Program-made: the position numbers and the translations under genes
Assembly: GCA_963757635.1 (NCBI GenBank)
Contig: CAVWSK010000006.1
Coordinates: forward strand, 263,613-327,612
Reading direction: 5' to 3'
Source: an uncultured Actinomycetota bacterium
GTDB lineage: Bacteria > Actinomycetota > Actinomycetes > Actinomycetales > Dermatophilaceae
DNA length: 64,000 nucleotides
In this document: positions 1 through 64,000 of the stretch, piece after piece
Numbering within the stretch: the stretch's first letter is position 1
How the letters are laid out: each line of letters starts with the position of its first letter
Notes under the pieces: generated by a model
Database searches by the model: none
What the model was told of the DNA's origin: nothing
What the model saw: the letters and a program-made list of their open reading frames with translations, nothing else

Positions 1-1
1 C

Positions 2-163
2 CTCGTGGAGCGCCGCGGCGAGGACGTGTATGCCGTGGTGCGGGCCTACTCCGTGCCTGCCACCCGGCTGGCCAGGCTGGGCGGACCCGTGACCTGGCGG
101 CTGCAGCACCTCGCGGCCCTCGGCTACCTGCGCGCCATCGCCCTGGCCGCGCGCCGGCCCTGA
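2..163 (+). CDS. 3' end of a probable DUF1990-family protein (partial, runs off the window)
   Basis: Open frame LVERRGEDVYAVVRAYSVPATRLARLGGPVTWRLQHLAALGYLRAIALAARRP* ending at TGA 161-163; resembles the DUF1990 C-terminus. Confidence 0.55.
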   Translation, partial: LVERRGEDVYAVVRAYSVPATRLARLGGPVTWRLQHLAALGYLRAIALAARRP

Positions 164-212
164 CCCCAACCGCCCCGCGCCCCGCCCCGCGACCGCCCCG
201 CGACCGCCCCGG

Positions 213-278
213 CAAAGCGGCGGTTGCGTGCCGATACGGCAGGCATAACCCCGGTGTCGGGACGCAACCCCCGCTTTG
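213..278. repeat. Long imperfect inverted repeat (hairpin) between convergent genes
   Basis: CAAAGCGG/CCGCTTTG, GGTTGCGT/ACGCAACC and CCGATAC/GTGTCGG arms pair symmetrically about an approximately 13-nt centre. Confidence 0.8.
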
Positions 279-313
279 GTGGGGTCGGTGGGGCGCCGAC
301 GGCGATGGTCCGG

Positions 314-1198
314 TCAGTCGAACACGATGGTGCGGCGGCCGCGCAGCACCACGCGGTGCTCGGCGTGCCAGCGGACGGCCCGGGCCAGCGCCATCGCCTC
401 GAGCTCCTGGCCCGCACCGGCCAGCTCGGCCGGGCTCATCCGGTGGTCGACCCGCCGGAAGTCCTGCTCGATGATCGGTCCCTCGTCGAGGTCGGCCGTG
501 ACGTAGTGCGCGGTCGCGCCGATGACCTTGACGCCGCGGTCGTGGGCCTGGGTGTAGGGCCTGGCGCCCTTGAAGCTCGGCAGCAACGAGTGGTGGATGT
601 TGATGATCCGACCCGGGAAGTCGGCGCAGAGGTCGGCCGACAGGATCTGCATGTAGCGCGCCAGGACGATGGTGTCGGCATCGTGCTCGGCCACCAGGCG
701 GCGAAGCTGCGCCTCGGCCTGCGCCTTGCCCTCGCGGGTCACCGGCACGTGGTGGAAGGGGACGCCGTGCCACTCGGCCAGGCCGGCGAAGTCCTCGTGG
801 TTGGACACGATCGCCGGCACCTCGATGGGCAGCGACCCGCTCTCGACGCGGAACAGCAGGTCGTTGAGGCAGTGGCCCTGCTGGCTCACCATGACCAGGA
901 CGCGGCGACGCACGGACAGGTCGTGGGCGGCATACGTCATGGCGAAGGCGGACACGGTCGGGGCCATCGCCGTCTCCAGCTCGGCCACCGACAGCGGCGC
1001 CCCCTCGCGCACCAGGTGCATCCGCAGGTGGAACTCGCCCGACGTGGCGTCGGCGAACTGCTGGCTGTCCAGGATGGTCATGGACAGCTCGAGCATCACC
1101 CCGGAGACGGCGTGCACGATGCCACGGCGGTCGGGGCACGAGACGGTGAGGACGAACTCGCGCCCGGGCTCGGGCGACGGCTGCGGGGAGGACTGCAC
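314..1198 (-). CDS. purU: Formyltetrahydrofolate deformylase
   Basis: N-terminal ACT domain (CPDRRGIVH), HCLNDLL, LARYMQIL, INIHHSLLPSFKGARPY, GATAHYVT-DLDEGPII. Confidence 0.97.
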   Translation of the reverse strand: MQSSPQPSPEPGREFVLTVSCPDRRGIVHAVSGVMLELSMTILDSQQFADATSGEFHLRMHLVREGAPLSVAELETAMAPTVSAFAMTYAAHDLSVRRRVLVMVSQQGHCLNDLLFRVESGSLPIEVPAIVSNHEDFAGLAEWHGVPFHHVPVTREGKAQAEAQLRRLVAEHDADTIVLARYMQILSADLCADFPGRIINIHHSLLPSFKGARPYTQAHDRGVKVIGATAHYVTADLDEGPIIEQDFRRVDHRMSPAELAGAGQELEAMALARAVRWHAEHRVVLRGRRTIVFD

Positions 1199-1207
1199 CC
1201 CCGAAGC

Positions 1208-2386
1208 CTACGGGCGGGTCAGCAGCACGATGCCCAGGCACATCTCGTCGGTCGTGCCCTCGCCCCACACCACGTAGCGCTCGGGGATACCGGCGAACGA
1301 CGGAAGCTGGTCGCGCAGGGTCTGGTCGTGGGTGCAGGTGACCGTCAGGGTGTCGCCGCGACCGACCTTCACGGCCGGCTTCACCGCATGGCTGCCCTGG
1401 TCGTCGAAGTCCCAGACCGGGATGTCCAGGACCGTGCGCTCGTCGGCCTTGCCCTGGTTCACCGTGACCGCGATGGTGCGTCCGAGCAGGTGCATGTGAC
1501 CCGCTACCGCCCGGATGGTGCCGGCCTGGGTGACCGGCCTGGTGCAGGACTGGGTCGCGGTGGCCCTGATCGGCCCGCACAGCAGGTGCAGCGCGTTGGC
1601 CGTCGCCCCCGCCCGGGCGCCGAACCTGGCCTGCACGTCCTGCACCGCCGCCGCCCGGTCGCACAGCGGGCCCGGCTTGTTGGCCCGGCAGGGCAGCTCG
1701 ACCGGAGCCGGGAGGAGCATCGTGTCGAGCGTCTTGCGGGTGCCGTCGTCGGCGGCCACCCGCAGCTTGGCCGCGCTCTGGTCAGGGCCGTTGCCGGCGA
1801 GCAGGTTGTAGTGGACCTGCATGATGATCTGCGACCCGGGTGCCAGCGGCAGGCCCAGGTCGGCGGCCTGCACCCGCTCGCCGCCACCGGGGGCCCAGCC
1901 ACCGAGCCACGGCGCATCGTCGAGCGTGCCGCCCTGGCTGTCGACGCCGGTGCCGCCGAAGCAGGTCCAGCCCTCCCCGGTCTTGAGCCGGTCCTGCTCC
2001 TGCGCCCGGGCGACCTTGTCCGGTGGCACGCGGAACAGGATCACGTGGTGCACGACCTCGGGGTTGCCCGGCAGCACGTTGATCCCCGTGACGACCGACT
2101 TGGTGGTGATCTTCGGGTCCAGGAGGAAGCAGCGGTAGTCGTCGGTCCCCGGCTCCGCCGGTGCCTTGGGGACGTATGCCGTGGGCAGCCTGAGCGTGAC
2201 GAAGCGCTCGCCCGCCCGCAGCGGCGCCTCGGGGGCCGTCGTCGTGGGGTGCTGGTGCGTCGCCGGGCTCGTCGTCGTGGTGCTGGTGGAGGGCGCGGCC
2301 GCGGGTGGCTGGCCCGTGGAGGCGCAGCCCACCAGGAGCAGCAGGACGGCCGTGGCAGCGGCCACGGGGGCCAGGCGCGGGGTCAC
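1208..2386 (-). CDS. Lipoprotein of the copper type II ascorbate-dependent monooxygenase (PHM/DBH-like) family
   Basis: Lipobox LLVG-C; copper ligand motifs VHHVILF, QVHY, GHMHLLG and DEMC; TAGACT -10 lies 6 nt before the GTG. Confidence 0.8.
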   Translation of the reverse strand: MTPRLAPVAAATAVLLLLVGCASTGQPPAAAPSTSTTTTSPATHQHPTTTAPEAPLRAGERFVTLRLPTAYVPKAPAEPGTDDYRCFLLDPKITTKSVVTGINVLPGNPEVVHHVILFRVPPDKVARAQEQDRLKTGEGWTCFGGTGVDSQGGTLDDAPWLGGWAPGGGERVQAADLGLPLAPGSQIIMQVHYNLLAGNGPDQSAAKLRVAADDGTRKTLDTMLLPAPVELPCRANKPGPLCDRAAAVQDVQARFGARAGATANALHLLCGPIRATATQSCTRPVTQAGTIRAVAGHMHLLGRTIAVTVNQGKADERTVLDIPVWDFDDQGSHAVKPAVKVGRGDTLTVTCTHDQTLRDQLPSFAGIPERYVVWGEGTTDEMCLGIVLLTRP

Positions 2387-2405
2387 GGCCCGAGTCTAGG
2401 TCGGC

Positions 2406-3611
2406 TCAGGCGGTCGAGGCGGCGAGTTGGCCGCAGGCACCGTCGATGTCCTGTCCGCGGGTGTCGCGGATCGTCGTGGGGATTCCGTGGGCCCGCAGCC
2501 GCTCGACGAACTGCTGCTCGACGCCCGGGCGGGAGGCGGTCCACTTCGACCCCGGGGTGGGGTTGAGCGGGATGGGGTTGACGTGCACCCACCCGCGGCC
2601 TCGGGCGTTGAGCTTCTTGCCCAGCAGGTCCGCACGCCAGGCATGGTCGTTGATGTCCTTGATGAGCGCGTACTCGATGCTCACACGACGCCCGGTGGCC
2701 TCGTAGTAGCGGTGGGCCGCGTCGAGGGACTCATCGACGCTCCACCGGGTGTTGATGGGGACCAGCTCGTTGCGCAGCTCGTCGTCGGGCGCGTGCAGCG
2801 ACAGGGCCAGCGTGACCGGGATGCCCTCGGCGGCCAGCTTGTCCATCGCCGGGACGAGACCCACGGTCGACATGGTGATCCCCCGGGCCGACATGCCCAG
2901 ACCGTCGGGTGCCGGGTCGGTCATCCGCCGGATCGCCCCGACCGCCGCCTTGTAGTTGGCCAGCGCCTCACCCATGCCCATGAAGACGACGTTCGAGATG
3001 CGCGTGGGGCCGGTGACCTCGGGGGCACCGTCCTCCTCACCGAGCTCGGCTCCGTCGCTCGCGATACCACTGGCCGCGAGCTCGCCGCGGCGCAGCATGC
3101 GGGCCGCCTGGACGACCTGCTCGACGATCTCGCCCGCGGACATGTTGCGGGTCAGGCCGGCCTGGCCGGTGGCGCAGAACGGGCAGTTCATGCCGCAGCC
3201 CGCCTGGCTGGAGATGCAGATGGTCACCCGGCGGGGGTAGCGCATGAGGACGGACTCGACGATGGCGCCGTCGTGGAGCTTCCAGGCGGACTTGATCGTC
3301 ATGCCGTCGTCCGCCGTGCGCTGCACGTGGGGGGTGAGCAGCGTGGGCAGCAGGTCGCGGACCAGGTCGTCCCGGACCCCCATCGGCAGGTCGGTCATGT
3401 CCTCGGGAGACTCGACCAGCCGCTCGAAGTAGTGCGTCGACAGCTGCTTCGCGCGGAATCCCTTGTGCCCCAGTGCCACCACCGCGGCCTTGCGCTCTGC
3501 CGGGTCGAGGTCGGCGAGGTGGCGCGGCGGCTTGCCGCGCCTGGGTGCGGTGAACGTCAGCGCACCGGGGACCGGTCGCTGCGTCGTGGGCTCGGGGAGG
3601 GAGGTCGTCAT
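2406..3611 (-). CDS. rlmN: 23S rRNA m2A2503 / tRNA m2A37 radical SAM methyltransferase
   Basis: [15 protein letters not shown]3CX2C motif, [18 protein letters not shown]. Confidence 0.96.
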
Positions 3612-3690
3612 GGCTGCTCCAGTTTCGCAGCCCCGGTGCCCCCCTGCCCAATCGTGGGTCGTTCGGAGCTGCGCCGGTGCCCTGCGAGGG

Positions 3691-4608
3691 TCAGCTCGCG
3701 GGGACGACCGCGGCCAGGATCGCCCACGCCACCGGAGCCACGAGCACCAGCGAGTCCAGCCGGTCCATGACCCCGCCGTGGCCGGGAAGCACGTTGCTCA
3801 TGTCCTTGATGCCGAGGTCCCGCTTGACGGTGGACTCGGTGAGGTCGCCGACCGTGGCGGCCACCGCCGCCGCCGCACCCAGGAGCGCTCCGCCCCACCA
3901 CGGTCCGCCCAGCAGCAGCACGACGGCCACCGCTCCACCGACCACGCAGGTCAGCACGGAGCCGGCGAAACCCTCCCAGGACTTCTTCGGGCTCACCGAG
4001 GGGGCGAGCGGGTGACGGCCCAGGGCCACCCCGAACGCGTAGCCGCCCACGTCGCTGAGGACGGTGACGAGGATGAAGACGACGACGCGGCGGGCACCGT
4101 CGTCCTCCGAGGCCAGCATGAGGGCGGCGAACCCGGCCAGGAACGAGGGGTAGACGGCGACGAAGAAGCCGCCGGCGATGTCACGCACGGCGTCCAGCAC
4201 CCCGTCGGCGATGCGCCAGAGCAGCACCCCGACGCAGGTCAGGCCCATGGTGACGATGAGCGCCTCGCCACCGCCGACGTAGGCCGACAGGATCATGCTG
4301 ACGCTGCCGACCAGGCTCGGCACGAGCGGCACGGCGATGCGCACCTGGGACAGCGCGCGCCGCAGCTCCCAGACCCCGACCCCGACGGCCACGACGACGA
4401 TGACGAGCATCAGCTCCTTGCGCAGCACGAGGGAACCGATGATGAGCACGCCGAGGCCCACCCCTACCGCGATGGCGGCGGGGAGGTTGCGCCCGGCCCG
4501 GGACGGCTTGCGAGCCGTCGACCGGGCCGATGGGTCACCGGGGCCGGGCGCAGGACGGGCGTCTCTGCGCGCGCTGCGGGACTGCGACGGGGTCATGGGT
4601 GCGAGCAC
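3691..4608 (-). CDS. cdsA: Phosphatidate cytidylyltransferase (alternative start at 4596)
   Basis: [43 protein letters not shown]; follows frr. Confidence 0.95.
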
Positions 4609-4623
4609 GGTGAGGCCGATGGC

Positions 4624-5181
4624 TCAGACCTCGAGGAGCTCGGCCTCCTTGCCCTTGAGCAGCTCGTCCACCGAGTCGACGTACTTCTTGGTCGTCGCGT
4701 CGAGCTCCTTCTCACCGCGGGACCCGTCGTCCTCGCCGACCTCGCCGTCCTTGACCAGCTTGTCGATCTCGTCCTTGGCCTTGCGGCGGATGTTGCGGAT
4801 GGACACCTTCGCGTCCTCACCCTTGTGCCTGGCCAGCTTGATGTAGTCCCTGCGCCGCTCCTCGGTGAGCTGCGGCAGGACGCACCGGATGATGTTGCCG
4901 TCGTTGCTCGGGTTGACCCCGAGGTCCGACTCGCGCAGCGTCTTCTCGATCTCGGACATGGCCGACTTGTCGAACGGGCTGATCAGGATGGTCCGGGCCT
5001 CAGGCGTCTGGAAGGACGCGAGCTGCTGCAGCGGGGTGGGCGCACCGTAGTAGTTGACCGTGAGCTTGTTGAACATGCCCGGTGTGGCGCGCCCGGTGCG
5101 GATGCCCGCGAAGTCCTCCTTGGCGACCTCGACGGCCTTCTCCATCTTCTCCTCGGCCTCGAGGAGGGTCTCTTCGATCAT
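4624..5181 (-). CDS. frr: Ribosome recycling factor
   Basis: [31 protein letters not shown]. Confidence 0.98.
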
Positions 5182-5266
5182 GTCCGGCTCCTTCTCGGGC
5201 GCTCCCCTGCAGGGTGGGCGCCGGTCGTCGTGTGGTCATTCTGGTGGACGAGGCGGCTGGGCGGCC

Positions 5267-6019
5267 TCACCCCGGGGTGACCAGCGTTCCGATCTTCTCA
5301 CCGCGCAGCGCCCTGACGACATTGCCCTCGCCCTCCATGCCGAAGACGACCATGGGCAGCTTGTTGTCCATGCAGAGGCTGAACGCCGCGGTGTCGACGA
5401 CCCGCAGACCCTTCTGCAGGGCCTCCTGGTAGGTGATCTCGTCGTACTTCGTGGCGTCCGGGTTGCCGCGCGGGTCCGCGTCATAGACGCCGTCGACGCC
5501 GTTCTTGCTCATCAGCACGGCGTCGCACTTGATCTCCAGGGCCCGCTGGGCCGACACCGTGTCGGTGGAGAAGAACGGCATACCCGCCCCGGCGCCGAAG
5601 ATGACCACGCGGCCCTTCTCGAGGTGCCGGATGGCCCGCCTGGGGATGTACGGCTCGGCGACCTGGCCCATGGTGATGGCGGTCTGCACCCGGGTCTCGA
5701 TGCCCTCCTTCTCCAGGAAGTCCTGGAGGGCGAGGCAGTTCATCACGGTGCCGAGCATGCCCATGTAGTCGGCTCGGGTGCGGTCCATACCCTGCTGCTG
5801 CAGCTCCGCTCCCCGGAAGAAGTTGCCACCGCCGATGACGACGGCGACCTCGATGCCCTCGTTGACGGACTGGGCGATCTGGCGGGCGACACCACGGACC
5901 ACGTCGGGGGCCAGCCCCACCTTGCCTCCGCCGAAGACCTCTCCGGAGAGCTTGAGCAACACCCGGCGGCGGGGGGTGGACGATGCTGCGGGGGCGGTCT
6001 GCTCGGGGGCAGAAGTCAC
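5267..6019 (-). CDS. pyrH: UMP kinase
   Basis: [30 protein letters not shown]; AGGAGG RBS upstream of GTG 6019. Confidence 0.97.
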
Positions 6020-6171
6020 GACAGATCCTCCTGGGATGTGCGGGCGGTCACCGAATACTTCCACACTCGCGCGCGGGCCACGGCCCCGGTGGCGGAGTCG
6101 CGCGGAGTCGGTGGCGGCACCGCCGCCGGGTCGTGGCAGGGTTGGCCCATCCCCGAGCGAAGGAGACGCAC

Positions 6172-8134
6172 ATGAGGTCCGGCATCCTCCCCGGTCACCG
6201 CGACGAGTCCGTCCGCCCCCAGGACGACCTCTTCGGCCACGCCAACGGCACCTGGGTCCGAGAGACCGAGATCCCGAGCGACCGGGGTCGCTACGGCACC
6301 TTCGACATGCTGCGCGAGCAGTCCGACGAGCGGGTCCGGGAGCTCGTCGACGCGGCGGCGGCCGACGTCGACGCCGCCCCGGGCTCCCCCACGCGCAAGG
6401 TGGGCGACCTCTACCGCTCCTTCATGGACGCCGTGACGGTGGAGTCGCTCGGGCGCACCCCGGTCGACGCAGACCTGGAGGCAGTGGCCGCCGTGACCGA
6501 CCCGGAGGGGCTGTTCCGGACCATGGGCCGGCTGCAGCGCCAGGGCGTGCCCGCGCTGGTCGGCATGGGCGTCGCCCCGGATGCCAAGTCCCCCGAGGAG
6601 TACGTCCTCTACCTCGGCCAGTCCGGACTCGGCCTGCCCGACGAGTCCTACTACCGCGAGGAGCGCCACGCGGCGATCCGCACGGCATACCTGCCGCACG
6701 TCGCGCGGATGCTCGCCCTGGCCGGTGTCGGGGACGGCGGCACCGAGGAGGGCTCCCCGGCGGCCCGCGTGGTGGCCCTCGAGACCCGACTGGCCAGCCA
6801 CCACTGGGACAACGTCGCGACCCGGGACGCGGTGCGCAGCTACAACCCGTTCACCTGGGCCGAGCTGCACGAGCTGGCCCCGGATGTGCCGTGGGAGGCC
6901 TACGTCGAGGGGCTCGGTGCCCGCGCGGCGTTCGACCGGGTCGTCGTCGGCCAGCCCGACTACCTCACCGGGCTCTCGGCCGCACTCGCCGACGTCGCCA
7001 TCGAGGACTGGACGGCGTGGCTGGCCTTCCACCTGATCTCCTCGGCGGCTCCCCTGCTCAGCAGCGAGTTCGTCGACGCCGAGTTCGACTTCACCGGCCG
7101 GGTCGTCAGCGGCCTCCCGGAGAACCGTGAGCGCTGGAAGCGCGGGGTGTCACTGGTCGAGGGCGCCATCGGCGAGGCCGTGGGACAGCTGTATGCCGAG
7201 AAGTACTTCCCGCCGCAGGCCAAGGAGCGCATGCTCGAGCTGGTCGCCAACCTCGTCGAGGCGTTCCGCCGCTCGTTCCAGGCCCTGGACTGGATGGGCC
7301 CGGAGACCAGGGCCCAGGCCCTGGCCAAGCTCGAGTCGTTCACGCCGAAGATCGGGTACCCCGACCGCTGGCGCGACTACTCCACGCTGACGATCGACGA
7401 CGACGTCGTGGGCAACGTGCGGCGGGCCAACGAGTTCGAGTTCGCCCGCGACCTCGGCAAGCTCGGCGGCCCCATCGACCACGACGAGTGGATGATGCTC
7501 CCCCAGACGGTCAACGCCTACTACCACCCGCTGCTCAACGAGATCGTCTTCCCGGCGGGGATCCTCCAGCCGCCGTTCTTCGACCCGGAGGCCGACGACG
7601 CCGTGAACTACGGCGGGATCGGTGCCGTCATCGGCCACGAGGTGGGCCACGGGTTCGACGACCAGGGGTCGAGGTTCGACGCCGAGGGCGCCCTGCGCGA
7701 CTGGTGGACCGAGGCGGACCGGGCCCGGTTCGACGAGCGCACCCAGGCCCTCATCGCCCAGTTCAGCGAGCTCTCGCCGATCGCGGCGCCGGAGGAGAAG
7801 GTCAACGGCGCCCTGACGGTCGGGGAGAACATCGGCGACCTCGGGGGCCTGGCCATCGGCTACTCGGCCTACACGGATCGCCAGCGAGGGCCAGGAGGTG
7901 CCGGTGCTGGAGGGGCTGACCGGGCCCCAGCGGTTCTTCCTCGGGTGGGCGCAGGTCTGGTCGGGCAAGGCCCGCACGGAGGAGGCCAAGCGGCTGCTGG
8001 CGATCGACCCGCACTCCCCCATGGAGGTCCGGGCCAACGCGGTGCGCAACTGCGACGAGTTCCACGAGGCCTTCGGGGTCGCCGAGGGCGACGGCATGTG
8101 GCTGGCGCCGCAGGACCGCGTCCACATCTTCTGA
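6172..8134 (+). pseudogene. M13-family zinc metallo-endopeptidase (PepO/Zmp1-like) with a +1 frameshift near 7876
   Basis: [21 protein letters not shown] (HExxH), GENIGD; the frame breaks after YSAYT and the conserved C-terminus (FFLGWAQVW...DPHSP...RANA) continues in another frame; AAGGAG RBS before ATG 6172. Confidence 0.85.
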
Positions 8135-8233
8135 GAGGCAGTCCATGTCCGAGGACGCCGCGGGTGGCGAGGACCAGGGGCCCGTCACGGTCGTGCAGCC
8201 GCTCCAGCCGTGGCTGGGCCGCGTCGCAGGGGC

Positions 8234-8422
8234 TCAGAAGCCGCCTGCGTAGCGGAGCATGAACTCGGTCTCGGTGTCGCGCCCGCCGCGAGGGTCCGGA
8301 GCCGGGTCGACGTCCTGGGTCGTCGTCATGTCCTGCGGCTCGATCCGCTCGGGCAGTCGTGAGAAGTCCGGCAGCGCGGGCCGCGCGGGTGGGGGTCGGT
8401 GGTGGACCTTGGGCCTTGCCAT
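8234..8422 (-). CDS. Small hypothetical protein (62 aa)
   Basis: MARPKVHH...PDPRGGRDTETEFMLRYAGGF; CATACT -10 lies 6 nt upstream of the ATG, just downstream of the tsf terminator. Confidence 0.6.
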   Translation of the reverse strand: MARPKVHHRPPPARPALPDFSRLPERIEPQDMTTTQDVDPAPDPRGGRDTETEFMLRYAGGF

Positions 8423-8448
8423 CACCCCAGTATGCCGTGTGGACAGCA

Positions 8449-8480
8449 ACGAGGCCCGCCCCCAAGGGGACGGGCCTCGT
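8449..8480 (-). terminator. Intrinsic terminator hairpin after tsf
   Basis: ACGAGGCCCG-CCCCC-AA-GGGGA-CGGGCCTCGT inverted repeat. Confidence 0.8.
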
Positions 8481-8496
8481 GCGTGCGTGGTGTGCC

Positions 8497-9327
8497 TCAG
8501 CTGCCGATGCGGAAGCGGGAGAAGGTGGTGGCCTTCGCCCCGGCCTCCTCGAGCACCTTGGCGACGGACTTCTTGGGGTCCTTGGCGAACGGCTGGTCGA
8601 GCAGCACGTTCTCCTTGAAGTACCCGTTGACCCGGCCCTCGACGATCTTGGGAAGGGCAGCCTCGGGCTTGCCCTCCTCCTTCGCGGTGGCCTCGGCGAC
8701 GCGACGCTCGTTCTCGACCGTCTCGGCGTCGATCTCCTCGCGCGTGAGCACGGTCGGGCTGAACGCGGCGATGTGCATCGCCACGTCACGGGCCACCGTC
8801 TCGTCGCCGCCCTCGGCGCCGACGAGGACACCGATCTGGGCCGGCAGGTCGGGGCTGGTCTTGTGCAGGTAGGACACGACGACCGGGGCCTCGACGCGGG
8901 AGACGCGCTTGACCTCGATCTTCTCGCCGATGGTCGCGTTGGCGCCGTCGAGCAGGTCCTGGACGGTCTGGCCGTCGGCGAGCGTGCTCTTGAGCAGCTC
9001 GTCGGCGTCAGCCGCACCCGAGGCCACGGCCTGGGCGAGCACCTGGTCGGCCAGGGCGATGAACGGGTCGCTCTTGGCGACGAAGTCCGTCTCGCACAGG
9101 ACCTCGACCAGGGTGCCCACGCCGTCGGCCGCCTGGGCGGCGACCAGACCGTTGGACGTGGTGCGACCCTCGCGCTTGGTGACTCCCTTGAGTCCCTTGA
9201 CGCGCAGGATCTCGGTCGCCTTGCCCTGGTCGCCGTCGGCCTCGTCGAGCGCCTTCTTGACGTCGAGCATGCCGGCGCCGGTGGACTCGCGCAGGGCCTT
9301 GATGTCAGCGGCGGTGTAGTTCGCCAT
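8497..9327 (-). CDS. tsf: Elongation factor Ts
   Basis: LRESTGAGMLDVKKAL, EVLCETDFVAK, MHIAA, LLDQPF. Confidence 0.98.
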   Translation of the reverse strand: MANYTAADIKALRESTGAGMLDVKKALDEADGDQGKATEILRVKGLKGVTKREGRTTSNGLVAAQAADGVGTLVEVLCETDFVAKSDPFIALADQVLAQAVASGAADADELLKSTLADGQTVQDLLDGANATIGEKIEVKRVSRVEAPVVVSYLHKTSPDLPAQIGVLVGAEGGDETVARDVAMHIAAFSPTVLTREEIDAETVENERRVAEATAKEEGKPEAALPKIVEGRVNGYFKENVLLDQPFAKDPKKSVAKVLEEAGAKATTFSRFRIGS

Positions 9328-9365
9328 GAATGCTTCTCAGCTCTCTTTCGTGCGGGTCAGTGGGC

Positions 9366-10382
9366 TCAGGCGTTGGCGTCGGCGTCGGTCGTGGCCTCGG
9401 CGGCAACGGCCTCGTCGGCGGCAGGCGCCTGGGCAGCGGGTGCCTCGACGACCTCGGGGGCAGCCTCGGCGGCGGGCGCCTCGGTGGCCTCGGGGGCGGC
9501 CTCGGCGGGGGCTTCGGCAGCGACCTCGACGGCCGCAGCCTCGGGAGCGTCGGCCGCAGCGGTCTCGCCGGCCTCGGGGGCCACGGTGTCGGCGGCCTTG
9601 GCGGCGTCGCCACCGAGCAGCTCACGCTCCCACTCGGCGAGGGGCTCGTCACCGGCGACGACACCCTCGGCCGGCTGGCCGGACTTGCCGGCGGACCGCG
9701 AGATGAGGCCGTCGGCGACGGCGTCGGCGATCACGCGGGTCAGCAGGGTGACCGAGCGGATGGCGTCGTCGTTGCCGGGGATCTTGTAGTCGACCTCGTC
9801 GGGGTCACAGTTGGTGTCGAGGATCGCGATGACGGGCAGGCCGAGCTTGCGGGCCTCGTCAACGGCGAGGTGCTCCTTCTTGGTGTCGACGATCCACACG
9901 GCCGAGGGGATCTTGGCCATGTTGCGGATGCCACCGAGGGTCTTCTGGAGCTTGTCGCGCTCCCGCTTGAAGATCAGGAGCTCCTTCTTGGTGTAGCCCG
10001 AGCCCGCGACGTTGTCGTAGTCGAGCTCCTCGAGCTCCTTGAGGCGCGTGAGCCGCTTGGAGATCGTGTTGAAGTTGGTGAGCATGCCACCGAGCCAGCG
10101 GTGGTTGACGTAGGGCATGCCGACGCGGGTCGCCTGCTCGGCGATCGGCTCCTGCGCCTGCTTCTTGGTGCCGACGAAGAGGATGGTGCCGCCGTGGGCG
10201 ACGGTCTCGCGAACGAACTCGTAGGCGTTGTTGATGTACGTCAACGACTGCTGCAGGTCGATGATGTAGATGCCGTTGCGCTCGGTCATGATGAAGCGCT
10301 TCATCTTGGGGTTCCAGCGACGGGTCTGGTGCCCGAAGTGGACGCCGCTCTCGAGGAGCTGGCGCATGGTAACGACGGCCAT
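9366..10382 (-). CDS. rpsB: 30S ribosomal protein S2 with a long Ala/Glu/Pro-rich C-terminal tail
   Basis: [50 protein letters not shown]. Confidence 0.98.
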
Positions 10383-10571
10383 GCCGTGGTCTCCTTGTGT
10401 CGTTGTCAGTTGCGTCGGTCCCCACCGGGAGGTGGCGACCTGCCTGGCGCCTGCTACGCACCCCGCCGGCAAACAGACCGGACTGCCGTGGTGCGCCCCG
10501 GGTTCGGAGGATTCCTCGTCACCCGGCGAGAAGACGCGCGAATTCGACCAGTCGAGACCGGTCGTGTGGCC

Positions 10572-10577
10572 ATCCTA
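10572..10577 (-). promoter_or_regulatory. Probable -10 element (TAGGAT) of the rpsB-tsf promoter, giving a leader of about 180 nt
   Basis: TANNNT hexamer on the minus strand upstream of rpsB; long S2 leaders are known autoregulatory sites in other bacteria. Confidence 0.45.
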
Positions 10578-10619
10578 CGGCCAGGGAGACCCCACCAGGA
10601 AATCCGGGGCGCCGGTCCC

Positions 10620-10860
10620 CGGCAGCAGCGGTCGGTGCCGCAGGAGTTCCAGAGCCGGGTCAGCAGCGTCTACGCGGTCGGCCTCTTCCTCGGCCTCGTC
10701 GTCGGGCAGGGGCTCGGGGGTGTGCCGGCGCAGCGTGGGGGGGCTCACGGCGCCCTTCTGGTTCGCCTTCGTCGGGTCGGGGCTCACGCTCACGCTCGTC
10801 TGGCGCCAGCTCGGCCACATCGCCCACTCGGAGACCGCGCAGGCCCAACCCACCGGCTAG
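10620..10860 (+). pseudogene. C-terminal remnant of an MFS transporter, frameshifted at a G7 run
   Basis: RQQRSVPQEFQSRVSSVYAVGLFLGLVVGQGLGGV-(shift at G7 10737-10743)-GLTAPFWFAFVGSGLTLTLVWRQLGHIAH*; no N-terminal part upstream. Confidence 0.7.
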
Positions 10861-10870
10861 CGTGGCGGCC

Positions 10871-12028
10871 ATGGCTTCTCCGCTGGTGACGCGCATGCAG
10901 GGCTTCGGGACGACGATCTTCGCCCAGATGTCGGCCCTGGCGCTCGAGCACGAGGCGGTGAACCTCGGCCAGGGGTTCCCCGACACCGACGGGCCCCGCG
11001 AGATGCTCGAGGCGGCGAAGGCGGCCATCGACGGGGGGCGCAACCAGTACCCGCCCGGTCCGGGGGTTCCGGAGCTGCTGGAGGCCGTGGCCGCACACCA
11101 GTCCCGCTTCTACGGCATCGCCGTCGACCCCCGCTCGGAGGTGCTCGTCACGGTCGGCGCCACCGAAGCCATCGCGGCGAGCATCCTCGCGCTGTGCGAG
11201 CCGGGCGACGAGGTGGTCACCTTCGAGCCCTACTACGACTCGTATGCCGCGTCGATCGCCCTCGCGGGTGCCGTGCGACGCACCTCGGTGCTCCGCTTCC
11301 CGGACTTCGCCGTCGACGAGGCATCGCTGCGGGCAGCGTTCTCGTCCCGGACCCGGATGGTGCTGCTCAACACTCCCCACAACCCGACCGGCAAGGTCTT
11401 CACCCGCGCCGAGGTCGACCTGGTCTGCGCACTGGCCAGGGAGCACGACGCCTGGGTGGTCACCGACGAGGTCTACGAGCACCTGGTGTTCTCTGGGGCC
11501 GAGCATGTCCCCGTGGCGACCTTGCCGGGCATGCGTGAGCGCACCCTGACCATCTCCTCGGCCGGCAAGACCTTCTCGGCGACGGGGTGGAAGGTCGGCT
11601 GGGTCAGCGGCCCCGCCGAGGCGGTCGCCGCCGTCCGCACCGTCAAGCAGTTCCTCACCTTCGTGGGGTCCGGACCCTTCCAGCCGGCGGTGGCGGTCGC
11701 CCTGGGCCTCGACGACTCCGTGTACTCAGGGATCGCCTCCACCCTGGAGGGCAAGCGGGACCTGCTCCTCGACGGGCTCCACGCGGCAGGGCTGAGCGTG
11801 TCCGTGCCGCAGGGGACCTACTTCGTCATCGCGGACGTGGCGCCCCTGGGGGCCACCGACGCGTTGTCCTTCTGCCTGGAGCTGCCGGCAAGGGCCGGGG
11901 TGGTCGGGGTGCCGGTGTCGGTCTTCCACGACGACACCGAGGCGGCCAGGACGTTGGTGCGGTTCGCCTTCTGCAAGCGCGACGAGGTGCTGCACGAGGC
12001 CGTGGACCGGCTCGGCCGACTCTCCTAG
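10871..12028 (+). CDS. PLP-dependent class I/II aminotransferase (DapC/YbdL-like)
   Basis: NLGQGFPD, NTPHNPTG, TDEVYEHL, SSAGKTFSATGWKVGW, VRFAFCK; TAGCGT -10 lies 7 nt before the ATG. Confidence 0.92.
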   Translation: MASPLVTRMQGFGTTIFAQMSALALEHEAVNLGQGFPDTDGPREMLEAAKAAIDGGRNQYPPGPGVPELLEAVAAHQSRFYGIAVDPRSEVLVTVGATEAIAASILALCEPGDEVVTFEPYYDSYAASIALAGAVRRTSVLRFPDFAVDEASLRAAFSSRTRMVLLNTPHNPTGKVFTRAEVDLVCALAREHDAWVVTDEVYEHLVFSGAEHVPVATLPGMRERTLTISSAGKTFSATGWKVGWVSGPAEAVAAVRTVKQFLTFVGSGPFQPAVAVALGLDDSVYSGIASTLEGKRDLLLDGLHAAGLSVSVPQGTYFVIADVAPLGATDALSFCLELPARAGVVGVPVSVFHDDTEAARTLVRFAFCKRDEVLHEAVDRLGRLS

Positions 12029-12030
12029 GC

Positions 12031-12900
12031 CTACCTCGGGAAGGGTGCGACGGACACCAGCACGGCCGTGGCCACGAGGATCGCCACCGCGGTGACCAGC
12101 TCGGCGCCCACCACGACACCCAGGGCGCGGACCCCGGAACCCGCCCCGAGTTCCCAGACCGCCGTGGCGCGATCCGGCTGGCGCATCGTGGCTGCCCGCG
12201 CCCGGCGCCGTCCGAGGGTGCCGATGACGAGCAGGCACCCCACCAGCAGCGCCTTCACGAGCAGGGCAGCGCCGTAGCGGCTGCTCGTGAGGTCGCCGGG
12301 GCCGTCGGCGACGACCCGGGCGTGGACCACCCCGGTCACGACCAGGACCCCGACGCTGACGGAGGCGGTGCGCGAGAAGGTGGGGACCAGCCCTTCCAGC
12401 TCCGGGACGTGCTCGCCCGGGAGGATGACCACGGCCAGGGCGGCCAAGCCGCCCAGCCACGTGGCGGCGGCCAGCAGGTGGGCGAGCACGGCGAGCGCGG
12501 TCAGCCAGGCGATAGGCCCCTCTACGGCGTCCGACTGGGCCACCATCGTCAGTGCCAGGCCCACGGCGACCAGCCCCGCGGCGACCCGGCGCACCCCCAC
12601 CACGGGGCCCCGCACGAGGTCGGTGAAGAAGCCGGCCGTGCCGGCGAGGAGCGCGAGCCGGAGCAGGGCGGCGGTGCCGTCCTCGCGGGAGACCACGTCA
12701 ACCAGCGGTGCACCGCTCCCGGCCCACCGCACGACCGGCGCAGCGATCGTGGCCACCGCCAGGAGCAGGACCCCGGCCTCGGCGAGCAGCACGAGCCGCC
12801 GGTCGCGCGTGCCCTCCCCCCACACCAGCATCCAGAAGGCGAGCGTGCCCGCGAGCAGCACGAAGCCGGCATACAGGAGCACCTGGACCACGACCATCAC
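12031..12900 (-). CDS. CopD-like (copper resistance D) membrane protein
   Basis: Multi-pass hydrophobic protein with HLLAAATWLGGL, FSRTA...LVVTGV and YGAALLVK. Confidence 0.7.
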   Translation of the reverse strand: MMVVVQVLLYAGFVLLAGTLAFWMLVWGEGTRDRRLVLLAEAGVLLLAVATIAAPVVRWAGSGAPLVDVVSREDGTAALLRLALLAGTAGFFTDLVRGPVVGVRRVAAGLVAVGLALTMVAQSDAVEGPIAWLTALAVLAHLLAAATWLGGLAALAVVILPGEHVPELEGLVPTFSRTASVSVGVLVVTGVVHARVVADGPGDLTSSRYGAALLVKALLVGCLLVIGTLGRRRARAATMRQPDRATAVWELGAGSGVRALGVVVGAELVTAVAILVATAVLVSVAPFPR

Positions 12901-13736
12901 GGCCTCGGGAGGTCGACCTGGAGGAGCACCAGCGCGGTCGCAGGGGTGAGCGGCTCACGGATGCGCAGGGCTCCCGGATCACCGACGGCGCAGGGAAGGG
13001 AGATGCCGTCGGTGCCGGTGCAGCTGATGTTGAGCACGCCCGGTCCGGACGTGGCGACGAGCACCGGGTGGTCGGCCTCCTCGACCACGACCAGGGGTCC
13101 GAGCAGGGCCAGCGCCCGCCCGGTGGTGGAGGGGATGCTGCGCACGGTGGTGTCCACCAGGACGTAGCGAAGCTCCACCGCGTCGGTGGCCACCGGCAGG
13201 TCGACCACCACACCCGCCGCAACGCTCGCGGAGCGGAGCGTCACCGGCTGGCCCCCGGCGGTGAGCTGCAGGGAGGTGGCGCGGGGCTCGAGGAAGCTGA
13301 GCGCCTCCTCCGCCGGGGGCGGGACCGGTGGCCGCAACACCAGCCGACGCACCGGCGTTCGCAGACGCACCTGCTCGGACACCTCCAGCGATCCGTCGCT
13401 GGTGATGGTCGCCGCTAGGCGGGTCCCCGGCCGGTCCAGACCGGGACCGGACTGCGCGACGTCGGTGGTCGGCGAGGGCGTCACGGGTGCGGTGGCCTCC
13501 GTCGGGCCAGAAGTGGTGGTCGGCGACGTGCTGCTCGGCGTCACGACGGCAGTGGTCGGGCCGGAGACCGGGGGGTGCCTGTCGCTCGCCCGGAGTGCGG
13601 CCGAGGACGGCGCCTGGCCGTGGTAGGCGATGGCGGCGGCCACGAGCAGCACAGGCAGGACGACCCCGGCGACCCGGCGCATCCAGAGCCGGGTCTCGTA
13701 GTCCACGCGCACAGGTCTCCCCCTGTCGTCGTCCAC
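12897..13736 (-). CDS. Hypothetical membrane-anchored protein with a Pro/Thr/Ser linker and a C-terminal extracellular domain
   Basis: One N-terminal hydrophobic helix (VAGVVLPVLLVAAAIAY), PTTAVVTPSSTSPTT linker; ATGA overlap with the CopD-like gene. Confidence 0.6.
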   Translation of the reverse strand: MDDDRGRPVRVDYETRLWMRRVAGVVLPVLLVAAAIAYHGQAPSSAALRASDRHPPVSGPTTAVVTPSSTSPTTTSGPTEATAPVTPSPTTDVAQSGPGLDRPGTRLAATITSDGSLEVSEQVRLRTPVRRLVLRPPVPPPAEEALSFLEPRATSLQLTAGGQPVTLRSASVAAGVVVDLPVATDAVELRYVLVDTTVRSIPSTTGRALALLGPLVVVEEADHPVLVATSGPGVLNISCTGTDGISLPCAVGDPGALRIREPLTPATALVLLQVDLPRP

Positions 13737-13964
13737 CGCACGGCGGCGTGAGGTCTGGGCTCGGTCAGGCTGTGGTCAAGCGCTGGCCGTACCGCGCGAC
13801 GATAGGCCACGGCACGCTGCCGAACCACCCCCAACGGCACCAGGCGCGGATCCGCGGCACGCCACGGGCTCGTGGGGTCCACAGGGGCGGGTCGCGTCGG
13901 CGCCCGCGCACAGGGTGGACCGCCGTGGCGCCCGTCGGTGGCGTGGCCGGCGCATCCTGCACCT

Positions 13965-14591
13965 GTGAGACCGCGCGCCGTCATCCTCGTCCCTCTGCTC
14001 GGGTTGGCCCTCGTGGTGGCACCGACCCCGATCGCGGCGGAGCCACCCACCTCGGGCTCCGCGGTGGCCGCACCCGGCGCTGTCCGCCCCTGGGCGCCAA
14101 CCGGTCGCTCCGGTGCCTCATCGCTGCCCGACCTTCCGCAGGCGGACGGCTCGCCGCACGGACGCACGGCGTCCCCCGGGGCGCGATGGGCCTGGCCACT
14201 GACCCCTCGTCCCGCCGTGGTGCGGCCGTTCGTGCCTCCGGCCACCCCCTACGGCGCGGGTCACCGCGGCATCGACCTGCGTGGTGGCACCGATGCGCTC
14301 GTCACCGCTGTCGAGGCGGGCACCGTCACCCACGTGGGGGTCATAGCGGGGCGCGGCACCGTGACGGTGCTGCACGCTTCGGGGGTCCGCTCCACCTACG
14401 AACCCGTCGTGACGTCGGTCGCCGTGGGTGCGAGCGTGGCTCGCGGCGAGCGTCTTGGTCGCCTCGCCGGCGCGGGGTCGCACTGCGGGGTCGAGCCGTG
14501 CCTGCACCTCGGGGCCCTGCGTGGGCGCGAGTACCTCGACCCGCTGGTGTTCCTCGAGATGCGCCGAGTACGCCTGCTGGCCCTGGACTAG
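13965..14591 (+). CDS. Secreted M23-family peptidase / murein hydrolase-like protein
   Basis: Signal peptide (VRPRAVILVPLLGLALVVAP), WAWPL, YGAGHRGIDL, STYEPV, CLHLG, YLDPL. Confidence 0.85.
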   Translation: MRPRAVILVPLLGLALVVAPTPIAAEPPTSGSAVAAPGAVRPWAPTGRSGASSLPDLPQADGSPHGRTASPGARWAWPLTPRPAVVRPFVPPATPYGAGHRGIDLRGGTDALVTAVEAGTVTHVGVIAGRGTVTVLHASGVRSTYEPVVTSVAVGASVARGERLGRLAGAGSHCGVEPCLHLGALRGREYLDPLVFLEMRRVRLLALD

Positions 14592-15478
14592 GCGCCCGAG
14601 GGCCAGGGCCAGGCCTTGCACCCGCCGAGGTCGAGGGTCTGCTGGACCATCACGGGCGCGCGCCTGCCCTTGCCGGGACAGGTGCGGTGCTGGTGACCGA
14701 GACCGTGGCCGACCTCGTGGTTGACCTGGTAGATGCGGTAGCTCTCGACGTCCTCGCCGTAGCTGTCGTCGCCGAGGGCCCAGCGCCGGAAGTTCAGCAC
14801 CGACCGCTCACCGTTCCAGCAGGACACCTGCGACAAGGTCTTCATCGGCGCGCAGAGCTCGTCGGTGAGACCCGGGCTGGCCAGCGTGACCCGGATGTCC
14901 ACCTTCGCGCCCTTGGCTGCCTGCTGCGGGCTGACGTTGACGAAGTGGATGCCGTCGACCTTCTGCCAGCCCTTGGGGTCGAGCAGGATCGTCTGGATGC
15001 TCGAGGCGACCGTGGTGGCGTCGACATCGAGTCCGCCCTCGATCTCCACGGTGTAGTGCACCACCCGTCCCGTGGCGGACGTCTTCGCCACGGACACCGG
15101 GACGACGGTGATCTCGCCGTCGCCGTTCTGCGGGACGGTGGTCGCCCCGGGTGTCGATGTCTCAGGCGTGGCAGACCCGTCTTCGGCGTTGGCCCCTGGT
15201 GCAACGGTCGGCGCCGCCGACGTGGTCGCTGGCGGCTTCAGCGCCCCGACCGCCCGGACCGACGGATCGTCGCGGGTCGCCGCGTGGACCGTTCCCACCA
15301 CGACGAGCGCCAGGGCCACCGTCGTCACGATGGTGCGACGCAGCCGCACCCTGCGGCTGACGCGTCGTCGGTGCCTGCTGGGTGGCAGGTGCCGCGGTTG
15401 GCCCAGGTCACTCACGGTGTGGGTACTGCCCTCTCGTCCTGCTCCCGACCGTCGAGCCGGGAGTACGTGGTGCCCCAT
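14588..15478 (-). CDS. DUF3152 domain protein (zincin-like)
   Basis: TM anchor, DPKGW, SCWNGERSVLNFRRW, YQVNHEVGHGLGH, APVMVQQT. Confidence 0.85.
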   Translation of the reverse strand: MGHHVLPARRSGAGREGSTHTVSDLGQPRHLPPSRHRRRVSRRVRLRRTIVTTVALALVVVGTVHAATRDDPSVRAVGALKPPATTSAAPTVAPGANAEDGSATPETSTPGATTVPQNGDGEITVVPVSVAKTSATGRVVHYTVEIEGGLDVDATTVASSIQTILLDPKGWQKVDGIHFVNVSPQQAAKGAKVDIRVTLASPGLTDELCAPMKTLSQVSCWNGERSVLNFRRWALGDDSYGEDVESYRIYQVNHEVGHGLGHQHRTCPGKGRRAPVMVQQTLDLGGCKAWPWPSGA

Positions 15479-15545
15479 CTTCCCCCTTGCCGCCCCACAG
15501 GAGGACGAGCCACGCCCGGGTGTTCGGTGAACGGCTCATGGTCGG

Positions 15546-16460
15546 TCATGCCCTGGGGTGGGCCTGGCGGTAGGACTGCCGTAGCCGGTCGACGGACACG
15601 TGCGTGTAGATCTGGGTCGTGGCGAGCGAGGCATGACCGAGCAGCTCCTGGACGAGCCGGAGGTCGGCGCCGCCCTCGAGCAGGTGGGTTGCCGCGCTGT
15701 GCCGCAGGCCGTGGGGACCGATGTCCGGGGCATCGGGGACGTGGGCGAGCAGGGCGTGCAGGGCCGACCTGATCTGACGGGGATCGGCGCGGCGCCCACG
15801 CCGCCCGAGCAGGAGTGCCGGTCCGCTGGTCCCGGTGGCCAGGGTGGGACGACCCAGGGCGAGCCACGCGGTCACGGCCTCACGCGCCGGACCGCCGAAG
15901 GGGACCGTGCGCTCCTTGCCGCCCTTGCCCATGACCCGGAGCACCCCGCCCCCGAGGTCGACATCGTCGACATCCAGCGAAGTGAGCTCCCCGACGCGGA
16001 TCCCACTGGCGTACAACAGTTCGAGGGCCGCCCGGTCACGCAGGTGGATGGGGTCCTGGTCGTCGCTGGCGAGCGCCGCGACGTCCATCAGTGCCGTCGC
16101 GTCGCCCTGGCGCAGCACCTCGGGGAGGTGGCCGATCCGTTTCGGTGCGACCAGCCGGAGGGAGGGGTCGACGGCGATCCGCTGGGTGCGGACGGCCCAG
16201 CCCAGGAAGGTACGGGCGGCGGCCGAGCGCCGGGCGATGGTGGAGCGGGCCGCGCCGGCGCGGGACTGACCCGCCAACCAGGCTCGCAGGTCGGGCAGCC
16301 CGATCTGGCCGAGCTCGGTGACCTCGCGCTCGCCCTCGAGGAAGCGCAACAGATGGCGCACGTCGCCGAGATAGGCCCGGGTGGTGTGCTCCGAGCGCCC
16401 GCGTTCGCTGCGCAGGTGGCGCTCGAAGGCGCCGACCGTCTCGGCCGTGGACTCGGACAT
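15546..16460 (-). CDS. xerC: Tyrosine recombinase XerC
   Basis: [53 protein letters not shown]; next to dprA as is typical in actinobacteria. Confidence 0.93.
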
Positions 16461-16536
16461 GGCCTCACCGTCGCAAACCGGGCCGGTGGGCACAAGCCGC
16501 CACGCACGCCCACCCGGGGCCGGTCACCCGACCGGC

Positions 16537-17640
16537 TCAGGTCCGGGTGACGACCTTGCGCCACCCCTCACCGTCGCGGCGGCAGAGCCCGACCAGCTCG
16601 AGCACGCCCAGGGCTCCGAGCACGTCGCCCGGGGACTCGGCACACCGGCGGGCCACCTCGGCCGCCGAGACCGCCGCACGCAGCGGGAGGGCCGCGTGCA
16701 CGACCTGCTGCAGTCGGTCCAGGGCGTCCTCGGGACGGGACTGGCCCCTCTTGAGCGGTGCCAGCTCACCCACCGGGCCGACCGCCTCGGCCACCTCGGC
16801 CGCGTCGGTCACCAGGATCGCGCCCTCCCGGATGAGCTCGTGGCATCCGGCTGACACCGCCGAGGTGACGGGGCCCGGCAGCGCGCAGACGACCCTCAGG
16901 TGGTCACCGGCCTGCCTGGCCGTGTTGCGCGAACCGGAGCGGAGCCCCGCCTCGACGACCACCGTGCCCTGGCTCAGGGTGGCGATGACCCGGTTGCGGC
17001 TCAGGAAGCGCCACCGCGTCGGCGCCGAACCCGGCGGGACCTCGCTCACGACGGCCCCCGACTCGGCGATGCGCGCCAGCAAGCCCTCGTGGCCGGCCGG
17101 GTAGGCCCGGTCCACACCGCCGGCCACCACCGCGACGGTCACGCCGTCGACCGCCAGGGCGCCCTCGTGGGCCGCACCGTCGACGCCGTAGGCGGCGCCG
17201 GAGACGACGGCGAACCGGCGGTCCGCCAGCCCGCTGGCGAGCTCCCTCGCCTGGTGCACGCCGTAGCCCGAGGCGGCCCTCGCCCCGACCACCGAGACAC
17301 TGCGGACGCACTGCTCGTCGAGGCGGGCCGGACCGCGGACCCACAGGCAGAACGGCGGGTCCGACAGCGAGGTCAGCCCGTCTGGCCACTCCTCGTCGGA
17401 GGGGGTCAGGATCCGCGCCCCGAGCCGCCGGGCGATCTCGAGGTCACGCTCCACGTCGAGCTCGTCGGCGCGCGCGGCGATTCGCCGCCCGAGAGTGGAC
17501 TCGGGTGCTACGCCGTGCAGGGCGGCCTCGGGGCCAAGGGCCTCGATGAGCTGGACCGCCGTGGGGTCTGCGGGCTCGACCAGTCTCGCCCACGCGACCC
17601 GGGCCGCACGCTCCCCCTGGGGGATGCGGAGCAAGGTCAT
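16537..17640 (-). CDS. dprA: DNA processing protein DprA
   Basis: VVGARAASGYG, VVSGAAYGVDGAAH, FLSRNRVIA, VVEAGLRSGS. Confidence 0.95.
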   Translation of the reverse strand: MTLLRIPQGERAARVAWARLVEPADPTAVQLIEALGPEAALHGVAPESTLGRRIAARADELDVERDLEIARRLGARILTPSDEEWPDGLTSLSDPPFCLWVRGPARLDEQCVRSVSVVGARAASGYGVHQARELASGLADRRFAVVSGAAYGVDGAAHEGALAVDGVTVAVVAGGVDRAYPAGHEGLLARIAESGAVVSEVPPGSAPTRWRFLSRNRVIATLSQGTVVVEAGLRSGSRNTARQAGDHLRVVCALPGPVTSAVSAGCHELIREGAILVTDAAEVAEAVGPVGELAPLKRGQSRPEDALDRLQQVVHAALPLRAAVSAAEVARRCAESPGDVLGALGVLELVGLCRRDGEGWRKVVTRT

Positions 17641-19175
17641 GCCGCCACCGGTCCCTGGGAGCGCAGGGTCAGGGCTGTGCCGAGGTCACCACGCGTGGGG
17701 GTCGTGCGTCCTGCCAGGTCGGCGACGGTCCACCCGAGCCGGAGCACGCGGTCGTAGCCGCGCAGGGTGAGCTGCCCACGGTCCAGCGCGGCGTCGATGT
17801 CGCACGTGACCCGAGGCGGCAGCCGCCAGCGGCCCCGGCGGACGCAGGGACCCGGCGCCTCGCTGTTGAGCGACCAGGGCGTCGCCTGCCAGCGCTCGGC
17901 CTGCACCTGGCGCGCCTCGAGCACGCGCGCAGCGACCACCGCGCTGGACTCCCCCGCCTCACCGGCGAGCGAGGACCGGGTGACCGCTGGCACCTGCACC
18001 TGGAGGTCGACCCGGTCGAGCAGCGGACCGGACAGGCGCCCCACGTAGGCCCGCTTGGCCGTCGCCGAGCAGGAGCACCCCACCCCCTTGCCGAAGCCGA
18101 GACCGCAGGGGCAGGGGTTCGCCGCCATCACGAGCTGGAACCGGGCAGGGAACCGCACTGCGGCCCGGGCGCGGGCCACCACCACCTCCCCGGACTCCAG
18201 GGGCTGGCGCAGGGCCTGCAGTGCTCCGTTGCGGAACTCGGGCGCCTCGTCCAGGAACAGCACGCCGTGGTGGGCCTGCGAGATCGCGCCCGGCCGAACG
18301 GCGCCGCTGCCGCCACCGATGATGGCGGCCTGTGAGGCGCTGTGGTGCGGGGCGACGAACGGCGGCACCCCCTCGACCTCGAGCTCGTGGGCGGTGACCC
18401 CCAGCAACGAGCGCACAGCCAGCACGTCGATCGACTGGGCCCGAGTCAGCCTCGGCAGGATCGAGACCAGCCGCTCGGCGAGCATGGTCTTGCCCGAACC
18501 GGGCGGGCCCAGGAGGAACACGTGGTGGCCGCCGGCGGCGGCCAGCTCCAGCGCCTTGCGCGCCTCTTCCTGCCCCACGACGTCGGCGAGATCGGGCACG
18601 GGTCGCGCCTCGACGGGACCTGTGGCCGAGGTCTCGACGGGCTCGGCGCCCAGCGCCTGGGCGCCGCCCTGGTAGGCGGCGATGAGGTCGCCCAGGTGGC
18701 GCACGGCATGGACGCGGATGCCCGGCACGAGTCGTGCCTCGGCGGCGTTCGCCTCCGGGACGACCACCTCCCGGCACCCGTCCCGGGCGGCGCAGAGCAC
18801 CGCCGGGAGGACGCCTCGCACCGCCCGGATGCTGCCGTCGAGGCCCAGCTCGCCCACGTGCACGATCTCGCGGACGCGCTCGGCGGGAGCCAGTGCCAGG
18901 GCGGTGACCACGGCGATGGCGATCGGCAGGTCGAACCCGCTGCCGTTCTTGGGGATCGAGGCCGGGGAGAGGTTGACCGTGATGCGGTCCTGGCTGAGGG
19001 ACCGGCCGATGCTGGCCGCCGCAGCCTTGACCCGGTTGGGCGACTGCGCGCACGCCGTGTCCGGGAGCCCGCCGACCATGAAGGCCGGCAGGCCTCCGGA
19101 CAGGTGCGCCTCGACCTCGACCACGGTGCCCGCGAGACCTTCGAGGGTGACCGAGCGGGTGCGCCCGAACGTCAC
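17637..19175 (-). CDS. comM: YifB/ComM family Mg-chelatase-like AAA+ ATPase
   Basis: GLPD, NLSPA, FDLPIA, GELGLDG, GPPGSGKT, AHHGVLFLDE, NPCPCG, SGPLLDRVD. Confidence 0.93.
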   Translation of the reverse strand: MTFGRTRSVTLEGLAGTVVEVEAHLSGGLPAFMVGGLPDTACAQSPNRVKAAAASIGRSLSQDRITVNLSPASIPKNGSGFDLPIAIAVVTALALAPAERVREIVHVGELGLDGSIRAVRGVLPAVLCAARDGCREVVVPEANAAEARLVPGIRVHAVRHLGDLIAAYQGGAQALGAEPVETSATGPVEARPVPDLADVVGQEEARKALELAAAGGHHVFLLGPPGSGKTMLAERLVSILPRLTRAQSIDVLAVRSLLGVTAHELEVEGVPPFVAPHHSASQAAIIGGGSGAVRPGAISQAHHGVLFLDEAPEFRNGALQALRQPLESGEVVVARARAAVRFPARFQLVMAANPCPCGLGFGKGVGCSCSATAKRAYVGRLSGPLLDRVDLQVQVPAVTRSSLAGEAGESSAVVAARVLEARQVQAERWQATPWSLNSEAPGPCVRRGRWRLPPRVTCDIDAALDRGQLTLRGYDRVLRLGWTVADLAGRTTPTRGDLGTALTLRSQGPVAA

Positions 19176-19543
19176 GACCCGACCCCCTCGAGGTGGCGCA
19201 CGACGGCAGGACCGGCAGCGGGACGCAGGATGCCGATCACGTCGATGCGGATCCGGTCCGGGTGCACCTCGTGGGCCTGCAACCAGGCCGCGGCGAGGCG
19301 CCGCAGTCGCGCGGCCTTGCGCCGGTCGACCGCCTCGACCGGGGCCCCGAAGCGCTCGGTGCGCCGGGTCTTGACCTCGCAGAACACCAGGCAGTCGCCG
19401 TCACGGGCGATCAGGTCGATCTCGCCGTGGACGCAGCGCCAGTTGCGCTCCACCACCTCCAGTCCGTGCTCCTGCAGGTAGCGCGCTGCCAGCCGCTCAC
19501 CGTACTCACCGAGGGCGCGTCGCGCCCGCGTCGCCTCTCCCAT
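19172..19543 (-). CDS. yraN: YraN family nuclease (UPF0102)
   Basis: GEYGERLAARYL, RNWRCVHGEIDLIA, VFCEVKTR, RIDVIG. Confidence 0.93.
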   Translation of the reverse strand: MGEATRARRALGEYGERLAARYLQEHGLEVVERNWRCVHGEIDLIARDGDCLVFCEVKTRRTERFGAPVEAVDRRKAARLRRLAAAWLQAHEVHPDRIRIDVIGILRPAAGPAVVRHLEGVGS

Positions 19544-19603
19544 GGCTCCACCTCCGGGCGCCAGCCAACCGCGCCCGGGCAGGGCAGGGGCGGCGCCGGC
19601 GGC

Positions 19604-19645
19604 GGGCTGTGGACGAGGTACCCAGGCTGCGCAGGGCTGTGGACG
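19604..19645. repeat. Perfect 12-bp direct repeat GGGCTGTGGACG x2 upstream of yraN-comM-dprA
   Basis: Copies at 19604-19615 and 19634-19645, 30 bp apart. Confidence 0.8.
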
Positions 19646-19715
19646 GAGTCGCGAGCACGGTCGCGCGTAGCGGCCCCACCGGGGGCTGCTTCGCGCAGAC
19701 CGGCGGCGAGCGGGA

Positions 19716-20033
19716 CTAGAAGCCGGGACCCTTCGGCAGCTCGAGGTCGGACTTGGCCAGCTCCTCGACGTTGACGTCCTTGAACGTCACCACGCGCACC
19801 TGCTTGGCGAAACGGGCCGGTCGGTAGATGTCCCAGACCCAGGCGTCACTCATCGTGACGTCGAAGAACACCTCCCCACCGTCGGACCGGACCTTCACGT
19901 CGACCGAGTTGCACAGGTAGAAGCGACGCTCGGTCTCCACGACGTGGGAGAACAACCCGACGACATCGCGGTACTCGCGATAGAGCTGCAGCTCCATCTC
20001 GCTCTCGTACTTCTCGAGATCCTCTGAACTCAT
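19716..20033 (-). CDS. DUF2469 family protein
   Basis: [25 protein letters not shown]...ETERRFYL...[11 protein letters not shown]; conserved position after rnhB. Confidence 0.92.
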
Positions 20034-20827
20034 CGCGCGATCATCTCCGGCTGGTCCTCGTGGTCGGTACGTCCCTGGTGTCCGTCCCCATCCTGCCCCG
20101 CTGTGGTCGGCGACGTCCGCGCCCCCACCCCATCATCCCCCGGCACCCCGGGAAGCCGCCACGACCTGCGGTGGAGGTCGGTCGCGCCCAGGGCCTCGAG
20201 GGCCGCGAGGTGCTCAGGGGCGGCATACCCCTTGTTCTCGTCCCAGGCGTAGGCAGGATGGTGCGGCGCGGCGGCGGTCATGAGTCCGTCGCGCTCCACC
20301 TTGGCCAGCACCGACGCCGCCGCCACCGAGGAGCACTTCAGGTCGGCCTTGACCATGGTCGTCACGGGCGGGGTCGGGGGCCCGTCGCTCCCGGTGAACG
20401 CGAAGAGGCCGACGTCCTGTGGTGCGGTGAGCCAGTCGTGGTTGCCGTCGAGGATCACCAGGTCGGGGCGAACGTCCACGGACGCCAGGGCACGGCAGCC
20501 CGCGAGCCGCAGCGCCGCGATGATCCCGATCTCGTCGATCTCGGCCGGGGTGGCGTGGCCCACCGCGTACGCCAGGGCCCAGCGGCGGATCCGCGGGACC
20601 ATCGCCACCCGGGCGGCGGGCGTGAGCAGCTTGGAGTCCTTGACGCCCGCCGGGGCGCTGCGGCAGGACTCGTCGATGAGCACGACGCCGACGCTCACGG
20701 GCCCGGCCAGCGCTCCACGACCGACCTCGTCCATCCCCGCCAGGATGCGGTGTCCCTCGCGCTGCAGTGCACGTTCGACCCGGAGCGAGGGCTTGCGGGT
20801 GCGCCCGGTGGGGGCAGTGGGGGCCAC
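20030..20827 (-). CDS. rnhB: Ribonuclease HII
   Basis: [47 protein letters not shown]. Confidence 0.95.
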
Positions 20828-20830
20828 GGG

Positions 20831-22147
20831 TCAGCCGCCCCCGACCGTGGCGCCGTCACCACCGGGGACCTCGGTGCCGCCCTGGTCGGCTCCCGGGTCA
20901 CCCGGTGGCTCCCGGGCGGGCAGGCCCTGGTCGACCGGACTCGGCGACGGCACCTTGGCGAACGTGGAGGTGGGGTTGGACAGCCAGGTGAAGTGGTTCA
21001 GCGGCCAGATGAGCACGACGGCGCGGCCCACGATCAGCCGCTCGTCGACCGAGCCGCGGCTGCCGTCGTTCTCGGGGCTGTCGTGGGCGCGGGAGTCCGC
21101 CGAGTTCGACCGGTGGTCGCCCATCACCCAGACCCGGCCCTTGGGCACCGTGATGTCGAAGTCCTGCTCGCTCGGAGCGTCGCCCGGCTTGAGGTAGGGC
21201 TCTTGGATGGGGGTGCCGTTGACGGTGATCCGGCCGCCTTCGTCGCAGCAGACCACGTGGTCCCCGGGGAGCCCGATGACCCGCTTGATGAGGTGGTTCT
21301 CGGCGTCATCGGGCAGCAGGCCGATGAAGGTCATGGTGTCGCGCAGCAACGTCACGGCCGCGCCGTGCGGCTGCTGGGGCGTCTCGTCGAGCCAGCTGCC
21401 CGGGTCGGCGAAGACGATGATGTCGCCGCGCTTGAGGTCGACCGGTCCGGGCGTCAGCTTGCTGACGATCACCCGGTCGTTGAGGACCAGGGTGTCCTCC
21501 ATCGACCCCGAGGGGATGTAGAACGCCTGGAGCAGCCAGGTCTTGACGATGAACGACAGCACCAACGCCATGCCGACGACGATGACGAACTCCTTGGCGG
21601 CGGCCAGCATCACCGAGAGGCCGCCCGCAGCGGTGGACTCGGCCTCGCGGCGCTCGCCCCTGCTCGTGGCGGCCTCGCCGGTCGGCCCCGTGTCACCGTC
21701 GTCCGGCTCGCCCCGGGGCTCGTCCGATCCCTGGGCCGCTGCGGCACCGGCCGGCGCCTGGTGTGCCGCGGCCGCGGCATACGAGGGCACGTGCGGTCTC
21801 GCCGGGCGCTGCGGCTGCTGGGCACGCGGGGTGTGGCCCTGCGGTGTCCACGGGGCGACGGGCGCCGATGGCTCGTCACCCAGGGTCGGCGGGACCCCGG
21901 TGTCGTGCGCCTCCGCCGCGCTCGGTGCCACAGGCGCCACGGTGACCTCGGGCTCGAGCCATGCGGGGTCGCGCGTGGGGACCTCACCAGCAGCTCCCTC
22001 GGCCGGGAGGTCGTGACGCAGCCACGGGCTGCTGGTGCTCTCGTCCGCCTGGTCGTGGGTGGCGGAGCCTGCGTCGCCGTCGAGGCCGGGCCTGCCGTCG
22101 TATCCGAGCCAGCCCTCGGGGCGCGGCTCGTCCGGGGTGGGGGTCAC
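20831..22147 (-). CDS. lepB: Signal peptidase I with a long low-complexity N-terminal extension
   Basis: FYIPSGSM (Ser), LIKRVIG (Lys), GDHRSNSADSR; start taken at the GTG overlapping the upstream TGA (GTGA 22144-22147). Confidence 0.88.
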   Translation of the reverse strand: MTPTPDEPRPEGWLGYDGRPGLDGDAGSATHDQADESTSSPWLRHDLPAEGAAGEVPTRDPAWLEPEVTVAPVAPSAAEAHDTGVPPTLGDEPSAPVAPWTPQGHTPRAQQPQRPARPHVPSYAAAAAHQAPAGAAAAQGSDEPRGEPDDGDTGPTGEAATSRGERREAESTAAGGLSVMLAAAKEFVIVVGMALVLSFIVKTWLLQAFYIPSGSMEDTLVLNDRVIVSKLTPGPVDLKRGDIIVFADPGSWLDETPQQPHGAAVTLLRDTMTFIGLLPDDAENHLIKRVIGLPGDHVVCCDEGGRITVNGTPIQEPYLKPGDAPSEQDFDITVPKGRVWVMGDHRSNSADSRAHDSPENDGSRGSVDERLIVGRAVVLIWPLNHFTWLSNPTSTFAKVPSPSPVDQGLPAREPPGDPGADQGGTEVPGGDGATVGGG

Positions 22148-22887
22148 GGGGTGGTCGCTCTCGGGATGCGCGCCAGGCTGGCGGGGGTGCTGAAACCCCC
22201 GATGCGGGACAACGGCCAGTAGGTCGCGCCGGCCCGACCGATGACGTCGCTGAGGCGTACCGTGCCGCCACCGGGGTCGCCGAGGTGCGAGCGCGAGTCG
22301 GCGCTGTCGCTGCGGTGGTCGCCCATGACCCAGAGCCGCCCCGCAGGCACGGTGATGTCGAAGGTCAGGTCGCTGGGCGCGTCGCCCGGCTGCAGGTAGG
22401 TCTCGGTCACGGACGAGCCGTTCACGACGAGGTGGTGCTCGGCGTCGCAGCACACGACGTGGTCACCGGGCAGCCCCACGACCCGCTTGACGAAGTCCTG
22501 CTCGCCGAGGTTGACGCCCACCAGGGAGGCCGCGCCGGACAGCACGCGCCCGACCGGCCCGTCGTCCTGGTGGGGCGTACGGTCACCAGCGGCGAAGCTC
22601 GTCGTCCCGTCGAACACGACCACGTCACCTCGACTGAGGTCGGCGCCGGACACGAGCTTGTTGACCAGGATCCGGTCACCCGGCTCGATCGTCGGCTCCA
22701 TGGAGCCCGAGGGGACGAAGAAGGACTGCACGAGCAGACCTCGTACCAGCAGCATCACCACGAGGGCGATCCCGATGAGCACGAGCCACGAGGGGCCCTT
22801 CTGGGAGTGCTCGGACTGCACCGCCGCGTCAGCCTCGGCTGACGCGGCGGGCGGGTCCTGCTGGGAGGATTCGCGTCCGGGGTTCAT
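22144..22887 (-). CDS. lepB: Signal peptidase I
   Basis: FFVPSGSMEPT, FVKRVVG, GDHRSDSADSR, single TM anchor. Confidence 0.93.
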   Translation of the reverse strand: MNPGRESSQQDPPAASAEADAAVQSEHSQKGPSWLVLIGIALVVMLLVRGLLVQSFFVPSGSMEPTIEPGDRILVNKLVSGADLSRGDVVVFDGTTSFAAGDRTPHQDDGPVGRVLSGAASLVGVNLGEQDFVKRVVGLPGDHVVCCDAEHHLVVNGSSVTETYLQPGDAPSDLTFDITVPAGRLWVMGDHRSDSADSRSHLGDPGGGTVRLSDVIGRAGATYWPLSRIGGFSTPASLARIPRATTP

Positions 22888-22957
22888 CGTGTCCGGAGCC
22901 TAACTCGCGAGGCTGGGTCACGGTCGTCCGGGACACCCCGGAGGGAGAAGATTCCGC

Positions 22958-23317
22958 CTACTTGGCGGGAATCGAGTCGCGCTTCTCCTTGATCTTGGCG
23001 GCCTTGCCGCGCAGGTCGCGCAGGTAGTAGAGCTTGGCGCGACGGACGTCACCACGGGTGACGACCTCGATCTTGTCGATGATCGGGGTGTGCAGCGGGA
23101 AGGTGCGCTCCACGCCGACACCGAAGGACACCTTGCGGACCGTGAAGGTCTCGCCGATGCCACCACCGTGACGACGGATCACGACGCCCTTGAAGACCTG
23201 GACGCGGGAGCGGGTGCCCTCGACGACCTTGACGTGCACGTTGACCGTGTCACCGGCGCGGAAGGCGGGGATGTCATCGCGCAGGGAGGCCTGGTCGATG
23301 TCGTCGAAACGCTGCAT
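22958..23317 (-). CDS. rplS: 50S ribosomal protein L19
   Basis: [39 protein letters not shown]. Confidence 0.98.
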
Positions 23318-23616
23318 GGCAGATATCGCTTTCTTCTCGGCGCCACAGGTCGCCCAGGGTGTTGGGTGGTGCTTGGTGAATGGGGCGTGCAGTGCGCCGT
23401 GGTGCACGACCGGCCGCGTGGCCGGATCGGTGTCCGGCCACTCCCCCTGTGGCAGGGGCGTGGTCATGCTGGCGCAACGGGTCATTCTGCCATGAGCAGG
23501 GTCCCGGGCAGAAATCCACGCGGCCGACCCGACCGGGGCGGCCGGCCCCGTCGTCCGCTGACCGCGACACGGACCCGTGGGAGGACCATGTCGCACGCAC
23601 CCCCTACGGTGGCACC

Positions 23617-24375
23617 GTGAGCATCGACCCGGGCTGGCCCGTCGCCCTGGCGTTGGTGGCGTTGCTGGCGATCGCCGTGGCGGCACACCGGGTCAGCGGC
23701 TACGGCCTGGAGCGCCCGGTCGTCGTCGCCGCCCTCCGTGCGATCCTCCAGCTCGGGGTCGCCGCCCTGCTCATCGCCGCGGTCATCGACAACCTGCTCC
23801 TGTCGATAGCCCTGGTCTGCGGGATGTTCGCCATGGGCGTGCTGACCACGTCACGCCGCGTGGAGGCGCCGCGGGCCTGGGCCTACGCCGCCCTCGCGAT
23901 GGCCGCAGGGATCGTCCCCGTCCTCGTGGTCGTCCTGGCCACCGGCACCATCCCCGCCCGCGGCATCGCCCTGATCCCCATCGCCGGCATCATCGTCGGC
24001 AACGCGATGACCGGGCACACCCTCGTGGGGCGTCGGGCCTTCGCCGCGCTCCGCGAGGAGCACGCGCAGTACGAAGCCTGTCTGTCGCTCGGGCTGCTAC
24101 CGGGCCAGGCCGTCCGCGAGATCATCCACCGACGCGTGCCCGAGGCGCTGCTCCCGGGACTCGACCAGGTCAAGACCACCGGGGTGGTGACGCTGCCCGG
24201 TGCCTTCATCGGGGTGATGCTCGGAGGCGGTAGCCCCGTCCAGGCAGCGACGGCGCAGGTGCTGGTGCTCTTCGGCATCATGGCCGCGCAGACGGTCACG
24301 GTCGCGGTGGCCGAGCGCCTCATCGCCGCCCGTCGCCTCGTACCCGACGACCTCGCCGCAGCGCTCGTCGACTAG
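23617..24375 (+). CDS. UPF0014/FetB-type ABC transporter permease
   Basis: [45 protein letters not shown]; TACGGT -10 lies 6 nt before the GTG. Confidence 0.88.
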
Positions 24376-25596
24376 TCAGCGGCGGCGCTTGAGCAGGTCC
24401 ACCGTGCCCGGGAAGGTGCCCTCGCCGGCCTGCACCCGGTAGCCGGCCCTGCGATAGATCCGCAGGTTGCGTTCGCTGCGGTGCCCGGTGTTGAGCCAGT
24501 ATGCCGACGCGGCCGCCGGTGCCGCGCCTTCCGCCAGGGCCAGCAGGGCCCGGCCCAGACCGCGGCCCTGCAGGTCCGCTGCGACCATGATGCGACCGAT
24601 CTGCCACAGGCTCGGGTCCGCAGGGTCGGTGCGGGCCCGCACCGAGGCGACCAGCCGGGCGCCGTGCCGGACCACCCAGGTGTGCCAGGCCGCGATCCCC
24701 TCGACGACCTCGTCGAGGGTCTCGACCAGCGCCGGGATGTCGAGGGCGTCGTTGGCCTGCGCCTCGCTCACCCAGCACGCGCGGCTGAGCACCATCAGCT
24801 CGGCGGCGTCCCCTGCGGCGGCGGTCCGCACCTCGAGCCCCTCGAGCCCGGCCACCCCCGCCCCGATGGCCTGCGAGGGGTGCAGCAGGTCGGGGCGGCG
24901 AGCGGCGGTGCGCTCGAGTCGCTGCTGGTGGCGCCACGAGGCGATGGCCCCGTGGTCGCCGGACAGCAGGACCCCGGGCACCTCGCGCGTCACGCCGGGC
25001 GCGGACTCCCACACGGCGGGCTTGGTGTAGACGGGGTACTCGAGCAGGCCGTCCTCGTGCGACTCCTCGACCAGCGACTCGGCGTTGCCGATGACTCCGG
25101 GCAGCAGGCGGGCGACCGCCTCGACCATGGCCAGCACCGCCACCTCTCCGCCGTTGAGGACGTAGTCCCCGAGCGACACCACGCTCACCTCGAGGCCGAG
25201 GTCCTGCGCGGCATACTCGTAGACGCGCTCGTCGATGCCCTCGTAACGTCCACAGGCGAAGACGAGCCACTGCTCCTGGGCGAGCTCTCGCGCCATGGCC
25301 TGGGTGAACGGCGTCCCCCCGGGTCCGGGGACGACCACCCGTGGGCGCAACCCCTCGACGCCCGAGGCCGCCACCGTCGCCAGCGCCTCGGCCCACGGCT
25401 GGGGCTTCATCACCATGCCCGCGCCGCCCCCATAGGGCGTGTCGTCCACCGACCGGTGGCGGTCGTGGGCGAAGTCGCGCAGGTCGTGCACGGTGAGGTC
25501 CAGCAGGCCCTCGCGCCTCGCCCTGCCGATCAGCGACAGCTCGAGCGGTGCGAGGTAGTCGGGGAAGATCGAGACGACGTCGAGCCGCACGCTCAC
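24376..25596 (-). CDS. trmD: tRNA (guanine37-N1)-methyltransferase fused to a C-terminal GNAT domain
   Basis: [44 protein letters not shown], then [19 protein letters not shown] and [10 protein letters not shown]. Confidence 0.95.
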
Positions 25597-26144
25597 TCCC
25601 CCTGGTTGAGCTCGAGCAGCCCCGGCGGGGGGTCGACCACGACCCGACCGCCCTCGAGGTCGACCTCGGGCACGATCGCCTCGACGAACGGGAGCAGGGC
25701 CTCGGTCCCGGTGGTCAGGGCAACCACGAGCAGGTCCTGCGCGGTGCGCGTCTCGAGGCCGGTGACGGTTCCGAGGACGGTGCCGTCCCGGCCGACCACA
25801 CTCAGGCCGACGAGCTCGTCCTCGTAGTAGCCCTCCTCGCCCTCCTCGACGCCGCCGCCGGCGAGCTCCTGGGCGTCGAGGAACAGCTGGGTGCCGCGCA
25901 GCGACTCGGCGCCGGTGCGGTCGGGGACCTGCTCGAAGCCCAGCAGCCAGATCTCGCGGTGCAGCCGAGCCGAGGCCAGCGTGAGCTCGCGCGGGACACC
26001 GGAGCCGGGTGCCGCCTGCGTGGCGAACACCGCACCCTCGACGAAGCGTCGCTCCGGGTCGTCGGTGTGCGTCTGCACGGTGACCTCCCCGCGCAGCCCG
26101 TGGGGCTTGCCGATGCGGGCGACGAGCACAGGGTCGGTGGCCAT
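25593..26144 (-). CDS. rimM: Ribosome maturation factor RimM
   Basis: [40 protein letters not shown]. Confidence 0.96.
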
Positions 26145-26178
26145 GGCGACGATCCTCTCAGGTGGTGGTGGGCACACG

Positions 26179-26216
26179 TCGAGGGCCGCCGGGACGGCAG
26201 TCCCGGCGGCCCTCGA
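26179..26216 (-). terminator. Perfect 17-bp hairpin between khpA and rimM
   Basis: TCGAGGGCCGCCGGGAC-GGCA-GTCCCGGCGGCCCTCGA. Confidence 0.85.
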
Positions 26217-26228
26217 AGGGTGGAACGG

Positions 26229-26471
26229 TCAGCGCACCCGGTCGGTGTCGACGATGTCGACCCGGACGGTGTGGCCACCGGCGAGCGCACCCATGACGGT
26301 GCGCAGCGCACTGGCGGTGCGACCGGAGCGGCCGATCACGCGCCCGAGGTCGTCGGGGTGCACCCGGACCTCGAGCACCTCACCGCGTCGCAGCTCCTTG
26401 CGTCGCACGGCCACCTCGTCCTTGTGGTCGACGATGCCCTTCACGAGGTGCTCGAGCGCCTCTTCCAGCAC
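26229..26471 (-). CDS. khpA: KH-domain RNA-binding protein
   Basis: LEHLVKGIVD, VHPDDLGRVIGRSGRTASALRTV; lies between rpsP and rimM. Confidence 0.93.
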   Translation of the reverse strand: MLEEALEHLVKGIVDHKDEVAVRRKELRRGEVLEVRVHPDDLGRVIGRSGRTASALRTVMGALAGGHTVRVDIVDTDRVR

Positions 26472-26473
26472 GC

Positions 26474-27193
26474 TCAGGCTCCGGCCTTGACGAAGCCGGC
26501 AGCCTGCGCAGCCTCGGCGGTCTTGAACCAGACCTCGGCAACGGTCTGCTCGTACCACTGGCCGTCGGGCTCGTGGTACTTCATCGAGTCCTTGTTGCCC
26601 TTGATGGTGAAGCCCTCGGGGGCCGAACCGTCCTCGAGCGCCGGAGCGGAGTCGGCCGGTGCAGCCTCCTCAGCCTTGGGGGCCTCAGCCTTGGGCTCCT
26701 CGGCCTTGGGCTCCTCGGCCTTGGGGGCCTCAGCCTTGGGGGCCTCAGCCTTGGGCTCGTCGGCCTTGGGGGCCTCGACCGGCGCCTCGTCGGCCTTCTT
26801 GGCCGCACGCTTCTTGGGCGTGGTGGCGGTGTCCGCGCCGGCCTCGGACTTGCCCGCCGCGGCAATGGCCGCGTCGTACAGCTCCTTCTTGGACGGCTTG
26901 GCGGCCTTGATGCGCAAGGTGCCCTCGGCACCCGGCTCGCCCTTGAACTTCTGCCAGTCACCGGTCACCTTGAGCAGGGCGGCGACGGCTTCGGTCGGCT
27001 GCGCGCCCTGGGTCAGCCAGTACTGCGCGCGCTCGGAGTTGATGTCGATGACCGAGGGCTCCTCGGTGGGGTGGTACTTGCCGATCTCCTCGATGGCCCG
27101 GCCATCGCGCTTGGTGCGCGAGTCCATGATGACGACGCGGTAGAACGGTGCACGGATCTTGCCCATGCGCTTCAGACGAATCTTGACGGCCAC
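26474..27193 (-). CDS. rpsP: 30S ribosomal protein S16 with a repeat linker and an extra C-terminal domain
   Basis: [37 protein letters not shown]; the extension ends [27 protein letters not shown]. Confidence 0.97.
26671..26775. repeat. Seven tandem 15-bp repeats (C[A/G]GCCTTGGG[GGC/CTC][C/G]T) encoding (A/E)PKA(E/D) units in S16
   Basis: Seven consecutive units read directly from the sequence. Confidence 0.92.
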
Positions 27194-27414
27194 GGTTGTG
27201 GTGTCTCCTGTTTCTGTGTTGTGAGCGCGGCGAGACCGTGTGGGTCACGCGGGGAGCCGCAACTCGGGGTAGGCACCCAGGCAGCAAGGAACTTGCCCGG
27301 ACGGGTACAGCCGACCATTCTGCCAGACGGCGGGGGGTGCCCCGGACCACGCGCGGGCGACCCGGTACACCGGCCGTGCACAGGGGTACGCGGTGGCGGC
27401 GCGGCGCCCCGCCC

Positions 27415-28977
27415 TCACCAGGGGCTGGGCTCGAAGTCCTTGACGAAGCAGCCGTAGAGGTCCTCGCCGGCCTCGCCGCGCACGATCGGGTCGTAGACCC
27501 GGGCCGCACCGTCGACCAGGTCCAGCGGGGCGTGCCACCCCTCGGCGGCGATCCGCAGCTTCTCCAGGTGGGGTCGCTCGTCGGTGATCCAGCCGGTGTC
27601 GACGGCGGTCATGAGGATCCGGTCGGTCTCGAACATCTCCCCCGCGCTGGTGCGGGTGAGCATGTTGAGCGCGGCCTTCGCCATGTTGGTGTGCGGGTGC
27701 CCGGCACCCTTGTAGCGGCGCGAGAACTGGCCCTCCATGGCCGAGACGTTGACGACGTAGGCCCGCCGGGCCCCGCCGGCCACCGCCGCGCGCATGGCCG
27801 GGCGCAGCCGCGAGATCAGGATGAAGGGGGCGGTCGAGTTGCACAGCTGCACCTCGAGGAGCTCCAGCGGGTCGACCTCCTCGACCTTCTGCGTCCAGGA
27901 GTTGTTGACCTGGGTGTCCGGCAGCAGGCCACCGGCGTCGACCGCGGTGCCGGCGAGGTGCGCATCGAGGCTCGCGTGCCCGGCCGACAGGGACAGCGCC
28001 GTCATCGACGCCGCCGACCGGGCTGCCAGCTCCTGCTCGGCGTGCTGCGGGCTCTCGCCCTCGTGGTGGGCGACCTGGTGCTCACGCAGGGTGCCGATGA
28101 GCGCCGCCGGGTGGGCCTCGCTGATCCGGTCGAAGGTGACGAGCTCGGGCAGGTCGACGCCCTCGGGCAGCGGAGCGACCTCCCCGTCGACGAGGTGGCC
28201 GTAGGAGCCCGGTGACCGGCGCACGGTCTGGGCCGCGTTGTTGACCAGGATGTCGAGCGGCCCGGCGGCGGCCACCTCGTCGGCGAGCGCCACCACCTGG
28301 GTCGGGTCCCTCAGGTCGATGCCGACGACCTTGAGCCGGTGGATCCAGTCGGGGGCATCCTCCTGGGCGGCGAAACGCCGCGCCGCGTCGCGCGGAAAGC
28401 GGGTGGTGATCGTGAGGTGGGCACCGTCGCGCAGCAGCATCAAGGCGATGTACATGCCGATCTTGGCGCGGCCGCCGGTGAGCAGGGCCCGGCGACCGGT
28501 GAGGTCGGTGCGCTGGTCCCGCTTCGCATGGCTCAACGCCGCGCAGTCGGGGCAGAGCCAGTGGTAGAAGGCGTCGACGAGGGTGTACTCCGCCTTGCAG
28601 ATGTAGCAGCCGCGGGGCTTCATCAGCTCACCCGCGTGGGCGCCGCGGGCGGCGGAGACCAGGGCGATGCCCTTGGTCTCGTCGTCGATGCGCATGGGCG
28701 AACCGGTCGCCGTTCGCGCCAGGACCGCCTCGTCGTGGTCGACCTGGGGCTGGCGGGCCGCCCGACGGCGCGACTTGCGCACCCGCTTGTACATCCGGCC
28801 CGTGGCCCGCTTGATGGTCTCGATGTCCGGATGGCCGGCGTCGAGGGAGGGCAGCTGCTCGAGGACCCGCAGGGCCGTCGCGAGGTCCTCCGGCGCGATC
28901 TGCTGGAGGTCGACCTCGGGGGCAACCTCGAGGTCGACCTCGGGGGTGGTCGGCTCGGCGCCGCGGTCGGCGCTCAC
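27415..28977 (-). CDS. Atypical long SDR-family oxidoreductase with an N-terminal Cys (zinc-finger-like) region
   Basis: CYIC...LCPDC, LLTGGRAKIG, ILVNNAAQT, NVSAMEG, HTNMAKAALN. Confidence 0.85.
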   Translation of the reverse strand: MSADRGAEPTTPEVDLEVAPEVDLQQIAPEDLATALRVLEQLPSLDAGHPDIETIKRATGRMYKRVRKSRRRAARQPQVDHDEAVLARTATGSPMRIDDETKGIALVSAARGAHAGELMKPRGCYICKAEYTLVDAFYHWLCPDCAALSHAKRDQRTDLTGRRALLTGGRAKIGMYIALMLLRDGAHLTITTRFPRDAARRFAAQEDAPDWIHRLKVVGIDLRDPTQVVALADEVAAAGPLDILVNNAAQTVRRSPGSYGHLVDGEVAPLPEGVDLPELVTFDRISEAHPAALIGTLREHQVAHHEGESPQHAEQELAARSAASMTALSLSAGHASLDAHLAGTAVDAGGLLPDTQVNNSWTQKVEEVDPLELLEVQLCNSTAPFILISRLRPAMRAAVAGGARRAYVVNVSAMEGQFSRRYKGAGHPHTNMAKAALNMLTRTSAGEMFETDRILMTAVDTGWITDERPHLEKLRIAAEGWHAPLDLVDGAARVYDPIVRGEAGEDLYGCFVKDFEPSPW

Positions 28978-29438
28978 CGGCTGCGCCAGGCGTCGGGGTC
29001 GGCAGCCAGGGCAGCGACTCGGGGGGGCAGCTCACCGGACAGGACGTCGGACAGGCTGGTCTCGTCGAGCACGGACCGCAGGCTGGCGCGCACGGCCACC
29101 CACACCGTGGGCAGGTGCGAGGCGACCCCGTCGTAGCTGGTCTCGTGGGGTCGTAGGCCCCGCACCTCGGCCAGCGGGCCGTCGACGGCGCGGAACACGT
29201 CACCGAGCGTGATGTCCCGGGCCTCGCGGGTCAGGGCGTAGCCGCCCCGGGCGCCACGGGTGCTCCGGACCAGCCCCGCGGTGCGCAGGTCGGCGACGAT
29301 CGCCTCGAGGAACTTGCGCGGCAGGCTCTGCCGGAAGGCCAGGGTCTCGACGCTGACCGGACCGCTGGCGGTGCTCGACGCCTCGGCCAGGATCAGCATC
29401 GCCCTGACGGCGTACTCCGTCCGCGCCGAGATGTCCAC
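28974..29438 (-). CDS. Rrf2-family regulator without cysteines (CymR-like)
   Basis: ISARTEYAVRAM, FLEAI, STRGARGGYAL, ITLGDVFRAVDGPL; no Cys in the protein; GAGAAT hexamer lies 6 nt before GTG 29438. Confidence 0.9.
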   Translation of the reverse strand: MDISARTEYAVRAMLILAEASSTASGPVSVETLAFRQSLPRKFLEAIVADLRTAGLVRSTRGARGGYALTREARDITLGDVFRAVDGPLAEVRGLRPHETSYDGVASHLPTVWVAVRASLRSVLDETSLSDVLSGELPPRVAALAADPDAWRSR

Positions 29439-29504
29439 GCGCGCATTCTCGCTCATCCCCGCGGTGGGGCCGCATCCAGCATCCGAGACATAACCTTGTG
29501 TTAC

Positions 29505-29553
29505 TTGACCCATAACTCATGGATGCACAAACTCCTATACGTCAGATCGGAAT
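29505..29553 (+). promoter_or_regulatory. Probable sigmaA-type promoter of the TauE gene with an overlapping palindromic operator
   Basis: TTGACC(29505-10)-17 nt-CAAACT(29528-33); imperfect palindrome ACTCCTAT-N7-ATCGGAAT (29531-29553). Confidence 0.6.
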
Positions 29554-29575
29554 ACCGCCTCCCGGAAGCCAGCCC

Positions 29576-30496
29576 ATGCGCAAGCTCGTCCTGCTCGCCC
29601 TCGTCGGCCTCGGCGCCCAGCTCGTCGACGGCAGCCTGGGCATGGCCTACGGCGTGACGTCCACGACGCTGCTGCTCGCCGTGGGTGCCAACCCCGCGAC
29701 GGCTTCGGCGACGGTCCACCTCGCCGAGATCGGCACCACCCTCGCCTCGGGAGCCGCGCACTGGCGGTTCGGCAACGTCGACTGGGCGGTCGTGCTCAAG
29801 ATCGGCATCCCGGGTGCGGTTGGGGCCTTCGCCGGGGCCACCCTCCTGGCCGGGTTGGACACCTCCGTGGCGGCGCCGGTCATGTCGCTCATCCTGCTGG
29901 CCCTGGGCACGTACGTGCTGGTCCGCTTCACGGTGCGCGGCATCCGCCGCGACCGGCTCGGCCAGCCGCTGCGCAAGCGGTTCCTGGGCCCCCTGGGGCT
30001 GTTCGCCGGATTCGTCGATGCCACCGGAGGCGGCGGCTGGGGACCGGTCGGCACCCCCGCCATCCTCGCGAGCGGCCGGCTGGAGCCACGCAAGGTCATC
30101 GGCTCGATCGACACCAGCGAGTTCCTGGTGTCCCTCGCGGCCAGCCTGGGTTTCCTGCTCGCCCTCGGTTCTGCGGGCATCAGCCTCGCCTGGGTCGGCG
30201 CCCTGCTCGCCGGCGGGCTCGTGGCTGCGCCCATGGCAGCCTGGCTGGTGCGGCACGTCCCGCCGCGGGTGCTCGGGTCGGCCGTCGGCGGCGTCATCAT
30301 CCTCACCAACTCGCGCACCCTGCTCAGGTCGGACTGGGTCGGCGCCGGCGACGGGGTCCGCTGGGTCGTCTACGCGCTCGTGCTCACGGCCTGGGTCGCG
30401 GCCGTGGCCTACTCGGTGCGAGCCCACCTCGCCGAGCGCCACCTGGCGCCTGCCGTCGCGACCCGCGACCACGCGCTGGTGTCCGACACCGCCTGA
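29576..30496 (+). CDS. Sulfite exporter TauE/SafE family protein
   Basis: AQLVDGSLGMAYGV, DATGGGGWGPVGTP, KVIGSIDTSEF. Confidence 0.92.
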   Translation: MRKLVLLALVGLGAQLVDGSLGMAYGVTSTTLLLAVGANPATASATVHLAEIGTTLASGAAHWRFGNVDWAVVLKIGIPGAVGAFAGATLLAGLDTSVAAPVMSLILLALGTYVLVRFTVRGIRRDRLGQPLRKRFLGPLGLFAGFVDATGGGGWGPVGTPAILASGRLEPRKVIGSIDTSEFLVSLAASLGFLLALGSAGISLAWVGALLAGGLVAAPMAAWLVRHVPPRVLGSAVGGVIILTNSRTLLRSDWVGAGDGVRWVVYALVLTAWVAAVAYSVRAHLAERHLAPAVATRDHALVSDTA

Positions 30497-30511
30497 GCGA
30501 CGAACGGTCGC

Positions 30512-31600
30512 TCAGGTGACCTCGCGTCCGCGCAGCACGATGTGCTCGGGCGCCGCCAGCGCCCTGATCTCACGGCGTGGGTCCGCCGCGTAGACGACGA
30601 GGTCCGCGTCGGCGCCCTCGTCCAGGCCGGGGCGGGCGAGCCACGCGCGGGCACCCCACGTCGCGGCCTCCAGGGCCTCCGGCGCGCTGAACCCCGCCTT
30701 GGTGAGCTCGAAGGCCTCGTCGGCCACCAGCCCGTGCCGCAGCGAACCGCCGGCGTCGGTGCCGACATAGATCGGTATGCCGGCGTCGCGGGCTGCGGCG
30801 ACGGTGGCGTAGCGACGCTCGTGCAGTGCGAGCATCCGCCGGTGGTAGGCGGGGTACTTCTCCTTGGCTGGTTCGGCGATGGCCGGGAAGGTGGCGATGT
30901 TGACCAGCGTCGGGACGATGGCGATCCCCTGCTCGGCGAACTGGGCGATCGTCTCCGGCTCGAGCCCGGTGGCGTGCTCGATGCAGTCGGTGCCGGCCGC
31001 TGCGAAGTCGTAGAGGGACGCCTCACCGAAGCAGTGCGCGGTCACGCGCGCCCCCTCCTCGTGCGCGGCGGCGATGGCGTCGGTGAGGACGTCGACCGGC
31101 CAGCAGGGGGTCAGGTCCCCGGCATCGCGCTCGATCCAGTCGCCGACGAGCTTGACCCAGCCGTCGCCCGCGCGGGCCTCGAGGCGCACCCGCTCGACCA
31201 GCTGGTCGGGCTCGATCTCATGGGCGAAGTTGCGGATGTAGCGACGGGTGCGGGCGATGTGCCGCCCGGCCCGGATGATCTTCGGCAGGTCGTCACGCTG
31301 GTCGATCCACCGGGTGTCGGCGGGGGACCCGGCGTCACGGATGAGCAGGGTGCCCGCCTCACGGTCGGCGAGCGCCTGCTGCTCCGAGGTGGCGTCGTCG
31401 ACGGCTCCGTGACCGTCGAGCCCGACGTGGCAGTGCGCGTCGACCAGGCCCGGCAGCACGTAGCCACGCAGGGTCTGCAGGTCGTCGCCGGACGAGGTCG
31501 GCCGTTCGAAGGTGAGCCGACCACCGACCACCCACGCCTCGGGCCGGACCTCGTCCGGCCCGACCAGGATCTCCCCCTGCAGGTGCAGCACCGTTGCCAT
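30512..31600 (-). CDS. Amidohydrolase family protein
   Basis: PGLVDAHCH (HxH), WVKLVGD, TAHCFG, IEHATG, GTDAGG. Confidence 0.9.
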   Translation of the reverse strand: MATVLHLQGEILVGPDEVRPEAWVVGGRLTFERPTSSGDDLQTLRGYVLPGLVDAHCHVGLDGHGAVDDATSEQQALADREAGTLLIRDAGSPADTRWIDQRDDLPKIIRAGRHIARTRRYIRNFAHEIEPDQLVERVRLEARAGDGWVKLVGDWIERDAGDLTPCWPVDVLTDAIAAAHEEGARVTAHCFGEASLYDFAAAGTDCIEHATGLEPETIAQFAEQGIAIVPTLVNIATFPAIAEPAKEKYPAYHRRMLALHERRYATVAAARDAGIPIYVGTDAGGSLRHGLVADEAFELTKAGFSAPEALEAATWGARAWLARPGLDEGADADLVVYAADPRREIRALAAPEHIVLRGREVT

Positions 31601-31609
31601 GAGCAGACC

Positions 31610-32947
31610 CTAATGGGACACGGCCAGCAGCTCACGTCGCAGGTACCGCGCCAGCAGGGCGTGGTCCGGGACGTGGTCGGGGTCGTAGACCACGCTGACC
31701 ACCAGTGCCCCCGCGACGGACAGCACGTCGAAGGAGACGGTCACGTTGCCGGGGTTGACCGCGGCCGGGACCACGCGGGTGACCAGGGCGCCCGCCAGGT
31801 GGAGCGGGGCGGTCGGCCCACGGACGTTGGTGACGAACGTGTGCACCAGGCGCTGGTGTCGGACGAAGTGGGGGAACAGGCTGGTCGCCGCCAACGCCCT
31901 GAAGACCGGGGACAGCAGTCGAGCAGAGGCCCCCCGCCGGCCCGCACCGTGGAGGCGGGGGCGCGCGGCCTGCACGGCTGCGAGGCGGACCTCGCCATCG
32001 GGGTCCAGCGGGATCCGCACCGGGAGCACCCCGACGGCATTCCCCGGCGCGCCACCGTCGTCCGCGTCGTGCCCGGACACCGGCACCGAGACGACCACGG
32101 CGTCGAGGGACTCCTCGCGGGAGGCGAGGAGCTCGCGCAGGGCACCACTGACCGCCACGAGGACCAGCTCGTTGACCGTGGCCGACCGGCGGGCTCCGGC
32201 GGCCACCACGGGCGCGAGCGGCACCTCGACCACCTCCAGCCCTCTGGCGGGGCCCGTGGGGGCGAGCAGGCTGGTCCGTCCCGCCATCCGCAGCCGGCCC
32301 AGGCCGAGCTCCCGGGCGCCCGAGCGCGAGTGCCGCACGGCGTCGGGCAGTCCGAGCAGGGACCTCGCGCGATGGGTCCACGCCTCCCGGAGGACCGCGC
32401 CGGTCGACGGCCGTGGGCCCGGCCCCGTGCGCCCGATCGGTGCGAGGGCGGACGCGTCGCCGTCGAGCAGGGCTGCCAGCACGGACAGCCCGCCGACCCC
32501 GTCGGTCAGGGCGTGGTGCAGCACGATGACGCAGCCCACGGCGAGGCCCCGTTCGTCGGCCAGGACGCACCCCTGCCACAGGGGTCGGTCGCGGGGCAGT
32601 CGGCGGAGCACCAGCTCGGCCAGGGCGGCGGACGCGTCGGAGGCGACGGAGGGGTCGGAGGCGTCGGAGGAGGAGCAGAGCTGGCGCACCTCGAGGTGCC
32701 GCTCGGTGCCGAACGCGGCATCGTCGACCCAGATCGGACGACCTGCCCCCAGTGCGGTGGGCACGAGGACCTGGGTCAGTCGCGGTACCGTCAGGCACCG
32801 CGCGGCGAGGAGGGCCAGCACCGCGGACGCCTCAGGTGCCTGGACCGGGTCGAGCTGGACGAGCACGCCGAGCTGCATCGGGACTCCGCGGCCCCGGTCG
32901 GCTGCCAGGGCCATCAGGTCGTCAGGACTCGCGCGGTCGATGGCCAT
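31610..32947 (-). CDS. Wax ester synthase / diacylglycerol acyltransferase-like protein
   Basis: LHHALTDGVGG (HHxxxDG), LPRDRPLW, TVNELVL, TNVRGP. Confidence 0.85.
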   Translation of the reverse strand: MAIDRASPDDLMALAADRGRGVPMQLGVLVQLDPVQAPEASAVLALLAARCLTVPRLTQVLVPTALGAGRPIWVDDAAFGTERHLEVRQLCSSSDASDPSVASDASAALAELVLRRLPRDRPLWQGCVLADERGLAVGCVIVLHHALTDGVGGLSVLAALLDGDASALAPIGRTGPGPRPSTGAVLREAWTHRARSLLGLPDAVRHSRSGARELGLGRLRMAGRTSLLAPTGPARGLEVVEVPLAPVVAAGARRSATVNELVLVAVSGALRELLASREESLDAVVVSVPVSGHDADDGGAPGNAVGVLPVRIPLDPDGEVRLAAVQAARPRLHGAGRRGASARLLSPVFRALAATSLFPHFVRHQRLVHTFVTNVRGPTAPLHLAGALVTRVVPAAVNPGNVTVSFDVLSVAGALVVSVVYDPDHVPDHALLARYLRRELLAVSH

Positions 32948-33008
32948 GGACGCACCGTAGGCGGCCCAGGGTGCCGTGCGCCGCTGCCGAACGTCCTGCG
33001 CTCTGGGC

Positions 33009-33845
33009 TCAGGCGTCCAGCGGGGCGACGAACCTGCGCAGCGCCTCGCTCACCACGTCCGGCGCGTCGGTGTGCACCCAGTGCGTGGCACCCTTGACGC
33101 TGAGCTGGCGCACCTTGGGGAAGAGCCGCTGCATCGCCGGCAGGTCGTCCTCGGTGATGTAGGGCGACTCGGCGCCGGCGACCCAGAGCACCGGACCCTC
33201 GAAGGGCGCCAGGTCCCGCGCCTCGTCCGGCCAGCCTGCGATCACCGACCCCTCACCCCGGGCGGCATCGGCAGCGAACAGGTCGAGGTTCGCCTGCCAG
33301 CGCCACGAGTCGCCGTCGCGGCGCAGGTTCTGCAGCAGGAAGGCCTTGACCCCGGCGTCCGGCTCCTCGAACCGCGCCTCGGCATCGGCTCGGTTGGCCA
33401 GCTCGGCGAGGGGCAGTCGCTGCATCTCCTCGATGTAGCCGCTGAACCGCTCGAGGCTTCCGTACCCCTTCGGGGCGATGTCGACGACGACGAGGCGGGC
33501 CACGAGGTCCGGGTGCTGCAGGGCGAGCAGCATCGCCGTCTTGCCACCCAGGGAGTGGCCCACGACCATCCACGGCGCGTCGGGGTCGACGGCGCGCAGG
33601 GTCGCTGCGACCGCGTCGGCGTAGGCGGCGAAGGAGAACTCGTCCGACCACGGCGAACGGCCGTGGTCGGGCAGGTCGACCAGGGTCGACCGGGCCCCGG
33701 ACCCGTCCGCTCCGGCGAGCGCCTTGGCGATCTGGGTCCAGTTGCGTCCCTGGCCGAAGAGTCCGTGGAGGAAGGCGATGCGTGGTCCGCCGGTGCCGAT
33801 CGAGAGGGTGTTCAGCGTGGCGGGCGCCGCGGCTGCGCCACTCAC
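33009..33845 (-). CDS. Alpha/beta hydrolase (YbfF-like esterase)
   Basis: LHGLFG, DLPDHGRS, GHSLGG, VVVDIAP, HWVH. Confidence 0.88.
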   Translation of the reverse strand: MSGAAAAPATLNTLSIGTGGPRIAFLHGLFGQGRNWTQIAKALAGADGSGARSTLVDLPDHGRSPWSDEFSFAAYADAVAATLRAVDPDAPWMVVGHSLGGKTAMLLALQHPDLVARLVVVDIAPKGYGSLERFSGYIEEMQRLPLAELANRADAEARFEEPDAGVKAFLLQNLRRDGDSWRWQANLDLFAADAARGEGSVIAGWPDEARDLAPFEGPVLWVAGAESPYITEDDLPAMQRLFPKVRQLSVKGATHWVHTDAPDVVSEALRRFVAPLDA

Positions 33846-35446
33846 CTGCCGAGGAACTTCTCGAAGCCCGCAGGCAGGTTGGCTGGGTCGAGGTCGGGCG
33901 CGTCGGCACCCGGCTGGGCCCCGAACGCCGAGCCGCCCGCGGAGCTGCGGGCCTCGGACGCCTTCTCGGCGGCGGCCCGCTCCTCGGCGGCGCGCTTGGC
34001 CGGGTTGCCGGACTTGGACTTCTTGCGTTGCGGCTGCTGCTGCTTGCGCTTGCCCCCACCGCCCATGCCCGGCATCCCCGGCATACCCGGGAGGCTGCCG
34101 CCGCGGGCCAGCTGCTTCATCATCTTCTGGGCGTCGGTGAAGCGCTCGAGCAGCGCGTTGACCTCGGACACCTGGACCCCCGAACCCTTGGCGATGCGAG
34201 CTCGGCGCGAGCCGTTGATCGCCTTGGAGTGGGTGCGCTCGAACGGCGTCATCGAGCGGACCATCGCCTCGATGCGGTCGAACTCGCGCGGGTCGAGGTT
34301 GTCGAGCTGGGCCTTCATCTGGCCCATGCCCGGCATCATGCCGAGCATCGACTTCAGGCCACCCATCTTCTTCAGCGCCGACATCTGGCTGAGGAAGTCG
34401 TCGAAGGTGAAGTCCTCCTCGGCGAGGAACTTGCGCTGCATCTCCTGCGCCTGGTGGGCGTCGAAAGCCTTCTCCGCCTGCTCGATGAGGGTCAGCACGT
34501 CGCCCATGTCGAGGATGCGCGAGGCCATCCGGTCGGGGTGGAAGACCTCGAAGTCCTTCACCCCCTCGCCGGTGCTGGCGAACATGATCGGGCGGCCCGT
34601 GACGGAGGCGACCGAGAGCGCAGCGCCACCGCGGGCGTCGCCGTCGAGCTTGGAGAGCACGACACCGGTGAAGTCGACGCCCTCCTGGAAGGCGAGCGCC
34701 GTGTCGACCGCGGCCTGGCCGATCATCGCGTCGATGACGAACAGGACCTCGTCGGGCTCGATCGCCGTGCGGATGTCGGCAGCCTGCTGCATGAGGTTCT
34801 CGTCGACCGCGAGGCGTCCGGCGGTGTCGACGATGACGACGTCGTGCTGGTTGCGGCGGGCGAAGTCGATGCCCGCGCGGGACACCGCGACCGGGTCGCC
34901 GAAGGAGCGCGTCCCCTCGCCCGTGGGACCGACCGCGTCGTGGCCGCCGATGTTGCCCCGCTCGGGTGCGTGCACCGGGACGCCCGCGCGCTCACCGACG
35001 ACCTCGAGCTGGGTCACGGCATTGGGGCGCTGCAGGTCGGCGGCGACGAGGATGGGCGTGTGGCCCTGCTCCTTGAGCCAGCGCGCCAGCTTGCCGGCGA
35101 GGGTGGTCTTTCCGGCGCCCTGCAGGCCCGCGAGCATGATCACGGTGGGCGGGTTCTTCGCGAAGGTGACGGTCCGGGTGGCGCCACCGAGGATCGCGAC
35201 GAGCTCCTCGTTGACGATCTTGACGACCTGCTGACCCGGGTTGAGTGCCCCCGAGACCTCGGCGCCGAGCGCGCGCTCGCGCACCGCCGAGGTGAACTGC
35301 TTCACCACGGACAGCGAGACGTCGGCGTCGAGCAGGGCCAGGCGGATGTCGCGCACGGTGGCGTTGACATCGGACTCGGAGAGCCGCCCCTTGCCCCGGA
35401 GGTTCTTGAAGGTGGCGGTCAGGCGGTCAGACAGTGACGTGAACAC
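33842..35446 (-). CDS. ffh: Signal recognition particle protein Ffh
   Basis: GLQGAGKTT, DTAGR, SKLDGDARGG, Met-rich M domain. Confidence 0.98.
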   Translation of the reverse strand: MFTSLSDRLTATFKNLRGKGRLSESDVNATVRDIRLALLDADVSLSVVKQFTSAVRERALGAEVSGALNPGQQVVKIVNEELVAILGGATRTVTFAKNPPTVIMLAGLQGAGKTTLAGKLARWLKEQGHTPILVAADLQRPNAVTQLEVVGERAGVPVHAPERGNIGGHDAVGPTGEGTRSFGDPVAVSRAGIDFARRNQHDVVIVDTAGRLAVDENLMQQAADIRTAIEPDEVLFVIDAMIGQAAVDTALAFQEGVDFTGVVLSKLDGDARGGAALSVASVTGRPIMFASTGEGVKDFEVFHPDRMASRILDMGDVLTLIEQAEKAFDAHQAQEMQRKFLAEEDFTFDDFLSQMSALKKMGGLKSMLGMMPGMGQMKAQLDNLDPREFDRIEAMVRSMTPFERTHSKAINGSRRARIAKGSGVQVSEVNALLERFTDAQKMMKQLARGGSLPGMPGMPGMGGGGKRKQQQPQRKKSKSGNPAKRAAEERAAAEKASEARSSAGGSAFGAQPGADAPDLDPANLPAGFEKFLGR

Positions 35447-35488
35447 GGCCCCAAGGCTAATCGGTCCGGCGGCCGGTCACCGACCCGG

Positions 35489-37867
35489 TCACTGACCGGC
35501 CGGCGCGCCGTCGCACGTGTCGATGACCATGGCCACCGTCTGGGCCACCTTGGCCGGGGACAGCAGGCGCCCCCCGAACTCGGTGACGTAGAAGGTGTCC
35601 AGCGTCTGACCGGCATACGTCGCGATGTGCGCGGACCGCACCGAGAGCCCCGCCTTGGCGAAGCCGATGCCCAGCTCGTGCAGCAGCCCCGGCCGGTCCT
35701 GGGCGCGCACCTCGATGACCGTCGCCTCCTGCGAGGCGTGCGGCACCACCAGGGCGCGGGCCTGCCCCGGCGACCCGGTCCCCGCCTGTGAGCTGGGTCG
35801 CCCGGCGAACTGGCGGCGCCGGTCCAGCAGCCCCAGCGGGGCGCGGTCGCCCTGGGCGAGCCGTTCGAGGCCGCGCACGATCCGCTGCTCGTCCGGCGCC
35901 TCGTTGCTCGGGGTCTCGACGTGCCACTCGTTGGCCGCCACCCCGTCGACGGTGCGCAGGATCGCGGTGCGGACCACGAGGCCGTATGCCGCGAGCAGGC
36001 CCGCGGTGTCGGCGAACAGTCCCAGCCGGTCACGGTCGTAGACGTCGATCCGGTAGGAGCCCCCCTGCGGCCGGACGATGACGACGGGTTCGCCCGAGGC
36101 CACGGCCTCCAGGTCGGCCGTGTCGATGGTCGTGGGTTGGGCAGGCTGGGGCACCTGGCCCTCCTCCCAGCCGGCCCGGGCGGCCTCGTCGAGCTGGCGC
36201 AGCAGGGTCGCCCGCCAGTCGGTCCAGGCCTGGGGGCCGGCGGCGGACGCGTCGGCCTCGGTGAGGGCCACGAGGAGGTCGAACACGTCGCGCGAACCGC
36301 CGGCCGCCTCCCTCGCGGCAGTGACGGTGCTCGGGTCCTGGTGGTCGCGGCGGGTCGCGAGGTCGATGACGGTCAGGTGCTCCCGGACCAGGAGGGTGAC
36401 CACCTCGACGTCGGCCGGTGGGTAGCCGAGCCGGGTGGCGATGGCCCGGGCGAGCGGCGCTCCGGTCGCCGAGTGGTCGTGGGCACCCGGGATCTTGCCG
36501 ATGTCGTGCAGCAGGGCGGCGAGCAGGAGCAGGTCGGCCCGGCTGACCCCACGCACCAGTCCGCCGGCGATGACCACGGTCTCGATCAGGTGGCGGTCGA
36601 CGGTGTGGCGGTGGACGGCGCTGCGCTGGGGCCGAGACCGGACGGCTGCCCACTCGGGCAGCCACTTCTCGACGATGCCGGACTGGTCCAACCCCTCCCA
36701 CACCCCGATCAGGCCCGGCCCCGTGGCGAGCAGGTCGGCGAACAGGTCGCGGGCGATCTCCGGCCACGGCTCCGGCAGCGTCGGGGTCTGGGCGGCGAGG
36801 TTGGTCAGCGTGGTGGGGGCGATGGGCAGGTTGTTGCGCGCCGCGACGACGGCGGCCCGCAGCGGCAGCAGGGGGTCGCTGGAGAGGGCGCTGCGTGGTC
36901 CGAGGACCACCTCGCCGTCGTGCTCGAACATGCCGAACCCCAGGGGGTTGAGCTGGGGTCGACGGGGGCCGACGCGCAGCGTGCGGGCGCGCTGCGACTG
37001 ACCCGCCCTGCGGACGGTGCCGTCGAGCGCGAAGGCGATGGTGCGGCCGGCGGTGGCCACCGAGGTGAGCATCTCGTCGGCGTCGGTGTGACCGAGGAGC
37101 GCGGCGACGGCGTCGTGGTCCTCGCGGGTCAGGCGGTCACGACCCTTGCCGGTCACCACGTGGACGGCGTCACGGACGTCGAGCAGCACCCGGTGCGCCT
37201 CGTCGACCCCGCCGTGCGGGCGGTCGGTGAGCCACGCGGCGACCAGGGCGTTGAGGACCGTGATGTCCCGCAGGCCCCCGTGCGCCTCCTTGAGGTCGGC
37301 CTCCATGCTCTGCGCGAGGTCACCGTTCCGGGCGTGCCTGGCGTGCAGTCCCTCGATGAGCTGTGGGAGCCGTCGCCTGGCGTTGGCGCGCCAGTCGTGC
37401 GAGACCGTCGACCGGGCGGCCGTGACGACCTCCACGTCACCGGCCACGCACTCGAGGTCGAGCAGCCCGACGGCGGCGGTGAGGTCGCCCGAGGCGACGG
37501 TGCGGCACTGGTTGACGGTGCGGACCGCGTGGTCGAGGCGCACGCCGGCGTCCCACACGGGGTACCAGATCCGGTCGGCCAGGCCGCGCAGGTCCTCCCC
37601 GCTCAGGGAACGGCCGTAGTGCAGCAGGACGAGGTCGACGTCACTGAGCGGTCCTGCATCACCCCGGGCGAGGCTGCCGACTGCGGCCAGGGCCACCCCC
37701 TGCGGCGGACGCGAGCCGAGGGCGTCGCGCCACACGGTGCCCAGCCAGTCGCGGGTCAGGGCGGCGATGGCATCGCGGCGCACCTGCCCGGCGCCGGGGG
37801 CGTCGAAGCCCCTCGCGCCGGCCAGGTCCAGGCGGCGAGCCGCCAGGTCGGTCTGCTCGATCGTCAT
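35489..37867 (-). CDS. glnD: [Protein-PII] uridylyl/adenylyltransferase
   Basis: AVGSLARG...SDVDL, DLKEAHGGLRD, HRHTVDRH, ALLHDIGK, two ACT domains (DRLGLF, DRPGLL). Confidence 0.95.
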   Translation of the reverse strand: MTIEQTDLAARRLDLAGARGFDAPGAGQVRRDAIAALTRDWLGTVWRDALGSRPPQGVALAAVGSLARGDAGPLSDVDLVLLHYGRSLSGEDLRGLADRIWYPVWDAGVRLDHAVRTVNQCRTVASGDLTAAVGLLDLECVAGDVEVVTAARSTVSHDWRANARRRLPQLIEGLHARHARNGDLAQSMEADLKEAHGGLRDITVLNALVAAWLTDRPHGGVDEAHRVLLDVRDAVHVVTGKGRDRLTREDHDAVAALLGHTDADEMLTSVATAGRTIAFALDGTVRRAGQSQRARTLRVGPRRPQLNPLGFGMFEHDGEVVLGPRSALSSDPLLPLRAAVVAARNNLPIAPTTLTNLAAQTPTLPEPWPEIARDLFADLLATGPGLIGVWEGLDQSGIVEKWLPEWAAVRSRPQRSAVHRHTVDRHLIETVVIAGGLVRGVSRADLLLLAALLHDIGKIPGAHDHSATGAPLARAIATRLGYPPADVEVVTLLVREHLTVIDLATRRDHQDPSTVTAAREAAGGSRDVFDLLVALTEADASAAGPQAWTDWRATLLRQLDEAARAGWEEGQVPQPAQPTTIDTADLEAVASGEPVVIVRPQGGSYRIDVYDRDRLGLFADTAGLLAAYGLVVRTAILRTVDGVAANEWHVETPSNEAPDEQRIVRGLERLAQGDRAPLGLLDRRRQFAGRPSSQAGTGSPGQARALVVPHASQEATVIEVRAQDRPGLLHELGIGFAKAGLSVRSAHIATYAGQTLDTFYVTEFGGRLLSPAKVAQTVAMVIDTCDGAPAGQ

Positions 37868-37873
37868 GTCCTC

Positions 37874-37931
37874 ACTGTGCCCTTCCGGGGTTTCACCGAG
37901 TGCGCAAGCGTGTTACGGCTGTGTTAGCGGC
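37874..37931 (-). promoter_or_regulatory. GlnR-box-type promoter directly upstream of glnD
   Basis: Minus strand: CTAAC-n6-GTAAC-n17-GAAAC-n10-CACAGT-n6-ATG, the same geometry as the amtB promoter. Confidence 0.7.
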
Positions 37932-37965
37932 AGTTCTGGTGCTGGCAAAGCGGTCCCACCGCAGG

Positions 37966-38003
37966 CCGGTGCCCGGGACGCGTGGTCGCGTCCCGGGCAC
38001 CGG
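37966..38003 (-). terminator. Perfect 17-bp hairpin between glnK and glnD
   Basis: CCGGTGCCCGGGACGCG-TGGT-CGCGTCCCGGGCACCGG. Confidence 0.85.
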
Positions 38004-38022
38004 AGTCTGCTCGGCAGTCGGG

Positions 38023-39779
<1,757 letters not shown>

Positions 39780-39786
39780 GCCCCGA

Positions 39787-39844
39787 ACTGTGCCGTCGCG
39801 GCGTTTCGGGCGGACGCGGCGTTTGTTACGGGCGTGTTAGCGGC
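39787..39844 (-). promoter_or_regulatory. GlnR-box promoter of amtB
   Basis: Minus strand: CTAAC-n6-GTAAC-n17-GAAAC-n10-CACAGT-n7-ATG; pentamers at 11-bp periodicity match the actinobacterial GlnR consensus gTnAc-n6-GaAAc. Confidence 0.75.
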
Positions 39845-39925
39845 TCCGCCGGATGGTAAGCATCAGGTAAAGACGCCCGGGTCGTCTCGGATCGTGGGAC
39901 TTCCGTCGTGCGGACCGCACCGGCC

Positions 39926-40570
39926 TCAGAAGGCGGACACCGAGGCCGGCGCGCGCTGCGGTCGGCTGAGGGCGCGCACCAGGGCGGCCTGTCCGTGGCG
40001 ACGGACGGCGACCCCCGTGAGCAGGCCGAGGACCGGGGTCAACACCCCGTCGGGGTAGGTCGGGGTGGGCAGCCCGACGCTGGCCGCGAGGTCGTCGCCG
40101 TGCACGACCATCTCCATCATCCGGGTGGTCAGGAAGTCGGTGGTCGTCAGGCACCAGCCCTGCCACGGGATGGCGATGGTGTCGGGGTCCCGGTCGCGTT
40201 CCAGCATCCGGGGCAGCGCCTCGGCCCACCGCCCGGCTCGCTCGAGCAGGTCGACGTGGCCGGCGAGGGCCGCCTCGTTGTCCGTCTCGGCGATGTCGAG
40301 GTTGACCTGGTCGTCGGGTGCTGCGGTCACCCAGGCCGCCCGGGCGTAGTGCTCGAGCAGCGGGATGGGTGGGTCGTTGGTGGGTTGGGCCCGGGACAGC
40401 CGGAGGGCGCTGCCGGCCTGGTTGAGCAGGTGGTGGGCGAGACCGCCGACCGTCATCCCCTCGCAGGAGCTCTCGAGTCCCCAGGCCTGCGCCACCTCCG
40501 GCGTCGCCACGAGGTCGCGGGAGAGGTCGACCGCGGCGAGGAACGCGGTCACGTGCTCGGATCGGGTCAT
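39926..40570 (-). CDS. Mycothiol-dependent maleylpyruvate isomerase N-terminal domain (DinB-like) protein
   Basis: WGLESSCEGMTVGGLAHH, TRMMEMVVHGDDLAASVG; TAGCAT -10 lies 6 nt before the ATG. Confidence 0.8.
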   Translation of the reverse strand: MTRSEHVTAFLAAVDLSRDLVATPEVAQAWGLESSCEGMTVGGLAHHLLNQAGSALRLSRAQPTNDPPIPLLEHYARAAWVTAAPDDQVNLDIAETDNEAALAGHVDLLERAGRWAEALPRMLERDRDPDTIAIPWQGWCLTTTDFLTTRMMEMVVHGDDLAASVGLPTPTYPDGVLTPVLGLLTGVAVRRHGQAALVRALSRPQRAPASVSAF

Positions 40571-41451
40571 GCGTCGATGCTAGACACCGCGGCGGGTTCT
40601 GGCCCGCGGGCACCCGAGGTCCGCCGCGACCCCAGGCGCGCGCGCAGCTGCCCGGCATACCGCTCCAGGGGCAGGAAGGCGAGCATCATCACCAGGTGCG
40701 GCCAGAAGGCGATGGTGATCGCCGCATACGTCATGGCGTGGAACACGAACCAGCCCGCCACCACCCGACGTCGCCACCGCTCGGACAGCAGGAAGATCAC
40801 CGGTGAGCTGAGCTCCGCCAGGAACAGCACCCACTGGAACCAGTGCAGGGTCCAGGGCACCTCGAGCAGCCACTGCGCCCACGGGGTGCCCCGCCGCACC
40901 ACGGCACGGACCATCGTGGCGGAGTTGACCCAGTCCCAGCCGCCGAAGCGGATCTTGGCCCAGGCCGAGAGGAAGTAGGTGGCGATCGCCGCGAGCTGGA
41001 CCGCGCGCAGGGCGAACCCCGCGGCCTCGCTGCGCCGCCGGTCCGACAGGTGGGCGAGGCCGACGGTCGGCAGCAGCGCCAGCGCCACCACGAAGTCGGC
41101 GCGGTCGTGGTCGACCTTGCCGTAGCTGAAGGCGATGTACTGGTACCAGACCCAGCCGATGGCGACGGTCCAGCCGAGGGCCCTCGGGGCGCGGCCGGTC
41201 ATCGCGGCCAGGGCCGCCAGGACGCAGCCCCACTTGATCGCCTGCACCAGCAGGACGCTCGCGGCGGGCAGGTGGAGCAGCTGGCCCATGACCAGCGGCT
41301 CGTACCAGACGGGGTCGGCGTAGCCGTGGTACCAGCCCGAGGTGTGCAGCCGGAGCACGTCGACGACCACGAACCCGAAGACGAGCAGGCGCAGCACCGC
41401 GATGCGGGCCAGTGGCACGGGCGCGAAGAGCCACCGGCCGACCGCGCTCAC
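40567..41451 (-). CDS. HTTM-domain membrane protein (SdpB / vitamin K-dependent carboxylase TM-like)
   Basis: PLARIAVLR, SYGKVDH, TYFLSAWAK, W-WV, FHAMT; GTGA overlap with the upstream gene. Confidence 0.7.
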   Translation of the reverse strand: MSAVGRWLFAPVPLARIAVLRLLVFGFVVVDVLRLHTSGWYHGYADPVWYEPLVMGQLLHLPAASVLLVQAIKWGCVLAALAAMTGRAPRALGWTVAIGWVWYQYIAFSYGKVDHDRADFVVALALLPTVGLAHLSDRRRSEAAGFALRAVQLAAIATYFLSAWAKIRFGGWDWVNSATMVRAVVRRGTPWAQWLLEVPWTLHWFQWVLFLAELSSPVIFLLSERWRRRVVAGWFVFHAMTYAAITIAFWPHLVMMLAFLPLERYAGQLRARLGSRRTSGARGPEPAAVSSIDA

Positions 41452-41909
41452 GGGGCCTCCCACTCGGCGAGGACCTCGGTGCGCACCTCACCGGTGGGTC
41501 TGCGGTCGACCACGACGATCTGGCGCCGCACGACCCGCAGTGCCGTCCACGCCGGCGCGGAGGGGCGCAGCTCGGCGTGGCTGGCGGCCAGGGTGCCCAG
41601 CCGGGAGGGGTCGGCCTGGATCTGCGGGATGCGACCCTCGATCTCGGCGCGGTTGAGCCCGGTGTTGCCCGGGGTCAGCGGCGCGCTCACCCACTCCAGC
41701 GGGGCCTCGGCGGTCTGGACCTCGATGCCGGTCGACCAGACGGAGCCCGTCGCGGCCTGCGAGGTGGAGAACATCCGCCACGGGCTGAACGGCCACCAGT
41801 GGTCGTTGCCGACCAGGGACCCGGCGCAGAAGAGGATGACGAGGGCGAGCAGCACCACGGTCCGCCACGACTTCGCGACGGCCCCCAGCTGCGCGACGCC
41901 CGACTCCAC
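41448..41909 (-). CDS. Single-TM partner protein of the HTTM gene
   Basis: TM helix followed by DHWWPFSPWRMFS and GLNRAEIEG; TACCCT -10 lies 6 nt before GTG 41909. Confidence 0.65.
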   Translation of the reverse strand: MESGVAQLGAVAKSWRTVVLLALVILFCAGSLVGNDHWWPFSPWRMFSTSQAATGSVWSTGIEVQTAEAPLEWVSAPLTPGNTGLNRAEIEGRIPQIQADPSRLGTLAASHAELRPSAPAWTALRVVRRQIVVVDRRPTGEVRTEVLAEWEAP

Positions 41910-41957
41910 AGGCACAGGGTAGGCGACACCGACGACCCGCTGCGGCACCATGGGCCC

Positions 41958-42348
41958 ATGCCCCACGGTTCCCGGTGGTCGATCAGGTCCCGTAACTCGG
42001 TGCTGTCCATCGCCTCGGACGGGTCGGTGCTGTCGATCGCCAGCATCCACTCGTTCGCCTCGATCGGGAGCGTCGGGTCGTTCGCGTCGGTGCTCGGTGT
42101 CGGCTCGGCCATGTCCGCAGGGTCGGCGCTGTCGTGGCAGAGCCTGGGGTCGGTCCTCTCGGCGCAGTCGAACTGGTCGATGCGGTCCTCCCAGAGCACC
42201 CGCGCGGTGCGCTCGCGGCGCAGCGAGGGCACGCTGGGCTGGCAGGCCCCCGCCACGAGCGGCAGCAGTCCTCGTCACCGCCGCCTGCGGGTATGCCGTG
42301 GCGCGCACGCTCGGCGGTCGCGCCGGCGGCCACGCGCACCTGCGCTAG
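41958..42348 (+). CDS. Small (Ser-x-x)n repeat protein with a C-terminal hydrophobic helix; apparent +1 frameshift at C5 42247-42251
   Basis: MPHG-SRW-SIR-SRN-SVL-SIA-SDG...; 27 of 29 consecutive triplets begin with Ser; the tail AAAVLVTAACGYAVARTLGG lies in the +1 frame; CACCAT hexamer lies 6 nt before the ATG. Confidence 0.6.
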
Positions 42349-43155
42349 ACGCAGGGCTGCCACGAACAGCTCGCGCTCGCGGGCGAACCACTCCGCGTCC
42401 CTGCGCGGGCGGTCGGCGTGGCCCGCGGCCAGCCTGCGGACGAAGGCCGGATCTCCCTGCGCCGCAAGGTCCTCGATCGTCCGAGAGTGCTCGGCCATGC
42501 GGCGCAGGACGGCATCGGGTACCCGCGCACGGAGGCCCGCTTCCGCGGCATACCCGTCCACGACCGCAACAAACTTGTGCAGCCGGTCCGCCAAGGTCAC
42601 CGGGCCCATCTCCCGGCGCACGGCCGACGGGTCGTGCCACAGCGGCGTCCACGACCACAGCGTGTAGGCGAGGTCCTCGACCGGCTCCCCCGGTGCCGCG
42701 AAGTCGAAGTCGATGACGGCGAGCGACCCGTCCGGACGCAGCACCGTGTTGTAGGTGCCGACGTCGTGGTGGACGACGACCTCCCCGGGTCGCAGGGTCC
42801 GGCCGGGCACGACCCGCCACGGCAGCCCCGGGTCCGGGACGAACCCCGCCTGGGCGTCGTGGAACTCCCTCAGCCAGGCGCCGATGGCGCGGCAGGCACG
42901 GACCGTCTGGAACTCGGGCGCGAGCCGCTGCGGGCCCAGGGTCCCCGCGACCCCCGGCAGGTATGACGCGACCTCGCGTCCGCGCGCATCGGTGCCGAGG
43001 CCGCGGGGTGCGGCGTCGAAGCCCACCGACTCCAGGTGGTGCAGGAGGGCGTGGACGGCGGGGGTCCAGTGGCCGGCCTGCCGCCGCACCGTGTCCGCGA
43101 CGCGCACCACGTGACCCGTGTTGCCCCCGTGCAGGACCTCCTCGCGCTCGCTCAC
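42345..43155 (-). CDS. Aminoglycoside phosphotransferase (APH)-family kinase; 3' end uncertain (the in-frame stop is at 41983)
   Basis: LHGGN, VVRVADTVRR, HHDVGTYN (Brenner motif), IDFDFAAPG, DLAY. Confidence 0.8.
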
Positions 43156-44180
43156 GACCGCCTCCGGACCAGCCGCAGGGCCAGGACCACGAGCAGGACC
43201 AGGCCGGATCCGGTGACCAGGGCGAGGACCAGCTCGCCCGGCAGCGGCAGTAGCGGACCGTCCTGGTCCGAGCCCGGCGCGGGGGCGGCGGTCTCGGCGC
43301 CGGTTCCCGGCGAGCCCACCGTGCTCGTCGCGGCACTCGGCGTCGCCGCGGGTGGGACGACGACCGGCACGGCGACCCCCCGCACCCGGGAGCCGCGTCC
43401 CTCGCTGCCGACCAGGAGCGCACCGGGGGCGTCGGGGTCGAGGGCGACCGTCTCGCCCTGTGGTTGCAGCGGCAGCAGGGCGGACGCGCGCACCGCCCAG
43501 GTCTGGGGGTCCACCAGGTGCAGCGTCGTGTAGGTGCGGGCGACGAGGGCCGACCCGTCAGGGAGGTACACGGCGTCGGTGACCACCGACGGAGCCGGGC
43601 CCACCCGGGTCAGCATCGCCGGGCGACCCGGTCGGACCCGGTCGGGCAGGGCGTAGACCGCCCCGCTCGATGCCTTGGTGATGAGCAGGACCCGACCCGA
43701 GCGGGGGTCGACGGTGAGCGCCTCGGCATCGTGCGGACCGTCGGGGTAGGTCAGTGTCCACGCCTCGGCCGGGCCGCTCGTCGCGCCCAGACCGGGCTCG
43801 TCGACGGCGTAGACGCTGACGCTGCGCCGGGTGCGGTCGTTGTCACCGATGTCCCCGACCAGGATCCGTCCGTCGGCGGTCATCGAGAGGGCCTCGACGT
43901 CGCGCACGGTCGCGTCGAAGGTGTGCACCCCCACGGTGTGCCCGGTGCGGGTGTCGATGGCGAAGATCCGCGCGCTGTCACCCGAGTCGTTCGCGGTCCA
44001 CACGGTGTGCGGGTGCCTGCGGCTCGCGACCAGTCCGGAGGACTCGGTGACGCGGTCGTCGTTGATCCGGAAGTCGGTCGACGACCCGGACCCGGCCACG
44101 GCCGGGCCCGATGCCACCACGACGCACGGCCCGGTGAGGAACGCGGCCCCCAGCGCGGCGGCGGCGAGCCGTCGGCGCAT
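43152..44180 (-). CDS. Secreted, C-terminally anchored repeat protein (probable beta-propeller)
   Basis: Signal peptide; repeats ESSGL, WTANDSGD, DVEALS, GDIGDN, HDAEAL, QGETVA; C-terminal TM followed by RRRS. Confidence 0.7.
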   Translation of the reverse strand: MRRRLAAAALGAAFLTGPCVVVASGPAVAGSGSSTDFRINDDRVTESSGLVASRRHPHTVWTANDSGDSARIFAIDTRTGHTVGVHTFDATVRDVEALSMTADGRILVGDIGDNDRTRRSVSVYAVDEPGLGATSGPAEAWTLTYPDGPHDAEALTVDPRSGRVLLITKASSGAVYALPDRVRPGRPAMLTRVGPAPSVVTDAVYLPDGSALVARTYTTLHLVDPQTWAVRASALLPLQPQGETVALDPDAPGALLVGSEGRGSRVRGVAVPVVVPPAATPSAATSTVGSPGTGAETAAPAPGSDQDGPLLPLPGELVLALVTGSGLVLLVVLALRLVRRRS

Positions 44181-44182
44181 CC

Positions 44183-45376
44183 TCAGTCGAGCAGGGCGTC
44201 GACGAAAGCCTCGGGATCGAACGGTGCCAGGTCGTCGGGGCCCTCGCCCAGCCCCACGAGCTTGACCGGCACGCCGAGCTTGCGCTGGACCGAGACGACG
44301 ATGCCGCCCTTGGCGGTGCCGTCGAGCTTGGTGAGCACGATGCCGGTGACATTCACGACCTCGGCGAAGACCTCCGCCTGGCGCAGGCCGTTCTGCCCGG
44401 TCGTCGCGTCCAGCACCAGCAGCACCTCGTCGATCGGGCTCTGCTTCTCGATGACGCGCTTGACCTTGCTCAGCTCGTCCATGAGGCCGACCTTGTTGTG
44501 CAGGCGACCAGCGGTGTCGATGAGGACCACGTCGGCCTCCATCTCGGCACCCGCCTTGACCGCGTCGAAGGCGACGGCGGCGGGGTCGGCGCCGTCGCGG
44601 TCCGACCGCACGGTCGGCACACCCACGCGGGCACCCCACGTCTCGAGCTGGTCGGCTGCCGCGGCGCGGAAGGTGTCAGCCGCCCCGAGGATGACGTCCT
44701 TGTCCTCGGCGACGAGGACGCGGGCCAGCTTGCCGACCGTGGTGGTCTTGCCCGTGCCGTTGACGCCGACCACGAGCACGACCGCGGGCCGTCCCTCGAC
44801 GCGGCTGCTGGCCACCGAGCGGTCCAGCGACGGGTCGACCAGGTCGAGCAGGTCGGCGCGCAGCCAGCTGCGGACGACGGCCTCATCGGTGGTGCCCTCG
44901 ACCTTCACCTGGGCGCGCAAGCGGTCGACGAGCTCGGTCGTGGCCTCGACCCCGAGGTCCGAGGCGATCAGGGTGTCCTCGACCTCCTCCCACGCGGCCT
45001 CGTCGAGCCCACCCCTGGAGAGCAGGGCGAGCAGGCCCTGGCCGAGTGCGGAGTTCGACCGGGCGAGACGGGCGCGCAGCCGCGTAAGCCTACCCGTGGC
45101 CGTCTCCGGCCGCTCGAGTCCGGGCTCGGGTTCGGGTTCGGGCAGGGCCGGGGCGGGGAGGGTGTCGACGCTGCCGGCGTCCTCGACGGAACGCTTGGGG
45201 GCGTCCCGCGGTGGGGTGGCGTCGTCCCCGACTCCGGGGAGCACGTCGGCATCCCGGTCCTGGCGGGGCAGCTCACGGGTCCTCCCCCCGCGGCCGCGCA
45301 ACAGCCCGACCAGGAGCCCCCCGAGGATGACGAGCAGGCCGACGGCAACAGCGATGTACTCCCACAACTGGTCCAC
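44183..45376 (-). CDS. ftsY: SRP receptor FtsY
   Basis: GVNGTGKTTT, DTFRAAA, DTAGRL, TKLDGTAKGG. Confidence 0.97.
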   Translation of the reverse strand: MDQLWEYIAVAVGLLVILGGLLVGLLRGRGGRTRELPRQDRDADVLPGVGDDATPPRDAPKRSVEDAGSVDTLPAPALPEPEPEPGLERPETATGRLTRLRARLARSNSALGQGLLALLSRGGLDEAAWEEVEDTLIASDLGVEATTELVDRLRAQVKVEGTTDEAVVRSWLRADLLDLVDPSLDRSVASSRVEGRPAVVLVVGVNGTGKTTTVGKLARVLVAEDKDVILGAADTFRAAAADQLETWGARVGVPTVRSDRDGADPAAVAFDAVKAGAEMEADVVLIDTAGRLHNKVGLMDELSKVKRVIEKQSPIDEVLLVLDATTGQNGLRQAEVFAEVVNVTGIVLTKLDGTAKGGIVVSVQRKLGVPVKLVGLGEGPDDLAPFDPEAFVDALLD

Positions 45377-45488
45377 GCCGCCATCCTCTCAGACAGGTGA
45401 GGCCCGCCCGGACACCGCAGCGCCCCTCAAGGTGTGGCACCGAGGGGCGTGGACGGGGGTGGGGCGTACGGCCCTGCGTGGCGCTCGG

Positions 45489-45749
45489 TCAGCCGGCGCG
45501 GTGCCGGCCCGCGTCCTCGTCGGCCTGGCTGCTGGTGACCGAGTCGGCGACCTTGTCCTTGGTGGCGGACAGCGCGTCGCCGGCCTTCTCGATGGTGTTC
45601 TCGGTCCGCTCCTTGGCCAGGGCGACGAGCTCCTCGCCCTGGGGGGACAACAGCTCGCGTCCCTCGCGTCGAGCCGGAATGGCCACGATCGCGACGACGG
45701 CCACGGCCAGTCCCACGCACAGCACCATTCCGATGATCAAGGCGGTCAT
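45489..45749 (-). CDS. Small membrane protein
   Basis: MTALIIGMVLCVGLAVAVVAIVAIPARREGRELL...; one TM helix and an acidic tail. Confidence 0.65.
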   Translation of the reverse strand: MTALIIGMVLCVGLAVAVVAIVAIPARREGRELLSPQGEELVALAKERTENTIEKAGDALSATKDKVADSVTSSQADEDAGRHRAG

Positions 45750-45843
45750 ACCCCCAAGGGTGCACCGGTGCACGCCAAATGCTCAAATCGACCCGCCGAG
45801 GGGTGGGACGCGGCGCATCCTCCCGTCGTCGCCGACTCGCCGG

Positions 45844-48800
45844 TCAGGCGCTCTGCGCCGCCACGTCGCGGATGCGCTGCGACACGACCGTGGTGACCCC
45901 GTCGCCACGCATCGACACGCCGTAGAGCGCGTCGGCGACCTCCATGGTGCGCTTCTGGTGGGTGATGACGATGAGCTGGCTGGAGTCGCGCAGCTCCTCG
46001 AAGAGGGTGATGAGGCGACCGAGGTTGGCGTCGTCGAGCGCCGCCTCGACCTCGTCCATGATGTAGAACGGGCTGGGCCGCGCCTTGAAGATCGACACGA
46101 GCAGCGCCACCGCCACCAGGGACCGCTCACCACCGGAGAGCAGCGAGAGCCGCTTGATCTTCTTGCCCGGCGGTCGCGCCTCCACCTCGATGCCCGTGGT
46201 GAGCATGTCGGAGGGGTCGGTGAGCAGGATCCGCCCCTCGCCACCGGGGAACAGCCTGGAGAACACCTGCTCGAACTGCGCCGCCGTGTCGTGGAAGGCC
46301 TCGGTGAAGACCCGCTCCACCCGCTCGTCGACCTCGCGGACGATGTCGAGCAGGTCACGCTTGGAGCTCTTGAGGTCCTCGAGCTGGTCGGTGAGGAACT
46401 TGTGGCGCTCCTCCAGCGCGGCGAACTCCTCCAGGGCCAGCGGGTTCACCCGGCCGAGGGCCGACATGGCCCGCTCGGCCTTGCGCAGCCGCTTCTCCTG
46501 GACCTCGCGGACGTAGGCCTCGGGCTGGGGAGCCTCCTCCGGGTCGTCGTCCGGTCCGGGCACGAACGGCACCGGCTGGTGGGGCCCGAAGTCCTCCATG
46601 AGCACCTGCGGGTCCATGCCGAGCTCGTCCACGGACCGGGCCTGCATGGCCTCGATGCGCAGGCGCTGCTGCGTGCGGGCCACCTCGTCGCGGTGGACCG
46701 TGTCGGTGAGGTCGCGCAGCTCGTCCTGCAGGACGGTCACCTCGCGCCGCACCTGGGCCAGGGCCTGGTCGCGCTCGCTCCGGGCCGCCTCGGCCCGGCT
46801 GCGCTGGCTCGCGGCGGTGTCGAGGGTGGACGCGATGAGCGACGAGGCGTATGCCGCCCCGCGCAGCACGGCCTCGGCCACCGTCGCCTCCCGCCGCCGC
46901 CGCTCCTGGCGGGCTGCCAGCCGCTCGCGTGCCGCGAGCTCGTTGCGGGCTGCGCCCTCGAGGGAGTCAGCGCGACCCTTGAGGGCGCGGGCCCGCTCCT
47001 CCCTGGTGCGCAGGGTCAGGCGCAGCTCGGTCTCGGCGGCCCGGCCACGGCTCGCGTCCTGCTCGAGGCGGTCGCGCTCGTCGGTGCTGGGGTCCTGCGA
47101 CTCGGTGGGCTCGGCGCTGGCCTCGTCGAGGCGCTGGGCGAGCTCGTCGAGCTCGGTGCGGTCGGCGTCGACCGCCGCCGTCGCGTCGGCGATGCTGCGT
47201 TCGGTGCGCTCGGCCTCGGCCTTCGCGGAGCGGACGGTGGCGCCGAGGTGGCCGAGCCGCTCGGCGACCGCGGCCATCTTCGCGTCGGACTCGTGCAGGC
47301 GCTCCAGTGCGCCCTCGACCTCGTCGGCGGCGGCGCGGTGCCGCTCCTGCGCCGCCGTGAGGGCGAACCGGGCCTGCTCACCGCGCCGGCTGGAGTCCGC
47401 GAGGCGGTCACGGGTCTCGTCCACGGCCGACTGGATCTCGATCAGGCTCGGCGCGTGGCTGCTGCCGCCACGGACGAACCCGGGCGCGAAGACGTCACCG
47501 TCGGTGGTGACCGCGGTGATCCCCTCACCCCGGGCGACCAGGGCTGCGGCCAGCGCGGGATCGGAGACCAGGGCCACCCGGTCGAGCAGCTGCTCCACGG
47601 CAGGACGCACCGTCGCGGGCGCCTGCACGACCTCGCGGGCCCAGACCGCCGACCCGTCCAGCGTCGGCCAGGTGGCCGGGTCGCTCGTGGCCGCGCTGGG
47701 GCCGACGAGGAAGGCCGCGCGGCCGGAGTCGTCAGCCCGCAGCGTCAGGAGTGCTCGGGCGGCGTGGTCGACCGACTCGACCGCCAGGGCGTCACCGGCC
47801 CAGCCGAGGGCTGCGGCGATGGCCGCTTCGTGGCCGCCCTTGACCTGCAGCAGCGAGGCGACCGAACCGACGATGCCGTGGCTGGAGTCCGCGGCGGCCA
47901 GCAGGGTCGCTGCGCCGTCCTTGCGGGACAGGCTCAGCTCGAGGGCCTCCAGGCGGGCGGTGGCACTGGTCCGGTCCCGCTCGGCCAGCCGCTCGGCCTC
48001 GCGGTGCTGCTCGACCTCGGCCTCGACGGCCTCGAGGGCTGCTGCGGCCCTCTCGTAGGCACTGTCGAGGCCCTCCTCGCCCTCCTCGTCGACGGCCACC
48101 GAGGCCTCGAGGGTGGTGAACTCCTTCTCGGCGGCGGCAGCCCGCTCCAGCGACTGCGCCACGATCCCGCGCAGCCGGCCGATCTCGGCCTCGCCCGCCT
48201 CGATGCGGCTGCGACGCGCGCCCACCTGGCCCGCGAGCTTGGCCAGCCCCTCACGGCGATCGGCGGCCGCGCGGACCAGGCGTTGCAGGCGCTGCTGCTC
48301 CGCGGCATACGCCTGCTCCGCGGTCTCACGAGCGGCAACCGCCGCGCTGAGGGCCGTCGTGGCCTCGCCGACCTCGGCGAGGAGGGCGGCCTCCTGCTTG
48401 CGCGCCTCGAGGGCCTGGGCGCGCAGCTCCTCGGGGTCGCGACCGCTGGTCTGCTCGTCCTGGGTGTCCTGGCCGAGCAGCCGCACCCGCTCGGCGGCGA
48501 GTGACTCGGTCGCGGTGAGCTGGTCGCGCAGCTGCTGCAGGCTGAACCAGCGCTCCTGCGCCCGGCTGAGCTCGGGCGCGGCGTCCTGGGCCTGCTGCTC
48601 GAGGGAACCCAGCCGGCTGCGCAGGGTGACCAGCCCCTCCTCCAGCTCGGTGCGCTTGGCGATGAGGGCGCTCTCGTCGGCGACCTCCTGCTCGAGGGTG
48701 GACGTCAGCTGGACGAGGTCGTCGGCGAGCAGTCGCAGGCGGGCGTCGCGGGCGTCGGCCTGGATCACGGCGGCGCGACGGGCTGCCTCGGCCTGGCGTC

Positions 48801-49416
48801 CGAGTGGGCCGAGCTGGCGGCGGATCTCACCGGTGAGGTCGTTGACCCGGGTGAGGTTGGCCTCCATCGACTCGAGCTTGCGCAGCGCCTTCTCCTTGCG
48901 CTTGCGGTGCTTGAGGACGCCGGCAGCCTCCTCGATGAAGCCGCGCCGTTCCTCGGGGGTCGCCCGCAGCACCGCGTCGAGCTGTCCCTGCCCGACGATG
49001 ACGTGCATCTCACGCCCGATGCCGGAGTCCGAGAGCAGCTCCTGCACGTCGAGCAGCCGGCAGGACGTGCCGTTGATGGCGTACTCCGAGCCACCGTTGC
49101 GGAACATGGTCCGCGCGATGGTGACCTCGGTGTAGTCGATCGGCAGGGCGCCATCGGTGTTGTCGATGGTCAGCGCGACCTCGGCCCGGCCCAGGGGGGC
49201 GCGGCCGGCGGTGCCCGCGAAGATGACGTCCTCCATCTTGCCGCCGCGCAGGCTCTTGGCCCCCTGCTCCCCCATGACCCAGGCGAGCGCGTCGACGACG
49301 TTGGACTTGCCGGAGCCGTTGGGGCCGACGATGCAGGTGATACCGGGCTCGAGACGCATCGTGGTCGCGGAAGCGAAGGACTTGAAGCCCTTCATGGTCA
49401 GGCTCTTGACGTACAC
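45844..49416 (-). CDS. smc: Chromosome segregation protein SMC
   Basis: KGFKSF, GPNGSGKSN, coiled coils, hinge GGS, LSGGE, DEVEAALD, ITHQK. Confidence 0.98.
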   Translation of the reverse strand: MYVKSLTMKGFKSFASATTMRLEPGITCIVGPNGSGKSNVVDALAWVMGEQGAKSLRGGKMEDVIFAGTAGRAPLGRAEVALTIDNTDGALPIDYTEVTIARTMFRNGGSEYAINGTSCRLLDVQELLSDSGIGREMHVIVGQGQLDAVLRATPEERRGFIEEAAGVLKHRKRKEKALRKLESMEANLTRVNDLTGEIRRQLGPLGRQAEAARRAAVIQADARDARLRLLADDLVQLTSTLEQEVADESALIAKRTELEEGLVTLRSRLGSLEQQAQDAAPELSRAQERWFSLQQLRDQLTATESLAAERVRLLGQDTQDEQTSGRDPEELRAQALEARKQEAALLAEVGEATTALSAAVAARETAEQAYAAEQQRLQRLVRAAADRREGLAKLAGQVGARRSRIEAGEAEIGRLRGIVAQSLERAAAAEKEFTTLEASVAVDEEGEEGLDSAYERAAAALEAVEAEVEQHREAERLAERDRTSATARLEALELSLSRKDGAATLLAAADSSHGIVGSVASLLQVKGGHEAAIAAALGWAGDALAVESVDHAARALLTLRADDSGRAAFLVGPSAATSDPATWPTLDGSAVWAREVVQAPATVRPAVEQLLDRVALVSDPALAAALVARGEGITAVTTDGDVFAPGFVRGGSSHAPSLIEIQSAVDETRDRLADSSRRGEQARFALTAAQERHRAAADEVEGALERLHESDAKMAAVAERLGHLGATVRSAKAEAERTERSIADATAAVDADRTELDELAQRLDEASAEPTESQDPSTDERDRLEQDASRGRAAETELRLTLRTREERARALKGRADSLEGAARNELAARERLAARQERRRREATVAEAVLRGAAYASSLIASTLDTAASQRSRAEAARSERDQALAQVRREVTVLQDELRDLTDTVHRDEVARTQQRLRIEAMQARSVDELGMDPQVLMEDFGPHQPVPFVPGPDDDPEEAPQPEAYVREVQEKRLRKAERAMSALGRVNPLALEEFAALEERHKFLTDQLEDLKSSKRDLLDIVREVDERVERVFTEAFHDTAAQFEQVFSRLFPGGEGRILLTDPSDMLTTGIEVEARPPGKKIKRLSLLSGGERSLVAVALLVSIFKARPSPFYIMDEVEAALDDANLGRLITLFEELRDSSQLIVITHQKRTMEVADALYGVSMRGDGVTTVVSQRIRDVAAQSA

Positions 49417-49575
49417 GAGCTCTCTTCGCTCCTGGTGACGGCGGTCGGTGCGGGTCGGCAGATCGCGGCTCACTGTACCGGCGCGGGGCCGGCCACCCGC
49501 GAACCCCGACGGCGCCACACCGCATACCGGTGCGCCTGTGGCCCCTGTGACTCCAGAGGCACCCCACCCCCGCCG

Positions 49576-49666
49576 CAACTTTATCGGGTCTAGCAGGAAG
49601 GTTGACCTTCGCACGGCTATCGAAGTCGGGTGAAGGTCAACCTTGTCACTAGACCCGATAAAGTTG
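49576..49666. repeat. Nested inverted-repeat element (REPIN/MITE-like)
   Basis: Perfect 18-bp outer arms CAACTTTATCGGGTCTAG/CTAGACCCGATAAAGTTG; perfect 13-bp inner arms AAGGTTGACCTTC/GAAGGTCAACCTT; AT-richer than its surroundings. Confidence 0.9.
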
Positions 49667-49711
49667 GGGTCCTGGTTGGTGGGGTGGGGCCGGGCGATCG
49701 CGGTGGACTGC

Positions 49712-50008
49712 TCAGCCTTGGGCGATGGCCTCGTGGTGGTGGATGACCTCGGCGATGACGAAGGTCAGGAACTTCTCCGCGAAGGTCGGGTCGAGCCCGG
49801 CCTCGTCGGCCAGCGCCCGCAGCCGACCGATCTGCGACTCCTCGCGCGCGGGGTCGGCGGGCGGCAGCCCTTGCTGGGCCTTGAGCTGGCCCACCTGCTG
49901 GGTGCACTTGAAGCGCTCGGCGAGCAGGTGGATCAGGGCAGCGTCGATGTTGTCGATGCTGGCGCGCAGGCGCACCAGCTCGGAGGGCGTCGAGGCGGGC
50001 TGGGTCAC
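49712..50008 (-). CDS. Chorismate mutase (AroQ type II)
   Basis: LRASIDNIDAALIHLLAERF, VGQLKA, DPAREESQI. Confidence 0.9.
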   Translation of the reverse strand: MTQPASTPSELVRLRASIDNIDAALIHLLAERFKCTQQVGQLKAQQGLPPADPAREESQIGRLRALADEAGLDPTFAEKFLTFVIAEVIHHHEAIAQG

Positions 50009-50196
50009 CCGACGATCGTAGGCGCGCCGACGCCGACGACGTCAGGGTGTCTCAGATCCTCGCGGAGCCGGTCGTTGTCCCGCTGGAGGCGGTCGACGAG
50101 GTGCTCCAGATCGGCGACGCGCCGACGCAGCTCGACGGTCTCCAGCATCAGACGTTGGTCGTAGGCGACGCGGTAGCCGACCAGGGCCTTGGCCAT
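50005..50196 (-). CDS. Small coiled-coil hypothetical protein
   Basis: MAKALVGY...LRRRVADLEHLVDRLQRDNDRL; GGAG RBS; resembles small proteins that I recall lying upstream of smc in actinobacteria. Confidence 0.7.
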   Translation of the reverse strand: MAKALVGYRVAYDQRLMLETVELRRRVADLEHLVDRLQRDNDRLREDLRHPDVVGVGAPTIVG

Positions 50197-50294
50197 GTTG
50201 ACTCCTTACAGGTGGCGGGCGCACCGACCTGGGATCTGCCGAAAGGGGGCCGTCTCTCAGGGTGACACCACCTCCCGCCGCGGTCAATCGGCGG

Positions 50295-50600
50295 CTACTT
50301 CTCGACGAAGCCCTGGACCCCGTCACGCGGCGCCCCCCAGGTCGTCACGCACGAGCTGACGTCGCCGGGTCGCAGGTGGTCCGACGGCTTCTGCTCGAGC
50401 AGCGCGACGAGCTCCTCGAGCCGCTCCCGAGGACCCTGCGCCATGACCTCGACGCGTCCGTCGTTGGTGTTGCGGGCGTGGCCCACGAGGCCCAGCTCAA
50501 GGGCCCTGGCCCTGGTCCACCAACGGAAGCCGCATCCCTGCACGCGTCCGTGCACCCAGATGACAGCGCGTGCCTGACCGTTCTCGTCCATGTGCATCAT
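50295..50600 (-). CDS. acyP: Acylphosphatase
   Basis: VHGRVQGCGFRW, GHARNTNDGRVEV. Confidence 0.92.
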   Translation of the reverse strand: MMHMDENGQARAVIWVHGRVQGCGFRWWTRARALELGLVGHARNTNDGRVEVMAQGPRERLEELVALLEQKPSDHLRPGDVSSCVTTWGAPRDGVQGFVEK

Positions 50601-50654
50601 CCTTTCCCTCCCTTTCTACCCCGCCCGGGGCCTCCGCGCAGGGCCCGCGCAGGA

Positions 50655-51533
50655 TCAAGGGCGAATCTCGCGCCGCACGCGGGGGCGGGGCTGGCAGTGC
50701 GGGCAGCTGAACGACGACCGGTTCATGAACGCCTCCCGCCGGATGAGCGTGCCGCACCGGTCGCACGGTCGCCCCTCCCGGCCGTAGGCGTGCAGTGACC
50801 GGTCGAAGTAGCCCGAGGCGCCGTTGACGTTGACGTAGAGCGCGTCGAAGCTCGTGCCGCCCTGGCCGAGTGCCTCGAGCATCACGGCCCGCGCGTGCTC
50901 GAGGATGCGCGCGAGGGTCGGCTTGGTCAGGCTGGAGCAGAGCCGCTCGCCGTGCACCTGCGCCCGCCACAGGGCCTCGTCGGCGTAGATGTTGCCGACC
51001 CCCGAGACCAGGGTCTGGTCGAGCAGGGCGCGCTTCACCGCGGAGTCACGGGTCTTCATCCGCCGCACGACCGCGGCCTGGTCGTAGGCCGCCTCCAGCG
51101 GGTCCGGCGCGATGTGCGCCACCGGTTCGGGCACCCCGTCCTCCGTGAGCTCGGCCAGCGCCATCCCGCCGAACGTGCGCTGGTCGACGAACCGCAGCTG
51201 TGGCCCGTCGTCGGCGAAGTCGAACCACGCGTGCAGGTGCTTCTCACGCGGTGCCGTGGCCGGCTCGACGAGCAGCTGGCCGCTCATGCCCAGGTGCGCG
51301 ATCAGTCCCTGCGGCGATCCGTCAGGGGTGCGCAGCACGAGCCACAGGTACTTGCCCCGACGCCGGGCCTGCTCCACCCGGTTCCCGGTGAGCCGGGCCG
51401 CGAGGTCGGCGGGGCCGGGCAGGTGCCTGCGGGCGACGCGCATCCCGCTGAACTCGGCCCGCGAGATCGTGCGGCCCACGACGTGGTCCGCAAGACCTCG
51501 GCGCACGACCTCGACCTCGGGCAGCTCGGGCAT
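50655..51533 (-). CDS. mutM: Formamidopyrimidine-DNA glycosylase
   Basis: [28 protein letters not shown], zinc finger CDRC...CPHC. Confidence 0.97.
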
Positions 51534-51556
51534 GGTGGGGTATGCCGGGTGCTCTC

Positions 51557-52384
51557 CTAGGAGGGCGAACCGGCCGGCGCCTCCGCGTCCGTCGAGGTCA
51601 GGGCCTCCAGCCGCGCCTCGGCAACCGCCACCTCGGCAACCGCCACCTCGGCGGCCCGGTCGCTCAGGGCCTGCCAGGCGACCTCGGCAGCCTTCTGCTC
51701 GGCCTCCTTCTTGGACCGGCCGGTGCCGGTGCCGAGCACCTGGTGGGCCACGACGGCCTCGGCGTGGAAGGTCTTCTCGTGGTCCGGACCCTCTTCGGCG
51801 ACCCGGTACTCGGGGACGCCCTGCGCGGTGGCCGCGGACATCTCCTGCAGGCTGGTCTTCCAGTCCAGGCCGGCACCCATGGTGGCGCTCTCGGCCATGA
51901 GCGGGTCGAGCAGGTGGTGGACCAGCGTCGCGGCGGCGTCCATGCCGACGCTGAGGTAGACCGTGCCGATGACGGCCTCCATCGTGTCGGCGAGGATCGA
52001 GGCCTTGTCGCGGCCGCCGGTGCTCTCCTCGCCCCGACCGAGGAGCACGTGCTCGCCCAGCCCGAGGGTGCGCGCGACATCGGCGAGCGCGCGCATGTTC
52101 ACCACGGCCGCCCGCAGCTTGGCCAGCTGACCCTCAGGGAGGTCGGGGTGGGAGGTGTAGAGGGTGTCGGTCACGACCAGTCCCAGCACCGAGTCGCCGA
52201 GGAACTCGAGGCGCTCGTTGTTGGGCAGCCCACCGTTCTCGTAGGCGTAGGACCGGTGGGTCAGGGCACGCAGGAGCAGCGGCCCGTCGACCGGCCCGCC
52301 CACGACCTCGGTGAGGTACTGGGCGAACTCGTCGAAGGGCCGCTGCGTCGCGCCGTCCTCCCGGGAGGACTCGGTGGAGCTCAC
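51557..52384 (-). CDS. rnc: Ribonuclease III
   Basis: [46 protein letters not shown]. Confidence 0.97.
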
Positions 52385-52401
52385 GCGCGGACCAGGCCGA
52401 C

Positions 52402-52596
52402 TCAGCCCTGGTGCTCGGTGCGCTCGGCCGGCGTGTAGTGACGACCCTTGTAGGTGCCGCACGACGGGCACGCGATGTGGGGCTGCGTCGGAGCCTTGCA
52501 CTGCGGGCAGGTGGTCAGCGTGGTCGCGGTCGCCTTCCAGTTCGCGCGACGCGAACGGGTGTTGGAGCGCGACGTCTTCCGCTTCGGGACAGCCAC
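52402..52596 (-). CDS. rpmF: 50S ribosomal protein L32 (Cys/Zn form)
   Basis: [25 protein letters not shown]. Confidence 0.97.
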
Positions 52597-52597
52597 G

Positions 52598-53194
52598 TCA
52601 GTTCCTCTTCTCTTCGATGGTGCTCTGGGTGGTCACACTGGGCTCGGCGGTCAGCGCGGTGAGCGCGGACCACCGGGGGTCGATCACGTCGTGCTGGTGG
52701 TCCGGGTCGTCGGCCAGGTGTGCACCGCACTCGGAGCACAGCCCGGGGCAGTCGGCCCGACAGACGGGTTGGTACGGCAGCGCAGGCACCACCGTGTCCA
52801 CGAGCACGGACTCCAGGTCGAACAGGTCGCCCTGGAGGGTGTGCTCGTCGGCCTCGTCGTCGTCGGCTCCCACCTCACGGTGGTGGGCCGCGCGATCGGC
52901 GTAGGCGAACAGCTCCTGGAACCGGGCGTCAACCTCGTGGCTGACCGGGTCCAGGCACCGCACGCAGGCGCCGGTTGCGGTGGCACGGGCCGAGCCGGTG
53001 ACCAGCACCCCCTCCACGACGGACTCGAGTCGCAGCTCCAACTCGATCGGAGCACCTTGCGGCACTGCGATGACCTCCGTGCCGAGGGCGGCAGGTGCCT
53101 CGACCGTGCGCTGGATGGTCTCCATCGAACCGGGTCGCCGACCTAGTGCCGTGGTGTCGAACACCAGCGGCGATCGGGGATTCAGGTGGTCCAT
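52598..53194 (-). CDS. yceD: YceD/DUF177 family protein
   Basis: LESVVEGVLVTG, CVRCL, CRADCPGLCSECG, DPRWSAL; upstream of rpmF. Confidence 0.93.
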   Translation of the reverse strand: MDHLNPRSPLVFDTTALGRRPGSMETIQRTVEAPAALGTEVIAVPQGAPIELELRLESVVEGVLVTGSARATATGACVRCLDPVSHEVDARFQELFAYADRAAHHREVGADDDEADEHTLQGDLFDLESVLVDTVVPALPYQPVCRADCPGLCSECGAHLADDPDHQHDVIDPRWSALTALTAEPSVTTQSTIEEKRN

Positions 53195-53308
53195 GGCTCC
53201 AGCAGACGTCGAGTGGCTCGGACTGCGCCACAACGAGGACGTAGACCGACGCACGAGGCTACCCGAGCAGGCGCCACTCCCCCAAATGCGCGCCCTCGGC
53301 GACCCGGC

Positions 53309-55408
53309 CTACGGAGCGGTCGACGGGAGCTCGCGGTCCAACGCCGCCCCCAGGACCGGGGCCAGGGTGCGCACGTAAGTGGCCGTCAGGTGGTCCCCGG
53401 CGCGGTGGATCGTCACGTGGCCGATGGCGACCGGGCACCGCGGGACCGGGCAGATCCACGGGGTGAGGTCGACCAGCGCGGTGCCGGATGCGGCCGCCGC
53501 CTCACGCTGCACCGGCAGGCCGCTGCCGGCCACCGCCGACGCCCGGTCGAAGGCGCAGGCGGTCAGGGTGTGGGGGTGGCGCGCGGTGCAGACGTCCAGG
53601 TCGTTCGGTGACACGGGGCTGTCACCGATCACGGCCACCGGCACCCCCATCGCCTTCTCCTCGCCCCAGCGCGTCCTGAGCCCCTCGACCAGGGAGGCGC
53701 GGTCCGCCTTCGACCCGTCCCACGCGGCGGTCGCGTAGCCGGAGGTGATGATCAGGTCGGGGGGGTTCGTGGACAGCCGGTCGAGCACCGCCTCGTTCCA
53801 CTCGTCGCACTCGGGGTAGGGCCGGCCGGCGTTCTGCGCCTCGCCCCCCGCGAACGCGCACGAGGACTTGCCGTAGGTCACGATCCGCCACCCCCGGGCG
53901 GGGGCGAGCTCTTCCAGGGCCGGGAGCCACTGCATCGCCTTGGAGTCGCCCACGAGGGCCACGGTGGTGGTGCCGCCGGGGACCCCGAAGTCACATCGCA
54001 CGGGGTCCACCGAGAGGCGCCCGACCTGGCAGTGGTCGACGTCGGCCTTGGGACGGTCCTTCCCGGCCAGCTGGGGGTCGGGGGTGAGCCACTGCCAGTC
54101 GTCCACGGCGTAGGCCGCGGGGTCGGTGCTCGGCGGGGAGGTCAGGGCAGCCGCCCCGAGGGTCTGGATCGGGGGCACCGAGGCCCCCACCGGCGTGGTG
54201 CGGAACGGCGACGGGGCCTGGGTGAGGGGCACGGCCGCGAGCGCCCCGACCGCCGAGAGCGCCACGCCCATCACGAGGACCTGGCGGGTGCGGGCCGCGA
54301 GCACGCGGCTGTGGTGGATCGGGCTCTCGAGGAAGCGGTGGCTGAGCCAGGCCGGCACCACCGAGCACGCGACCACGGCCGCCTGCTGGGCGGTGGTGAG
54401 GTCCCCGACGACCCATCCGGTGAGCACGACCGCCGGCCAGTGCCACAGGTAGAGCGAGTAGGACAGGCCGCCGATCCAGACCATCGGCGCGGTCCCCAGC
54501 AACCGCACGGGGCCTCCGGGCGCCCCCACCCACCCGGCATACAGCACGAGGGCGGCGCCCAGGGTCGGCACCAGGGTCCAGGCACCGGGTGTCGCGGCCC
54601 CGGCGGGGAGCCAGAGCGCACTGCCCACGACCGCCCCGAGCCCCACCCAGCCGGCGAGCGCGGCGACCCGCTCGCCGCCGATCCCCCCGACCCGGCGGGT
54701 ATGCCGCCCACGGCCCTCGCGCGAGGCGCACCACACGGCCAGACCTGCGCCGATCCCCAGCTCCCAGGCGCGGGTGGTGGTGACGAAGTAGGCCCTGGCC
54801 GGGTCCCGCCCGACGAGCCACACGGCATACCCCAGGGACGGCACCGCGATGACCGCCAGCAAGGCGGCGACCGGACCGAGCCCGACCCTGCGCCCTCCGC
54901 CGAGCCGTCGCACCAGGGCCGCGAGGGCGATGAGCGCCAGCGGCCACACGACGTAGAACTGCTCCTCGACGGCCAGCGACCAGAAGTGTTGCACCGGCGA
55001 CGGGAGGGTGTCCGAGGCGAGGTAGTCGACGGCACGGTGCGCCAGCACCCAGTTGACGACGTAGAGGGCGGCGCCGACCACGTCCGCACCGATCTCGCGC
55101 CGACGCAGCCCGGGGACGACGAACCAGGCGACCAGGGCGGTCACCACGAGCACGAGGATCGCCGCGGGCAGCAGGCGGCGGATGCGGCGGCCCACGAACC
55201 GGGTCCACGAGATCGTCCCGGTGGACAGCAGCTCGCGCACCAGGATCCCGGTGATGAGGAACCCGGAGATGACGAAGAAGACGTCGACGCCGAGGTAGCC
55301 CTGTCCCAGCGGAAGGCCTGCGTGGTAGAGCATCACGAGCAGGACGGCCACCGCACGCAGGCCCTCGATGTCCGGCCGGTAGCGGGCCGGCCGGTCGTCC
55401 CTGCTCAG
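53309..55408 (-). CDS. Acyltransferase-3 / SGNH fusion (OafA-like O-acyltransferase); start codon anomalous
   Basis: RPDIEGLRAVAV, GVDVFFVISGFLIT, HFWSLAVEEQFY, SYSLYLWHWP, GDSKA, DHLT; the conserved N-terminus extends upstream of the first GTG (55351) to CTG 55408. Confidence 0.88.
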   Translation of the reverse strand: MSRDDRPARYRPDIEGLRAVAVLLVMLYHAGLPLGQGYLGVDVFFVISGFLITGILVRELLSTGTISWTRFVGRRIRRLLPAAILVLVVTALVAWFVVPGLRRREIGADVVGAALYVVNWVLAHRAVDYLASDTLPSPVQHFWSLAVEEQFYVVWPLALIALAALVRRLGGGRRVGLGPVAALLAVIAVPSLGYAVWLVGRDPARAYFVTTTRAWELGIGAGLAVWCASREGRGRHTRRVGGIGGERVAALAGWVGLGAVVGSALWLPAGAATPGAWTLVPTLGAALVLYAGWVGAPGGPVRLLGTAPMVWIGGLSYSLYLWHWPAVVLTGWVVGDLTTAQQAAVVACSVVPAWLSHRFLESPIHHSRVLAARTRQVLVMGVALSAVGALAAVPLTQAPSPFRTTPVGASVPPIQTLGAAALTSPPSTDPAAYAVDDWQWLTPDPQLAGKDRPKADVDHCQVGRLSVDPVRCDFGVPGGTTTVALVGDSKAMQWLPALEELAPARGWRIVTYGKSSCAFAGGEAQNAGRPYPECDEWNEAVLDRLSTNPPDLIITSGYATAAWDGSKADRASLVEGLRTRWGEEKAMGVPVAVIGDSPVSPNDLDVCTARHPHTLTACAFDRASAVAGSGLPVQREAAAASGTALVDLTPWICPVPRCPVAIGHVTIHRAGDHLTATYVRTLAPVLGAALDRELPSTAP

Positions 55409-55409
55409 C

Positions 55410-55907
55410 TCACTGCTCCGCGTGCCGCGCGACGAGGGCGTCGCGCACGCGGTCGCTGACCAGCCCCGTGACGTCCCCGCCGTACTGGGCGACCTGCTTG
55501 ACCAGCGAGCTGGAGATGTGTTCCAGGGCAGGGTCGCCCGGGAGGAAGACGGTCTCGATCCCCGTGAGGTGGCGGTTCATCAGGGCCATGGGTAGCTCGT
55601 AGGCGAAGTCGGTGCCACCGCGCAGGCCCTTGACCACGGCCGTGGCGTCCAGCTCGCGACAGACGTCGACGAGCAGGCGGTCGGCATAGACCTCGACCCG
55701 CAGGTTGGGCACGTCGGGACAGGCGTCGACGATGAGGGCCCGGCGCTCATCCGGGGTGAAGGTGCCCTGCTTCCCCGGGTTGTGCAGCACCGCCACGACC
55801 ACCTCGTCGTAGAGGGCGCTGGCTCGCCGGATCACGTCCACGTGGCCGAGGGTGATCGGGTCGTAGGAGCCGGGGCACACACACCGTCTGGTCGCAGCGC
55901 TGGTCAC
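55410..55907 (-). CDS. coaD: Phosphopantetheine adenylyltransferase
   Basis: PGSYDPITLGH, VKGLR, DFAYE, ISSSLVK. Confidence 0.97.
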   Translation of the reverse strand: MTSAATRRCVCPGSYDPITLGHVDVIRRASALYDEVVVAVLHNPGKQGTFTPDERRALIVDACPDVPNLRVEVYADRLLVDVCRELDATAVVKGLRGGTDFAYELPMALMNRHLTGIETVFLPGDPALEHISSSLVKQVAQYGGDVTGLVSDRVRDALVARHAEQ

Positions 55908-55950
55908 ACGCGCACGCTAGCAGCGGCGGCTGCCCCGGCTCCTTTCCCCG

Positions 55951-56511
55951 TCAGTCCTCGTCGCCCTCGTCGTCGGCAGGCAGCAGGCCGTCGCGGTGCG
56001 CCTTGGCGACGATCGCCCGGACGTTCTCGATCGACCCGGCTCCCTCCTCGAGCAGCTGGTTGCGCCGCGTCGCCCAGGCCACTCCCAGGTCCTCACGAAC
56101 CTGCTCGGACACCTCGGTCCTGGCGGGGTTGAGGATGGTCTGCTCCTCCTCACCGATGTGGTGGTTGAGGGCGGTCGCGAGGTCCTCGACGGCGTCGTCG
56201 AACTTCTGGGTGTCGGTGCCCTTGCACTCGAGCAGGGCCAGCAGCGCCTCGTTGCCCTCGGCGTGCTCCTCCTCGCCGTGCTCCGCCTCGTGGTCGGTGA
56301 TGGCGTCCTTCCGGCGCAGGCTGGGGTAGACCTTCTCCTCCTCCGCCTCGCCGTGGGCGATGAGGACGGCCGAGAGCGCCTGGCGCGCGGCCTCCCGGTC
56401 GGCCTCCACGTCGCGCAGCTCGCGCAGCAGGGTTTCGAACAGCCGGTGGTCGTCGAGGATCAGCTCCACGACATCACCGTTGGTGGGACGGGGAATCTCA
56501 TAGTCGCTCAT
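55951..56511 (-). CDS. Hemerythrin-domain protein
   Basis: DDHR, AHGEAEEEKVYP, EEEHAE, HHIGEEE. Confidence 0.88.
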   Translation of the reverse strand: MSDYEIPRPTNGDVVELILDDHRLFETLLRELRDVEADREAARQALSAVLIAHGEAEEEKVYPSLRRKDAITDHEAEHGEEEHAEGNEALLALLECKGTDTQKFDDAVEDLATALNHHIGEEEQTILNPARTEVSEQVREDLGVAWATRRNQLLEEGAGSIENVRAIVAKAHRDGLLPADDEGDED

Positions 56512-56654
56512 GTCCACAGCCTCTCTCACCTGCGGCGTTGCCACATCTCGGGGGTCTGCTGTCCACGCCGTCCCACCCATCGGACGCCCGGTTTGAGTTG
56601 TCCGGCGGTCTTGGAGACGGTGGAGGCGTCCCGATTTCCATCAGAGAGGGAGCC

Positions 56655-56951
56655 ATGCTCACCCTGACCGAGAACGCCAGCACGATCGTCAAGACCCTCC
56701 TCGACCAGAACGAGGCGGGCGACAACGCCGGCCTGCGGTTCAGCCAGGAGGAGGCCAACGAGGGCGCCCTCACCGTGTCGACGGCCGACCAGGCCCAGCC
56801 CGGTGACGCCGTCGTCGAGCACGACGGTGCCAAGGTCTTCCTCGACGAGACGGCCGCCGTCGCCCTGGGCGACCAGGTCCTCGACGCCGCCGTCGATCAG
56901 GCCGGAGCGGTGCAGTTCAGCATCACCCCGTCCGCGGGCCCGACGGCGTAG
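56655..56951 (+). CDS. HesB/IscA-fold protein lacking cysteines
   Basis: MLTLTENAS, AGLR, GDAVVEHDGAKVFLD, VLDAAVD, VQF; GGGAG RBS. Confidence 0.75.
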   Translation: MLTLTENASTIVKTLLDQNEAGDNAGLRFSQEEANEGALTVSTADQAQPGDAVVEHDGAKVFLDETAAVALGDQVLDAAVDQAGAVQFSITPSAGPTA

Positions 56952-56963
56952 AGACCTTCACAG

Positions 56964-57017
56964 CACGACCGCAGGCCCGGCTCCACCCCAGGTGGTGCCG
57001 GGCCTGCGGCGGTCGTG
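56964..57017. terminator. Bidirectional terminator hairpin between convergent genes
   Basis: CCGCAGGCCCGGC/GCCGGGCCTGCGG 13-bp stem plus an inner CCACC/GGTGG. Confidence 0.75.
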
Positions 57018-57024
57018 GGGCGGC

Positions 57025-57600
57025 TCAGGCCGCCGCGTCGGGCGGCTTCGGCCCTGCGAACCAGATCATCGTCTCACCGTAGCGCCGCTCGTCCTCCCGC
57101 TCCCAGCCACCGGGCCAGCGCGGCTCGGGCGACCGGGACGACCGCTCCACCACGACCAGTGCGTCGGGGCCGAGCCAGCCGCGCTCGGCCAGCAGGGCGA
57201 GGTCCTGTGCCAGCTCGTCCTCGGGGAGCGCGTAGGGCGGGTCACTGAACACGAGGGTGCACGGGGCGCTCGGCGGCGCCGCGAGCACCCGTGCCACGGT
57301 CGCCTGCCGCACCGACACCCCGGGTATGCCGAGTGCGTCGGCGTTCACCCTCGTCACCTTCGCCGCCGCGCGATCGGCCTCGACGAGCAGCACGCTGGCC
57401 GCGCCGCGACTGGCGGCCTCGAGCCCCAGGGCGCCCGAGCCGGCATACAGGTCCAGGACGTGGGCGCCGGACAGGACGTCGAGGTGCTCGAGCCGGGAGA
57501 ACAGCGCCTCGCGAACCCGGTCGCTCGTCGGGCGGGTCCCGGACCCCGCGGGGGTGGCCAGGCGCAGGCCACCGGCACGGCCACTGATGATCCTCGTCAC
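57025..57600 (-). CDS. rsmD: 16S rRNA m2G966 methyltransferase
   Basis: MTRIISG, TRPTSDRVREALF, LDLYAGSGALGLEAASRGA, DPPY, RRYGET. Confidence 0.96.
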   Translation of the reverse strand: MTRIISGRAGGLRLATPAGSGTRPTSDRVREALFSRLEHLDVLSGAHVLDLYAGSGALGLEAASRGAASVLLVEADRAAAKVTRVNADALGIPGVSVRQATVARVLAAPPSAPCTLVFSDPPYALPEDELAQDLALLAERGWLGPDALVVVERSSRSPEPRWPGGWEREDERRYGETMIWFAGPKPPDAAA

Positions 57601-57630
57601 GGCGGCAAGGTAGCAGCGTCGCCGTGTCGC

Positions 57631-58113
57631 TCAACCACCCCACACGGCCGGGCTGCGGCGCCGGGCCAGGTCCTCGCCGAGCCCGGCGAGCTCGACGAAC
57701 CTCGCGAGGGTGGCGTGCATCGTCTCGACCGCCTCGGGGCCGGCCTGCTCACTGAGTCGGCGGTCGATCCGGACACCGATCTCCGCCGCTGCGGCCATCG
57801 CCCTCCGTCCGCGCGGGGTGAGTGAGAGGAGCTTGGCCCGGGCGTCGCTCGCGGAGTCCCTGCGGCGCACCAGCCCGAGCTCGACCATCTCCTCGACGAC
57901 CTTGGCCGCCGCCTGCTTGGTGACACCCAGCCTCGCGGCGAGCTCGGTGAGCCGCAGCGGTCCGTCGCGCAAGGACCGGAAGACGACCCCGAACGCAGGA
58001 CGGACGTCGGCGAAACCCTGCTCGTCGAGCTCGCTGTGGAGCTGGTCGACGAAGCCTCGCAGGGCGAGGGTCAGGAGGATCCCCAGGTCGGCCGGGCTGC
58101 GGGACTCATTCAC
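57631..58113 (-). CDS. MarR-family transcriptional regulator
   Basis: LTELAARLGVTKQAA, GLVRR, DARAKLLSLTPRG. Confidence 0.9.
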   Translation of the reverse strand: MNESRSPADLGILLTLALRGFVDQLHSELDEQGFADVRPAFGVVFRSLRDGPLRLTELAARLGVTKQAAAKVVEEMVELGLVRRRDSASDARAKLLSLTPRGRRAMAAAAEIGVRIDRRLSEQAGPEAVETMHATLARFVELAGLGEDLARRRSPAVWGG

Positions 58114-58127
58114 TATTGCTCCAAACG

Positions 58128-58167
58128 GTCAGTCATGGTTGACTACTTTTCGTCAACTCTAGTTGAC
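58128..58167. promoter_or_regulatory. Two 16-bp palindromic operators (GTCA-N6-GTTGAC) between the divergent marR and cupin genes
   Basis: GTCAGTCATGGTTGAC at 58128-58143 and GTCAACTCTAGTTGAC at 58152-58167. Confidence 0.7.
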
Positions 58168-58187
58168 CATATCTCAAGGAGCCACTC

Positions 58188-58562
58188 ATGCCAGTCCTCA
58201 CCCGCCCCACAGCGTCCACCCACGCACTCACCGGGGCGCAGTTCACCTCGCTCGCCACCCCCTCGTCCGGCAGCCTCGACACCGCCATCTGGGAGGTGCG
58301 GCTCGCCCCGGGCCACGAGGGCGCCCCCCACCGCCTGACCCGGCAGGAGGTCTTCGTGGTGCTCTCCGGGGAGGGGGTGGCCACGCTCGACGGCGAGCCC
58401 CACGCGGTGGGGGCCGGGTCGGTCATCGTGGTGCCGGTCGCGACGCCGTTCTCCCTCGCCGCCGAAGGGTCCGAGGAGCTCGTGGCCCTCTGCTGCCTGC
58501 CGGTCGGGGGGCAGGCCGTGGTGGACGGCGCCGAGCCCTTCACGCCGCCCTGGGCCGAGTGA
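58188..58562 (+). CDS. Cupin-domain protein
   Basis: PHRLTRQEVFVVLSGEG, AVGAGSVIVVP; AAGGAG RBS. Confidence 0.85.
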   Translation: MPVLTRPTASTHALTGAQFTSLATPSSGSLDTAIWEVRLAPGHEGAPHRLTRQEVFVVLSGEGVATLDGEPHAVGAGSVIVVPVATPFSLAAEGSEELVALCCLPVGGQAVVDGAEPFTPPWAE

Positions 58563-58575
58563 CCCGGACCCGCCG

Positions 58576-59352
58576 TCAGGGCGCGTGCACCTCCGGGTCG
58601 TCGCGCAGCACGTCGAGCATCAGCGCGAGCACGGCATCGGGACGCTCGAGCGACGGCAGGTGCCCCGCCCACGGGAGGACGACCGCCTCGGCCCCCGGGA
58701 TCTGGTCGACCAGGTGGGCGGCCACCAGGCCGAAGAGGTCGAGGTCCAGCGCCCCCGACACGACCACGGTGGGCACCGCAACCGCTGACGGGTCGACCTC
58801 CACCCGCCGCTGCACCGGGGCGGGGTCGAGGGCATCGGCGGCAAGCTGCACCTCGAAGGCCCTCCGCTGCATCCGCGCCACGTCCTCGCGCACGCCCTGG
58901 CCGGCCCCGGGGCCGAGCCAGGTGCGCACGTTGAGCTGGACGGCACCCTCGATGTCCCCGGACTCCAGGAGCCGGTCCTCGTCCTCGCCGAAGGCCGCGA
59001 CGTCGGGCGTCGGGTCGACACCCCGGAACGCCGGGCACAGCAGCAGCAGTGAGGACACCCGCCCCGGGTGCAGGGTGGCGAGCTCGAGGGCCACCCTGCC
59101 GCCGAAGGAGGAACCGACCACGGCCGCATCGGTCACGCCGAGGTGGGCGAGCAGCGCATCGACGTCATCGGCGTCGGCATACTCCTCCCCCGGCTGGGGC
59201 GAGTCCCCGAACCCTCGCAGGTCCGGGCGGATGACCCGGAAGGTGTGGCTGAGGGCAGGCACCACCGGGTCCCACATCCGTCGGTCGGCGACGCCCGAGT
59301 GGAGCAGCAGGACAGGAGGGCCCGTGCCCTCGTCATCGTGGGAAAGCACCAT
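58576..59352 (-). CDS. Alpha/beta hydrolase
   Basis: LLHSGV, DLRGFGDS, GSSFGG, GHLPSLERP. Confidence 0.9.
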   Translation of the reverse strand: MVLSHDDEGTGPPVLLLHSGVADRRMWDPVVPALSHTFRVIRPDLRGFGDSPQPGEEYADADDVDALLAHLGVTDAAVVGSSFGGRVALELATLHPGRVSSLLLLCPAFRGVDPTPDVAAFGEDEDRLLESGDIEGAVQLNVRTWLGPGAGQGVREDVARMQRRAFEVQLAADALDPAPVQRRVEVDPSAVAVPTVVVSGALDLDLFGLVAAHLVDQIPGAEAVVLPWAGHLPSLERPDAVLALMLDVLRDDPEVHAP

Positions 59353-59455
59353 CGCCCCAGAGTAGGCACCCCACGTCGTCGGGTCGCCTGGTTATCCCGC
59401 CCCACTTCGCGCCCCACCGGGGCCCGGGCCCGGTGGGGCAGCAGCCAGGGCGGGG

Positions 59456-61624
59456 TCAGCCGCGCTCGAGGAAGGCGGCCTGCTCCTCGTCGACCCGCTC
59501 CGCGACCGCCGCAGCCAGGTCCGGGTGCCCGTGGAGGTCGGGGTCCTGCGTCACCACGGCCACCGCGTCCTCCCGGGCCTGGACGATGACCGCCTCGTCC
59601 CGCAGCACGGAGAGGAACTGCAGCTGCTTGCGACCGCCGGACTGGCGCGCACCGAGGATGTCACCCTCGCGCCGCTGCTCGAGGTCGAGCTGGGCCAGCT
59701 CGAAGCCGTCGTTGGTCGCCGCCACCGCCTCCAACCGCTCACGGGCAGCCGCTGCGTCGGTGGCCGTCATCAGCAGGCACAGCCCTGGGTGCGCACCGCG
59801 CCCCACCCGACCCCGCAGCTGGTGCAGCTGGGAGACCCCGAAGCGCTCGGCGTCCATGACCACCATGACCGTGGCGTTGGGCACGTCGACCCCGACCTCG
59901 ATCACCGTCGTGGAGACGAGGACGTCGATCTCGCCGCGGTGGAACCGGGCCATCACGGCGTCCTTGTCCTCGGGTGCGAGCCGCCCGTGGAGGACCCCGA
60001 TGGTGACCCCCACCAGCGGTGGCGTCTCGCGGAGTGCCTGCTCGACGGCATACACACTGGCCCACTCGCGCGGCGGTGCGGCGTCCTCCTCGTCCTCGGC
60101 CACCGGCACGAACGGCTCCTCGTCGCGCGGCTCGTCACCACCGATGCGAGGGCACACGACGTAGGCCTGCCGACCGGCTCGGACCTCCTCGGCGATCCGC
60201 GCCCACGTGCGCTCGACCCACTGCGGACGCTCCCCCGGCACGACATGGGTGGCGATCGGAGACCGTCCCCGGGGCAGCTCCCTGAGGGTCGATGTCTCCA
60301 TGTCACCGAAGACGGTCATGGCCACCGTGCGCGGGATCGGCGTGGCGGTCATGACCAGCACGTGCGGTGGCTGCTTTCCCTTCTCCCGCAACGCTTCCCG
60401 TTGCTCAACCCCGAACCGGTGCTGCTCGTCGACGACGACGAGCGCGAGGTCGAAGAACTGCACGTGCTCCTGGATCAGGGCGTGGGTGCCGATGACGATC
60501 CCGGCATCGCCGCTGGCGGCCTCGAGCAGCGAGCGCCTGCGCACCGCCGTCGGCTGGCTCCCGGTGAGCAGCGCCACCCGGGTGCCGATGTCGCTGCCAC
60601 CGAGCATGCCGGCCTCGGCCAGGTCCCCGAGCATGGCGGTGATGGAGCGGTGGTGCTGTTGGGCCAGGACCTCGGTCGGCGCGAGGAGGGCCGCCTGGCC
60701 ACCGGCGTCGACCGCGGCGAGCATGGCCCGCAGCGCGATGACCGTCTTGCCGCTGCCGACCTCGCCCTGGAGCAGCCGGTGCATGGGGGTGTCGCGCGCC
60801 ATCTCCTGCGCAAGGACCTCGCCCACCTCCTGCTGGCCCCTCGTGAGCTCGAAGGGCAGCCGGGCGTCGAAGGCCTCCAGCAGACCCCCGTCGCGGGGCC
60901 GGCGCGCGGTGGTGGTCAGCGCCGCCTGCTCCCGCCGCCGACGGGCCAGCACGGCCTGAAGGACGAAGGCCTCCTCGTAGCGCAGCCGCTTCTCCGAGAT
61001 GGCCTTGTGGGCCCAGTCGCGCGGCTGGTGCATGCCGCGAAGGGCCTCGAGGCGAGGCGGCAGCCCGCGGGCGCGCAGGACCTCGGCCGGCACCGGGTCG
61101 GCCACCTCGTCGAGCTGGCCCAGCACCAGGCCGACGCTCTCGACGATGGTCCAGTTCTGGAGCTTGCCCACCTGCGGGTAGATGGGGATCAGTCCCTCGG
61201 TCGCCACGCCGGAGGGGTCCGACAGCGGCGGCAGGGCGGCATAGTCCGGGTGCGCCAGCTGCAGCCCGCCGCGATAGCTGCTGACCTGCCCGGCGAAGAG
61301 GAAGCGCTCACCCGGGAGCAGCTTGCCCTCGTGCCCGTAGGCGCTGAAGAAGGTGACGTCCATGTCGTGCGTGCCGTCGGTGATGGTCACCGACAGCATC
61401 CGGCCGCGACGGGCGCGCATCGGCCTGGACACGGCGTTCTTCACGTCGGCGACCACGACGGCGTACTCGCCGACCTCGAGGTTGCCCAGGTCCGCCTCCC
61501 GCGAGCGGTAGCGGCGCGGCCAGAACTCGAGGAGGTCGCCGACGGTGCGCAACCCGCGCTCCTTCTCCATCTTGGCCGCGGCCCCGGCCACCAAGGAGCT
61601 CAGCCTGGTGCTCTGGTCGACCAC
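59456..61624 (-). CDS. recG: ATP-dependent DNA helicase RecG
   Basis: QGEVGSGKT, APTEVLAQQH, DEQHRFGVEQR, MTATPIPRT, QLHQLRGRVGRG. Confidence 0.98.
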   Translation of the reverse strand: MVDQSTRLSSLVAGAAAKMEKERGLRTVGDLLEFWPRRYRSREADLGNLEVGEYAVVVADVKNAVSRPMRARRGRMLSVTITDGTHDMDVTFFSAYGHEGKLLPGERFLFAGQVSSYRGGLQLAHPDYAALPPLSDPSGVATEGLIPIYPQVGKLQNWTIVESVGLVLGQLDEVADPVPAEVLRARGLPPRLEALRGMHQPRDWAHKAISEKRLRYEEAFVLQAVLARRRREQAALTTTARRPRDGGLLEAFDARLPFELTRGQQEVGEVLAQEMARDTPMHRLLQGEVGSGKTVIALRAMLAAVDAGGQAALLAPTEVLAQQHHRSITAMLGDLAEAGMLGGSDIGTRVALLTGSQPTAVRRRSLLEAASGDAGIVIGTHALIQEHVQFFDLALVVVDEQHRFGVEQREALREKGKQPPHVLVMTATPIPRTVAMTVFGDMETSTLRELPRGRSPIATHVVPGERPQWVERTWARIAEEVRAGRQAYVVCPRIGGDEPRDEEPFVPVAEDEEDAAPPREWASVYAVEQALRETPPLVGVTIGVLHGRLAPEDKDAVMARFHRGEIDVLVSTTVIEVGVDVPNATVMVVMDAERFGVSQLHQLRGRVGRGAHPGLCLLMTATDAAAARERLEAVAATNDGFELAQLDLEQRREGDILGARQSGGRKQLQFLSVLRDEAVIVQAREDAVAVVTQDPDLHGHPDLAAAVAERVDEEQAAFLERG

Positions 61625-61626
61625 GC

Positions 61627-63312
61627 CTACTCGACTCCCAGCAGCAGCGGGTAGTGCGGCTGGCCACCGGTGATGACGGTGACCTCGACGTCCCGGTGCC
61701 CGCGCCCGATCCGGGCGCCCACGGCATCCGCGAGACCCTCCGGGGCCTCGACCCCGCCGATGACGGTCACGATCTCCCCGCCGCTGGACAACAGGCGGCG
61801 GACCACCTCGATGGCGACCTCCTCCAGGTCGCCGCCGACGATGACCACGTCCCCGGCCACGGCACCCAGGACGTCTCCCGGCTCACAGGGTCCGGCACTG
61901 GTGAGGGCCTGCTTGCTCGCCACCGCGACGGCTCCGTGCCTGGTCGCGGCCGCGGCGTGGCTCATCTCGGCGGCATTGCGCGCCGCACTGAGGGAGGGGT
62001 CGAAGACGGCGAGCGCCGCCAGCCCCTGGACGGCCGTGCGCGAGCGCACGAGGTGCACGTCGACCCCGTCCTGCTCGGCGGCGCTGGCGGCTGCGCGGGC
62101 AGCCATCTCGGTGTCCCGGTCGTTGGGCAGCATGATGACCGCCAGGGCGTGCGTCGCGCGGATGGCCTCCAGCAGCTGACCGGCCGACGCCCGTTGGCCC
62201 GGTCCACTCGAGACGACGACGGCGCCCGCCTCGGCGAGGACCTCCGCGAGGCCCGGGCCGGCAGCGCAGGCCACGACCGCGACCCCCGACGCGGGCGTGC
62301 GGTGCGCGACCTGGTCCGCGAAGTGGGTGACCCGGAGCCGGTAGGGACGGCCGGCGTCGAGCCCTGCCTCGATCGCGGCGCCCACGTCGTCGACGTGCAC
62401 GTGGACGTTCCACAGGTCGGGGCCACCGACGACGAGCAGCGAGTCGCCCAGGTCGTCGAGCGCTGAGCGCAACCGCCCCACCCGGTCCTCGTCGCTGTCC
62501 CGGAGCAGGTACATCACCTCGAAGGCGGGGCTGTCCCCGGGGATGTCCCCAGCGAGACCGGTGGCACCCGGCACGTGGCTCGGGGCCACGGCACCGACCG
62601 GGCCGCCCCATTCGGCCCGCCGTCGCAGCGAGGGGTCGTCGGCGAACGGCTCCATCCGCTCACCGACATGGGCTCCGTCCTGGTGCACGACCCGGGCCAG
62701 TGCCTCGAGCAGGAGCAGGTAGCCGGCCGCCCCGGCGTCGACGACCCCGGCCTGCCGCAGCGCCTCCAGCTGTCCCGTGGTGGCGCGCAGGGCCTCGGTC
62801 GCAGCGTCCAGGGCGTCCTCGGTCACCGCGACCAGCCCCCGGCCGACCGCCGCGGCGCCCGCCGCGGCAGCGGCGGCCGCGACGGTGAGGATGGTGCCCT
62901 CCGCCGGGCGGGTCACGCTCGCGAACGCCCGGTCGCTGGCCCGCGCGAGGCCGTCGGCGATGACGGACGCATCGGCACGGTCCTGGCCGCCGGCCGCGAT
63001 GGCCTCGGCGAAGCCGCGCACCAGCTGGCTCAGGATCACCCCCGAGTTGCCCCGGGCCGTGAGCAGCATGGTTCGGGACAGGGCGGAGCACTCCTGCTCC
63101 AAGGTCGCGGCGCCGAGGATGCCGGCTCGCTCGTGGTCCGAACGAACCGCGTCGAGGGCCGAGTCCAGCGTGAGGTAGAGGTTGGTGCCGGTGTCGCCGT
63201 CGGGCACCGGGAAGACATTGAGGGCGTCGATCTCGGCCCGTCGGGCGGCAAAGGCGGCTCGGGTGAGCACGGCCCACCGCCTCGCGTCGACTGCGGTGAG
63301 GGCTTCGAGCAC
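61627..63312 (-). CDS. DAK2-domain (FakA/YloV-like) protein
   Basis: NVFPVPDGDTGTN, ARGNSGVILSQ, EGTILTV, VVDAGAAG, HVHVDD, GGQPHYP. Confidence 0.93.
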   Translation of the reverse strand: MLEALTAVDARRWAVLTRAAFAARRAEIDALNVFPVPDGDTGTNLYLTLDSALDAVRSDHERAGILGAATLEQECSALSRTMLLTARGNSGVILSQLVRGFAEAIAAGGQDRADASVIADGLARASDRAFASVTRPAEGTILTVAAAAAAAGAAAVGRGLVAVTEDALDAATEALRATTGQLEALRQAGVVDAGAAGYLLLLEALARVVHQDGAHVGERMEPFADDPSLRRRAEWGGPVGAVAPSHVPGATGLAGDIPGDSPAFEVMYLLRDSDEDRVGRLRSALDDLGDSLLVVGGPDLWNVHVHVDDVGAAIEAGLDAGRPYRLRVTHFADQVAHRTPASGVAVVACAAGPGLAEVLAEAGAVVVSSGPGQRASAGQLLEAIRATHALAVIMLPNDRDTEMAARAAASAAEQDGVDVHLVRSRTAVQGLAALAVFDPSLSAARNAAEMSHAAAATRHGAVAVASKQALTSAGPCEPGDVLGAVAGDVVIVGGDLEEVAIEVVRRLLSSGGEIVTVIGGVEAPEGLADAVGARIGRGHRDVEVTVITGGQPHYPLLLGVE

Positions 63313-63473
63313 GCTGGCAGGCTAGTGCCCCGCACCCCGTTTTGGTCGCAACCCCCCACCTCGGCTACGCTTGACCGGTTCCCATGGAGCTCCGCGTCGC
63401 TGGCCTGTGCCCGCACGGTGAGACACCGGGACCACCCATTCGTTTTGTACGCATCGAAATCAGGAGAACACCC

Positions 63474-63671
63474 GTGGCTGCCAACTGCGATGTCTGCGGC
63501 AAGGGACCGGGCTTCGGTCACAACATTTCGTTCTCGCACCGCCGCACCAAGCGTCGCTGGAACCCCAACATCCAGCGCGTCAAGGCGCTGGTGGGCGACG
63601 CGGGCGTGACCCCGAAGCGGCTCAATGTCTGCACCTCGTGCCTCAAGGCCGGCAAGGTCAAGCGGGGCTGA
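63474..63671 (+). CDS. rpmB: 50S ribosomal protein L28 (Cys/Zn form)
   Basis: [30 protein letters not shown]; AGGAG RBS. Confidence 0.97.
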
Positions 63672-63693
63672 CCACACCTCCTGGCACTCGCAT

Positions 63694-63727
63694 CGAAGCC
63701 GATCTCCCACTGGGGAGGTCGGCTTCG
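63694..63727. terminator. Bidirectional terminator between rpmB and thiL
   Basis: CGAAGCCGATCTCCC-ACTG-GGGAGGTCGGCTTCG. Confidence 0.85.
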
Positions 63728-63747
63728 CTCGTTGCAGCCCAAGCCGA

Positions 63748-63999
63748 CTAGCCCGAGAAGTGGTCCCAGCCGCGGGCCGTCTGCGGCACGTCGTCGAGGG
63801 TGATCCCCTCCCCCGGCTCCACCCGCCCGAGCGCCCGCCAACCCATCGGCAGCTCTCCGGCGAACGTCGCGAGCAGGCTGTGCTCCTCACCGCCGGCCAG
63901 CACGCACTCGAGCGCCTGGTCCCCGACGGCCTGCTCCACCGCCGCGACGTCCTCGTCCAGCGCAGCCCTGTCGAGAGCCAGCCGCACCCCGCTCGCCGA
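63748..63999 (-). CDS. thiL: 3' end of thiamine-monophosphate kinase (partial)
   Basis: LAGGEEHSLLATF...IGRV-like ALGRV...GWDHF; conserved position next to rpmB. Confidence 0.8.
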   Translation of the reverse strand, partial: SASGVRLALDRAALDEDVAAVEQAVGDQALECVLAGGEEHSLLATFAGELPMGWRALGRVEPGEGITLDDVPQTARGWDHFSG

Positions 64000-64000
64000 G

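What the first reader, a model, noticed from the sequence alone, without database searches (positions are those of the whole stretch)
49562..49689. Nested palindromic element upstream of smc: REPIN-like doublet or mini-insertion at a CTAG
Seen: perfect 18-bp outer arms (49576-93 and 49649-66) both contain CTAG at their inner ends. Inside are two inverted copies of a short palindrome, GAAGGT-TG-ACCTTC (49597-610) and GAAGGT-CA-ACCTT (49632-44), and a small apical stem CGGCT/AGTCG. CCCCACCCC/GGGGTGGGG flanks extend it. It is clearly AT-richer than the genome, and smc has its own TACAGT -10 (49477-72) downstream. Established: REPINs are inverted doublets of short tagged palindromes mobilised by RAYT transposases, and several IS5-family elements duplicate CTAG. 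Inference: either a non-autonomous mobile element, or a 55-bp insert with a CTAG duplication at the centre of a 32-bp palindrome. Alternatives are a structured sRNA or a twin operator.
Basis: partly seen in the sequence, partly recalled or inferred. Interest (0 to 1): 0.7.

Follow-up and report, generated by a model that had tools for sequence, protein, structure and literature searches.

The report
Hairpin repeat linked to nuclease cassette
The palindrome upstream of smc is one copy of a dispersed, insertion-polymorphic hairpin repeat of soil actinobacteria, and its sequence matches the two ends that bracket a conserved gene for a DNA-binding nuclease, which points to a repeat-plus-enzyme partnership I could not find described.

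Summary
Window 49573-49669 is a 97-nt near-perfect hairpin with perfect 18-nt outer arms. It has 53.6% GC in a 72.5% GC window, and its folding z-score is about -9 to -10.

It is neither specific to smc nor unique:
- Orthologous chorismate-mutase/smc spacers in close relatives lack it.
- At least 11 other loci in soil and rhizosphere actinobacterial contigs carry homologous copies. Their outer arms are invariant and their inner stems covary. They usually lie 7-46 nt after a stop codon, between C-rich and G-rich flanks.
- No target duplication, no empty GGGTCTAGACCC palindrome and no Rfam family was found.

The same arm and hairpin sequences bracket a single syntenic gene (hemQ -> X <- msrB) in Phycicoccus, Pedococcus, Janibacter and a MAG. 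The gene encodes an AbiEi-like winged-helix domain fused to a Vsr/DUF559-type endonuclease, and the layout is arm-hairpin-gene-hairpin-arm. The window element equals those two ends joined without the gene.

Distant homologues in Kribbella and Marmoricola sit at other loci. They keep the same architecture with entirely different arm and hairpin sequences.

Best reading: a non-autonomous, REPIN/MITE-like derivative of a nuclease cassette. The cassette protein probably recognises it. Locally it probably acts as a hairpin terminator or insulator between the chorismate mutase gene and smc. Mobilisation by the nuclease is inferred, not shown.

The parts
49573..49669 (-). Conserved core of the repeat: outer arm, inner hairpin, outer arm. 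The family's weakly asymmetric 'canonical' orientation is on the - strand, the same strand as the chorismate mutase gene and smc.
   Evidence: Inverted repeat I1. nhmmer family profile scores 94.1 bits on the - strand and 83.0 on the + strand. Homology with other copies in metagenomes ends at 49572-76 and 49663-71.
49576..49593 (.). Left outer arm CAACTTTATCGGGTCTAG. It contains the family-invariant half-site TTTATCGGGT.
   Evidence: Most outer-arm base pairs (cols 7-21 of A4) are invariant in sequence across 8 copies. The same sequence lies at the left end of the nuclease cassette.
49649..49666 (.). Right outer arm CTAGACCCGATAAAGTTG, the exact reverse complement of the left arm.
   Evidence: The same sequence lies at the right end of the nuclease cassette.
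49594..49648 (.). Inner hairpin module of subtype 1 (GGTTGACCTTCAC...). Stems are about 49597-49618 and 49624-49645, with the loop at 49619-49623. The sequence varies between copies but the pairing is kept.
   Evidence: Eight stem pairs show compensatory double changes, 94.5% of cells are paired, and 0 of 500 shuffles reach the covariation score. It is 71-85% identical to hairpins A and B of the Phycicoccus-type cassettes.
49562..49570 (.). Outer flank CCCCACCCC. It pairs with 49681-49689 and is part of the extra DNA at this site relative to the empty sites.
   Evidence: (I5). A C-rich 5' flank and a G-rich 3' flank are seen at every copy and at every cassette. The extra DNA relative to empty sites is about 130 nt, which is more than the core.
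49681..49689 (.). Outer flank GGGGTGGGG. The same GGGGTGGGG motif recurs on the G-rich side of cassettes L061 and L064.
49712..50008 (-). Chorismate mutase gene (CM_2). Its stop codon lies 43 nt upstream of the core, so the element sits at this gene's 3' end.
   Evidence: Pfam PF01817, E = 1.4e-23.
49466..49556 (-). Conserved smc leader and promoter block, including the TACAGT box at 49477-49472. It lies downstream of the insertion and was not disturbed by it.
   Evidence: Alignment with orthologous loci L003-L005.
45844..49416 (-). smc gene. The GTG start at 49416 is assigned by homology with the relatives.
   Evidence: Pfam SMC_N and SMC_hinge; alignment A2.

Best explanation
The nested palindrome is one copy of a dispersed, non-autonomous palindromic repeat family of Intrasporangiaceae-type actinobacteria. 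In this lineage it entered the spacer between the chorismate mutase stop codon and the conserved smc leader.

Structurally it equals the two termini of a roughly 1.2-kb cassette joined together. The cassette reads arm, hairpin, gene, hairpin, arm. The gene encodes an AbiEi-like winged-helix DNA-binding domain fused to a Vsr/DUF559-type PD-(D/E)XK endonuclease.

Proposed mechanism (inferred):
1. The cassette protein recognises the invariant arm half-site TTTATCGGGT through its winged-helix domain.
2. It nicks or cuts at or near the extruded hairpin.
3. Hairpin units are thereby copied or moved in trans, the way RAYT acts on REPINs. Alternatively each dispersed copy is what remains after recombination between hairpins A and B deleted the gene, like a solo LTR.

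For the host, the very stable hairpin 43 nt after the chorismate mutase stop most likely acts as a U-tract-less, two-way transcription barrier or 3'-end stabiliser that insulates the chorismate mutase gene from smc.

Shown: the family, its dispersal, presence/absence polymorphism, identity with the cassette ends, co-variation of subtypes, recurrence of the architecture in distant homologues, and the protein fold.

Inferred: binding, cleavage, mobilisation and terminator activity.
For: 1. Insertion polymorphism. Orthologous spacers in L004 and L005 (chorismate mutase 89-90% identical) are 151-153 bp and lack the element, while the smc leader is conserved.

2. Dispersal.
- Homologous copies occur in unrelated contexts: amidohydrolase/solute-binding protein in L002 and L023, next to a tRNA in L026/L027, next to whiB in L031/L015, and others.
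- Two copies lie on one 3.6-kb contig.
- In metagenomes X1 and X3 about 10 contigs each match the core with unlike flanks. Depth over the arm is about 9-fold and about 7-fold that of the flank.

3. Pattern of conservation. The outer arms are invariant in sequence, while the inner stem covaries: 8 pairs with double changes, 0 of 500 shuffles. This is the pattern expected for sequence-specific recognition of the arms plus a structural hairpin.

4. The cassette. In L038, L059 (Phycicoccus sp.), L061-63, L064 (Pedococcus bigeumensis), L065 (a MAG) and L066 (Janibacter) the gene sits at the same hemQ -> X <- msrB locus. It is bracketed by the arm and hairpin sequences even though protein identity to the L038 protein falls to 44-53%.

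5. Subtypes co-vary. Both Phycicoccus-type cassette ends and the dispersed copies W, L002, L010, L021 and L026b share subtype 1. Both Pedococcus cassette ends and the dispersed copies L026a and L035 share subtype 2.

6. Generality. Kribbella (L067, 35% identity, pepA locus) and Marmoricola (L068, 34%, lpdA/sucB locus) have 84-87-nt terminal inverted repeats with the same arm + hairpin architecture but unrelated sequences.

7. The protein.
- Pfam finds AbiEi_4 and DUF559.
- The motifs ES..GE, RVD, EFDG..KY and EK.RE are invariant.
- The AlphaFold2 model has mean pLDDT 92.4.
- Foldseek matches AbiEi 6y8q at the N-terminus. At the C-terminus it matches the homing endonuclease I-Bth0305I catalytic domain 3r3p (TM-score 0.75 on the target), PvuRts1I/AbaSI and NGO0050.

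8. Gene-less forms. Metagenome contigs join the cassette's left arm to its right arm and skip the gene (joints 141->1243 and 155->1241).
Against: - No biochemical or genetic evidence links the nuclease to the repeats.
- I could not scan any whole genome. Copy number per genome, and co-occurrence of gene and repeats within one genome, including the window's own, are untested.
- Within Intrasporangiaceae the cassette was seen at only one locus. A single ancient insertion of the gene into one pre-existing repeat copy could explain that locus.
- Contig L026 carries both hairpin subtypes, which weakens a strict one-enzyme/one-repeat co-evolution.
- Only one copy lies in the 64-kb window, and none besides the cassette ends in 20.9 kb of Phycicoccus. 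The family is therefore sparse, not REP-like in abundance.
- Compensatory changes in a DNA palindrome can arise by arm-to-arm conversion without selection.
- Terminator function is untested. There is no U-tract, and the one RNA run had no coverage of the spacer.
Confidence: 0.6

Rival explanations
1. The link with the nuclease gene is historical, not functional. The repeat family spreads, or once spread, by some other means. A selfish or homing-type AbiEi_4-DUF559 gene simply inserted once into one copy lying between hemQ and msrB, duplicating the inner hairpin. The window element owes nothing to that protein.
For: In Intrasporangiaceae the gene is always at the same locus. The C-terminal domain resembles a homing endonuclease. 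The hairpin duplication borders coincide roughly with the CTAG junctions.
Against: - The same arm-hairpin-gene-hairpin-arm layout recurs with unrelated sequences at two other loci in Kribbella and Marmoricola.
- Both cassette ends change subtype together and match the dispersed copies of that subtype.
- The arm half-site stays intact at the cassette while protein identity falls to 44-53%.
Confidence: 0.15
2. It is a classical REPIN mobilised by a RAYT (Y1/HUH transposase) encoded elsewhere in the genome.
For: It is an extragenic hairpin doublet with no target duplication and sits at gene 3' ends. RAYTs are single-copy and could lie outside the DNA I could read.
Against: - There is no GTAG or CGTC tag.
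- The short inner palindromes are not conserved.
- The gene that these sequences flank is not a Y1 transposase.
- The library search returned no paper describing REPIN/RAYT systems in Actinobacteria.
Confidence: 0.06
3. It is an IS-derived MITE, or a 55-bp mini-insertion with CTAG duplication inside a 32-bp palindrome.
For: Terminal inverted repeats are present. CTAG sits at both arm/hairpin junctions. In L065 and L066 the arms exist as closed palindromes separate from the hairpin.
Against: - There is no direct target duplication.
- Homology breaks lie outside the CTAGs.
- None of the 39 arm hits is an empty GGGTCTAGACCC site.
- Some copies read CAAG, CATG or CCAG instead of CTAG.
- No transposase gene was seen next to any copy.
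Confidence: 0.07
4. It is purely a host regulatory element: an RNA hairpin (terminator, attenuator or sRNA), or a pair of operator half-sites for a transcription factor controlling smc.
For: The hairpin is extremely stable. It lies just after stop codons at most loci. The arm sequence is conserved like a protein-binding site.
Against: - It is absent from orthologous smc leaders, so it is not part of smc control in general.
- It occurs in unrelated contexts and in either orientation relative to the upstream gene.
- There is no Rfam family and no U-tract.
- A secondary terminator role is not excluded, and it is part of the best explanation.
Confidence: 0.1

Closest known systems
REPIN-RAYT systems (Bertels & Rainey, PMC3116915; Bertels et al., PMC5581495)
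   Same: Both have dispersed extragenic hairpin-forming repeats without target duplications. Both have a single-copy, vertically inherited, syntenic gene bracketed by the same repeat sequence. In both, the gene-flanking and dispersed copies evolve in concert.
   Different: The flanked gene is a winged-helix + Vsr/DUF559 PD-(D/E)XK nuclease, not a Y1/HUH transposase. There is no GTAG/CGTC tag. The host is an actinobacterium. The repeats are sparse: one in 64 kb here. Mobilisation is not shown.
Bacterial MITEs such as Correia/NEMIS, ERIC/RU and others reviewed in PMC10969869 and PMC3184786
   Same: It is about 100-130 bp, has terminal inverted repeats, folds into a long hairpin, is intergenic and insertion-polymorphic, and looks like an internally deleted version of a larger gene-carrying unit.
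   Different: There is no target site duplication. The parent unit carries no recognisable transposase (DDE, serine, tyrosine or HUH). The flanks are compositionally constrained, C-rich on the 5' side and G-rich on the 3' side.
IS200/IS605 family architecture (from my own knowledge)
   Same: The gene is bounded by subterminal hairpins, there is no target duplication, and a hairpin rather than a simple inverted repeat is the recognisable end.
   Different: There is no TnpA (Y1) or TnpB. The two ends here are also inverted repeats of each other.
AbiEi antitoxin of the type IV AbiE system (PDB 6y8q)
   Same: The N-terminal part of the cassette protein matches AbiEi by Pfam (AbiEi_4) and by fold. 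AbiEi binds inverted repeats in DNA (my own knowledge).
   Different: There is no AbiEii nucleotidyltransferase partner; the neighbours are hemQ and msrB. The C-terminal half is a nuclease domain instead.
I-Bth0305I / Vsr-like (EDxHD) homing endonucleases (PMC3239194, PMC2677866)
   Same: The catalytic domain has the same fold (3r3p, TM-score 0.75 on the target), with a separate DNA-recognition module.
   Different: The gene is not inside an intron or intein. It is free-standing, hairpin-flanked and chromosomal at a fixed locus.

Membership tests
REPIN/RAYT | Two REP units in inverted orientation that form a hairpin | tested here: met
   46-nt arms, 83% complementary. The family consensus has 34 pairs with 94.5% of cells paired.
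REPIN/RAYT | REP unit is a conserved 20-40-nt imperfect palindrome with a GTAG or CGTC tag (PMC3733652) | tested here: not met
   No GTAG or CGTC head is present. The short inner palindrome GAAGGTTGACCTTC is not conserved in subtype 2.
REPIN/RAYT | Repeats flank a Y1/HUH (RAYT) transposase gene | tested here: not met
   The flanked gene hits AbiEi_4 and DUF559 and has an AbiEi + Vsr-like nuclease fold.
REPIN/RAYT | Tens to hundreds of copies per genome | not testable with these tools
   No whole genome could be scanned. There is 1 copy in the 64-kb window and 2 on a 3.6-kb contig. Depth excess in metagenomes is about 7-9-fold.
IS-derived MITE | Terminal inverted repeats and small size | tested here: met
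IS-derived MITE | Direct target site duplication | tested here: not met
   Flanks of 14 aligned copies show no direct repeat, only complementary C-rich and G-rich flanks.
IS-derived MITE | Ends match those of an autonomous element encoding a transposase | tested here: inconclusive
   The ends match a gene cassette. Its product is a nuclease with no known transposase activity.
Intrinsic (Rho-independent) terminator | GC-rich hairpin followed by a U-tract | tested here: not met
   The scan finds no terminator-like site in 49350-49800. The sequence after the stem is G-rich.
Any Rfam RNA family | Score at or above the family's gathering threshold | tested here: not met
   Only sub-threshold matches to generic miRNA-precursor hairpins (29.6 bits against a threshold of 100). 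There are no gathering-level hits in the window or the cassettes.
AbiE type IV toxin-antitoxin system | AbiEi antitoxin encoded next to an AbiEii nucleotidyltransferase toxin | tested here: not met
   The neighbours are hemQ and msrB, pepA, or lpdA and sucB. No AbiEii is present.
Vsr-like/EDxHD homing endonuclease | Vsr-like catalytic fold with conserved acidic and lysine residues | tested here: met
   Foldseek hits 3r3p, 3hrl and 4oq2. E198, E202, D234, E245, D247, K251, E263 and K264 are invariant.
Vsr-like/EDxHD homing endonuclease | Resides in an intron or intein, or homes into a cognate empty allele | tested here: not met
   The gene is free-standing and intergenic, at the same locus in all six Intrasporangiaceae-type contig sets.

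The most novel reading that the evidence does not exclude
AbiEi_4-DUF559 proteins form a large actinobacterial family of unknown function: 6,407 clusters at 50% identity with E <= 1e-3. They may be the enzymatic partners of lineage-specific hairpin repeats. That would be a second, independently evolved REPIN-RAYT-like replicator, one that uses a winged-helix-guided Vsr/PD-(D/E)XK nuclease instead of an HUH transposase. The smc-upstream palindrome would be one of its non-autonomous offspring.
Probability: 0.3. Interest if true: 0.9.

Novelty: new variant of a known kind. Interest (0 to 1): 0.7.

Why it matters
If the link holds, three things follow.
1. It gives a first functional hypothesis, with a concrete DNA substrate, for the widespread AbiEi_4-DUF559 proteins that are currently annotated as antitoxin-domain or hypothetical proteins.
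2. It extends the idea of a vertically inherited repeat-plus-enzyme replicator beyond Proteobacteria and beyond HUH transposases.
3. It identifies a movable, very stable hairpin that lands right behind stop codons in high-GC actinobacteria, whose terminators are poorly understood. Such a hairpin could rewire read-through between neighbouring genes, here the chorismate mutase gene and smc.

Even on the minimal reading, it is a new dispersed repeat family. It is useful for strain typing and as a warning for assembly breaks in soil actinobacterial metagenomes.

Tried and rejected
- Rfam search at permissive and at gathering thresholds found only generic miRNA-hairpin noise.
- The sigma-70 promoter and terminator scan found nothing.
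- The genome-contig scan with the 18-mer arm gave one true relative (L002) and one chance hit (L001).
- In the metagenome scan with CTAGACCCGATAAAGYT, 14 of 39 hit loci carry true copies. The rest are AT-rich chance hits with a single arm.
- Viral-contig scans for the window arm found 14 single-arm hits, none of them a true copy of the element (5 reached only weak nhmmer matches to one arm), and scans for the Kribbella and Marmoricola arms found none.
- The plasmid collection holds no copy of the element. The gene has only a distant Collinsella hit there.
- RNA evidence failed. The only RNA run holding related sequence has no contig over the spacer.
- Look-ups of P0001 and P0126 found nothing on record.
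- The window holds no homologue of the cassette gene by tblastn.
- A GTCCACAG-type motif is not enriched in the window as a whole.
- I considered parS, dif and GlnR-type sites from memory and dropped them, because the sequences do not resemble them.

Full report
**Observation.**
- Window 49576-49593 (CAACTTTATCGGGTCTAG) and 49649-49666 are exact reverse complements.
- The complete inverted repeat runs 49573-49618 / 49624-49669: 46-nt arms, 83% complementary, 5-nt loop. It is the longest close inverted repeat in the 64-kb window.
- With its CCCCACCCC and GGGGTGGGG flanks it folds at -82 to -93 kcal/mol, z about -9 to -10.
- The core has 53.6% GC against 72.5% for the window.

**Context, all on the - strand.** The gene order is rnc, fpg, a small ORF, chorismate mutase (49712-50008), the element, smc (45844-49416), ftsY. 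The chorismate mutase is 82-87% identical to those of Pedococcus, Intrasporangium and Knoellia. This places the organism near the Intrasporangiaceae.

**It is an insertion, not part of the smc control region.**
- Three orthologous loci were fetched through close chorismate mutase homologues (88-90% identity). L004 and L005 have 151-153-bp spacers without any trace of the hairpin. L003 has an unrelated filler.
- All three share with the window a conserved block ending in CCGGTACAGTGAGC, just upstream of smc.
- The extra DNA in the window is about 130 nt. It comprises the core plus the C-rich and G-rich flanks, and it lies between the chorismate mutase stop and that conserved block.

**It belongs to a dispersed family.**
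- The arm 18-mer found a homologous element, about 85% identical, in an uncultured Actinomycetota MAG. There it lies between an amidohydrolase gene and a solute-binding-protein gene.
- A metagenome scan with one arm gave 39 hit loci, of which 14 carry true copies at about 11 independent positions. These include a site next to a tRNA gene, sites next to a whiB-like gene, and two copies 526 bp apart on one contig.
- Most copies lie 7-46 nt behind a stop codon.
- In two metagenomes that also contain a near-identical relative of the window strain, about ten contigs each match the core and then run into unlike flanks. Homology breaks at 49572-76 and 49663-71. Depth over the arm is about 9-fold and about 7-fold that of the flank.
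- The flanks are never conserved in sequence, but they are always C-rich on the 5' side and G-rich on the 3' side.
- No direct target duplication is present. No hit shows the empty palindrome GGGTCTAGACCC.
- No Rfam family matches. There is no U-tract terminator. There are no plasmid or viral copies.

**Anatomy of the family.**
- In eight full-length copies, most outer-arm base pairs are invariant in sequence.
- The inner stem keeps its pairing through changes: 8 pairs with double changes, 94.5% of cells paired, and 0 of 500 shuffles reaching the covariation score. Slid controls collapse to 29-45% paired.
- A small conserved asymmetry next to the CTAGs (GGAGAA on one side, TTCCTG on the other) gives the element a weak polarity. 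By that polarity the window copy is on the - strand.
- Polarity relative to the upstream gene is mixed across loci. This argues against an oriented RNA motif and for either-way insertion or a symmetric function.
- Compensatory changes in a DNA palindrome can also come from arm-to-arm conversion. The covariation therefore shows that the hairpin is maintained, not that it acts as RNA.

**The nuclease cassette.**
- On contig L038 the left arm plus a complete inner hairpin is followed by a 315-codon gene. The gene is followed by a second inner hairpin plus the right arm.
- The protein has an AbiEi_4 domain and a DUF559 domain. The motifs ES..GE, RVD, EFDG..KY and EK.RE are invariant. The AlphaFold2 model is confident, with pLDDT 92.4.
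- The N-terminal part of the model matches the AbiEi antitoxin (6y8q). The C-terminal domain matches the catalytic domain of homing endonuclease I-Bth0305I (3r3p, TM-score 0.75 on the target), the PvuRts1I and AbaSI nuclease domains, and NGO0050.
- Orthologues with 93% down to 44% identity are all at the same locus, hemQ -> gene <- msrB. They come from Phycicoccus sp., three JGI contigs, Pedococcus bigeumensis, a MAG and Janibacter sp. All are bracketed by the arm and hairpin sequences.
- In the MAG and in Janibacter the arms appear as closed palindromes beside the hairpin: TTTATCGGGTcACCCGATAAA and ATATCGGGTcACCCGATAT. This shows that TATCGGGT is a palindromic half-site held constant while the protein diverged by half.
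- The window element equals left end + right end of this cassette with the gene removed. Metagenome contigs laid on the cassette show exactly that joint.

**Coupling between cassette and dispersed copies.**
- The inner hairpins fall into two subtypes. Both ends of the Phycicoccus-type cassettes and the dispersed copies W, L002, L010, L021 and L026b are subtype 1, at 71-85% identity. Both ends of the Pedococcus cassette and the dispersed copies L026a and L035 are subtype 2, at 76-89%.
- The two ends of a cassette and the free copies therefore change together.
- Two distant homologues sit at other loci: Kribbella sp. (35% identity, behind pepA) and Marmoricola sp. (34%, between lpdA-like and sucB). 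They have 84- and 87-nt terminal inverted repeats built in the same way, arm + hairpin on each side. In Kribbella each end is a complete nested palindrome. Their sequences are entirely different.
- The architecture is thus a property of the gene family, not of one locus.
- The family is large: 6,407 clusters at 50% identity with E <= 1e-3 and 2,194 with E <= 1e-10.
- The searchable library holds no paper with both DUF559 and AbiEi. None of the 25 papers that mention DUF559 deals, by title or abstract, with repeats.

**Interpretation.**
- The most economical reading is a non-autonomous, REPIN/MITE-like derivative of a hairpin-flanked nuclease cassette.
- By analogy with REPIN-RAYT (PMC3116915, PMC5581495), I propose that the winged-helix domain reads the arm half-site and the Vsr-like domain nicks at the hairpin. 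This would let hairpin units be copied. A solo-LTR-like origin, in which a full cassette inserts and hairpin-by-hairpin recombination then removes the gene, is an equally compatible sub-variant.
- These mechanistic steps are inferred.
- For the host, a hairpin of this stability 43 nt after the chorismate mutase stop and upstream of the conserved smc promoter block probably blocks read-through or protects the 3' end. This is also inferred.
- The main rival is that the gene merely inserted once into one copy of an unrelated repeat family. It is weakened by the Kribbella and Marmoricola cassettes and by the subtype co-variation, but it is not excluded.
- A true RAYT, an IS5-type MITE and a purely regulatory RNA or operator each fail at least one defining test (see the membership table).

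**Limits.**
- No whole genome could be scanned, so copy number per genome and gene/repeat co-occurrence are unknown.
- The window's own cassette, if it exists, lies outside the 64 kb.
- No usable transcript data exist for this spacer.

Noticed in passing
L038 200-290; L059 9900-9990; L061, L064, L065, L066, L067 2940-2960; L068 2918-2950; window 19606-19643 (- strand): Every cassette has two copies of a (G)TCCACAG(G) motif in the leader between hairpin A and the start codon. In the window, CGTCCACAGCC occurs twice, 30 nt apart, just upstream of a 123-codon ORF (19172-19543, - strand). By its N-terminal sequence I take that ORF to be a YraN-like nuclease, but this was not checked. The motif is not enriched in the window overall. 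It may be a shared promoter or operator of nuclease genes.
   Followed up: partly
L038 1207-1244 and orthologues (alignments A5 and A6, C-terminus): The nuclease ORF runs into hairpin B and stops inside it. The hairpin therefore encodes a conserved, low-confidence C-terminal tail (NVDLHPGSKVG, pLDDT < 50).
   Followed up: partly
L010 330-350 and 475-520; L026 1520-1565; L031, L035, L040 flanks: A short motif GCGGCATACCCC / GGGGTATGCC recurs near several elements, sometimes as an inverted pair around them. It may be a second small repeat or a common terminator stem in these genomes.
   Followed up: no
L066 2708-2820 and 4066-4105: The Janibacter cassette is preceded by tandem C-rich repeats (CCCCTTCCCCCAGCCCCCACGCCCC, 3-4 copies) and followed by a complementary G-rich stretch. 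This exaggerates the C-rich/G-rich flanks seen at every copy. What produces these flanks is unexplained.
   Followed up: no
window 29471-29567; L002 1760-1850; L023 1240-1320: This AT-rich stretch of the window (49.5% GC) shares blocks with the region upstream of the solute-binding-protein gene in L002 and L023: GAGACATAA, GTGTTAyTTGACC.ATAAC and CAAACTCCTA. It is probably a conserved operator/promoter used at different genes.
   Followed up: no
window 58106-58202: This is the most AT-rich 97 nt of the window (46.4% GC). It holds three closely spaced GTTGAC/GTCAAC motifs (GGTTGACTACTTTTCGTCAACTCTAGTTGACC) just upstream of an ATG, and looks like an operator-rich promoter.
   Followed up: no
L003 3300-3450: At the same chorismate-mutase/smc spacer, another relative carries about 100 nt of unrelated extra sequence. 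This spacer seems to tolerate or attract insertions.
   Followed up: no
L008, L015, L031, L042: A truncated variant has the left arm and inner hairpin but no right arm. It lies between a gene end and a convergent whiB-like gene. L008 and L015 share the right flank but differ on the left, which suggests rearrangement or assembly joins at the repeat.
   Followed up: partly
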